Source: Squalus acanthias (taxonomy: Eukaryota). Taken from it: 62,000 nt of DNA. The stretch covers positions 13,702,001 through 13,764,000 of the forward strand of contig CM059432.1 of the NCBI GenBank assembly GCA_030390025.1, in the 5' to 3' direction. The position numbers and the translations under genes were made by a program. Shown here piece by piece: positions 1 through 62,000 of the stretch. Numbering within the stretch: position 1 is the stretch's first letter; every line of letters begins with the position of its first letter. The notes beneath the pieces are model-generated. The model worked only from the letters and a program-made list of their open reading frames with translations. It did not search any database and had not been told where the DNA came from.

Positions 1-125
1 AAAGAGATACACCTTAAATAGTAAGATTTTAAATGGAGTAGAGAAGCAGAGGGACCTTGATGTCAGATACATGGATATTAAAGGTTGCAGAGCAAGCAGA
101 TAAGATCACGCAAAAGATAAATGGA
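1..125 (+). mobile_element. Decayed CR1 LINE RT fragment
   Basis: tacaccttaaat...gtagagaagcagagggacctt resembles the Y.LNG..L..V..QRDLG segment of the other CR1 copies in the window. Confidence 0.55.
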
Positions 126-443
126 ATCCATATAACTACAAAAGTTGACAACTCCAAAGTGTCTCTGAATATAAGCCGATAGCATGTGAAAAGCAATTAC
201 ACTAAAAGTGCAGTGGGACATGGCTTGTAGATATAACCAACATTCCTTGACTTGTATTGGAGGAATAAACAGAAGAGACTGAACCAGCAGGAGGGGGGCA
301 AAAGATCCCAGAAAAGCAGGGGGAGGCGGAAGAAACAGATGATGGAAGGTAGCATTGGTTACAAAATTCTTGTCCATAGTATGAGAATTTACAGTTCTGT
401 AAATTACAACTTCTCTCATAACTTTGGGACTACTGAAATAATA

Positions 444-992
444 CAAAAGCAAAATACTGTGGCTGCTGTAAATCTGAAATAAAAACAGAAAATGCTGGAA
501 ATACTTTAATTCTCCACTCCACTCCCACTCTGACCTCTGTCCTTGGCCTCTTGCACTGTTCCAACAAAGCTCAACACAAGCTCGAGGAACAGCACCTCAT
601 CTTTCGATTCGGCACTTTACTGCCTTCTGGACTCAACATCGAGTTCAACAATTTCAGATGGCAGCTGTTGATGATTCTGTCATTCTCATTTACACCTCTT
701 CTAGATCCATCTTTTGTTTCTTTACCTGTCCCATTACCACCTCCTTTTGCTTTGTACAATCATACCTTTTGTCAGTTAATCACTCCTGCCTTCCCCCCAT
801 CACAGACCTTCCCTTTTGTTCTTTTCCACTCCTCCCACCCTTTCCCTGCCCCATGCACTTGCTTAAAATCTGTTACATCTCTAACTTTTTCCATTTCTGA
901 TAAAATGTCATCGACCTGAAACCTTAACTCTGTTTCTCTCTCCACAGATGCTGCCTGACCTGTTAGTATTTCCAGCATGTTCTGTTTTTATT
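444..992 (+). mobile_element. Penelope-like retroelement 3' fragment with inverted terminal segment and 15-bp TSD
   Basis: ORF 551-919 carries HCSNKAQHKLEEQHLIFRFGTLLPSGLNIEFNNFR (GIY-YIG endonuclease C-terminus type). About 478-505 is the reverse complement of 965-992. Direct repeat actactgaaataata at 429-443 and 993-1007. Degenerate hammerhead core at 897-930. Confidence 0.8.
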
Positions 993-1333
993 ACTACTGA
1001 AATAATATTGACAGAAGGAAGCCAAAGGGGCAGGAGAGCAAAATTTCCTAAACCAGCTGACTTTAGTGAATCCTTTGGAAAAGAATGAAAAATTGAGATT
1101 TCGAAGCTATTTTTTTCCCCCAAAAGTGTTATCTGTAGACTACAGGATAGACTTAAGATTTGTATTCTATTTTTACTGCCAGCATTAAATAGAATTGAAT
1201 GTATTCTCTTATGAAATGTAATACATTTAACTGGAATATACAGGTAGAAGTCACTTAATATTATGAATAACTAGATTTATACTATGCTTCTACAATGCCA
1301 AAACTGCACAGCAAGGCTAGGATGTTGATTTTA

Positions 1334-1504
<171 letters not shown>

Positions 1505-1810
1505 CTAGGGAGAAAGATATTAGGGTGAAAAGTTGAAAATTGCTGTTCCTACATACAAAGGTAACAGGCTTAGCGAAATTACACTTTAAAGCAGTGTGGG
1601 AATACTATAAAACTGAGCAAACCGTCAATCTTGGGAGTGTTTTGGGGCAGAAGTTTGTATTTAAAATGTATCGTACTAATCACTTCTGAAAGGAAGATAG
1701 TGATGACTGGCGAGCCACATAACCTATATACTCCTGGAAGTTTTCTGATGCTTTCACAACAAAGGTCAAAAGTAATTAGCAACTTGTATGCAGACTGTTT
1801 ACTCCAACAA

Positions 1811-1904
1811 TGCTTTCTCTCTCCACGGATGCTGCCTGGCCTGCTGAGTTTTTCCAGCGTTTTCTGTTGTTATTTCAGATTTCCAGCATCCGCAGTATTT
1901 TGCT
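1811..1904 (+). mobile_element. Penelope-like terminal repeat fragment (same family as 444-992)
   Basis: ttctctctccacggatgctgcctggcctgctgagtttttccagc...cagatttccagcatccgcagtattttgct matches 933-992 and the reverse complement of 449-505. Confidence 0.7.
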
Positions 1905-4374
1905 ATCGTAATGTGAAGTGCTTCATCCTTTCACGTTATGTTGATTGTCAGGAGATAGTGTGCTTTTTTCCACTTCTTTGCACACTGTGCCCAAGTATTA
2001 AGTTATATTAGGAGTACACAAAGTCAGTCCTCAGTTGAGTACAAAAGCAATGAATGCCTTTCATGTCACTACTGAGCAGAATAATGAACTGAATATACGA
2101 TCTAGTTGTAAATGACAAAAAATGCAATGTTTTGTGCTTAGGTGATGGATCCAAGTACGGAGAAGAAAGCATTTCAACTTTTGCACCCACTTCCAAGTCA
2201 AATACAGCACAGGCTAGATGCAGAGTAGAGCTCCCTCTATATTGCTAATCATATAATAAACCATAACCTCAGAATAGCACCTTTATTTCAAGCACCACCA
2301 GTTTTCTATAACTTCATTATTTCAAACACAGCCAGATGCTTCACCATAGCAAGGGAAGGAATAATGCTCTTTGCTCACTAGAGCAGTATTGTCGAGATGG
2401 ATGATTAAAGAACAAGCCATATGCCCACTTATGGTGTATGGCTAGTGAGAAAGAGGAAAATGAAAGAGTAAATCTATATAATTTAAAGCCTTCCATTTAG
2501 TACATGTTCATTGTATCACATCTTTCAAAAAAGTGGCAAATTGACTGTGGTCTCAGATATCAAAAGTACTCCACTCTAGATGTCACACATACAGAGCAAA
2601 CGTTGTGATTGGCTCAAATAAATGGTATGTATTAAGTTTCCAAATATCTGACTTACTTAGGAATAAATCAAAAGGTATCAATGAGGAATGAGCAATCAGC
2701 AGAAAACTGAGCAATCAAATCCATATTTTTTTCAAAGCTACCATTCATAAATCAAACAGTACCACAAAACCAACTAATCAAATTGTTCAAATAATTTGTT
2801 CACATTGGTTTGGATCTTCCTTCTTCAATCAGGTCAGTGTAAATAACTAGAACTAACTTTTTTGAATATAACAAACAGAAAAATTACCCAATTCAGGGGA
2901 AAGGAAAAAACATCACTATATTTATCCATAAAATAAGTTAATTAATGTCAGAAAATATCTGCAAGAGGTTTTCCCCAATAGGTGCGCTCTTGTTTCATCT
3001 GTGTCTGTCTGCTGGAACTCTCCAGCTGCTGTGGACAAATTCAGTGTCTGAGACAGATGGAATTTGGAAGGCAAAGTTCTCACCCTGCTACCAGCACCCG
3101 AGTTACAGTATGACAATCCAATAAAAAAAGGAATGGGGAGTTCTATCTCCTGTGGAGAAATTCCATGCATGCGAGAGAGATGCGCGTCATGGGAGTTGTG
3201 GTCCTCATCCTGTTCCTATGGAATTACAGTATGTATAGTGTACTGTGACAAACCAGGCAGAAAATTCACAACATGCTGCAAGGTGTAAGTGGTGCAAAAA
3301 AATTATTTGTACAAAGTGTTTTATACAGGTTTGGCCACTAATCAAGAATTCTGAGCTAACACTGCTGTTTGAGATAAGATTTTGTGCGTGTCTGGGAGTG
3401 AACAATATTTGCACCTGGGCCAGAGGGGAATGCTGATTAGGTGCTTTCACGCTGACTCAGACATTGTGGCCAGAGTCTGCCAGCCAGAGACCATGGGAAA
3501 TGACCACTTGGTCAGGTGCTGGTCATTGGAAACTTGACTACGGGGAAGAACCTACCTGGGTAGTGTAAGCGGATGACAGCTTCAGTAAGGGTTACAAATC
3601 CACTGTGAACAGTAAACAGGAGAAAAAAATATCTGCTATAAATTATGGAAATAATGAAAAAATATTTTGAGAAGAACTACTAATGAAGTCCTTGTATCTC
3701 AAGTAAATACAGAAAATCCAATGTGGGCGGCAGAGAAAAATGTTCAATATTTTTTAATGTAAAATACTGAAAAGAGAGGTTTTGGGAGGAAAGTACAAAG
3801 TTACATGCATTTTAAGCAAGTTTTCTAAACTGGCAGGTAAATAGAATTACAAATAGCAGATCTGCAAGGCCTGCATCTTTCAGCATCAGTCAGGTATGTA
3901 ATAGCTTTACCTTCAGTCAGTCAGTTGTTGTATTGTTTGAAATAACTGGCTTTATTGCAGCAATGGGCTGTAACATAATGCAATATTCTTAGGTTTTGGC
4001 TGAAGCAGGATTGCAGTAAACATCAAAAACAACACTAGAGGTCCCACACCGCCCGTACGCAATGCCTTAGATAGTGACTAGCTTCCTTTAAAAGTTCTTA
4101 TGGTTATCAAAGTGACACTGAAAACCAAAATCCAGAAACTGTCTGTTCAATTTCACCTTTTAAGGAACTGTTCTAATATCTCACAACACACTTAGTGTAA
4201 AATCATTAAAAATTAAACTACTAAAGCAACAATCTACTCATGTACGAAAAATAATTATAGATTTTACGAGATATATAATGATGATGAGGGAGGCAGAAAG
4301 AATGATCATTGGAGCTCTATCAATCCTTTTCTATATACAATATTCAAATTTAAGTTCCAGTGCTTTCCAATTTA

Positions 4375-4575
<201 letters not shown>

Positions 4576-4809
4576 TTAGGTAACATGGGAAACAAGCAAA
4601 AAAACCACAATTATTGATTTCTACCTACTTTAATGGATTAAAAAAAATTAAACTGAAAGTTCCTCATCTCAATCACTGACTTCCAGAATCCAATGCTATG
4701 CATGAAATAAATTCTAATTATTTAACTCGAAGAATAATGGCAAAGATTACAAAAAATGATTTATTATTTAATCTGTGCAATGGATATTTGAGTGGAGAGA
4801 AATATTTAC

Positions 4810-5110
4810 AACACATAGGATGCCATTTGGCCTGTTGCACCTGTTAGCTCTTCAACTGGACCTGCCTACTCTAATCCTATTTCCCTGTACTTCCCCATAT
4901 CCTTTTAAATTTTCTTTTTCAAATATCTCTCCAATTTTATTTTAAATGCTGTTTATAGGCTCTGCCTCATTAGCTACCTATGGCAAAACATTTCATATTC
5001 TAATAAATCTTTGTGAAACAAATTCTTCTAAGCACACCCTTTATTGTGATAATCCAGAGTCTGAGCCCCCTTGGTGCTAATTCACCAACCACAGAAATAT
5101 CTTTTATTTT
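4810..5110 (-). mobile_element. Old CR1 3' end
   Basis: gccatttggcc...ttccccatatcc...aaatatctctccaatt...ttaaatg pattern is shared with the CR1 3' ends elsewhere in the window; highly diverged. Confidence 0.5.
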
Positions 5111-5339
5111 AAAAACCCCAAATGCATCACACTATCACTCAAACACATGTTATTACTTTTGTACTCATATTGTCTATCAAGAACTTTAAAAAAAAACCCT
5201 AGTTCCCCAAATATTCCTATTTAATTTCTTTCATTTATTCTGATTCCTTTAGCATCTGTAGATAAAATCTGTCTCCATTTCACTTGTGGGGGAGGAAGAG
5301 AGAAGAAACGTGAGGGACAAAGTCAGTTTAAGATGTTTT

Positions 5340-6540
5340 AAAGCTTTTAACATCACAATACTAGCCATATGACCATTTCCCAACTCATGTATAAAGGAAC
5401 AGATCGAGAAATTATACAACGCTCCATATTCCTTTGGTTCTGGTGCAATGGGAGGATGGAAGCATAAAACCTACAAATAAATGTCAGAGGTCAACCACTG
5501 AGATTCAGAATCTCTGGGACGTGTGGTCAGACTCCAGCCACTCTGGAATCAAAAGTCCCAATGAAGGAGTACTTCAATGGCTGGGGAAGTATTTTTTAAT
5601 CTTTCCTCTCTGATTCATATAACTACAACATTATTTGGGTAAAGACTCCTCAGGCTTTACCACTGGAGGTTTGGCTATACTCCTGACGACCAGAAGGGGT
5701 TGAGGAATAGTTCCAAATAGAATCACCAGCTGAACAAAACTCTTCAGGCATCTGCGCTCTCAATCTGGAAGTTGGATGACATCCACTCCGCAATGGGTCC
5801 TTGAGTAAACATAAAAGAAACATAACTGTGGGAGAATTAAATTCTCCAATAGCCTGCAGAGGGTGCAGTGGAGATGTCCAGGAAAGAAAGGAGACCTAAA
5901 ACATAGTTTTACTTTTCCTTCAAAAGAAATTCCAAGCCCATCTCAGCGATTGGTTTGCAGTGGAGATGCCCCGTTAACTGTGCACCAGCTACGTCAAGCC
6001 TGGGAGAGCACTCGGTGTTGGCCAATACCACCTGCTACCTGGATGCATTATGAATACAATAAGTTCTATAAGTGCTTGAGGGAAGTGGTGAGCATTTCAT
6101 TGCTGTTTTGCATCCAAAGGGTGCTTCTTTTTCTTCAACAGTCAATGCAGATAGGAATTTCACTAATGCTGACTGGAAAAAAAGCCACCTCCAGTCACAA
6201 TCAGAGGAACTAATGGAGTTCACACCATTGGACAAGTCCTATATACAGTGCATTCTCATTGCTGCCACAATACAGCAAATCAGACTTAAAAAGAGTGTGA
6301 CACCGAGGATGAGCCACCTGTGCCCAGAAGCCTGGGCAATGCCTCCATTAGTGTTTGGGATGAAGTTCAATGGTGCCAAATCATACAGATTGGTGGAGCA
6401 CCCAAAGAAATGAAGCCAATTACTACTACTGGCAGGATAAAAGTGAATCGGTGTGTAGTCTTCATGCATCCCTGGTTGATGCTAGCTCAAAAAAGCAATC
6501 CTCCTATTACAGGGAAACAGGGTGGCTGCTCTCGGTAAGC
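5340..6540 (-). mobile_element. Highly decayed DIRS-like (tyrosine recombinase retrotransposon) gag/RT remnant
   Basis: Frame-broken minus-strand peptides in the expected order (CFPVIGGLL; SALVKFLSALTVEEKEAPF; NEMLTTSLK; QA*RS; GISFEGKVKL; GKIKKYF) resemble vertebrate DIRS gag (LP..EGLL...LPFEG..LF) and the start of pol. Recognised by eye only. Confidence 0.35.
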
Positions 6541-6560
6541 TCTGCAGCAAGAAAGACTTT

Positions 6561-6668
6561 CAAGCCCTTTGGATTTAAGCACTTTACCAAGAATGCTAGG
6601 ACACTCAAGTCACCAATGGCTACTGTGTCGTAGTATACTTGTTAAAGTGCTTAAATTCAAAGGCCTTG
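6561..6668. repeat. Imperfect hairpin: 44-bp arms (38/44 match), 20-nt loop
   Basis: caagccctttggatttaagcactttaccaagaatgctaggacac (6561-6604) versus gtgtcgtagtatacttgttaaagtgcttaaattcaaaggccttg (6625-6668). Confidence 0.85.
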
Positions 6669-7299
6669 GACACAACATAAACAAACTTCTGAATAAAAAT
6701 GGGTAGAATGTACTATGGAAAAAATGTACTGTTCTTTAGCTGAAGAGAATGTAACAACTCTCTAAAATGCAGGAGTTGATGTTGGAAGTTTTCTAACAAG
6801 GAAAGAACAGGTGCAACAGCCCAGATAAAGTGCTGCGTGGGAAGGGCATGTGAATGATGTCAGGTCAAAAACAAGTCTTCAAGGGATTGTAGGGTCCTTA
6901 GAGACTATTTCCCCAATCAGCCATTCAGGTTTACTCTTGTTGAAAGATGCAGGAATGAAGAAGTTGATTTAAATATTTAACATTTATGGTTTAATACTTT
7001 ATGGGGACATTGTATTCAATTTTAGATCAGCTTCTGCATTAGTGGCAAATATTGGAGTGTCTGCTGTCTTTCATGCACGATAACATCTCCATCACACAAT
7101 TTACAATAGTGAAATTCTATAGCCTGATTTAAATCTGGAAAATTAACTTACCATCTAGTTCTGCTTAAATTGGTTATACTATTTCACCTAATTCCATTTA
7201 CATTAGGAACAATGTAACAGACAATACATCTCTGACCAAGACTTGCCCCAACCCCCCTCTGAATATTTGGCAACTTTCTCCTAAAAGGAGCTGGTTGTT

Positions 7300-7600
7300 C
7301 TCCATTACCTTTCACCAGTAGCCATTATTCAAGCGAGCGCTTGGCAGGCTGCTTTGTCATGGGAGCAGCACAAGCAATTCTGATTCTATCCTCATCCACG
7401 TGCACTTTCCAGCAGGAATCTGTATTATGAGCAATGGGAACACTGGCTGATTTGTTTGCTCCCTAACAAAGGGGCACAGAGGTCAAATGCTACTCTGATT
7501 GAGATCAGCTAACTCAACACAGACCAGAAATTGAACTTGGTATCTTCCAGCCATGCATGGCTCAGCTACTACGGAGATAAACTCACTGAGACATCAGAGG
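7300..7600 (-). mobile_element. Old tRNA-derived SINE
   Basis: Minus strand reads tgtctcagtgag (A-box-like) ... caagttcaatttctgg (B-box-like), followed by a SINE-like body. Confidence 0.45.
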
Positions 7601-7615
7601 AAACCAAAGCCTCTA

Positions 7616-7942
<327 letters not shown>

Positions 7943-8624
7943 TTACTGTGGTAAATTGTGGCAATGTGTCAAACTGTCCAAATCTAAGTTTATTCCAACA
8001 GACAGGTTTGACTTTATACATGATACACAAAAAAGTAAGCATGAAGCATGTAGCTGTGCAGTCATTTTCTTACAAAAGTGTACAATTTCCTTGCTCCCCC
8101 TTACCAAATTGCTTTCTCCCTACATCTTCAGTATTGCTGACCAAGAGGATGGGCGACCGACTTCCACCAATACTGCTCTAAAACTACCTTCAGAGAGATT
8201 GAGAATTCAGTGGAATGAGGCATGAGATGCAAATCACATTTCATCACTGACTCTGAGACAACATTCAACCTCACCACTGTATTTTATTTTAAATATAAAA
8301 AGACTGCACTGAAACAGCTGTTTAAAGAAAACATTGAAATTTCCACTGATGATCGTTCTAAAATCAAGAGAATTTAAGGACTGAACTGTGTGTCTGTTAA
8401 AGGCCATAATATGGAAATCCATAATTATGAGTATGCAACTTCATATGCATTGTTGGTTTGGATGGTCAATATGGATATGTAATGAATGCACAAAGAGAAA
8501 ATAAAAAGTGTGTAAAGGCAGGGGTGGGGAAAAAGAGTAAGAGAAGCAACAAGACAGGAACACAGTAACTATATAATGGCTTTCTTAAACAATGTTGTTT
8601 TTGAAAACTGAAATATCAGGTACT

Positions 8625-8790
8625 AAATGGTGCTGCAAGTTAGCATGCTATCCTGTCACTTCTGGAAACCAGGTTCAAATCCAGCTCAGGCTGATGGCAT
8701 GAAAGTCTCTTCTCTCTGCCGGTTGTAAAGCTCTCCGGCAGAATGAGCTCGTGCAGTTTCTGGCAACACGTGCCATAGCACAAAACTTCT
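8625..8790 (+). mobile_element. tRNA-derived SINE 5' part resembling LF-SINE
   Basis: tcacttctggaaaccaggttcaaatccagctcagg...gaaagtc...aatgag...cagtttctgg...cacaaaac; B-box GGTTCAAATCC; motif order as recalled for the LF-SINE 5' half. Confidence 0.4.
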
Positions 8791-9448
8791 CAGTTCGCTT
8801 CCACAATGGCTTCCTGAGCCATTCACACTAGAAAGGTGCTTAACTTTTGAAAAAGATGAATTATTCATGGACACCATTCTTAATCACTATCTAGTGACCC
8901 CATTGGAAAAGTGTGAAAACTGGTGAGGAAAACTGGACACCGCCCCCCCCCCCCCTCCCCCCCCAGGTTTCACAGCTGAGCCCAGTACTTTTGGCAAGGT
9001 ATCAAGAGTCCATGACTTTAGAATGGGGGCGGGGTGGGGGAGAAGAATAACTGCCTAATATTTAGCAATCTCACTGGAAGGAGCCTTAATGATGGTTGAC
9101 CTGGGAAATGGGGGGTGGGGGATGGTGCATCAGGATCTGCTACTGGGACAGGGTAGAGACAGCTTTACAGTGCACCTTTAACTTGTTAACCTAGACGGTC
9201 TGATGTGGAAATCTGCTGCCCAAAATGGAAAAAGCATTCCAACGGTCAGCAGTGGTATAACCCAATTATCATAAACATACATAACAGTCCACATACTATT
9301 TAGATGTTAAGGACCAGAAGTAATATTACCCCTTATATCTTTAAAATGTGCTGCCAAAATGGTGACTCCAAATAATATTCATTCTCCAACCATTATGTTT
9401 TTATAGTGACCCTGATGTGCTGCACGTTCCAATTTATAGCAGTACATT

Positions 9449-10215
9449 GGCCCAAAAATTCGGCCGTTCTCGGGTGAGTACCTGCTGCGTACTCACCCGT
9501 ATTCGTTCCCGAAGTGCCGGTTTCCTGCATGCACTGCGCATGCGCGGGAAACCGGCACTTCCGGTACGGCGAAGGGGGCGGTTCCTAGGTGAACCGCATG
9601 CGTACTAGAGGCTGCGCGCACGCAGCACACTTAGGTTTTTTTTCAGGTTTCAACGCGAGGGGAAGTATGGAAGATTCTACGCAAGTAAAAAGGAGGCGTA
9701 AGACCCCTTTTGAACAAGGTAAGTAGTTAATTAAGTATAATTTTAATTTTTTTTCAACAGGTTTATCTTTTTTTTTAGAGACTTTAAAGAAAGGTAAGTT
9801 TATTTTTATAACTTTTTAAAAGTATTTTAATTTTTTCAAAAATTTTAATTTTTGTTTAAAGTGGTTAATTTATTTAACTATAGTTATTTTATTAATGTGA
9901 TGGTTTTAAAAAAAAAATATTTGAGGATTAGCTGTTCTTTTGGGGCCGATTTCAATTCACAGATTTGACAGGTCTCCTGTCAAATCTATGAATGAAAGAT
10001 GGTCTGCTGCCATTGGCTCTCCATGGCCCACGTGATCCCAGGGGTCGCATCGCACTAACTGCGCCCCTGGAACACGCAAGCACTGCGCGCCGGCACTAGG
10101 GAGAGGCCCAGGACCCGAAGTTCTTGTGGGCCCGAAACACAACGGCAGGCGCGGTAGGTAAGAGCGTGCGCAATCCTTACCCCCGCGGCAAGCCGGCCAC
10201 CCGAATTTCTAGGCC
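9449..10215. mobile_element. Non-autonomous PIF/Harbinger-like MITE
   Basis: TIRs ggcccaaaaattcgg / ccgaatttctaggcc; 3-bp flanking duplication att (9446-9448, 10216-10218); CpG-rich arms with internal hairpins and an AT-rich core. Confidence 0.7.
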
Positions 10216-10989
10216 ATTGTCTCATCAAAAACCAAATTAGTGAAGGGGCCTGGGCACAAGTCCTTATTTGGATATACCATACTGTCAAATTCAGAATTAT
10301 GGGAAACCCTTATTACTGCACTGGTATGTGTAAAAGTGGTTCCAGATGTTAGAAGAAATTTCTTCCTGAAACAAAAAAGACCCATTTAATGTTTCTATCT
10401 GATGGGTCATTGCAAGACATATTGCCATTCTATCATAGGTGGGAGCTTTGACCAACTCACTTAAGGGCCACCACAATGAGTGAAATTAAACAGGTCTCAC
10501 TTTCTGCATTTACTTTGCAGGGGCAGCAGACCCTAATCTAACTGAAGATGTGTGTGTGCCACTTGCTGCGCTCTTCTACTGTAAAGGTACCAGAGCACTC
10601 ATTATTCTAACTAGCTCTGCATGACCAAAATTCTCTCAGCAGTGTTTATCAGAGGGCAAGTTGGAAGACACCCTACCATATGATAATACACATTTATGCT
10701 ATTTCTTACTACTGCAGCTGCAAATCTCACTCTATATCAGTGACCAGTTCTTGCTCTATACCAAAAGGTGCTATTTTATTCATTTCAGGATTTGTTTTAT
10801 TTGATGAAAGATCAAGGGAATAAAAACATGTTGTCACCCCACATATGACAAAAGGAGAAAAGAAATACTTATTTTCTGCAGAGATATGTAATGTTTCACT
10901 AAGTAAAGTGCTCCACCTTGTGGTTTAGCTAAAAGCCAGTGGAAGTCTTTTGTTGAGGAGCATCAAATTTGAATAATGGTTGAGACAGA

Positions 10990-11975
10990 GATTTAATTTT
11001 TGCCTCTACGACTCTACAGAAGTTTATTCCATTTATTGATCATTCTGTGGAAGAACTTTCTGAAATCAGTCATAATTTTGCCTTTTACTAGTTTGAACCT
11101 GTATCCACTTCTGCTACAGTCATGGTTTAGTTTGAAGCATTGTTCTGGATCTACCTTTCTATACAGTTTATTACCTTGCATACCTTTATATCACCACCTT
11201 TCAGTTGCCTCTGTCAAAGCTGAAAAGCCCAAGTTTCTTCATTCTTTGCTTCTAACTCAGTCCTCTTGACACCAGGAATCAGTGTCATGGCTCTTCTCTA
11301 AACTGGTGCTGGGGCTTGAATATCGCCCTCATTTCGCAGTGATCAGAACTAGATGCAGTTCTCAAGGTATGGTTGACCAAAGCATGGCTCCCTTTGACTT
11401 TCTTTTAGATATACAGTTCAGCATTCCTTGTTTTAGTCATTGCTACTTCAGTGACTGGCTAGGCTGGATCTGGTAAAGCACTTGATTTATCCCAAATTCA
11501 TTGAGCTACTTTAACACCAATCAATAGAGGACTTGCACTGCTCATTTTTCGTTCTTTCTGCAGTGCCTTGCAGTTGTCCATATTAAATTTTAACTGCCAC
11601 TGTTTGCCCACTTACATATTTTTGATCGTCATTTTGTAGTTCCCAAATTACCATCTCATATTTAACTGCCCCTCCTAGATTGGTAATGCCTGCAAATTTA
11701 CATTAAGTTTCTGAATCCTTGTTGTTAACACATATTAGAAACAGTATCCCCAGGGTTTACCAATAAGCACTGTACCACCTCTAAACTTCTTCATAACACC
11801 TCTAACAATTTACCCGTCGCTTCCTATTCCCTCAGCTAATGTCTTATCCAGTCCCAAGTTTTACCCTGCATCCCACTGCTTTAAGCTTAAATAGTAGCCT
11901 TTGTCAAATGCTTTGTGAAAGTTAAGTATACCACATCTTATGGCTTTCCACAGTTCACTAAGGAACTTCCTCAAA
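10990..11975 (-). mobile_element. Old CR1-type LINE fragment
   Basis: Diverged reverse-complement RT motifs (ttgtcaaatgctttgtgaaag = DF.KAFD; cctgcaaatt = KFA; cagaactagatgcagttctc = LE.C.QFW). Confidence 0.6.
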
Positions 11976-13499
11976 TTCTAACATTTTATATTTAACCCCA
12001 TGAAACAGGTTAACATGCATTTTGACATGTAAATGAGCTTAGGACGGTGTTTAAACCAGTTGTAACACGTTCCCCAGTACCTTTGTAAGGGCCCCAACTG
12101 CTGCCTCTCATGCCCTGACATCCTTATTCAGTGACCGAGAAAAATGGACTGCAAGTTACTAGCTAGCCGAAAGAGAGACCAGTTACTGGCGGAAGATGTG
12201 AAGTGTGAGACCAGCCTACCATTAGAAAGTGCAACCAAGAGTGGGATATTGTTTTTCCTACAGATGCAATTAATGTTGCTCTGTGATCAGACAAGTGGGC
12301 GTGACTATGATCACAGGTTCCAGTTCTACCAGGGCTCATCAAAGGCACAAGTAAAATGTTTAATGCATTAATTAAGTACTGTTAACAGAATTGCTCATGT
12401 TGCTACTGTACGCCGACTATAATTCTACCACCATTCTGGCAATGATTGCTTTTTATTAGAACCAAAGTTGACTATTTTGCCCGTTTTTTCAGCTGGCTTG
12501 AAGGTGCACTGGGGAAATTAATTCCCTAAATTTGATAAGAGAAAATTACAAAAAGAATACATCCATATGTGAAAAACAAGAAATGTAACAAGATCAAGAC
12601 AAAAACAATTGATTAATAATCTAAGCAGAATTACTTTACCAGGAAACAACAGCAGTGAGGACAGTCTGAACTGAAGTCAGTTGATGACTACTGACCTACT
12701 TATAATTACTTATCAGAAGTTTAACCTTCCTCCTTCTTTATACCTCCACATACAAAGGAGAATCTGTGGAAAACTATGATTTTGGGGTGGGGTGGTGGGG
12801 AGAGATTAAAATACCATCAGGGACAATGTCCCTCTTAAGTTTCACACTTGAAGTCAAGTGACCTCCCACCAGCTCTGCTGACTCTCAGCCTTATTTATAC
12901 AGCAACAGGCAAAGATCCTCATGCCTGGTGAGAGCACCAGTCTGACCTGGTCCATTAAGCTTGACCCTTACCAACATGATGTAACCTAGATGCACCATCA
13001 ATCTCATCCCCCCTCTCCCCCTGAAGTCATGCAATCTCCTGGGAGAGGCAAATAACAGAAGAAATAGACCAATTTAGGAAGTACTCAGGGAAATTCCACT
13101 GATCAATTATTATTGATTTGATCAATAATCATCAATGTCAAGTTATCTTGATTCTTAAATAAATATAAAAGTTGAACAAGATCAAACATTACAGGTCTGT
13201 AAAAATAGACTCCCTTCCCCCCACCCCCATACAAAACAAAAAAGACATGAAGACCACTCCAAGCAATAGCACATCAGAAAGAGAGACTATGATTGGCCTT
13301 ATGTAAACTTTGTACGTGAAGGTTGATAAAAGAATGGGCAAGACTATACCTCTGGTTAGTAATCTAGAGTTCTTCCTCATTTATTAAATTTCACCATACA
13401 AACAGGAAGTATACCACAATAGCATATAATACTGGAGGATAGTCTCCAGCATTACTAGACACCCTGAGGCACCAAAACACATATCCTTGAGTAGATAAA

Positions 13500-14620
13500 T
13501 CAGAAAAGTAATGCTTTGAAAAAACATGAAAACTGCCCTAAGTAGGGTCCTTGGAAATATCCATCACTGAAACCCATACCATCCAATTAGATTACCTCAG
13601 CAATTTATATAATCCCAGTCAAATAGAAGCTTTCAAGGGCAACATACCAGATTTGCCTATGAACTGAAAGATGGCTTTCTCTGTAAAGAATCCTGTAAGC
13701 TTAATTTATGCTCAGTTTAGGAAGCAGTCTGAGAAGCGATACAAAGGGACAATAATCACTGCCGGTCCCCCAACCAAATCCTACAAATGAAATGAGCTTG
13801 GAGGGGAAATATCCTATAAGAGATGATTGGTTATCTCTTGGCTTTTTTGACATATACTGGCATTGATTAACTGTTGCCAAAACAAAAAGTAGCTCTGGGT
13901 TGGTGTTCATGTCTATCCGTGTGGGTATTCAAGCTAGTACCAGGGCAACTGTCTCCAGTGAAGCAGAAAGCCGTGATAGTGGAAATTAAGCACATCATCT
14001 GGGCTTCGGCTGACATATTGGACGCCTTCCGTTGGCATAGGTATCAGTCCATGCTGGATGAGAGCGCTCCAGAGACTGTATTGTGCCTGGAGCACATCTA
14101 CATTGGTTGCTACTGGTTCCAAGGCCAACTCAAAAACTGAGGCACACCTCAGTAACCAAATGTTGGAGGATGTTGTGTATGCTGTCTTAGTACCTTCTCC
14201 TCCAATACACAGGTTTCCATGGAATGGCACTTAAGTGGTACACAAAGTTCAGCTAAGCATTCCTAGAATATTTGATTTCCCACTGACTTGGGATTGAAGC
14301 AGCTTGTACCAAGTCTTCCATGCACCTAGATTAACTGAATTTGCAGACATTAAAAGGTCAGGATTCCTTTCCAGTAATTTTGTTGAACTCTATGAGAACT
14401 GGAACTGAGTTTTGAACAAACCTGATGAGCTAAAATAGTGATTGAATGAAGGAACCAGGACAAACTTTGTAGGTTCCCAATACCAGAACGATTCTGTGGC
14501 AATGTGAACATATTCTGAAGCTTAATATTGGTTTGAGGCAAGAAACAAAACCTGTATTACCACGTTGCTCCAAAAAAACCAATGGTGCCAATTGGGTAGC
14601 AACCAACTTAAAAAAGATAA
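13500..14620 (-). mobile_element. Second highly decayed DIRS-like remnant
   Basis: Minus-strand peptides ATW..LPQTNIKLQNMFTLP and VFELALEPVATNVDVLQAQYSLWSAL (gag-like); HEHQPRA/LLFVLAT (cf. YQ.RALPFGL), LLPKLSIN and LQFIG (RT-like). By eye only. Confidence 0.3.
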
Positions 14621-16206
14621 AATAAAACTGCAAAGAAAATTACAGAAAATGGTAAAAAACCATGAAGCAACTGCAGAATTAGTGAGAAAACAAATTCAAA
14701 AATCAAAAACACAGAGGAACCATCAAATTTTGTTCCTTTGTACAGCAAAACAGGTCAGCGATCTGTTGTGAGGTGGAGGTTAAAAGAACTTCGATTCCAC
14801 ATCAAAGCTAGGCTGAGATTCAACAGAGTAGAGAGGAGGAGTACCTGACCTGAAATGTGAAAATACGAAAGGACACTGGCCCCAAAAATGATGCCCCCAT
14901 GGGTTATTAGAGAGAATTCCTATTTGTACACGGAAGTTGACTGACTGAGGAAGAATCAATATTAGAATAGATAAAAGGGCAACAGAAAATCTGAACGTAC
15001 ATAATCAGAAAAAGGCATTTTTTCAGTTGTGTAAGACACAGATGAAGTGTTAATAACTAGATAGGAGCCTAGATTTTTTTTCCTTCCAAATACCGCTTGT
15101 TTTTGGTAATAATGGAGTAAACTGGGGTGGCCAGCCTCCTGCCCAAACCCCATTTAAAAAAATAGCCACTGGAGTTTGCCTGAATGCAAATGATGGGGGA
15201 TGGGCTTGGACCAACGTTCCATTTCTGTCAGTCACCGTCTCCGCTTCCCCAGGAATAATGCCTGTATCGAAGAGGTGTTTGAAGTCTTTTGGTGGCAGGA
15301 GCCAGGCTGAAAGGATGACTAAATCCAAGTCCTCCTTCAGTTGTTGATGCTTCTCTCTGCTGTTTCCTATCCCTTTCTGAAGGATTATTCGAAGTAGGCT
15401 TTTGTTTTGCAAGTTTTTCTGTTTTACTGAGTTACTGGCCTGCCCCTTTAAAGCAGTGGCAGCGAGTGAAACTGGATATCCCTCCCACATGGTAGTCATT
15501 CGGTCTTAAGAATCTATAATGTACGAAAACGATACCTTGCATTATGAAAAAAAACTCAAGGAATTATTTTCAAGAGTCCTGCACCAGATGGAATAAACCC
15601 TAGAATCCTCCAGAAAATGTCTACTAGGTAAAACATCGGTTAAGCTCCCGCTACTGAAACTGCTGATTCATTATGAGGTGCGGTTCCACAGCTAACAGCG
15701 GCTCTCTAGGATCTGACAAGTGGCATTCTTCACCTGTGAATTTAGACAACGAGTTTCTGCTGGCAATTCAATCATGACAAACCATAGCAACTGCTGCCTA
15801 AGGAACAATACCCCAGTGAGGGAATCAGCACCTTCAGAAGAGAAGGGAAGAACATTGGAGAGAAATTAAATAAAGCAAACATGGGTGGTTTCTTTTCTAC
15901 ACATGTTCTCAATATTAATGTGCTGTCAAGATTCAGAATGCCGACATTAGATCCGATTTAGCAAGCTTATAATGGAAAATCTCTATGTACTTGCATGCAG
16001 GATCACTTTCAGTTAAACTTCAGTTCAAAAGTATTTGAAGGGTTTTGCATATTTTCCACAGCACTTCACGTTTGCCAATTACAAAAAAGTACGATTAACT
16101 TTGCATTATTATTGGCTATTCTAAACTTTAAAAAAAATCGTAACTGTTTATTATAAATTCTCTCGCTCCTTAGGAGCTCATAAATATTACACAATTATAC
16201 AACTTA

Positions 16207-16428
<222 letters not shown>

Positions 16429-17330
16429 TTATATCTATTTCTAAAGCCTCAGGCACCATTTCCACAGCTCATTTTGCTACAATCATTTATTAATGCACGA
16501 TTTAAAAAAAGCAATAGATGAAAATCACTCATAACAATTCCAAAATCACCTTTCCCGGGAGAAGATGCCTAGTCTACACTCAGCATCTGTCCAGCAGTTC
16601 ACTATGTAGGGAGCGATGGGCATGGGCCCATGTCCCATCATTCCATATTGCAGCATTGCTGAGAGGGGCCCTTGAGGAAGATAAAGTTTGGGATTGTGGC
16701 TCTTGACAAAGCTTTTATGAAAGACACAGTCCTCGCACCATGATCTGAATAGCTAACAGAGCAGACGACAATACAAGTTTGATGGTTTGAGATTTCAAAT
16801 CTTGCCAACTGAAATGTATTTTAAAAAAATAAACAAGTCTCAGTGAACAAATTACTTACAATACAAATTTCAGATTAAGCACACCATTTTATTCAGCACA
16901 ACCTCCTCTGCATCAATGGAAGCAAATTAGAAACAAATTACTTTTTGGATTTTAGAGATGTTTTACAGTCTTGATTTGAGCTGTGGAATCTCCAAGGAGA
17001 CTGAAGAAAATAGTCATATACTATACCATCAACTTACATATAATTAGGTTTACTGGACACTTCCTTAGAAAGGCAATATGTATATTAATTTTGAAACTGT
17101 AATTTCAAAGAATTTAGGTATAATGCAATTCAGAAATGTGCCAATTTTAACTGCCATTTCCAACCTCCAATTCAAATAGTAATAATTATAGCTGAAGTTA
17201 AGCATAAAAATTACTTTAAGCTTTATATTTTAAAAAAAGCTGAATTCTGAAGCATTTCCAAAAATCAACTTTACACAATGACTCTCAAACTTTTAACTAC
17301 ACTACTTAGACAAAATATTTGAAAACATTT

Positions 17331-17450
17331 CATAGAATCATAGAATGGTTACAGCGTGGAAGGCGGCCATTCGGCCCGTCGAGCCCGTGCCGACTCCTTG
17401 CAAGAGCACCTCAGCTAGTCCCACTCACCCGCCCTTTCCCCGTAGCCCTG
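17331..17450 (-). mobile_element. CR1 3'-terminal fragment
   Basis: catagaatcatagaa tail (ttctatga repeat on minus) plus the ggccattcggccc stem-loop. Confidence 0.8.
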
Positions 17451-17659
17451 TTTAGACTGTATGGTTAGCACTAGTTACTGCTATAACAATCTATTATGTC
17501 ACCATCAGGAAACTCTCCTGGATTTTTTCTGTTTAATTTAGCTAAGATTGGTAAAAATGAGAGGACAAGTGCTGCTTCTCCCTTTAAAGTTTGCTCTCTT
17601 GGGTTGGCAGCAGCACGGCAAGCTGTAATTGTCCATAAATGCCCAGTTGAAGTATAACT

Positions 17660-18373
17660 TGTAGGTTTTGGGGTAATAGCAAAAAATGACTGAGTTAGGA
17701 TAACTTGACGTAAGCAAAAAGCATCACTGGTTAACTAGTAGAGAGGGAGTAGGTACCGCGTGCTACAAACATCTCTTTGCAGGGCAGAAAGCCTGAGCTG
17801 AGCAAGATAAGACAGCTGGTGTAGTGATTAACTGTATTCCTGTAGACAACAGACCCTTAGATGAGAGTTGTATCACATGACTTCAGGAATGTACAATTAA
17901 CTGTATCACATGACTTTAGGAGTGTACAAGCTTAAAGTAGTTAGGCGAGGTTACCATGGATACAGAAGTATAGTGGAAGAGTGGCAAATGGAGAAACCTT
18001 GAAGAGAGGAGGCCTATTGTCTGTACTACAGAACCAAACAAAGCCAGTTTTAGCCATTTCTTAAACAAGTAGAACAGTACACGGTGTTGTGGATACCTTG
18101 TAGCCTGTGGCCAAAGTAGGTGCGTTAGAGAAGGCGGTATAAAAAGAAAGTATACTGGTGTAATGTGGTCAGCTGGAACGGAAGAGTTCAAACTCAGGGT
18201 GTCCAAGTTCCACCCAGCAGGCTAGCTGCAAGCAGGTATGCGGACACACATCACTTGCATGTGTACTTGATTGATGTATCAATGTAATATATTTCGTAAG
18301 TAGCAAGATTGCTGAAACTAGCCTCTCGGACCTATTAATTAATGAGGTTAGCTGGAGTGGCTATATTCTTACA
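17660..18373 (+). mobile_element. Solo LTR (714 bp) of an ERV or LTR retrotransposon
   Basis: Begins TGTAGG and ends CTTACA; 5-bp TSD taact at 17655-17659 and 18374-18378; 28-bp direct repeats at 17869-17896 and 17902-17929; TATAAAA at 18138. Confidence 0.8.
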
Positions 18374-18785
18374 TAACTCAGTTTCCATGGCAGAGCTGAT
18401 TCACCTGTCCTCCCAAACCCTTACTAAGTAACAGCAGAGACTGGTGGAACCAGCCATTTGAAGGTGTTCTACAATTTAAAAAAAAAAATTTTTTTTTTTT
18501 TTTTTTTTTGAATTGGGTCAAAAATACCATTAGACCTGCAGATTTGAACCAGAGGAGCTGCTTCTTTGTAGTCCACATAGAACACAATTAAACAGGTCAA
18601 TTCTTTACAGTGCTTTATCTGAGCAGCAAGTGGGACTGACCATAGAATGCTGTCAGACTGAAGCACACGATTGGCTGAGAACTCAAAAGGTAAACTAATG
18701 TCAGAGTAAATATTAACGTGGAATTGGACATATTTTTTCCAGTAAGTTATTGGAGGAAGGGGAAGCGAAGCTTTCACAAAAGTTA

Positions 18786-18995
<210 letters not shown>

Positions 18996-19650
18996 CTATT
19001 CGAAAATATTTTCTTCAAGATCTTGAACAACATTTTTGTGAGCTTTTAAATGGAGACTGCATGTACACATTTTCAAATGATTACAGCCTAAGCAAGTACC
19101 AAAAATTCCTCCCTTGTCCAGCGTGATGACAATATCACTGCGAACACTACTTGAGAGTTTGCCTTGGAGAACCTGGCATCATTTTGGAGGAACTAAATTC
19201 TGTCCCATCCACACTGATGTAAAATATCAAAGATATCGTTCTTTTTATTTGTTAAAGGATAAAGTTCTGAAAACTTCAAGCTAGTAAATTGAAGGGACTA
19301 AAAACAAGCTTGTGCAGTATTTTTCTTCAGCTCAGAGCTCTTTCTCCCCCTCCACCCAAGGTCAAATTACATTGTTTAAAAACATGTGTGCTCCTGTGAA
19401 GTCCATTTATAGATCCTTGCAGATCAGCATTTCAGAAACTAAAATTTCCAGTCACGTGATTCTGTTAAGTGGAATGTCCACAACTGGCCAACTATCAAAA
19501 TTAGGTCATGTGACTCAAAACCAAGATAAAAGGGACTTTCCTTTCTGTATTAATAACATTTGTATAGCTGAACTAGAAAATGAGTTCTGCTTTATATTTA
19601 GAAGGTCTAAAAAGTGTGATACCATGCAACATTTGTGCCATATTGGGAAA

Positions 19651-21580
19651 CATAGAAACATAGAAGTTAGGAGCAGGAGTAGGCCATTCGGTCCCTCGAG
19701 CCTGCTCCGCCATTTAATGAGATCATGGCTGATCATCCAAATTCAGTACCCTGTCCCTGCTTTCTCCCCATATCCCTTTAGCCTCAAGAAATATATCTAA
19801 CTCCTTCTTGAATATATTTAATGAATTGGCCTCAACTGCCTTCTGTGATAGAGAATTCCACAGGTTCACCACTCTCTGGGTGAAGAAATTCCTCCTCATC
19901 TCAGTCCTAAATGGCTTAGCCCTTATCCTTAGACTGTGACCCCTGGTTCTGGACTCCCCCGCCATCGGGAACATCCTTCCTGCATCTAGTCTGTCTAGTC
20001 CTGTTAGAATTTTATAAGTTTCAATGAGATCCCCTCTCATTCTTCTAAACTCTAGCGAATACAAGCCCAATCGTCCCAATCTCTCTTCATACGTCATTCC
20101 TGCCATCCCAGGTATCAGTCTGGTGAATCTTCGCTGCACTCCCTCCATGGCAAGAACATCCTTCCTCAGATAAGGCGACCAAAACTACACACAATACTCA
20201 AGGTGTGGTCTCACCAAGGCCCTGTACAACTGCAGCAAGACATCCTTGCTCCTGTACTCGAATCCTTTCGCTATGAAGGCCAACATACCATTTGTCTTCT
20301 TAACCGCCTGCTGCACCTGCATGCTTACCTTCAACGACTGGTGCACAAGGACTCCCAGGTCTCGTTGCACTTCCCCTTTTCCCAATCTATTGCCGTTCAG
20401 ATAATAATCTGCCTTCCTGTTTTTGACACCAAAGTGGATAACCTCGCATTTATCCACATTATACTGCATCCTGTTTTTGACACCAAAGTGGATAACCTCG
20501 CATTTATCCACATTATACTGCATCTGCCCAATCACCCAACTTGTCCAAATCATACTGGAGTTTCTCTGCATCCTCCTCACAGCACACACACACACCCAGC
20601 TTTGTGTCATCTGCAAACTTGGAGATATTACATCTAGTTCCCTCGTCTAGATCATTAATATATATTGTGAATAACTGAGGTCCTATCACCGATCCCTCGG
20701 TACCCCACTAGTCACTGCCTGCCACTCGGAAAAAGACCCATTTATTCCAACTCTGCTTCCTGTCTGCCAACCAGTTCTCTATCCAAGTCAGTACCTTACC
20801 CCCAATCCCATGTGCTTTAACTTTGCACGCCAATCTCTTATGCGGGACCTTATCGAAAGCCTTCTGAAAGTCTAAATACACCACATCCACTGGTTCTCCC
20901 TTATCTATTTTACCAGTTACATCCTCAAAAAATTCCAGTAGATTAGTCAAGCATGATTTACCTTTTGTAAATCCATGCTGACTTTGTCCGATCCTGTCAC
21001 TGTTTTCCAAGTGCTCTGCTATTACATCCTTTATAATGGACTCTAGCATTTTCCCCACGACCGATGTCAGGCTTACCGGTCTATAATTCCCCGTTTTCTC
21101 TCTCCCACCTTTTTTAAATAGTGGGGTTACATTAGCTACCCTCCAATCCATGGGAACTGTTCCAGAGTCTATAGAATTTTGGAAGATGACCAGCAATGCA
21201 TCTACTATTTCTAGGGCCACTTCCTTAAGTACCCTAGGATGTAGATTATCAGGCCCTGGGGATTTATCGGCCTTCAATCCCGTCAATTTCCCTAACACCA
21301 TTTCCCTACAAATACTGATTTAATTCAGTTCTTCACTCTCATTAGACCCTATGTTCCCCGACATCTCTGGGAGGTTATTTGTGTCCTCCTTTGTGAAGAC
21401 AGAACCAAAGTATGTATTTAATTGGTCTGCCATTTCTTTGTTCCCCATTATAAATTCCCCTGATTCTGACTGCAAGGGACCTACGCTTGACTTCACCAAT
21501 CTTTTTCTCTTCACATATCTATAGAAGCTTTTACAGTCAGTTTTTATGTTCCCTGAAAGCTTACTCTCATACTCTATTTT
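19651..21580 (-). mobile_element. CR1 LINE, 5'-truncated ORF2 with frameshifts
   Basis: ORFs 21301-20708 (KSPGPD...YRPVSLTS...LDFQKAFDKVPH), 20616-20185 and 20148-19723; catagaaa tail repeats; internal 54-bp tandem duplication at 20416-20523. Confidence 0.95.
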
Positions 21581-21611
21581 AACAGATGTTGATATAAATT
21601 ATTTAGAACTA

Positions 21612-21964
21612 CAGGAAACTCTTTATTAACCGGCACCCAAATATCCGGAAATCTCTCTTAACCGGCAAAATTCTTGAGTAGGTAACCGGGGTTTTCCTTC
21701 ATCTCTCGTTTAAAATTAACTTTAAAAAAAACCGAGGCGTTTGCCTTGTATCGGAGCGTGTAGATTGGGAGGGGAATGTGCAGCCCGGGTAGGCAGCGGA
21801 CACGACAGATGGTCAGCTGGCGGTCCCCGGGGAGACGGAGCTCCGAATGCAGGCGCATGTCAATGTGTACGGGGCTCTCGTACGTTGGGAGATATAACTC
21901 TCCGTTATCCGGACTTTTTGATTAACCGGCACCACGCCGGTCCCGGTTAATAAAGAGTTTCCTG
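21612..21964. mobile_element. Tc1/mariner (pogo/Tigger-like) MITE, 353 bp
   Basis: Perfect 22-bp TIRs caggaaactctttattaaccgg / ccggttaataaagagtttcctg with TA on both sides; repeated subterminal TWAWCCGG-type motifs. Confidence 0.9.
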
Positions 21965-22129
21965 TATTTTCTCTACTGGATACTATACTATACTATGAAA
22001 ATGAACTCACAACCCTGGTAGCACCTGACAAACTACCAAGTTTTCTTGAAGTAGCTCTGGAAAATTTTTTCAGTCTCTGACTAGCTCAGCCATTCTTATA
22101 GGGGAAGGGAAAACAGGGATTGAGTACTT

Positions 22130-22450
22130 GTGTTCATACATTACAACAGTAATTACACTTCATTACACAAAAAGTACTTCATTGGCTTTAAAGCGCTTTG
22201 GGGGCATCCGGTGGTCGTGAAAGATGCTATATAAATGCAAGTCTGTCTTTCTTTTGTGCAAAGGCCCATGTGTACCACATGCCAACCATGAGCAGAAGCA
22301 TTGTAGCTGCATGTCAGTTTGGCTCAGAAGATTGTGGGTTTGAGCTCCTAACGAAAGCTGACACCCTCGTGTAGTACTGAGGGAGTGTTGCTTTGCCGGA
22401 AGTGCAGTCTTTCAGAGAAGACATTAAACAGAATTTCATTTGTCCCTCCA
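22130..22450 (+). mobile_element. Two Deu-type SINE fragments (3' tail about 22130-22252; 5' head about 22312-22450)
   Basis: Reverse-complement match to the full SINE at 43165-43628 (gtgaaagatgctatataaatgcaagt tail; tgtcag..tggctcag..gtactgagggagtg head). Confidence 0.7.
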
Positions 22451-22656
22451 TTCCCTCCTGTGACAGTGTGTCAAGAGTAGTCACAGCAAGGACATAAGAC
22501 AATCAACATGAAAAGGCAATTCAATCCACGGAGCCTGCTCTTTCCCACAGAGCACAGTTTGGTCTAACAGGGGCTCTCCCAGACAATCTACCCAAGAAGA
22601 TAAACCTCTTAAAATTTATCCCAAACACTTCCCCTTCATGCTGTCCAAATGTCCCA

Positions 22657-23333
22657 CTGTCTGAGGCTGAACCAGACTGTTCGCAACGGTTCTATTTGAC
22701 TACGAGCTTCCAACCCTGTATCTAATATCACCCGTTTCCGCCCCTGCCTCAGCCCATCTGCTGCCGAAACCCATATCCATGTTTTTATTACCTCGACTCG
22801 ACTATTCCAATACACTCCTGGCCAGCCTCCCATTTTCCACCTTCTGTAAACTTGTTAATCCAAAACTCTGCTGTCCTAACTCGTACCAAGTCCCATTCAC
22901 CTAATTCCCCGGTACTTACCTACCTACACTGGCCCCCGGTCCAGCAACACCTTGAATTCAAAGTCCTCATCCTTGTGTTCAAATCCCTCCATGGCTTCGT
23001 CCCTCCTCATCTCTGCAACCTCTTCCAGCCCTACAAGCATCCGACAACTTTGCGCTCCTCCAATTCTGGCCTCTTGCGCATCCCCGATTTCCTTTGCTGA
23101 ACCATTGGCCGCCGTGCCATCAGCTGTCTAGGCCCCAAGCTCTGAAATTCCCTCCCTAAACCTCCCCGCCTCTCTTTCCTCCTTTAAGACGCTCCTTAAA
23201 ACCTACCTCTTTCCTGTCCTTATAGCTCGTTATGTGGCTCGGTGTCAAATTTTGTTTCATAACGCTCCTGTGAAGCGCCTTGAGCCGTTTTACTATGTTA
23301 AAGGCACTATATAAATACAAGTTGTTGTTGTTG
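22657..23333 (+). mobile_element. L2 LINE 3' portion
   Basis: IQNSAVLTRTK...LHWPPVQQHLEFKVLILVFKSLHG (L2 ORF2 C-terminus); tail aaaggcactatataaatacaag(ttg)n. Confidence 0.85.
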
Positions 23334-23482
23334 CTCCAAGGTAATAGCCAACGTTATATTTTATTTTCAAATAATGTTATGAAGGAACACAGTTTTGGTT
23401 CAATGTATCATTTATGCCAAATGCCAAAATTACAATGTATTTTTCCTTCCCTATTTTCTCATCCCTCCCACGCAAACCTATA

Positions 23483-24159
23483 GGGCCGGAATTTGCGGTC
23501 GGAGGCTTACCTCCAGAGCACACCTCCAACCCCCAAAAAATACAAACCTACCTGCTGGCTCCCAGGCTTCGGAGAATTCGGGACCTGGGCCTGCAGGCGG
23601 TTCGGAAGCGTCCCTGGGATCACGTGGGCCAGGTTCTCCCATCAGAAAGGAGGATTCCATTGCTGTCATTCCCGAATGGTATCCCCTCATGACAAGCAAT
23701 GGAATCCCCAAATAATTAAAGAATTTACACAATTCGATAAAAATAAACGTTTCCATTTTCAAATTTAATTAAAGGTCCCTTTAAATGAAGCATTTACAAT
23801 AAAAAATTTATTTTTTCAAAAATAATTTTAAATATTTTAATCCGGGCCAAATTTACAAACTAATTTTAAATGTTTGTGGTTGTTTTTTATTTTTAAATTT
23901 AACATTTATATTAACCCATACGCTGGTGGAAGCAGGCCCTACGTCTGCTTTTACCAGGCGTAAGGGCTTTGTGGGCATTTGCTGTGCCAGTGAAAGTGAT
24001 TTTACTTTCGGTTCGGAGGATCGGTCAAAGCGAACCTTGACCGATCGCAAGTTCCAGGTTTTCGCGCATGCGGAAACCCAGAGCTTGCGGGGCCTTTTAC
24101 AAGGCTTACGACGGCATATGCTGTGCGAACACAGTAATCAGCCCCATAAAATCCGGGCC
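23483..24159. mobile_element. PIF/Harbinger-like MITE related to 9449-10215, opposite orientation
   Basis: TIRs gggccggaattt / aaaatccgggcc; shares gggatcacgtgggcc, a ctgggcc segment and gcgcatgcg with the reverse complement of 9449-10215; AT-rich core. Confidence 0.65.
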
Positions 24160-24385
24160 ATTAACTCTCCACATTCATACTACTCTCAGGTCAGGATAGG
24201 TGATGGTTCAGCCCACAGATTTGGTCAATGCTACTTTGTGGATTACTCGAGATCTGTGTACAGCTCCCCTCACCTACACAAAAGCTACACTACTTGCTCA
24301 AGACAGGAAAACCTAATTTTCCTGCAATGCCTATGTCTTAGGCAATGGTGGCAGAAATTGGCTAGGCTTCCTGCTCCTCTTGTTA

Positions 24386-25183
24386 TAAGAACATAAGAAA
24401 TAGGAGTAGGCCATTTGGCCCTTCGAGCCTGCTCCGCCATTCACTAAGATCATGGCTGATCTTCTACCTCATCCCCACTTTCCTGTACTATCCCCATATC
24501 CCTTGATTCCTTTAATATTCAAAAAAATCTATCGATCTCTGTCTTGAATATACTCAACGACTGAGCCTCCACAGTTCTCTGGGGTAGAAAATTCCAAAGA
24601 TTCACCACCCTCTGAGTGAAGAAATTTCTCATCTCAGTCCTAAATGGCCGACCCCTTATTCTGAGACTGTGACCCCTGGTTCTAGACTCCCCAGCCAGGG
24701 GAAACATCCTCCCTGCATCTACCCTGTCAAGCCCTGTAAGAATTTTGTATGTTTCAATGAGATCACCTCTCATTCTTCTAAACTCGAGAGAATATAGGCC
24801 TAGTCTAATCAATCTCTCCTCATGGGACAATCCCCTCATCCCAGGAACCAGTCTGGTGAACCTTCGTTGCACTCCCTCTATGGCAAGTATATCCTTCCTT
24901 AGGTAAGGAGACCAAAACTGTACACAATACTCCAGGTGTGGTCTCACCAGGGTCCTATATAATTGCAGTAAGACGTTTTTACTCTTATACTCAAATCCTC
25001 TTGTAATAAAGGCCAACATACCATTTGCTTTCCTAATTGCTTGCTGTACCTGCATGTTAACTTTCAGTGATTCGTGTACAAGGACACTCAGGTCCCTCTG
25101 AACAACGTTTCCCAATCTCTCACCATTTATAAAATACCCTGCTTTTCTATTTTTCCTACCAAAGTGGATAACTTCACATTTAT
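24386..25183 (-). mobile_element. CR1 LINE 3' fragment
   Basis: ORF 25115-24519 QRDL..LV...LVRPHLEYCVQFWSPYLRKD...FFTQRVVNLWN; taagaaca tail. Confidence 0.95.
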
Positions 25184-25529
25184 TCGGTGACCCCTGTTGG
25201 ATTCCAGGTCAGGACAGGACACACTAACTGTGATTCCCTGCCAAGAAAGAACCTCCCAAAGGTCCTTGAATGGAGCATTCCCTCTCAGCTCTGTGACCAT
25301 CTCTCCGAAAACTCCCTGTTCGAATAACTCCAGTCGAGCAACAGTTCTCACAGCACTGAAACAGGCCCAAAATCACGAGTGATACCCTCTGTGATTGTAC
25401 TGTGGTGCATTTTGTCCCCTCTTCTCTTTGACCTTACACTAGTGTTCAATATGGATGCCTCATGTCATCCGTCTCCAATGACTCTCCTCTTTCTACTAGC
25501 TCCATGGGAGTGCTCATGCACAGTTCCAG

Positions 25530-26880
25530 TCCTACCTATCCAAACACAACCAGCGCAGCTCCCGAAATGGCTTCTCTTCCCATCCCAACACTGCCACTTG
25601 TCCCTCAAGAACCTATCCATGGCCCCCTCCTACTTCTTAGCTACATGCTGCCCTTTGACATCATCCTCCACAGGCATGGGGTCAGCTTTCACATGTACAC
25701 AGATGACACAGCTCTACACAGAGTCATAACAGCACAGGAGGCTGCCATTCGGCCCATCGAGTCCGTGCCAGCTCTCTGTAGAGCAATCCAGTCAGTCCCA
25801 TTGCCCCGCTCTATTCCCGTAGCCCTGCAAGTTTATTTCCCTCAAGTGCCTATCCAATCTCCCCTTGAAAACACTGAGTGTCTCCGCTTCCACCACTTCC
25901 GTCGGCAGCGAGTTCCAGGTCCTCACCACTCACTGCGTAAAAAGGTTTTTCCTCACATCCCCCTGTATCTCTTGCCCAAAACCTTAAATCTGTGTCCCCT
26001 AGTCCTTGTACCATCAACTAGTGGGAACAGCCTTTCCCCGTCTAGCCTATCCAAACCCGCCATAATCTTGTACACCTCTATCAAATCGCCCCGCAACCTC
26101 CTTTGCTCTAATGAAAACAAATCCAGCTTCTCCAACCTGTCCTTGTAGTTAAGATCCCCCATCCCCAGAACCATTCTGGTAAATCTCCTCTGCACCCTCT
26201 CAAGTGCCTTCACATCCTTCCTAAAGTGCGGTGACCAGAACTGGACGCAATACTCCAGTTGTGGCCTAACCAGTGCTTGAAAAAAGGTTCAGCACAGCTT
26301 CTCTACTTTTGTATTCAATACCTCTATTTATGAAGCCCAAGATCCCATATGCTTTGCTAACCACTCTCTCACTATGTCCCGCCACCTTCAGGGACCGATG
26401 CACATTAACTCCCAGGTCCCTCTGTCCCTGCACACTCTTTAAACTGTGCCATTAAGTGTATATTGCCTCTCCCTGTTCCTTCTGCCAAAATGCATCACCT
26501 CACACTTCCCTGTATTAAATTGCATCTGCCACTTGTCTGCCCATCTGCTAGCCTTTCTATGTCCTGTTGCAGTCGATTGGTATCATCTCCACCACTTTTC
26601 TCGACCACTTGATTGCCTCAGTTTTATCAGACTGCTTGTCCTACATAAAGTCCTAGATTAGTCACAACTCTTTCCTGCTCATCAGTAAGAACAAGGACAG
26701 CTTCTTTGACTCCTGCTACAGACTCCATCCCCCTCCCCGCCTACACTCTTAGGCTTAACCAGACTATTCACAATCTTTGTGTCCTATTCAACTCTGAATG
26801 TTAAAACCAAGCTGAATTTTAAACCCCACATCCTAACCATTACCTAGATAGTGATGATAGTTTCACCTCACAACATTGCC
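25530..26880 (+). mobile_element. L2 LINE fragment split by a CR1 insertion
   Basis: VPQ..I.GPLL...YMLP..I...HGVSFHMYTDDT (RT YADD region) ends at gctctac near 25717 and resumes atctccaccac at about 26585. Confidence 0.7.
25718..26584 (-). mobile_element. CR1 LINE 3' fragment nested in L2
   Basis: ORF 26213-25953 ALERVQRRFTRM...LFSLEQRRLRGDLIEVYKI; CR1 3' UTR at 25718-25830. Confidence 0.9.
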
Positions 26881-27162
26881 CCCACCCCATCATTGTCATT
26901 TAACTATAGTACCCTATCAGGACTCTTGTAGCATCCTCTAGTAGTATACAGTCTCATAAGCAGGTTTCAGTTGAGCAGTTTATAGCTTCCTAATTAAGCC
27001 AGGAAGGCAGCTACATTGCTGCAATTTGGTTATTTTTATTTTTGCTGAACAATAGAATACTATAAATCTGCATATAATCAGATACTATACAAAAGCTGTT
27101 TGCTTGGATTGGTTTGCCTCTGAATCAGTCCCGACTTGAAGCCAGGATCAAGTTGGAGTCAA

Positions 27163-28673
27163 CATTGGAGTCCATTATTAAGGAAACAGTAACAGGACAT
27201 TTGGATAATCATAATTTAATAGGACAAAGTCAGCATGGTTTTACGAAGGGGAAGTCATGTTTGACAAATTTGCTGGAGTTCTTTGAGGAAGTAACATATA
27301 GAGTGGATAAAGGGGAACCAGTGGACGTAGTGTATTTAGACTTCCAAAAGGCATTTGACAAGGTGCCACACAAAAGATTATTGCTTAAGGTAAAAAATCA
27401 CGGGATTGGGGGTAATATTCTGGCATGGATAGAGGATTGGCTATCTAACAGAAAGCAAAGAGTTGGGATAAATGGTTCATTCTCAGACTGGCAATCAGTA
27501 ACTAGTGGTGTTCCACAGGGGTCAGTGCTGGGTCCCCAACTCTTCACAATCTATATTAACGATTTGGAGGAAGGGACCAAGTGTAACATATCAAAATTTG
27601 CAGATGATACAAAGATGGGAGGGAAAGTAGTGAGTGAGGAGGACATAAAAAACCTGCAAGGGGACATAGACAGGCTAAGTAAGTGGGCAGAGATTTGGCA
27701 GATGGAATACAACACTGGAAAGTGTGAGGTGATGCACTTTGGCAGGAAAAATCCTAGAGCAATTTATTATCTTAATGGCAAGAAACTGGAGAGTACTGAA
27801 GTGCAAAGGGATCTGGGGGTCCTGGTGCACGAAACTCAAAAGGTTAGTATGCAGGTGCAGCAAGTGATTAAGAAGGCAAATGGAATGTTGGCTTTCATTG
27901 CTAGGGGGATAGAATATAAAAATAGGGAGGTATTGCTTCAGTTGTACAAGGTATTGGTGAGACCGCACCTGGAATACTGCATACAGTTTTGGTGTCCTTA
28001 CTTAAGGAAAGACATCCTTGCTCTCGAGGCAGTGCAAAAAAGGTTCACTCGGTTAATCCCGGGGATGAGGGGGTGGTCATATGAGGAGAGGTTGGGTAGA
28101 TTGGGACTCTACTCATTGGAGTTCAGAAGAATGAGAGGCGATCTTATTGAAACATATAAGATTGTGAAGGGGTTGGATCGGGTGGATGCGGGGAGGATGT
28201 TCCCGATGACGGGTGAGACGACAACTAGGGGACATAGTCTTAGAATAAGGGGCTGCTCTTTCAAAACTGAGATGAGGAGGAACTACTTCACTCAGAGGGT
28301 GGTAGGTCCATGGAATATGCTGCCACAAAAAGCTGTAGAAGCTACAACATTAATTAAATTTAAAACAGAAATAGACAGTTTCCTAGAAGTAAAGGGCATT
28401 AAGGGTTACGGGGAGCGGGCAGGAATTTGGACATGAGTCTAGGTTCGGATCGGTCATGGCCCTGTGGGTAGTGGAGCGGGCCCAGGGACTGTGTAGCCTG
28501 ATTCTGCTCCTATTTCGTGTGTGCAATTCTGTTAGATGCAGGAGATGGTTCTGTGATAGATAGTAGATTGGCGGTTAGGATCAGATCAGCCATGATCTTA
28601 TTGAATGGCGGAGCAGGCTCGAGGGGCCGATTGGCCTACTCCTGCTCCTATTTCTTATGTTCTTATGTTCTTA
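27163..28673 (+). mobile_element. Young CR1 LINE, 5'-truncated, with uninterrupted RT/C-terminal frame (ORF 27114-28436)
   Basis: QHGF, LDFQKAFDKVPH, GVPQGSVLGP and KFADD motifs with no stop up to the natural C-terminus GYGERAGIW; (ttcttatg)n tail. Confidence 0.96.
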
Positions 28674-29137
28674 TTTGCAGAGGAGGCAAGGTTAGACTTT
28701 GGAAAATTCTAATTGGAGCTCTATTTAAGAGCATAACAATTGGGTGCCAAAAGGATTGTATTTATTGGGAAATTGAATGACTCACAATAAATTTGATGTA
28801 TAGAGCTACACCAGTCTGATTTCTGACAAGCTATAAATCTCAAACATTTCAATCAATCATTGTCATATTGTTAAAACACAGCTTGCAATGGAGCAAAAGA
28901 AAGACATTTAATTTCACATCCAGTACTGTACTTTGTAAAGCGATGTTAGTTTTAATATAGCGACCCATCTGAAAAACTGAACAGATTTAATAAACTGTAT
29001 GCATTAATTTGGGTCAGAGAATACATTTTCCCCAATACTTGTTGAATTTCAGTTCAAAATTCAAATTATTTTAAGAGTGGAAGAAGGAGATATAAAAAGA
29101 AAAAGAGAATACAAAAACTAGAAATTTTGGAGACACA

Positions 29138-29335
29138 GGTGTAACTTTATGACTGCACTTCCAGTAGGAAGCTACGCTGGCTGGGAGTGTACATGGGAAA
29201 TTTAGGAACATTCTATGCATGGTTTTCCCGATCATTAAATGGTTGGAAAATCATGCACATGTGCCTGAATTTCTAATATGCACAGCCAGCAAGCAAAGCT
29301 CCTTGCCATAAGTGCCTGGTCTTAAAAGGACCCCC
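29138..29335. repeat. Old imperfect palindrome, probably a decayed MITE
   Basis: Nested inverted pairs gcactt/aagtgc, gctggctg/cagccagc, gaaatttagg/cctgaatttc and tgcatggttttcc/ggaaaatcatgca. Confidence 0.55.
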
Positions 29336-30301
29336 ATATGTGGCTAAAGCTATACTTGATGTAATAACAAGTGATACTAATTCTGGGTACTCAAAGGTGG
29401 AAAATTATATTACTGAGATTAACATCCCTCACCTTAATAAGTACCCACTCCCACCACCTCCCCACCCCCACCCCACAAAAAAAGATGTTTTCTACTTTTC
29501 ACAGCATGCTTCAACCAAACTATACTTGACTAATTCTGGTTGCATTGATCTCACTATATAGATTTTACCACATCTTTGCTTATTAATACAGAAATTTCAG
29601 AACTAAGATTTTCAAGCTGTATCATTTTTGTGAAACACATTTGGCAACTTTTGTAGTTCACTGTAACCTTCTCACAAGTTGAGAATCAAGGTTTCAGAGC
29701 CTAGTCACAGAAACTGCACCAAGATGGTTTCCCTGCCGAGCATGAGCGCAGTAACGGTTTGTTAAAATGTCAAGTGAACAAATTGTTTTTACTGAAATTA
29801 AATATGGAGGAAGTACTTTTCAATCAACATTAGAGGATAAGCTCCTGCAAGGCATTGCTCTGAAGGTTCTTTTGGCACCTATTCCAAACATTCTTTTATG
29901 TTTACCTTTTATTTATAATGATCTTCCTCTGATGTATTTCTCCTCCCCCACCAGTGTTTCCTGCCCAAGTTTCTCAATTGCTTTATTTCTAGATGAGATT
30001 GAACTGTATCTTACTGTATAGATGTTTAATTATTTTCATATTTCTTTAAACCACTAACAAAACTGGCCCATCTATTCCAAATCAACTGTAGTTCACAGAT
30101 ATGACAGCACAGCAAGTCTGTATCCTATACTATGCCATGGACTGTCTCTAAAATAGAGTTGAAATGCACATCTTTCACATTTAAAATGGCAGCGTTATTA
30201 AGGTAAAAAAAAAAAGTGTACGAAACAGGGAATATCCATTTCTCCCTTGTTCCAACTCCTTACAAAAGACCATGCAAAATTTACACCATTATGGACCTTC
30301 C

Positions 30302-31633
30302 ATAAGAAATAGGAGCAGGAGTAGGCCATTCGGCCCTTCGAGCCTGCTCCGCCATTCAATGAGATCATGTCTGATCTTCTGCCTCAACTCCATTCACCGG
30401 CCCTATCGCCATATCTCTTGATGCCCTTACTAGTCAGAAATCTATCGACTTCTGTTTTGAATATACCCAATGACTGAGCCTCCACAGCCCTCTGGGGTAG
30501 AGAATTCCAAAGATCCACCACCCTGTGTGTGAAGAAATTTCTTCTCATCTCAGTCCTGAATGGCCTACTCTTTATCCTGAGGCTGTGGCCCCTGGTTCTG
30601 GACTCCCCAGCTCAGGGAAACATTCTCCCAGCATCCATCCCATCAAGCCCTGTAATAATTTTGTATGCTTCAATGAGATCCCCTCTCATTCTTCTGAATT
30701 CAAGAGAATACAGGCCTAGTTTACTCAATCTCTTCTCATACGACAGTCCCGCCATCCCAGGAATCAATCTCGTGAACTTTCGTTGCACTCCCTCTATGGC
30801 AAGTATATCCTTCCTTAGGTAAGGGGACCAAAATTGTACACAGTACTCCAGGTGTGGTCTCACCAAGGCCCTATATAATTGGAGTAAGACTTCTTTACTC
30901 CTGTACTCAAATCCTCTTGTAATGAAGGCCAGCATGCCATTTGCCTTCCTAATGGCTTGCTGCACCTGCACATTCACTTTCAGTGACTCATGTACAAGGA
31001 CACCCAGGTTCCTTTGAGCATCTGCATTCCCCAATCTTTCACCATTTAGGAAACACTCTGCCTTTCTGTTTTTTCTACCAAAGTGGATAACTTCACATTT
31101 ATCCACATTATATTCCATCTGCCAGGTTCTCGCCCATTCACTGAGCCTGTCGAGATCCCCTTGAAGCCTCTTCACATCCTCTTCGCAACCGACACTGCCA
31201 CCTAGCTTTGTATCATCAGCAAATTTGGAAATGTTACATTTAGTCCCCTCATCCAAATCATTGATATAGATTGTGAATAGCTGGGGCCCAAGCACCGACC
31301 CTTGCGGTACCCCACTAGTCATAGCCTGCCATCCTGAAAAAGACCCGTTTATCCCTACTCTTTGTTTTCTGTCTCTTAACCAATTCTCAATCCATGCTAG
31401 TATATTACCCCCAATTCCATGTGCCCTAATTTTGTTCACCAACCTCTTGTGTGGGACCTTATCGAAGGCCTTCTGAAAATCCAGATACACCACATCTACC
31501 GGTTCCTCTTTGTCTACTCCACCAGTTACATCCTCAAAGAACTCCAATAGGTTTGTCAAACAGGATTTCCCTTTCATAAATCCATGTTGACTCTGCCCAA
31601 TCTTATTAGTTTTTAAGTGCCCAGTTATTCCCA
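30302..31633 (-). mobile_element. CR1 LINE 3' portion (340-codon RT frame)
   Basis: ORF 31634-30612 with the full run of CR1 RT motifs including KFADD; premature stop near the C-terminus; cataagaaataggagcagg tail. Confidence 0.95.
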
Positions 31634-32274
31634 ATGTATTTAATCTTCTGGCAAGACAGGTAAATAGAGGCTACACAAAAATTTCGCAACTCCCCCAGTA
31701 GATAGCTAAGGAAAGGTCCAGAACATTTAAGCAACTCTAAAACATACAATATTGGTGGCCCCTATTCCAAAGAGGGGTGCTCCTCCCAGCATATAGGCAA
31801 GTCAATATGGTATATTCCAAAGATGATCTTTCTCGATAAATTGGATAAAGTCCATGGTCCCAGCAACACAAGAACCAGTCACCCACAGGCTATTTGATCA
31901 TCTACAGCTTAGTTTATTCTTACAATTGTCCATTTGTTCTTAAATGGATATGTCTCCAACTTTCTTTTTGGAAAAGGAGTCTGTCAAAGTAACTAATTAC
32001 ATCAGTTGAGAATCTATTCCTCAAATAATCTATTCTGTGGCAAAACAAGTTCCTTTTAATTTTTAGTCTTGCTTGAGGCTTGCTAAATGCTGTAGTCATC
32101 CTCTAGTTCTATGCTAAAAGTTAGTTCTCCCATGAAAACAATGAGTTCTGTGATAATTTACTCCTAATGGCAAAATGATCTTGTTGCGCCTCTCCGAGGC
32201 CTCCCCAATATTCTAAATTTGTCATAACCAATGAGTCGCAGAGGGTCTTTTGTTATTAGGAAAAAAGCATATTA

Positions 32275-32632
32275 CGGGGCGATATAATAGAAGCGTTTAA
32301 AGGATGGGACAGGGTACATAGAAGCAGACTGTTTCCAATAGTTGAGGGGTCATGGATATAAGATTAAATGCAAGAGATTTAGAACTGAGGGCAGGAGAAA
32401 CTTCTTCTCACAGAGTGGAGGCTGTGGAATTCACTTCCAGGGTTAGTGGTTCAGACAGAAAACATATCAACATTCAAGATAGGTGGATGAAGGAAAATGG
32501 GTTGAAGGGGTCTGGGAACAGGGTGGGTAAATGTGATTAGAACGATTTGCTCACATGGAGGGTAAACACCGACATGGACTGGTTGGGCCGAATGGCCTGT
32601 TTCCGTGTTGCAACTTCTATGTATTTCTATGG
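32275..32632 (+). mobile_element. Old CR1 3' end
   Basis: ggcgatataatagaagcgtttaa...aacttcttctcacagag...gggccgaatggcctgtt...ttctatg. Confidence 0.75.
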
Positions 32633-34984
32633 TTAAATAACCTGTTTCAACTTATCATCAAAGATACCCGAGATATATTTAGAGGGTAGGGAATAATGGA
32701 ACCAATGTAGGGGAGCAGAAAAGGAGAATAGGGGGAAAAAAAAAGAAGAGGTGGAGGACAGAAAGAGGGGAGAAGACAGTGGGAGGGAGAGAGAAAAGGA
32801 GTGCTGAGGAAGGGGAATTCAGATTAGTGAGGGTAGGAAAATTGAGATTTGGGCCAACCATCGAGAGAGGGAAATACAGCCAGTAGTGGTATGTGTGCTT
32901 TGGGTAGGTAATGCAATTGGGGGAGGGTTAACTGTAAAAGGGGAAATGAAGCAGGGTAGGACAGTCTGTAAGGAAAAAATGCAGCATGTAGGGGTTGGGG
33001 GAAAAAGGGATTGGCATCTAGTGGAGAGGGTGATTTTGACGGGGAGATGCAGTCAGCAATGGACTAATGGGAATTTGAGCCAATGGGGTGATTATTCGTA
33101 CTGGGAAAGTGAACATCTGTTTGCACTTTCTGCCCTCAGTGTCAAGGACAAGATGAGGTGTATCCTGGTCAGTTTCCCTTCATTTGCCCATGTAGTTTCA
33201 AGTAACATTTATTAACAGCTTTGCAGAGAATTTAGGACAGACCTTGAATAATTCCACCAGTCATTATCCCCAGACAAAGCCTGTTGATTGATCACTCTGT
33301 GCTTTCTATTGCCAGACTAGTTTTCAATCCAGCTGGATAATTTCAGGGGACTTAATCTCCTTTGAAAGCTCTGGATGTGGAACTTTATTATATGCCTTCT
33401 AAACCGCCAAGTAAATTGTATCCACTGGATAGTCCTCAAAAACTACTTTTGACACCTCATCAAAGAGCTCCAGTAAATTATTAAGGCTCAACTTGTTTTG
33501 AATATTATGCTGAGCATTCCTTATGGTCTCTATGCTTTAAAAAAAGAAAAAAATTGCATATTGCACCACTACTAATATTGGATTAACAGATCTATAATTC
33601 TTGATTCAATTGTTGTTCGCTCTTTGATTACTAAGATAATTTTCGCTATTCTCCAGTTCAAGTTCAGCACTCATTTATGGAGCTCCTAAAAATATTAACC
33701 ACAGCCACACTCATTTTCTTAAAAATTTAAAGGACCACCACCTCTGGTCAAAATACAATGTTTACATTCATAGCAACTCAAGCCACAATGTAAATCTGTT
33801 GTATCAGCTTTCAGCATCGTACAGACTATAACCTGAAACTTAAGGCTCTTCTCATGAGAAAATGTCTCAGAGCACTCAACAAGATAAGGAAAATAAAAGG
33901 AAGGAACTTCAGTTATGGTGGCGGGGATTGGCAGAAAGGGATTTTTAAAGAGGCATCTGAAGGCAGGGCAATGTGGTTTTAGGAGAGCATCCCAAAGAGC
34001 TGGTGCAAAGTGATTAAAAGAATGGCCTCCAAAGGTGGCACAGAGGGAACAGAAGAATAATCAGCAATCCATGTCAGGAGGAGAGGAAGGTGCATACAGG
34101 AACATACGAGTGAAGAAGATTGCTCAGATTGGATAGAATAAGGCTGTGCAGCGATCTGCAAACAAGGACAAAGATCTTGAAGTTGGTCTTCTTTAAAACC
34201 AAAATTAATTAAGAGAAACTAAAACAATTAACAATTTTTTTTTTTAAAAAAGGCAGCACCACACCTAGATTAACTTCCACATTTTTAATAATCGGAAGCC
34301 CTTAAAATCATTACTCTCAATTGCATAAATTGGTAGGTTGTTTGGGAAAATGAAGAGGAACTGTAAACGTTGCAACAGTAGATAATAATAGATTATAAAT
34401 GTTACACAGATGACAATGGATGAATCAGAGTAGGTTACAACGCAATAACCTAAACTGATGCAGAATCTTCAAGAACACTGGAGTTTCTCATATGATTAAT
34501 TACAAAGGAATTCACCATCCTTTAAATCATACAAAGGGAGATAGGTGATACACTTACTGGTTCTCAGCCCTCTCCACTACCATGGTGTAGGCTTTCAACT
34601 GCTGATTAAACACAACCCTGGACAAACATTTTGTGCAGAACATCACCTGACATGACTTCACAAAATTCTGGTTTAGTATCAGGACAAGTGATCATTGTAC
34701 ACTAACCCCATTTACGGGTTTCATTGAACTGGAACTTCATAAAGGTCAAGGGCACTGCTGGACATAACATCTGCTGCCTTGATCTATAGTTTAAAAAATA
34801 AAACAGTGGCGACTGAGACAGGTTGGTTGTTTGCATTGGCAACATTTAATATTTAGTGATCGGTCAGTATACTAATCTGCCTTTTAACAAGCTGCACAGA
34901 GGACTGGGAGAGACAGTTAGAGTTAGAAATAATACAGAATTAGGTGGGATCATAGAAAATACAAAGAGGTCTAAGTTAGGTTTG

Positions 34985-37900
34985 AGTGCATGTGCATAAA
35001 GTTGGTGAGCTGCAGGTGCAAATAGTCACATGGGAATATAATGTAGTGGCAATATCTGAGACCTGGCTCAAAAAAGGGAGGATTGGCTGCTTAATATTCC
35101 TGGGTACAAGTTATTCAGAAAAGATAGGGAAGGGAAAAAAAAAGCAGTGGTAGCAGTTTTGATTAAGGAAAATATTACAGTGCTAGAGAGAATGTCCTTG
35201 AAAGACAACATTTATTTGGTTGGAGTTAAGAAACAATAAAGGAGCTATTACATTACTTGGTGTATTTTATAGGCCACCAAATAGTGGGATGGAGATAGAG
35301 GAGCAGATTTGCAAAGAAATTACTGAGAGGTGCAAGAACTAAAGAGTAGTGATAATGGGAGTCTTTAACTACCTCAATATTGAATGGGGCAGTGATTGTG
35401 TTAAGGGTAGAGAAAGGGAGGAATTTCTGAAGTGTGTTCAGGAGAATTTTCTTGATCAGTATGTTTCCTGCCCAACAAGGAAGGAGCCATTGCTGGATCT
35501 AGTCCTGGGAAATGAAGTGGTTCAAGTGGAGAATGTCAGTTGGGGAGCATCTCGGGAATAGTGATCATAATATCGTACGGTTTAGATTAGTTATGGAGAA
35601 GGACAAGGAACAATCAGAATAAAAATACTTAACAGGAGGGGGGCTAATTTCAGCAAATTGAGGAGGGATCTGGCCCAGGTAAATTGGAGTCAAAGACTGG
35701 CAGGCAGAAAAGTAATGGCGCAATGGGCGGCCTTTAAAGAGGAGATGGTTCGGGTACAGTCTAGGTACATTCTCACAAGGGGGAAAGGGAGGACAACCAA
35801 AGCAAGAGCTTCCTGGATGACAAAGGAGTTAGAGAGTAGGATGAAGCAGTAAAAGGGGCATATGACAGATGTTAACTTGATAATACAAGGGAGAATCAGG
35901 CTGAATATAAACAGTACACAAAAGTGAAAAAGGAAATAAGAGGAGCAAAGAAACAGTACGAGAATAAATTGGTGACTAATATAAAAGGGACTCCAAAGGT
36001 CTTCTATACACATTAACAGTAAAAAGGTTGCTATAGGAGCGGTGGGGCCGATTAGGGACCAAAAGGGAGATCTTTTGGCGGAGGCAAAAGGGATGGCTGA
36101 GGTACTAAATGAGTACTTTGCATCGGTGTTTACCAAAGAAGGGGACATTGGCAAACAAGGAGGTTGCCGGGATATTGGATGAGATAAAAATAGATAAAGA
36201 GAAGATACTAGAAAGGCTGGCAGTATTTAAAGTGGATAAGTTACCAGGTCCGGATGGAATGATCCTAGGTTGCGGAGGGAATGGTAAAAATTGTGGAATC
36301 TTCCAATCCTCCTTAGACACAAGGGTGTTGCCAGAGTACTGGAGGATTGCAAATGTTACACCCTTGTTCAAAAAGGGGAGAAGGATAAACCTGGCAATTA
36401 CAGGCCAGTAAGATTTAACGTCAATGGTGGGGAAGCTTTTAGAAACAATAATTCGGGAGAAAATTGCCACTTGGACAAGTATGGAATAATAAAGGACAGC
36501 CAGCATGGATTTGATAAAGGCAAATCATGTTTGACTAACTTGATTGAGGTTTTTTTGATGAAGTAACAGAGGGTGGATGAGGACAAAGCGTTTGATATTG
36601 TGTATATGAACTTTCAAAAGGCAGTTGATAAAATACTACATTTTAGGCTTGCTAGCAAAATTGAAGCCCATGGGATAAAAGGGGCAGTAGCAGAAAGGAT
36701 ACAAGATTGACTAAGGGATAGAAAACAGACAGCTGTGGTGAATGGCTGTTTTCAGACTGGAGGGTGCTATACAGTGAAGTTCCCCAAGGTTCAGTACTAG
36801 GACCACTGCGATACATTAATGTCTTGGACTTGGGGGTACAGGGCACAATTTCAAAATTTGCAAATGACACAGAACTCGGAAGTGTAGTAAACAGTGAGGA
36901 AGATAGTAATAGACTTCAAGGGGACAGACAGGCTGGTGGAATGAGTGGGCACATGGCAGATGAAATTCAACACAGAAGAGAGGTGATACATTTTGGTAGG
37001 AAGAATGAGGAGAGATAATACAAGCTAAATGGTATAATTTTAAAGGGGGTGCAAGAACAGAGACCTGGGGTGTTTGTGCACAAATCTTTGAAGGTGGTAG
37101 GACATGTTAAAACAGTTAATAAAGCATATGGGATCCTGGGCTTTATAAATAGAGGCATCGAGTGCAAAAGCCAGGAGGTTATACTAAACCTATGTAAAAC
37201 ACTAGTTTGGCCCCAGCTGGAGTATTGTGTCCAATTCTAGACACCACACTTTAGGAAGGACGTCAATGTTTTGGAGAGGGTACAGAAGAGATTTACTAGA
37301 ATGGTTCCAGGGATGAGGGATTACAGCTACGTGGATAGACTAGAGAAGCTGGGGTTGTTCTCCTTAGAGCGGAGGAGGCTAAGAGGAGATTTGATAGAGG
37401 TGTTTAAAATCATGAAGGGTTTAGATAGAGTAAATAAAGAGAAACTGTTTCCAATGGCTGATGGGTCAATAACTAGAGGGCACAGATTTAAGGCAATTGT
37501 CCAAAGAACCAGAGGCGACCTGAGGAAAAACTTTTTTTTACGAACGAGTGGTTAGGATTTGGAATGCACTGCCTGATAGGGTGGTGGATACAGATTCAAT
37601 AGCAGCCTTCAAAACAAAATTGGATAAACACCTGAAAGAGAAAAAAATTACAGGGATATGGGGAAAGAGCAGGGGAGTGGAACAAAGTGGATTGCTCTTT
37701 GAAACATAGAAAAATAGGAGCAGGAGTAGGCCATTCGGCCCTTCGAGCCTGCTCCGCCATTCAATATCATGGCTGATCCTCTATCGCAAAACCATATACC
37801 CGCTCTCTCCCCATACCCCTTGATGCCTTATGTGTCAAGAAATCTATCCATCTCCTTCTTAAATATATTCAGTGACTTGGCCTCCACAGTCTTCTGTGGT

Positions 37901-39705
37901 AGAGAATTCCACAGGTTCACCACCCTCTGAGTGAAGAAATTTCTCCTCATCTCAGTCCTAAATGTCCTACCCCGTATCCTGAGACTGTGACCCCCCAGCC
38001 AGGGGAAACATCCTCCCTGCATCCAGTCTGTCTAGCCCGGTCAGAATTTTATACGTTTCAATGAGATCCCCTCTCATTCTTCTAAACTCGTGAATACAGG
38101 CCTAGTCGACCCAATCGCTCCTCATACGACAGTCCTGCCATCCCAGGAATCAGTCTGGTGAACCTTCGCTGCACTCCCTCTATGGCAAGTATATCCTTTC
38201 TTAGGTAAGGAGACCAAAACTGCACACAGTACTCCAGGTGTGGTCTCACCAAGGCCCTGTACAACTGTAGTAAGACATCCTTGCTCCTGTACTCAAATCC
38301 TCTTGCAAGGAAGGCCAACGTACCATTTGCCTTCCTAACTGCTTGCTGCACCTGCATGTTTGCTTTCAGTGACTGGTGTACAAGGACACCCAGGTCCCTC
38401 TGTACATCAGCATTTCCCAATCTATCACCATTTAAATAATACTCTGCCTTTCCGTTTTTCCTACCGAAGTGGATAACTTCACATTTATCCACGTTATACT
38501 GCATCTGCCATGTATTTGCCCACTCACTCAACTTGTCTAAATCGCCTTGAAGCCTCTTTGCATCCTCCTCACAACTCTCAATCCCACCTAGTTTCGAGTC
38601 GTCAGCAAACTTGGAAATATTACATTTGGTTCCCTCATCCAAATCATTGATATATATTGTGAATAGCTGGGGCCCAAGCACTGATCCCTGCGGTACCCCA
38701 CTGGTCACCGCCTGCCACCCCGAAAAAGACCCATTTATTCCTACTCTGTTTCCTGTCTGTTAACCAATTTTCAATCCATGTCAATAGATTACCCCAATCC
38801 CATGTGCTTTAATTTTGCTCACTAACCTCTTATGTGGGACTTTATCAAAGGCCTTCTGAAAATCCAAATACACCACATCCACTGGTTCTCCCTGATCTAT
38901 TCTACCAGTTACATCCTCAAAAAACTCCAGTAGGTTTGTCAAACACGATTTCCCTTTCATAAATCCATGTTGACTTTGTCTAATCCCGTTGATATTTTCT
39001 AAGTGTCCTGTTATCACATCCTTTATAATAGACTCTAGCATTTTCCCTACTACTGATGTTAGGCTAACCGGTCTGTAGTTCCCTGTTTTCTCTCTCCCTC
39101 CTCTTTTAAATAGTGGGGTTACATTTGCCACCCTCCAATCTGCAGGAACTGTTCCATAATCTATAGAATTTTGGCAGAGGACAACCAATGCATCCACTAT
39201 TTCCATGGCTACCTCTTTTAGTTCTCGGAGATGCAGATTATCAGGCCCTGGGGATTTATCAGCTTTCAGTCCCATTAATTTCTCCAGCACTATTTTTTTT
39301 TTACTAATACTAATTTCCTTTAATTCCTCCTTCTCACTAAACCCTTGGTTCCCTAGCATTTCTGAGAAGTTATTTGTGTCTCTTCCGTGAAGACACAACC
39401 AAAGTATTTGTTTAATTGCACTGCCATTTCCTTATTCCCCATTATAAATTCTCCCGTTTCTGACTGTAAGGGACCTACTTTTGTCTTCACTAATCTTTTT
39501 CTTTTTACATACTTGTAGAAGCTTTTACAATCTGCTTTTATGTTCCTTGTAAGTTTACTCTCATACTCTATTTTTCCCCTCTTAATTAATCTCTTGGTCC
39601 TTTTTTGCTGAACTCTAAACTGCTCCCAATCCTCAGAAAGAGCTGGCGCAGACTCAATGGGCCGAATAGTCTCCTTCTGTGCTTTACTATTCTATGATTC
39701 TATGA
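34985..39705 (+). mobile_element. Near full-length degenerate CR1 ORF2 (APE endonuclease + RT), interrupted at 37705-39635
   Basis: ETWL, YRPP, IMG.FN, LDLVL and SDH endonuclease motifs from about 35040; RT motifs at 36200-37550; the 3' UTR resumes at 39636 and ends ttctatgattctatga at 39705; many frameshifts. Confidence 0.9.
37705..39635 (-). mobile_element. Younger CR1 nested in the 3' UTR of the older CR1
   Basis: ORFs 39398-38781, 38708-38082 and 38022-37828; host sequence gaaa duplicated at 37701-37704 and 39636-39639. Confidence 0.93.
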
Positions 39706-41337
39706 AATAGACCAGAAGGCATGCCTGAGAGAGGGGCATTTCTGTGTGCTTGTGCATGTGTTGGAGAGGTGCACAGTGAAGGCATTTCTAACACATCATG
39801 GGTAACTTTAGCAATTTTTGTTTTTAATATTTTTATGTTTAAAATTTTACTTTTATGGGTTATCTAATTGAGTGAGGTGGGAACCAACGTGGACGGTCAA
39901 AACAGTATGGGAAATAAATGACAGCAATTTTATTGGTTGCTTTGTGGTGTTTGCAAGTTGTTCATTGGCTAGTGTCAAATTAGTTTCACAAATCTATGAG
40001 TTTAAAAAAATAATCAATCAGGCACTTGAGCCAATCACCTTGACTCCCACCCTATGGGCATGGCACACATTTTCCCACAAACTATAGTCATTTTTTGGCA
40101 TATGGATGCAAAACTTTTAATTATATATTGAAGATAGAGATTATATACACTAGTATGCACATTATAAAAACTCCCTGCTTTCTATACATTACAGTTTAGG
40201 CTACACATTACCATTAATATCTCACTCATGGTTCAGCGCACAATATGTTGGGTCACGCATATATTCTCCTGTCTCTACCAGACTGAAATGTCAAACATGA
40301 TTGACTACTGGATTATAAATCCTGTTCAGATTGCTATTAAATTACAGACATAAAATAGTTGGCAATGATAACCTCAGTAGAATTTGCTACTAAAATAACC
40401 ATGAGAGTGAAAGTAATATTTTGTGAAGTGAGTTCATAAGGTGGCAGTATGTGCTGAAAATCGATGGTTGATAATGATGTTAACATTATGCTTTCAGTTC
40501 GGTGTTTTTCTTGTAATGATTAAATTTAAGATTATTAAGATAAAGTTTTTACATGAAGATTTTTAGGCAGATCTGTACTTTGATAAACTTCCAAGGATTA
40601 TGTTGCAATTGTTGTGCCTGAAAGAAAACATTTTTACACCTCCCCAAACCACAATTCCTTTCGGGTCTGGTTATTTTGCATTCCAGAAGATGACAACCGT
40701 AAGTAATTGTAGCTAGTAGCTACCTCAGTAGTTACAACATTCTTTCTTTTGGGGCCTGCCCGAAAAAAATTGCAAATGAGTTCTTTATTGCATTAATGCA
40801 TTCATACTGTCACATTAGTAACTTCTCAAATAGTTCTTCATATGCTTTTAGCAGTGCTAAAAGAAAAATGGTCAAACAAATGTAAAAAATGAAAACGGTT
40901 ACACCTTTTTGAAAACAGCATGGATAAATAGATTAATTCTTTAAATATCTATTTATTGCTAAATGAGTCCTATTTAGTTGCCTGTTGAACAGACAAATTA
41001 CCATGGAATCAGAACAGTTTCTCCATATGCTGGGAGACATCCTGAGGACACAATAAGGTGCTATATTTTTGATTACGCCTCGGTCGAGTGCTTTGAGGCG
41101 TTTTTCTACAGGTGCTATATAAATGCAAGTCAAATTTTGTTCGTTTATAGGTATAACTTGCAGATATATACCAATACACAGAAAATCTACAATCTACCAT
41201 GGGCCCACGAATGACAATGGGGAGGGGGGGAAAGAGATGAAGTTCAGAAGAGGGAAGCTGAATGGATAGATCAGATTTAACTATTTCACACAAGAGTGTG
41301 GTGAATATTTGGGAGGCAATCAAGGGTGCATACATCA

Positions 41338-41748
<411 letters not shown>

Positions 41749-43164
41749 CTAAAAAGAGATAAAATAAAGATATTAATAGCAGAATATCAACAAGTGACAG
41801 TCTTGTTCATCAAATGCTATGGAAATTTAAACTTTATGGGGATAGAAATAATATGAAGGATAAAAACTGCTCTCTCTGGGAACTACTCGTTCTGATTAAA
41901 ATCCTCAACTACTCCAAATTACTCTGCATTATAAGTGAACTAATGGCAAGTTCTCTAACCCAACTTAATCAACTTCTTTGAAAACCCCCTATAGGAGACA
42001 GTTGGTGTGTGGCGAAGGTAGGATTAAGGGACATATGTCTTTGCCTCTTTTGCATGAGGTGTTCACAAATTCTATTACTGGCCTCTGCATTGGGTAATCT
42101 TCTATTTTGCTGGCGTGCTTTTCACTATGCTGTCTGGTACATAGACCTTTTAATATGGTTTCCTTCCTGCTACTTTTAAGTCCAATTCTCCTAGGGATGG
42201 CTTTCCTATCTGGGAAAGGACATTTGAATGCCAGCATGTAGGTGTAGGACGTTCTTGATTAACAATGCCACGATTGGCTTGAAGGTTCTGCCAATGCATT
42301 ATATAAGGGGCCAGTATTGCTTCTTCCAGTTCCCTACTGTTGCACTGGTGGCCCAGTGATTGCCCACAAACAGGAATGCAAATTTCCTGCTTGGAGTCTG
42401 CATGGTCTAATCACAAAATGATACCTGTAATTACAGTCAAGTATATTAAATATGTGGACACCCAGATTGAGAGATCCACCCCCCCCCCACCCCCCATGAC
42501 TCCAATTGCTTGGATTCCTTTTTTAAGATCCTTCGGGAGAAAAAGGTTTTTGTTCTAGATTGGTGACTTCCTGTACTTATAACAACATCTCATGGATTTA
42601 CTAAGGACAAATAGAGAGATTCTTCCAGAATAATACATGGTACTTGATGAGGTTTACTTAATAAAATGTTTTAACAGCCTGACAGCATAGCAAGCGCCAC
42701 TGCTGCTGTGGTACTCAATTTTTGTCAAGAGGTATCATTGTAATTAATTTCCATGTTATATAAATGCAAGTTGTTGTTGAAATTCTTACTGTAGTACTCC
42801 GTTGGTAGAACTATATTGTTGGTAAGAGAGAGTAGGGGAGATAGAAAAAAAAGCATGAAAAAAAGCAAATAGGATTCTGTACACAGGGAATTCAATATAA
42901 AAACAAGCACATGGGGTTGAATTTGTACAACACATTTGTTAAGCCACAGTTGGGAGTATTTCTTGCAATTCTCAGCACTCGATTAAGGAAAAGACATCGG
43001 AGCTATGGAAAGTGTACAGCCAAGATTTACTAGAATATAAGGAATGAAAAGTTAGTTATAGAGAAAGGCGTGTGCCTTTCACAGGAAAGAGAAGATTCTT
43101 CTTTATTCTGGGACAGATTAATATTTTTACTTAACTCTGCAAATAATAGTCTTGCATCATCAAA

Positions 43165-43628
43165 AAGAAAAACTTGCATTTATATAGCGCCTTTCACGAC
43201 CTCAGGACGACCCAAAGCGCTTTACAGACAATGAAGTATTTTTGAAGTGTAGTCACTGTTGAAATGTAGGAAACGCAGCCGCCAATCTGCGCACAGCAAA
43301 CTCCCATAAACAGCAATGTGATAATAACCAGATAATCTGTTTTAGTGATGTTGATTGAGGAATAAATATTGGCCAGGACACTGGGGATAACTCCCCTGCT
43401 CTTCTTCAAAATAGTGCCATAGGATCTTTTATGGCCACCTGAGAGAGCAAACAGGGCCTCGGCTGATCACTTTATCCAAAAGATGGCACCTCTGACAGTG
43501 CAGCACTCACTCAATACTGCACTGGAGTGTCAGCCTAGATCTTTGTGCTCAAGGCTCTGGAGTGGAAATTGAACCCACAACCTTATGACTCAGAGGAGAG
43601 TCCTTCCCACTGAGCCACGGCTGACACT
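43165..43628 (-). mobile_element. Full-length tRNA-derived Deu-domain SINE (SacSINE1-like) with L2-type tail
   Basis: Minus strand: gtgtcagccgtggctcagtggg (A box), gggttcaatttcc (B box), central gcactattttgaagaagagcaggggagttatccccagtgtcctggccaatatttat, tail gtgaaaggcgctatataaatgcaagt shared with the L2 at 23300. Confidence 0.8.
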
Positions 43629-45077
43629 TCCCAAACAGCTGATGCCCCTTTCCCATGAAACAAACTACCTCACACCACCCTCCCCAGGTCTAACAGAGGT
43701 CTTCAAAATTATGATCGTATTTGAGAAAGTAAATAATGAAAAATGGTTTCCAATGGCTGGCAAATTGGTAAAGATGGGACATAAACTCAGGATTGTCACT
43801 CGTAAAATGAAGGATGAATTTAGGAGATTTTTTTTCCTCCCAGAGAGGATGATTAGAACATAGTGCTTTACAGAAGTGGCTACTGAGATAGAAACTAAAT
43901 CACTTAGGGAATTGGATAAGTATTTGAAAAGGAAAAATATAAAAAGGAAACAGGGAAAGGACAGAAAAATGGGATATCAAATCATATAACTAACACAGAA
44001 GGAGAACATTTAGCCCAATGCACCTGTATTGATGCATCTCTTCAGCTGGAACTATCCACACAAATCCCATTAGAGTAGTTGGCTCCAGTTGAAGAGCTAG
44101 CAAAAGGCATGTGCGCAATGTACTGATTACTCTTGTGTGTTGTAATTTCTATAAAGCTATGAAAACTGCATTCTCAAAAAAAATTTGGAGGGTGGGAACA
44201 GAAGCTCGTAATGCAATCACAAGAAAATTAGTACGTTCCTCGTGAGTAACTGAACTAGCGAGTTTAAAATGAGGATCAGCAAATATTAACACAAACACTG
44301 GCTCTTAACCAATAACCCACTAAAACTTTCAGCATTATGTGATCCATGGCACAACAGACATTTATGTTTCAGCCAGCTGATTCTTTTTGATCTCTGAAGG
44401 AAACAAGATGTGCATGATGGAAATGGCTGACTAACCCTACTAGAGGGTTTCCTTGTTGGCAGAATATTAAAAGAAATTTAACTTGAAAAAAGTGTATTGC
44501 AAACAAAAAGTACTCCCTCTAGACTTTCCTTTCCCTTTAATGTAATGGCACAATTGAGAACAAAAACAATTTTTATCCTATGGATTTTACCGTCTGATTT
44601 TTATATCAACTTTTTTTTAGTTGCAATTTTATTTGCAAGAGTTAAGTAAAAATATTAATCTGTCCCAGAATGAACAGAACACTGGGATGTTGAGTTGTAG
44701 TGTCAAGTTGCAGAAGGTGCAAACAGTAGTAACAGAAGGGAAAGGCAAGTCAGAAGCTATAATTGCTCCCTCAGAGCATGCCCACAATCAGCAACCTGAG
44801 CTTCATGGAGAAAGCTGAATGGAAAACCGCCACAAAAATAAACCACACAAACATACTCCATTCAAAGAGCATTAAGTATATACACTAGTTTTGCAACAAG
44901 GGGCAACTTGAAAACAGACTCTTTTTCCAAACTGAGACACTTTTATACATGAAACTTGTGCAGGTCTCGAGACAAATACAATTGTGTAGTTAGGACAATG
45001 GGCACACGGGATTTCTTTTTAAAGCATAAAAATTAAAACGTTTCAGTGCAAAAAAACAAGCAAAAAATACAAACAAA

Positions 45078-45330
45078 AGCACAGCAAGGTCCCACAAACA
45101 GTAATGAGATAAATGACCTGTTAATCTATTTTGGTGGCCTTGGTTGAGGAATAAATGTTGGCCAAGACACCCCTGTGAACTCCCCTGCTCTTCTTTGAAT
45201 AGTTCCATGCAATCTTTCACAAAAACCTAGACAGGGCCTCAGTTTAACATCTCATCCGAAAGACGACACCTTTGATAATGTAGCACCGTTTCAGTACTGC
45301 ACTAAAGTTTCACACTAGATTATATGCACT
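45078..45330 (-). mobile_element. Partial Deu-type SINE
   Basis: Matches 43290-43540. Confidence 0.75.
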
Positions 45331-46251
45331 TCTAAAATATTGCACAGTTAGTCTGTCCCATGGGAAAGGAAAGTCAATGTGCTAATTCAACAACAACTTG
45401 CATTTGTATAGCATCTTTAACGTAGCAAAAATGCAAGTTCTTTCTTTCTAAAACACCCCAAGTTGCTTCACAGGAGCGTAATCAGACAAAAATATTCATG
45501 TGGGTCCATAATTCTGCCACTGTGACAAGGGAGCTGGCTCATGGCTGTGGGCCAGCTCTCTCCCGCAATCCAAACTAAACAAACACCAATGCAGCTACTC
45601 TTGGCCAATAAACCATATATCTTAATATAGAATGCATCAAACATTAGAAATTTAACATTACTCCTTTACCATGGGAATCTACTTCAAGAAAATTTATTAC
45701 ACTGCACTGGGTTTAAAAAAATACAAATTATAAATTTTGGAGTGTTAAAATTGTGCTTTTCCAATTAGAATTATTTTAGTTGCAAAATTTTAGTATTTTG
45801 TAACTCATAATTTGCACTAAAATTAAAAAAAATTATGCAGAAACAGCTTTGTACTGTTGCGATGAATGGTTAAAATTTAAATTGGAACCAGTAATTCTTT
45901 CAGAAGCTGACCGCCTCCTGTGCACTTCCAGCAATTTCTGTTTCTATTGCACAATAGACTGGCTAAGGAGACTCGACCATTGTTCAAATGTTCAGCAGCT
46001 TAACTCAGGATTACAATGACTTCTGTTACTTTGCCAGGAGGAAGTACGGGCTGTAGAAGAAAATAAGGAAGCCGGGTAACAACAAAGCCAGGTGTGGCTG
46101 GGACCAGGGCAGCATCACCAATTTGGTTTCCAAACTTGTGTGTCGAACCTCCTGCAAATATGTACACACATTCTCAGGTACCCCATGTCCTCACTTCTGA
46201 AAGACAGCATCAGCTACCAAAAAGAAAACAGTATAGAAAGTAAGAAAAAAC

Positions 46252-46442
46252 GGCAACTGCTGGAAATCTGAAACAACACAAAATGCTGGAAATATGTAGC
46301 AGGCCCTTCAACATCTGTAAAGACAAAAGATCAGGTTAACACTCCTTACAAGGAATCTACACTCGAAATGTTAACCCTGTCTTTTTTGGTTACACAAACT
46401 GATGAACATACTATGTACTTCCAGCATTTTCTTATTTTATTA
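46252..46442. mobile_element. Decayed palindromic Penelope-derived terminal repeat
   Basis: aaaatgctggaa ... ggttaac ... gaaatgttaacc ... ttccagcatttt; head-to-head copies of the 444-992 terminal motif. Confidence 0.55.
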
Positions 46443-46974
46443 CGTTTATAGCAGGAGTGCATTCCATGGAGACAGCAGGCCACATAAATGTTGAAATCAA
46501 TGTTCCCATTAATTTACATTATTCTCATGCTGTGGATACACATGGATCCAGATGTTCCAATTAAGGATTTATCCACCAATTAAGTAACTGCACTAAGAAA
46601 ATCCTTATCCAAACTTCAAAGCCTAGATAATTTAGACAAGACAAACTAGTGAGCTGTAACAAAGCGCAAATGGAACTAAATTGCTGGCAAGTTTGTAGGC
46701 AAGCCGATTATAGTTTGGACACCCTGATATAAAGCAACAAAAACGGTGCTAGTAAGTTAGCAAATAAATAGAGAACTCTTAACATCCTAAAAATAACAGA
46801 CGGAAAGAAATCTCAAGATTTTTGGAACCGGTTTGAAAACCTATGCACTGATAGAGGAATGTACAGAACATCATGACACTGAAATATAAGCAGCCACCTT
46901 TAAATCTGTTCTGTCGCTTTCCACTTCCTCCACTATCTCCAAGCATCTTTAGTTAAAAGTGGCAAGAGGACAAT

Positions 46975-47310
46975 TCTACTCCGCATCTTGCCAAGGACCC
47001 GCACCATCACAGACGATAGTGTCCAGCCAATTTGGTTTACGCCACGTGACATTAAAAGGCAGCTGATTGCACTGGACAACAAAGGCTATGGGCCCTAATA
47101 ACATCTCAGCTGTAGTGTTGAAGACTTGTGCACCAGAACGAGCTGGCTGCATAGCCAAGCTATTCCAGTGCCGTTATGCCACTAACATCTACTAGACAAT
47201 GTGGAAATTGCCCAGGTACATCTTATCCACCAAAATCAGAACAAATCTAACCTGGCCATTTATCATTCTATCAACCTCCTCCCAATCATCAGCGAACTGT
47301 TTGAAGTAAT
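46975..47310 (+). mobile_element. Fragment of a second CR1/L2-group LINE family
   Basis: KAMGP.NI.AVVLKTCAPE...WK.AQV..IH..QNKSN.A.Y.SI.LL (pre-RT region). Confidence 0.7.
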
Positions 47311-47767
47311 CAATAGTTTATTTTTAATTTATTAATTCAAGGGATGTGGGCATCGCCGACAGCACCAGCATTTATTGCCCATCCCCAATTGCCCTCAAGA
47401 AGGCGGTAGCGAGCTGCCTTCTTGAACCGCTGCAGTCCCTGTGGTGAATGTACTCCCTCAGTGCTGTTAGTTAGGGAGTTCCAGGATTTTGACCCAGTGA
47501 CAATGAAGGGACAGCGATATATTTCCAAGTCAGGATAGTGTGTGACTCAGAGGGGAACTTGAAGATGGTGGTGTTCCCATGCGCCTGCTGCCTTGTCCTT
47601 CTAGGGTGGTAAAGGTCACGGGTTTGGGAGGCACTACTGAAGAAGCTTGGTGAGTTGCTGCAGTGTGTACCATCTACAAGATGCATTGCAACCACGTTGC
47701 ACTGGTGGTGGAGGGAGTGAATGTTTAAAGGTGACAGATGAGGTGCCGATCAAGTGGGCTGTTCCGT

Positions 47768-48445
47768 CATAGAATTATAGAATGGTTACAGCACAGGAGG
47801 CCGCCATTCGGCCAGTCGAGCCCGTGCCGGCTCTCTGCAAGAGCATTTCAGCTAGTCCCACTCCCCTGCCCTTTCCCCGTAGCCCTGCAAATTGTTTTCC
47901 TTCAGGTACTTATCCAATTCCATTTTGAAAGCCACGACTGAATCTGCCTCCACCACCCTTTCAAGCAGTGCATTCCAGATCCTAACCACTCGCTGCGTAA
48001 AAAAGTTTTTCCTCATGTCGCCTTTGGTCCTTCTGCCAATCACCTTAAATCTGTGTCCTCTGGTTCTTCACCCTTCCGCCAATGGGAACAGTTTCTCTCT
48101 ATCTACTCTGTCTAGATCCCTCATGATTTTGAACACCTCTATCAAATCTCCTCTCAACCTTCTCTGCTCTAAGGGGAACAATCCCAGCTTCTCCAGTCTA
48201 TCCACGTAACTGAAGTCCCTCATCCCTGGAACCATTCTTGTAAATCTTTTTGGCACCCTCTCCAAGGCCTTCACATCCTTCCTAAAGTGCCATGCCCAGA
48301 ATTGGACAATACTCCAGTTGAAGTCGAACCAGTGTTTTATAAAGGTTCATCATAACTTCCGTGCTTTTGTACTGTATGCCTCTATTTATGAAGTCCAGGA
48401 ACCAGTATGCTTTTTTTAACCACTTTCTCAACCTGCCCTGCCCAC
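47768..48445 (-). mobile_element. CR1 3' fragment nested in the second-family LINE
   Basis: ORFs 48274-48068 and 48043-47852; catagaattatagaa tail. Confidence 0.9.
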
Positions 48446-49264
48446 CTTGTCCTGGAGTGTTGTTGGAGCCCAAATCTGCTATATACACTGTGATTATAAA
48501 ACCAGCTACAGTATGGTCACAAAATGTACAGGCCCCAGCACAATTTGGTATTTCATAGTAAGCCATTTAGTTGGACATGTTGAGCATCAAATCCACTAAG
48601 ATTCCAAGGTCTTTTGCAACTTCATCTTTAGCTGGGAGTCTGCGCTTCACCCATTTTCCACGTGCAGTACTTTATACTTGTCCACGTTAAATTTCATCAG
48701 CCATTGTTCTTCCTCACTTATTTATTTTGTCCAACCCGTTCTGTAATCTGAGCTACCTCCTCGAATTGGGCAGGTCTAGTAGCAGGTCTTCCCGTGGGGT
48801 ACTCCGACTTCTGCCATTCATTTCATTTTGGCTCTTCGAGTTGGCAGATCCCGATTTTGAAAATGTACATATTCTGCCTTAGGTGTAGGATTTTGTTCCA
48901 AACCCCACCCAGCTAGACTTTAGTATGATTCATAATCCAGCATATTAACAGAAAAAACCAACACAGATGAGATGTAACCAACTGTCACTTTGCTGCCCGC
49001 AATGGCTTAGTATCTTCAGCAACCACTAAACCTGTTTCATAAGGCAACGTTTTACAAAATCAACAGAAATTTTCTCTTTCTAAATGGGAGGGGAAAGGAA
49101 TTCTGTATCTTGCATCAAACTTGCAAGCTGTCACTGAAGATGTAACAGTCAAACCTATAAAGATAAATCTAAGAATACAAGACTGTAAAATGTATATTTT
49201 TTTTCCTTGCTTGACTTCGATGAGAAGATAATTTTCTTCTCACCTCTGTGTCGATGGGTCACTT

Positions 49265-49665
49265 GCTCAGATTTGACGTGCCAATAGAAATAGAGGTCTT
49301 CAAAATTATGAAAAATGTTGATAGAGTGGATACAGAGAGAATGTTTCCACTTGTGGGGAAGAGCATAACTAGAGGCCATCAATATAAGATAGTCACCAAG
49401 AAATCCAATAGGGAATTCAGAAGAAACTTCTTTATCCAAAGAGTGGTGAGAATGTGGAACTTGCTACCACAGGGAGTGGTTGAAGTGAATAGTATAGATG
49501 CCTTTAAGGGGAGGCTAGACAAGCATATGAGGGAAAAGGGAATAGAGGGTAATGCTGGTAGATTTAGATGAGGAAAGACGGGAGGAGGCTCGAGTGGAGC
49601 ATAAACGCCTGCATGGACTGGTTGGGCCGAATGGCCTGTTTCTGTGCCGTATATCCTATGTAATC
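49265..49665 (+). mobile_element. CR1 3' fragment
   Basis: ORF 49248-49571 IEVFKIM...FF.QRVVRMWN.LP; 3' UTR gggccgaatggcctgtttctgtg. Confidence 0.85.
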
Positions 49666-51096
49666 CTAGCAAGTGGAGAGTATTCCTTCATACTCCTGAC
49701 CTGTGCCTTGTAGGTGGTGGAAAGTCTTTAGGGAGTCAGGAAGTGAGCCACACACCACAGGATACCCAGCCTCTTGAAGTCACAGTATTTACGTGGCTGG
49801 TCAATGGTGACCCCCCAGGATGTTGATGGTGGGGGGATTCAACAATGGTAATGCCACTGAATGTCAAGTAGAGGTGGTTAAACTCTCTCTTGTTTGAGAT
49901 GGTCATTGCCTTGCACTTGTGTGGCACAAATGTTACTTACCACTTATCAGCCCAAGCCTGGATGTTGTCCAGCTCTTTCTGTATGCGGGCACGGACTGCT
50001 TCAGTATCTGAGGAATTGCAAATGGAACTGAACACTGCAATCATCAGCGAATATCCCCACTTCTGACCTTATGATGAAGTAGCTGAAGATGGTTGGGCCT
50101 AGGACACTATCCTGAGAACGTCCCGCAGCGAAGTCGTGGGGCTGAGACAATTGGCCTCCAACAACCACAATCATCTTCCTTTGTGCTAGGTATGACTCCA
50201 GCCAGTGACGAGGTTTCCCCGATATTCATTGACTTCAATTTTACTAGGGCTCCTTGGTGCCACAATCGGTCAAATGCTGCCTTGATGTCAAGACCAGTCA
50301 CACTCTCATCACCTCTGGATTTCAGCTCTTTTGTCCATATTTGGACCAAGGCTGTAATGAGGTCTGGCGCAGGGTGCAACCCAAACTGAGCATCAGTGAG
50401 CAGGTTATTGGTGAGTAAGTGCCACTTGATAGCACGGTTGACAACACCTTCCATCACTTTGCGGATGTGGTGGTAATTGGCCGGACTCCCTTCTTACATT
50501 GTCGTTCCAAATGAGGTTTGGATTTTTTTCCAAGTGGATTCTTTCTAATGCACAATTGTGCTGCCACCTCGGGTGATGTTTTGGATGTTGCCAGATAGGT
50601 ATGATTCTGTGAGTATGACTGTTGCTTGACTAATCCGTGTGACAGCTTTCCCACCTCTGTGGCACAAGCCCCCAGATGTTAGTGAGAGGACTGTGCCTTT
50701 GTCGTGTCCGAAGCCGATACCTAGGTCATGCCGGGTGGTCTGCCCAGTTTTTTTCTTTTTATACTTTGTAGTAGTGTTTTGATATAGTGGCTTGCTAGAC
50801 CATTTCAGAGGGCAGTTAAGAGTCAACCACATTGCTATGGGACTAGAGTCACATATAGGGCAGACCAGGCAAGGATGGCAGGTTTCCTTCCCTAAAGGAC
50901 ATTAGTGAACCAGTTGGGTTTTTACATGATCACCAGGGCCACCATTACTGATACTAGCTTTTTATTCCAGATTTATTTAATTAACACAAATTGCCATGGT
51001 GGGATTTGAACTCCTGTCTCCGGATTATTAGTCCAGGCCTTTGGTTTACTAGTCCAGTAACATAACCACTATGCTACCATACCCTCAAGCAACATG

Positions 51097-51978
51097 TACT
51101 CACCAATAACCTGGTCTCTTATGCTCAGTTTGGGTTCTGCAAGAAGCAGTTATCACAACCTTAATCCAGACATGGACGCAAGAGCTGAATGCCATTAGAG
51201 AGGCAAAAGTAGCTGCCCTCAGTATCAAGGCATCATTTGACCAAATATGGCATCCAAGAGCCCTAGCAAAATGGAGGTCAATGGGAAAACAGTCCAGTAG
51301 CTGGAGGCATAGCTGACAAACTGGAGTTCAATCACTGAAGCCCCAAGACATCACTGCCAGAGTTGCACAGGGTAGTGGCATCAGCCCAACCATCTTCAGC
51401 TGCTTCAATAACCTTCCCTCCATCATGTCAGAAGTGGGACGGTTTGCTGTCTATCTGCAGTGTTCAGCTCTATTCATAACTCTGATAATGGAGCACCCAA
51501 TGCAAGTCTCCAGCAGGATCTGGACAACAGGCTTGGGCTAATAAGTGGCAGGTAAAATTCGTCAGCAATGATCATCTCGAATAAAAAGTTCCAACCATTC
51601 CCTGGCCTTCATCAGCACCTCCATCACCTACTCCCTGACTATCAATATCTTGGGGTCAGCAATAACCAGAAGCTTAACTGGACCAACTATATTAACACTG
51701 TGGCTACAAGAGTAGAGCCTGGGTATCCTGCAACAAGTGACTCACCTCCTTACCCCTTAATACATACCACCATCTACAAGGATCAAGTCAGGAGTGTGAT
51801 CAGGTACTCATCACCTGATTGAATGGGTACAGCAACAACAACAACAACAACAACACTCAAGAAGCTGGACACCATCCAGGACAAAGCAGTCTGCTCAAGT
51901 GGCTCTCTGCCACTGAAATCTATTAACCACCTCCTCCACCACTGCCGTACTACGGTTGCAGTATATTCCATCTACAGC
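51097..51978 (+). mobile_element. Decayed plus-strand copy of the second LINE family
   Basis: LTNNL...AQFGF, AFDQ.WH, QGS...PTIFSCF, KLNWT.YIN, TIYK.QVRS, TLKKLDTIQDKA. Confidence 0.75.
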
Positions 51979-53795
51979 AAGGGTGTCAAACATGCCGAAT
52001 CCGGCCCTTGGTATGTTGCGCTTAGGAATGGGACATGGATCTCCCGGGCGCTGCTTCTAAGCTCCATGTAAACTACGTGCTGCAGCAGCCGCCTGCCATC
52101 CTGCTCAGTTATGTCAGCCCCCATCTCAGGGTTGACTAGAAACGGGACCAGCTGACTGAGGAGTGAGAGAGAGAGAGACGGAGCAGAGAGAAGTGTGGGG
52201 TTGGGTTGGGCTGGGCTGGAAGAGGGTGAAAGGATTAGGGTGAGGAGATTAAGACTGGGGGTGGGGTGGGGGAGAGAGGGAGAGGTTGACAGGAGTCTGG
52301 GGTGTTGGGGGAGATTAGGGCTTGGTTGTGGAGGGTTGGGGGGGGGCGAGACAAAGAGGACTGAGAATGGAGTGGGGTAGGCGTGGGGCCCACCATTTCC
52401 TGCAGAGCCAGGAGCAGCAGCAGCAACCTAGTAACTGGGAACGACGTGAGTGAAACCCGGGGACTTTACTGTGGGTAAACAGTGAAAGATTGTTTCCACT
52501 GGTTGGCCAATAGGGAACAAGGGTATAGAGATTGTGGATTCTCATGCCCTGATTTTACATTGTAAGCTCTAACTGCCACAGTTCATGTCAGGCTAGGAGA
52601 GGAGGGGAGAAGCACACGAAACAGCTGCAATCTGCAGCCCCACTCCCTCGGCTCCTCCAAATCCCCAAAACATCCCCGGGCTTGACACTCCTCGCTTGGA
52701 ATTTCGAAGTTTGTAGCAAGGCCTGAAGCTCATCTTAAATCGGGTCTCAGGCCTCATTTTAATATTAGAGGTGAGCTGTTAGCTTCTGCCATGCCCCAGC
52801 TCTCCAACATTGGGGGGGGGGGGGGATCAGATTTGGGCCTACCTGCATACTTCAGCGATAGCAACGACAGCCCCGGGAATGGCACTATAACTCCACCACA
52901 CCAGCACGAGGAATAAAAGTGCTGCTACTTGGGGATCTCGGAACAGAGTTTGACTTCTAATTTGGCAGCATTATTTCCAGAACATGCGTGTATGGCAGCA
53001 CATATTAAATGTGCAGTTTTCCCATGCCATTTGCTCTGAAATGCACTTAGCAGGAGTGTGTTGTCATGCTGACATTAGAATTTTGCACACATGCAGTGAC
53101 TCAGAATTGGCTTCGGAATTGCAGAGAAAAATCAAATCGGTGTGAAAATTGAGTCTACATGACTGGTGTGAAACCGATGATGAACTGGTCTCACATTGTA
53201 ATGTACTTCAATACACAATATCTTGGCCTCCCTGGAAAGATTCAAGACAAACCATATCTGGTCCTAAAACTACAATATCTGTTTAGTTCCAAAATGTAGA
53301 ATGCAGTAAATTTAGCATTTTGAATATTTTGTCCTTCGTGCCAAAAACATCAGTGGAAACTAGCATGGAGGAAATAGAATACTGTGTCTAACTATGTGAT
53401 GGACATGAATTCAACTCCCTTACACAGTCAAAACTCTTAATTCCTGCCAGATGACTGTTCTTCTCAGCCCGATAAGGCAATCAACACTCAACTGAAATTC
53501 AAATATTCCAAGCACACAGAATCAGACAAAAAGGATACTGTGTTAATTCTAATAACTCTTTCTTTTAAAAATGGCTATTGAGAATGAGACTTCATGTGCA
53601 AAGTTCTTTCCTGAGATAGGAAATTCAAATTAATATATTCAAATGGTAATCCAGGTCTGCAAATCTAAAAAGCAAATTTTAATTATTAATAAAATCCTAA
53701 AATATTCCTAGTTTTAGTAGGAAATTGTACATATGCAAAGGCAGTTGTGCAAACCTATTATTTACAATAAGATACCACTTTAAAGCACGTCTTAC

Positions 53796-53882
53796 CTTTC
53801 TTCCAGTCTGTTTTTCAACCATGTTGCTGTTGCAATCAGAACTTTCAGTCTGTGCTGTTCTGGAAGACCCAGATTTGGGCAT
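53796..53882 (-). CDS. ANKRD12: ANKRD12 first coding exon (exon 2; whole exon 53796-53946 including 64 nt of 5'UTR)
   Basis: Translates MPKSGSSRTAQTESSDCNSNMVEKQTGRK, matching the ANKRD12 N-terminus (MPKSG...SD.DSNMVEK..GRK). 87 coding nt; donor AAG|GTAAGA at 53795; acceptor ttctgttttttcag| at 53947. Confidence 0.95.
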
Positions 53883-53906
53883 TTTACAGCTTTTGTTCCT
53901 TTCTCC

Positions 53907-53939
53907 TCAGCTGCCTGTTTCAGGCAACAATATGGTCAT
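53907..53939 (-). promoter_or_regulatory. Upstream ORF (MTILLPETGS*) in the ANKRD12 5'UTR part of exon 2
   Basis: ATG ACC ATA TTG TTG CCT GAA ACA GGC AGC TGA; A at -3; ends 24 nt before the main ATG and is in the same frame. Confidence 0.65.
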
Positions 53940-55669
53940 CCTTTATCTGAAAAAACAGAAGTAGTAAAATGTATTTTTCATACTGCATTCACAGCCTTAG
54001 AAGTGCAACTGACTTTCTTTAGATTAACTGGTGTCAGACACATGACATCCATCACCATGCTGAAAATGAATGAATCTGAACTATTAACTAGGAAGTTGAC
54101 ATTTGCCTGATATGGAGTGGGCACACCTTCCCTGCAGGGACATATCCCACTTACCGAAGCCCAGTAAATCAAGATGCAGGCTGGCAAGAATCAAACCTTA
54201 GGGACTCCCAAGTATGTTTAGAAATACACCTGTTGTTTAATTGGGTAAAACCAAGCAGCCTAAACAGCACTGAGCACTGGTAAGGTTCTCACAACTTGTT
54301 TAACTAGACCACCCCATCCATTAGGCTGCTGATTTACAAGATTGTCTGGAGCAGAGTAGGAAGAATTCTAGCTCCCAGTGACAGGTCTAACCCTCAAGAT
54401 CCAAATGAACTACATCAGCTAGTCAATTATCAAATGTGCCTAGAGCACAGAAGACTGGGCTGGCTCAGGTATTAATTATTGAGTGTACCACAACAGATCA
54501 ATCTGGTTCCAATCTCCCTTTACCAGGCTCCAACTTGACCTTACTTACCATCTTCCTCCACCCCTCCCAAGCAGGAAAGTCATTATGACCCTTTATACTT
54601 TTTGCTACAAATCCACCTTAGTGCTTGGTCTTCTATCTCTCAGTCTTAAAGAAGGAGCCCTGTTTGGACATGCACTTGGATGTCACAAGCTTAATTCTGC
54701 AATGGGACTCGAGTCATTGAAGAGAAACATGAGCGGAGCATCCCTCTCCCTTGCTGAGTGCTGTCCTGAAGAACTGTGTCCAATCCAAACTTGGCATCCA
54801 CCAGAACCATCAATTACAGATATGAATCCTGAGCCCAAGCTACCTGATACTTTAAACAGTTGCCTCCTCAGGTACTGTCCATTTCCCTTTCAAAACCGTC
54901 ATTACCACCGCATCTTCAACCCACCCCCCCACACCTTTATTGCCCCATCTCCAATGCCCTTAAACGCGCCATCTCCTCCCAGATTTTTGCCCCTTCCACA
55001 GCACCAAAATGCCACTAACCAAAGTCACAAATGGCATTTTCTGTGACCAACACTTAGAATATCTTAAAGTGGCCCAAATGGTTGGGATATCCCAGCTTAC
55101 TTTGCTCCAGCATTTTGGCTCGAGAGTGAATATGGAGAAAATGCTGAAGTTTCAAAACTATAAGGGACTGGCTAGGAGACCCACAACCCAACATGCAAGG
55201 CCCCATTGTGGACTGGTCATGATAACATGTAAAGAACCAGACATTTACAGATGAGAGAGAATAACAATTAAGATGTTGCGTAAACAGCTCAGCTTAGCAG
55301 GATACTGAGTAGATGCAGCGCAAGGTAGCGGAATAGTATAAGGGTAGAACTTGGCCTCTCCAAAAGATAGTGTACTCTCGTGGACAGTCTGAAGTCTTTT
55401 CACTTTAACGGTAGCCCGCAAAAGATTACAAGTCTGATCAGCTTGAACTTCATGGAAGAAACAGGTTGTATTAATTGCTGGTCATTTAATATAATAATGT
55501 AGAACAGTTGTATAAGGACAATACTGTTATTAGTCAATGTATTTTAAAGCTTCTTGTTTAAAACCACTCGGTCCTGAATCACGCGGAGCTTATTGTTGCA
55601 GGACTAACAACCCTTTGCTGTGACTGTAACCATGGGAAATCTGCCAAAAAACACCGTTGCACATTATCC

Positions 55670-56460
55670 CTCATTCGCCTGACCTCTATCCAACTTTTGA
55701 CATAATTAACCACATCTCCAATGGCTCTCCTCCATTGTTCAGCTTGTTCCCCATCTTAGCTATCTGATAGTAGCCAGAGCACCTCTATCAATGGATTTTC
55801 TTCCCATCCTTGCACTATCACCTTGGAAGTCCTTCAAGGATCTTTCCTTTACGCCCTCATCTACATGGTGACATCATTCGCAAACATTAGACTAAGCCTC
55901 CACACGTAAACTGATGATGCCCACCTCTATCCCTCTCAACTCCTTCACTGCCTGTGCTGTTAGACGGTTTGTCCAATATCCAGTCTTGGTTGAGCCATAA
56001 ATTTCTCCAGCTAAACATTAGGAAGACCAAAGCCATTGTCTTCGGCCCCCACCACAAACTCAATCCCCTTACCCAGACACTCGGAGGCTCAACCCAAGTG
56101 TTTGTAACCTCTGCGTCCTATTCGACCCCAAGCAGAGCTTCTGACCCCATAACCTCTTACCACAAAGTCTGTCCAACTCAGCTTATTTGCTGTTGAAAAC
56201 CTTAAATATGCCTTAGTCACCCCACAGACTTGCTTATTCCAATGGTCTCCTGGCCAGCCTCCCATCCTCCACCCTCTAAATTTCAGCTCAGCAAAACTCT
56301 GCTGCCAGTATCCTATCCCACACCAAGTGCCGCTTACCCATCACCTTTATCCTTGCTGACGTATTTTGGCTCCTGGTCCTCCAACACCTCAATTTAAAAT
56401 TCTCATTCTTGTGTCTAAAGGCCTACATGGCTTCACCCTGTCCTATCTTAACCCTTACAA
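55670..56460 (+). mobile_element. Decayed L2 LINE
   Basis: LSNIQSWL.H.FLQLNI.KTKAIVFGP; similar to 22657-23333 and 25530-26880. Confidence 0.75.
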
Positions 56461-56819
56461 ACACCTAACCTGCAAATAAACTAGCATTTGCAATCAAGAT
56501 ATGAAGTTCCTGATTAGCTGCACACCAACCCTTGCACCCTCTTAAGCTTTCTCTTGTACTCCCTTCCCTTCCTCCACACAATTATTCTGCTTTTAATATT
56601 AGCACAGTTTGTTTGAACATGTTGGATAACAAACAAACCAGTTACTTTATGCACAAAATAAAGTATATTTTGGAAAACAAATGACGGTGCCACATTGTAG
56701 ACACATTTATTGACATTATGGTTTGACAAAACACTGAAAAACTGCGTATTCATGCCATATTAATGCCATTGCTGTTTATACACACTATAAGAGCAATTAA
56801 GCTGACAGTAGGAGAAACG

Positions 56820-56947
56820 TGATGCGGAGATGCCGGTGTTGGACTGGGGTGGACAAAAGTGAGAAGTCGCACAACACCAGGTTATAGTCCAACAGTTTTA
56901 TTTGAAATCACAAGCTTTCGGAGCGCTGCTCCTTCGTCAGGTGAAGT
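56820..56947 (-). mobile_element. Penelope-type pseudo-LTR fragment carrying a hammerhead ribozyme and AATAAA
   Basis: Minus strand: ttcacCTGACGAaggagcagcgctccGAAAgcttgtgatttcAAATAAAactgttggac...gtccaacaccggcatctcc. Confidence 0.75.
56908..56944 (-). ncRNA. Minimal type I hammerhead ribozyme
   Basis: Stem I UCAC/GUGA; core CUGACGA; stem II GGAGC-AGC-GCUCC; GAAA; palindromic mini stem III (AAGCUU); cleavage position after CUU. Confidence 0.75.
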
Positions 56948-57354
56948 AAAGGAATACAAATCGACAAAGCATATATAGATAGAAAACAATGCATGTGTAG
57001 CGTACAATGGCAGATGACTACATTTAATCCTCCTGACTGCCTTTTTGTCACGCCTCGGCAGAGAAACAATCAGGTCAGCCAGGAAGGCACCACATCAAAG
57101 ACATAGCAAGATACAACTGAGACAATGAGGTGGGGTTACAGGGGGTCTAATGTAGGAGAAACAGCATTCTTGGGATACCACAGAAATTAATTTATGCTCA
57201 GCCACTGTAGGTGTGCAGCTAATCAGGAACTTCATATCTTGATTGCAAATGCTAGTTTATTTGCAGGTTAGGTGCCACCCAAAAATAAACAACTGCCAAT
57301 CCAAACAGTTTATGTATCTAAGATGGGTAGGAAAGTCCCCCAGTTATACAACTA

Positions 57355-59187
57355 TAGAAAGAATCATTAAAGGAAAGGAATTCTTGGCAAGTAAAATCAA
57401 GTAAACCCAAAGATGTTTTATAAATATATTAAGAGTAAGAGGATAACTAAAGAAAGGGTAGGGCCGATTAGAGATCATGAGGGTAATCTGTGTGTGGAGG
57501 CGGGAGACGTCGGTAGGATTCTTAATGAATACTTTGCATCTGTTTTCACAAAGGAGAGGGGCGAAGCAGACATTGCCATCAGGGAGGAGGAGTGTGAAAT
57601 ATTAGATGAAATAAACAGTGAGAGAGGAAGTATTAAGGGGTTTAGCAGCTTTAAAAGTGGATAAATCCCCAGGCCTGGATGAAATGTATCCCAGGCTGTT
57701 AAGCGAAGCAAAAGAGGAAATAGCAGAGGCCCTGACCATCATTTTCCAATCCTCTCTGGCTTCAGGTGTGGTGCCGGAGGACTGCTAATGTGGTACCCTT
57801 GTTTAAAAAGGGAGAAAAGGATAGACCGAATAATTACAGGCCAGTCAGCCTACCCTCGGTGGTGGGAAAATTATTGGAAAGAATTCTGAAGGACAGGATA
57901 AATCTTCATTTAGAAAGACACGGATTAATCAAGGATAGTCAGCACGGATTTGTTAAGGGAAGGTCGTGTCTGACAAACTTGATTGAATTTTTTGAGGAGG
58001 TAACAAGGAGGGTAGATGAGGGTAGTGCGTTTGATGTAGTGTATATGGACTTTAGCAAGGCTTTTGATAAGGTTCCACATGGCAGACTGGTCACGAAGTT
58101 AAAAGCCCATGGGATCCAGGACAAAGTGTCAAGTTGAATTTAAAACTGGCTCGGAGGCAGGAAGCAGAGGGTAATGGCTGATGGGTGTTTTGTGACTGGA
58201 AGGCTGTTTCCAGTGGGGTTCTGCAGGGCTCAGTGCTAGGTCCCTTGCTTTTTGTGGTATATATCAATGATCTAGACTTAATATAGGGGGTATGATTAAG
58301 AAGTTTGCAGATGATACTAAAATCGGCTGTGTGGTTGATACTGAAGAAGGAAGCTGTAGACTGCAGGAAGATATCAATAAATTGGTCAGGTGGGTAGAAC
58401 AGTGGCAAATGGAATTCAATCTGGAGAAGTGTGAGGTAATGCATTTGGGGAGGGCTAACAAGGAAAGGGAATACACATTAAATGGTAGGACACAGTAGTG
58501 TAGAGGAACAAAGGAACTTTGGAGTGCATGTCCACAGGTCCCTGAAGGTAGCAGGCCAGGGAGATAAGGTGGTTAAGAAGGCATACGGAATGCTTGTCTT
58601 TATTAGCCGTGGCATAGAATACAAGAGCAGGGGGGTTATGCTTCAACTGTATAAAACACTAGTTAGGCCTCAGCTAGAGTAGTGCGTGCAGTTCTGGTCA
58701 CCACATTACAGGAAAGATGCGAGGAGATTTACAAGGATATTGCTGGGAGTAGAGAATCTTAGCTATGAGGAAAGACTGGATAGGTTGGGTTTGTTTTCCT
58801 TGGAGCAGAGGAGGCTGAGGGGAGACCTTATTGAGGTGTATAAAATGGTGAGGGGCCTAGATAAAGTGGATAGAAAGGACCTATTTCCCTTAGCAGAGGG
58901 GTCAAAAACCAGGGGGCACAGATTTGAAGTAATTGGTGGAAGGTTTAGAGGGGATTTGAGGGGAAATTTCTTCACCCAGAGGGTTGTGGGGGTCTGGAAC
59001 TCACTGCCTGAAAGGGTGGTAGAGGCAGAAACCCTAACCACATTTAAAAAGTGCACTTGGGATTCTGTAACCTGCAGGGCTACGGACCAAGAGCTGGGAA
59101 GTGGGATTAGGCTGGCTAGCTCTTTGTTGGCCGGCGTGGACATGGGCCAAAATGGCCTCCTTCCGTGCTGTAACTTTCTATGATTCT
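57355..59187 (+). mobile_element. CR1 LINE, 5'-truncated, frameshifted
   Basis: ORFs 57413-57664, 57766-58137, 58292-58498 (KFADD), 58482-58682 and 58686-59183; tail ttctatgattcta. Confidence 0.95.
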
Positions 59188-59194
59188 AAGAAAC

Positions 59195-59620
59195 AGCTTG
59201 TATTTATCACAGCCTCAGGTTATCCCAAAGCACTTTCCAGCCAATGAAGTACTTCTGAAGTGTAGTCACTGCTGTAATGAAACGTGACAGCCAATTTTCG
59301 CACAGCAGGGTCCCACAAACAGCAATGAGATACATGAGCAGAAAATTTTATATTTGTGATGTTGATTGAGGGATAAATATTAGCCAGGACACTGGGAGAA
59401 CTCCCCCTGCTCTTCTTTGGATAGTGCTGTAGGATCTTTCACATCCACCTGAGAGGACAGACAGGTCCTCGGTTTAATATCTCATCCGAAAGACGGCACC
59501 TCCGACAGTGTAGCACTCTTTCAGTACTGCACTGGAGTGTCAGCCTCTGGAGTGGCACTTAAACCCACAACCATCAGACTCAGAGGAAAGAGTGCTACCC
59601 ACTGAGCCAAAGCTGGCACT
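59195..59620 (-). mobile_element. Near full-length Deu-type SINE
   Basis: Colinear with 43165-43628. Confidence 0.8.
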
Positions 59621-60950
59621 ACTGTACTTAAATAAAACTTTCATTGTGGGTTATGAAAGAGAACCCAAATGACAAAATGAGTTACACATAGTTGAACACC
59701 TCTCATTCCCACAGTACATTAATATACTGAATAATTGAGGGAAAGATAAAGGGCGCCTAAAAATACACTGCAACAGACATTGAAAATGGCAATACGAGGC
59801 TTCAAGGACAAAATCTATAAGGTCATTCGTCCAGTCAGCTCCCTTCAAGAACTTAAAGCAAATATAATGATAGTTTCTTAGTAGATTCCAGCAAACACAA
59901 TTAGGAAGGATTAAACACCATTGCAAAATAAGTCCTATTAAACCTTTAGTATGGCTGCAGTATGTATATATTGCATAGCATACCATAGCACTGGCTGCAA
60001 TGCAAATTTAAATATGCAATCACAACTTTCATGTATGGTCATGGACCTTTCAAAATGTCTGGGGAACTACATTGCTGGTGGGCCACAGCCAGAAAAAACA
60101 TTGGACGTTACTGTTGGCTGGACTGCTGGAGAATACATATGTGGCACAATGGTGTAAGTAAACATGCTGAAAAGTCTTCAATTATTTACAGGTGAAGTTT
60201 TTATTTTAATAGCTTCCATCAAAGGCTGATTTCAGTTCAGATTTCATATACCAATTACTTTCTTTTATTATGCTGTTAGGTAGGGAGTTCTAGGATTTTG
60301 ACCCAGTGAAGATTAAGGAACAGCGATATATATTTCTTTGCAACAAACTTCTTGGTTTCTGTTCATCCAGACTCTAGAATGTCTTTGCATTAAGTATATT
60401 TTCCCGTTCCTTGTTTTTCCTCCAACATGCATTACCTGATACCTATTAACATCAAAACGCATCTTTCATCTGTTCGCCCATTTCATTACTTGCTCACTGA
60501 AATGTTTCCGCAGATTAGTTTTGAATTTACTCCCTTCAAGCGCAGGCTGTGTCCTCTGGTTCTACTGTTCTGAACAAGGTGAAACAGCTGGTCATGGTTT
60601 ACATTATCTAGTCGCTTTAGAATCTAAAAACAGCCATCATATCATCTCTTAACAATCTCTTTTCCAGTGAGATGTCGTCCAATTTATTGCCCTAATACAA
60701 TCTCCTCCATCATTCTGCTTGTTCTCTTCTGTATCCTTTCAATAGCTACAATATTCTTTTTGTACCTGTGGCAACACACTATTCCAAGTGTCGTCGCACT
60801 ATTGATTTATAAAGTGGCAGGACTACCTCACTATTTCAGCTCAATAGTGACCTTTTAATATATCCCAACATCTGATTTGCTTATGACACATGCTTCTTCC
60901 TCCATAAGGAATTACCAATGATATTAAGCAAGGAAAGGATGCAAACATCA

Positions 60951-62000
60951 TCATGGAATCATAGAATCGTATAGCACAAAAGGTGGCTATTTTGCCCATA
61001 GTGCCTGTGCCAGCTCTTCAAAAGAGCTATCCAATTAGTCCCGTGCCCTTGCTCTTTCCCGAGAGCTCTGCATATTTTTCCTCCGAGTATCTATCCAATT
61101 CTGATTCAATATTGAATCTGCTGCCACCATCCTTTCAGGCAGTGGATTCCAGATCATAATAACTCACCTAATCACCCCTCTGGTTCTTTTGCCAATTACT
61201 TTAAATCTGTGTCTTCTGGTAACTGACCCTCCTCCCCTTAACTTTCTCTGCTCTAAAGAGAACAATCCCAGCTTCTCTAGTCTCTCCACATAACTGAAGT
61301 CCCTCATTCCTGGTACCATTCTAATAAATCTCCTCTTCAAGCATTCCAAAGTGTTTACCTATTTCCTAAAGCGTGGTGCCCAGTACTCCAGCTGAGGCCT
61401 AACCAGCGATTTATAAAGGCTTAGCATACTTTCCTTGATTTTGTACTCTATGCCTCTATTTATAAAGCCCAGGATCCCATATGCTTTTTTAACAGCATCA
61501 ACTTGTCCTGCGACCTTCAAAGATTTGTGTATGTGAACCCCCAGGTCTCTCTGTTCCTGAAATTCCTTTATTTAGTTTATATTGCCTATCCTAATTCTTC
61601 CTTCCAAAATGAATCACGATACACGTCTCTGCGTTAAATTTCATCTACCATGTGTCTGTCCATTTCACCAATCTACCCATGTCGTCATGAAGTCTGCTAC
61701 TATCCATCTCGCTGTCTGCTACAATGTCTGAGCTTTGTGTCCTCTTCAAACTTTGAAATTATGCCCATCATACCTAAAGAGCAGTGGTCCTAATACCGAC
61801 CCCTGGGGGACACCACTGTACACTTTCCTCTAGTCTGAAAAACACTACTCCCTGCTTTCTGCGCCATAGTCAATTATGTATCCTCGCAGCCACTGCCCTT
61901 TCAATCCCATGGGCTTTAATTTTGCAAACAAGTCTATTATGTGGACCTTATCAAAACATCTTTTGAAAGTCCATATACACAACACCAACCACACTACCCT
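60951..62000 (-). mobile_element. CR1 LINE 3' portion running off the window end
   Basis: catggaatcatagaatc tail; ORF 61349-61164; ccttatcaaaacatcttttgaaagtccatatacac (VYMDFQK.FDK). Confidence 0.9.

Follow-up and report, generated by a model that had tools for sequence, protein, structure and literature searches.

A recent, 5'-truncated Penelope-like insertion carrying a minimal hammerhead ribozyme in an intron of the presumed ANKRD12 gene of Squalus acanthias, most likely inert for its host gene

The minimal hammerhead ribozymes (min-HHRs) of metazoan Penelope-like elements reside in the repeats (pLTRs) of these elements and are of type I, with a helix I of 4 bp, an extra nucleotide separating positions 9 and 10.1, a closing G10.1-C11.1 pair and palindromic positions 15.2/16.2; as monomers they showed no cleavage in vitro, and as dimers they cleaved to a low extent (Cervera and De la Pena 2014, PMC4209133). 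In the portion of that paper considered here no cartilaginous fish appears; its supplement may list examples. The ribozyme of an element of Anolis cuts only together with the element's protein, the cutting is dispensable for insertion, and no RNA-seq reads end at the cut site (Frangieh et al. 2024, PMC11167929). As for the coding part of such elements, Neptune and Nematis have a CX2-5CXXC linker between their reverse transcriptase (RT) and endonuclease (EN) domains (Craig et al. 2021, PMC8557442), and non-LTR retrozymes are defined as two or more hammerhead-bearing units in tandem that lack coding capacity (10.64898/2026.07.22.740005). In the literature covered (subscription papers, Repbase/Dfam and supplements lying outside its scope), we found no paper on the family described below, on hammerheads of shark Penelope elements or on a transposon in intron 1 of ANKRD12.

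How does a hammerhead in a shark intron compare with these systems? The motif considered here lies on the minus strand of a 62,000-nt stretch of Squalus acanthias DNA (the window), within a gene that we take to be ANKRD12 on the basis of known ANKRD12 motifs and an ankyrin match, the ankyrin-coding exon being at 7616-7942 on the minus strand. A preliminary description had reported a complete hammerhead core with paired stems I and II on this strand, a cut near 56912, and AATAAA at 56902-56897 followed by a GU-rich tract 3' of the hammerhead, and had likened the motif to the minimal hammerheads of Penelope-like elements; the sequence bears out each of these points (Table 1), the predicted cut agrees, and the motif does sit in a Penelope-like pLTR. 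The CUGANGA and GAAA boxes and the NUH cut site are all present, together with the G10.1-C11.1 closing pair, the extra A and the palindromic 15.2/16.2 positions, and a monomeric helix III is absent. In its type, its 4-bp helix I, its extra nucleotide, its closing pair, its palindrome and its location in a pLTR, the motif is thus the same as the min-HHRs of PMC4209133, from which, as they are described there, it differs by a helix II of 5 bp. A loose hammerhead descriptor returned three candidates in the window, of which that at 56944-56908 is the best and alone has a stem II of 5 bp. Two of the checks named at the outset gave unequal results: the Rfam models gave zero matches anywhere in the window at the gathering score, and no hammerhead model matched between 55500 and 58500 at E<=5, which is expected for minimal forms and is not counter-evidence; the genome-wide count, by contrast, yielded 12,930 exact copies of the 37-nt ribozyme against 0 for the reversed control, so that the hammerhead of the window cannot be put down to chance.

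Table 1. Positions of the insertion, the ribozyme and the neighbouring features in the window
Feature	Position	Strand	Basis
333-bp 5'-truncated end (part of pLTR plus tail) of a Penelope-like element	56819-57151	minus	about 98.5% identity to the pLTR of L032
Target-site duplication, upstream copy, 11 bp; last 2 nt also fit the element	57152-57162	minus	sequence; contig joint of relatives
Target-site duplication, downstream copy, 11 bp	56808-56818	minus	sequence; contig joint of relatives
Optional Penelope tail, about 35-39 nt	56820-56858	minus	copies stop either near 56855 or at 56820
TATA-like box, predicted promoter part, 30 nt upstream of the Inr-like A	56971-56977	minus	spacing kept across subfamilies
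Inr-like motif; predicted RNA start 56947, 7 nt before hammerhead C3	56943-56949	minus	modal 5' end of siblings
Whole minimal type I hammerhead with 4-bp stem I and 5-bp stem II	56908-56944	minus	sequence; descriptor scan
Stem I, 5' strand UCAC	56944-56941	minus	sequence
CUGACGA core box	56940-56934	minus	sequence
Single extra A between 9 and 10.1	56933	minus	sequence
Stem II GGAGC/GCUCC, 5 bp, with 3-nt loop AGC	56932-56920	minus	sequence
GAAA core box	56919-56916	minus	sequence
GC-UU, with an AGCU palindrome in place of helix III	56915-56912	minus	sequence
Predicted cut, after the CUU triplet	56912/56911	minus	sequence
Stem I, 3' strand GUGA	56911-56908	minus	sequence
AATAAA, probably serving the element as its poly(A) signal	56897-56902	minus	kept downstream in 76/79 sampled whole-ribozyme ends (script)
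GU-rich tract	56878-56870	minus	sequence
First coding exon of ANKRD12 (exon 2)	53796-53946	minus	ATG at 53882, acceptor in front

What, then, is the motif a part of? It had been taken for an orphan unit; instead, it belongs to the pLTR end of a young and very abundant Penelope-like element, a 333-bp piece with more than 10^4 siblings that carry an identical ribozyme. One member of the family, L032 (G000:C2:64578000-64587900), is a partial tandem of the form pLTR-ORF-pLTR with direct repeats of 775 bp, and its ORF (7495-4817, minus strand) runs uninterrupted for 892 aa including Met. This frame matches Pfam RVT_1 (E 1.3e-8, above the cut-off) and contains DKG, YIDD, CX4CXXC (residue 751 counted after Met), YIG and RxxxH motifs as well as a Cys/His pattern. 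A single ORF, in which RT is followed by the linker and by a putative GIY-YIG-type region at the C terminus, is what Neptune/Nematis-type endonuclease-positive (EN+) elements also possess, and the family further shares with the elements of PMC8557442 the partial tandems of pLTRs, the inverted 5'-truncated copies and the optional tail of 30-40 nt, all of which were observed. Unlike the reference EN+ elements, however, the putative endonuclease region of L032, for all its YIG and RxxxH motifs, has no Pfam GIY-YIG match at E<=0.01, and the clade is read from motifs. The parent is therefore best described as probably an EN+ Penelope-like element, probably a Neptune, with a linker type that is shared with Nematis. 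The hammerhead is found in both direct repeats of L032 and likewise of L031, the latter a tandem plus inverted array whose frames are frameshifted. In L013 and L015 the unit leads directly into ATG; in these two, as in L032, the ORF start follows the tail, and in full elements the tail's final base also serves as the A of the ATG. A non-LTR retrozyme was considered as well and rejected, as the insertion is a single copy with a target duplication and the end of a coding element.

The window copy is 98.5% identical to the pLTR of L032 over 334 nt, none of the five differences falling inside the ribozyme. Queried with 56800-57100, the genome yielded 1,818 candidates, and the 40 that were scored are 97-100% identical. 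At 29 other loci (97-99% identity) the match stops on the 3' side at 56820, in a few of them some bases beyond; on the 5' side most of these loci extend into a longer common sequence, whereas the window copy breaks off at 57153. Contigs of DNA from relatives pass directly from 56807 to 57152, a skip of 344 nt with 11 letters that fit either side. Because this skip equals the 333-bp insert plus the 11-bp duplication, the site is empty in these relatives, and the insertion is accordingly lineage-restricted; the evidence comes from three of four runs (X20, X21 and X22), belonging to one study and at most two samples, the fourth run having no cover of the flank. The flanks of the relatives differ from the window at 9-12 letters in about 245 (about 95-96% identity). 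The insertion is recent and no conserved host element. It is enclosed by a 68-nt inverted repeat (57207-57274 and 56462-56529) that is 99% complementary; the relatives' contigs skip about 70 nt at its 56462-56529 arm. This repeat was rejected as a MITE, its arm being without any other genomic copy, and looks like a recent local inverted duplication; pairing of its arms in the pre-mRNA would give a long hairpin whose loop contains the ribozyme.

The size of the family was gauged by exact matches over the 3.7-Gb genome, reversed sequences serving as controls. Besides the 37-nt ribozyme, a 19-mer located just 3' of AATAAA and common to several subfamilies has 102,102 copies, and a 19-mer of the tail has 36,461 (reversed control 0 in either case). 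The 12,930 copies of a single ribozyme variant compare with about 4,000 in the coelacanth and 9,000 in Xenopus for all families (PMC4209133); as reported there, the copies are mostly single and dispersed, stemming from truncated elements, with opposed pairs 100-700 bp apart. Variation was examined in a sample built from the first 100 listed match places on contig C1, which yielded 57 loci and 101 ends, three further loci picked as inverted pairs being left out. Among the 79 ends with a whole ribozyme, a script found the core intact in 71, to which two that are intact but mis-parsed have to be added. C-G is replaced by U-A, in a compensatory manner, in stem I of 12 and in stem II of four of these 79, about 20 of the 79 have G-U stem variants, and N7 and loop II vary freely; since the sampled copies are related, these counts do not represent independent events. 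A subfamily in which C replaces U4 (CCGA core) and stem II is compensated contributes five of the 79 (L074, L076, L086, L093 and the clipped L059). The tail is present in 41 of the 101 ends, and a run of at least eight A within 60 nt behind the anchor in none of the 101 sampled genomic copies. Independent-looking Penelope ends with common flanks were also seen, at what seem to be three fixed positions of a CR1/L2-like LINE, comprising five (L057, L061, L066, L084, L087), six (L063, L076, L089, L092, L106, L110) and three (L073, L074, L083) of the 57 loci; these flanks may possibly reflect target hotspots or, alternatively, co-duplication with the LINE.

Where would the RNA of the element begin? 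Across subfamilies the TATA-like box and the Inr-like motif keep a distance of about 25-32 nt and shift together: a TATA at -37 to -40 goes with an Inr at -7 from C3, and in other subfamilies a TATA at about -38 to -44 goes with an Inr at -13/-14. Pen2a_Av of the rotifer Adineta vaga has a putative TATA box and Inr in its pLTR, together with a tail of 31 bp and a target duplication of 9 bp (PMC3846280); the features seen here are alike, and a putative TATA-Inr pair in a Penelope pLTR is thus not new. Penelope of D. virilis, by contrast, uses an internal, TATA-less promoter with an intron (PMC2377424), whereas here the Inr-like site adjoins the ribozyme and no acceptor AG precedes the Inr in the window subfamily. 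The 5' ends of siblings, which were mapped against forward-only references (n=63 truncated or inverted ends), point to the same place: 18 of the 63, from 15 loci, fall 5-13 nt before C3, six of them exactly at -7, and with one end per locus the count is 11 of 39, the interval from -5 to -13 having been picked after viewing the data, so that the enrichment is descriptive. The idea that genomic copies begin at the ribozyme cut was rejected, with 0 of 63 ends located there exactly and two within 4 nt, nor does any of the 101 sampled copies start exactly at this site. The simplest reading of these sequences is that many copies would have been made from uncut RNA starting just before the ribozyme. 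In this respect the family resembles PAc, a Poseidon element of Anolis carolinensis, with which it shares both an apparent template of uncut RNA and two preferred 3' ends bounding the tail (PMC11167929). The two differ in layout, however: in PAc the ORF begins inside the hammerhead and the tail lies within the ORF, whereas here the ATG comes after the tail, 92 nt past the cut, and the ORF has a Neptune-type linker, unlike that of PAc. Finally, the window copy extends 204 nt upstream of the predicted start at 56947, which implies a template produced by read-through or a circular RNA.

The surroundings of the insertion agree with the earlier placement of the hammerhead in sense orientation within an intron before the first coding exon, as judged from both exon placement and contig joints. 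The exon lies 2.87 kb downstream of the insertion. Contigs from all four runs of another set (two studies, the runs being presumed RNA) match 53946-53796 without mismatch and continue on both sides of the exon into sequence absent from 53600-57400; an upstream exon is hence to be placed past 57400, which makes the insert intronic. Of the spliced ANKRD12-type contigs, one is 9,148 nt long and another carries 75 nt upstream of the exon, and the unique flanks of the insertion (56521-56774 and 57156-57400) are without contig cover in the four runs. All this spliced evidence consists of contigs rather than reads; contigs cannot show transcript ends, and the sampled individuals are not necessarily carriers of the insertion. 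The promoter and exon 1 are likely to be found at a CpG island near window-equivalent 149,000-150,200, in which case intron 1 of ANKRD12 would measure about 95 kb. In this island (L118) motifs recur and the plus strand offers a donor-like site; the island may be a bidirectional promoter that serves ANKRD12 and an antisense transcript toward an NDUFV2-like gene, as in human. That gene, which we presume to be such from known motifs, has its last exon on the other side of the island from ANKRD12 exon 2. Two other CpG-rich stretches (L035 and L036; window-equivalent 90,470-91,370 and 91,550-92,270) show apparent inverted ends; that near 90,500 was set aside by eye as a promoter on account of these ends, and the stretches are probably non-autonomous DNA transposons. 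Other hammerhead subfamilies form a head-to-head pair (L034) at window-equivalent 78132-78479 (minus) and 78627-78924 (plus), in what is probably intron 1, and a second such pair occurs at 187576 (plus) and 190027 (minus) in the region of the NDUFV2-like gene.

Would the motif act on the RNA of its host gene? We consider it very probable that the locus represents a recent 5'-truncated end of a Penelope-like element, bearing a standard minimal hammerhead and AATAAA, that is inert for ANKRD12. On this reading, the protein of the element would have nicked the intron, and reverse transcription, starting at the tail end of an RNA containing the pLTR, would have halted after 333 nt. In the parent, the pLTR would provide in turn a promoter (with its TATA at -30 and its start at 56947), the hammerhead and a poly(A) signal, and the hammerhead would cut only as a dimer or with the help of the element's protein. 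The ANKRD12 copy would likely be removed uncut with the spliced intron, because it is a lone monomer that has no stable helix III and is predicted to misfold in stem I. For an RNA running from 56947 to the tail end, stem I is predicted to pair with a probability of 0.95, and with at most 20 upstream nt the value is 0.74-0.99 in 15 of 25 folding windows and <=0.07 in the other 10; with at least 30 upstream nt, it is <=0.10 in 19 of 20 windows and 0.5 in one longer window.

The preliminary description had instead proposed that the unit cuts or prematurely terminates the ANKRD12 pre-mRNA. That a measurable share of this RNA is indeed cut or prematurely polyadenylated, be it by the unit alone or by a dimer formed in trans, perhaps with protein help, seems to us very unlikely, although a small effect is possible. 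The sense orientation speaks for it, as does the fact that the catalytic core, the TATA/Inr pair and the AATAAA, with its GU-rich tract, are all intact in the window copy, with no inactivating change in the sequence; family sequence is plentiful in the contigs of the presumed-RNA runs, the Anolis element does cleave with protein help (PMC11167929), and Xenopus introns are reported to be depleted of related hammerhead repeats, hinting at some cost (10.64898/2026.07.22.740005, preprint). A partner might also be sought in the nearest sense-strand hammerhead, 21 kb upstream at window-equivalent 78261, but that one is opposed by an inverted partner of its own at 78837, and a double hammerhead, with a fold of -19.1 kcal/mol, is weaker than two monomers (-20.0) or a rival cofold (-28.9). 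Besides the predicted misfolding of stem I, it has to be borne in mind that min-HHR monomers were inert in PMC4209133, that sense-strand AATAAA is common in the intron (9 in 53949-62000 and 58 in 7901-62000), that long spliced contigs exist and that the insertion is absent from relatives; moreover, not one of the 101 sampled copies has a run of at least eight A within 60 nt or starts exactly at the cut.

Could the insertion act as a promoter rather than as a ribozyme? A weak alternative ANKRD12 promoter would start RNA at 56947, run through the tail and splice to the exon with the ATG, thereby placing the normal protein under the control of the element. The copy retains 204 nt upstream of the start, TATA and Inr included, six donor-like sites lie between the insertion and exon 2, and a 3' pLTR is capable of driving downstream exons (PMC2377424); however, no contig joint leads from exon 2 into 53949-57400 in the four runs, AATAAA follows 45 nt past the start, and the clipped pLTR has lost its upstream enhancer parts, so that we hold this, too, to be most improbable. 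Equally far-fetched at present is a genome-wide switch, whereby protein and RNA of an expressed element would activate intronic modules in trans and so cut, terminate or re-initiate the transcripts of host genes, including ANKRD12; the pLTR would then be an LTR-like module whose transcribed repeat is the hammerhead itself, with tens of thousands of intact copies, many in sense introns. We give next to no credence to a domesticated ribozyme comparable to HH9/HH10, the conserved intronic hammerheads of amniotes: in its favour are the intronic sense position and the intact core, and against it stand the 98.5% identity to a mobile element, the zero Rfam hammerhead matches and the empty orthologous site between flanks about 95-96% identical, which refutes conservation barring a precise loss in the relatives.

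For ANKRD12 itself, the inert insertion preferred here is of little importance, being yet another copy of an already known retroelement passenger. Taken as a whole, the family is another matter. Its 5' ends at the predicted RNA start, and not at the cut, provide genomic support for a template of uncut RNA, as was obtained in vitro for the Anolis element. Being young, and with an open full-length ORF (L032), about 10^4-10^5 ends and pairs of insertion and empty alleles in close relatives, it may serve as a test bed on which two questions would become testable. Do the hammerheads of Penelope elements cut in vivo, and is there selection against those copies that lie in sense orientation in introns?
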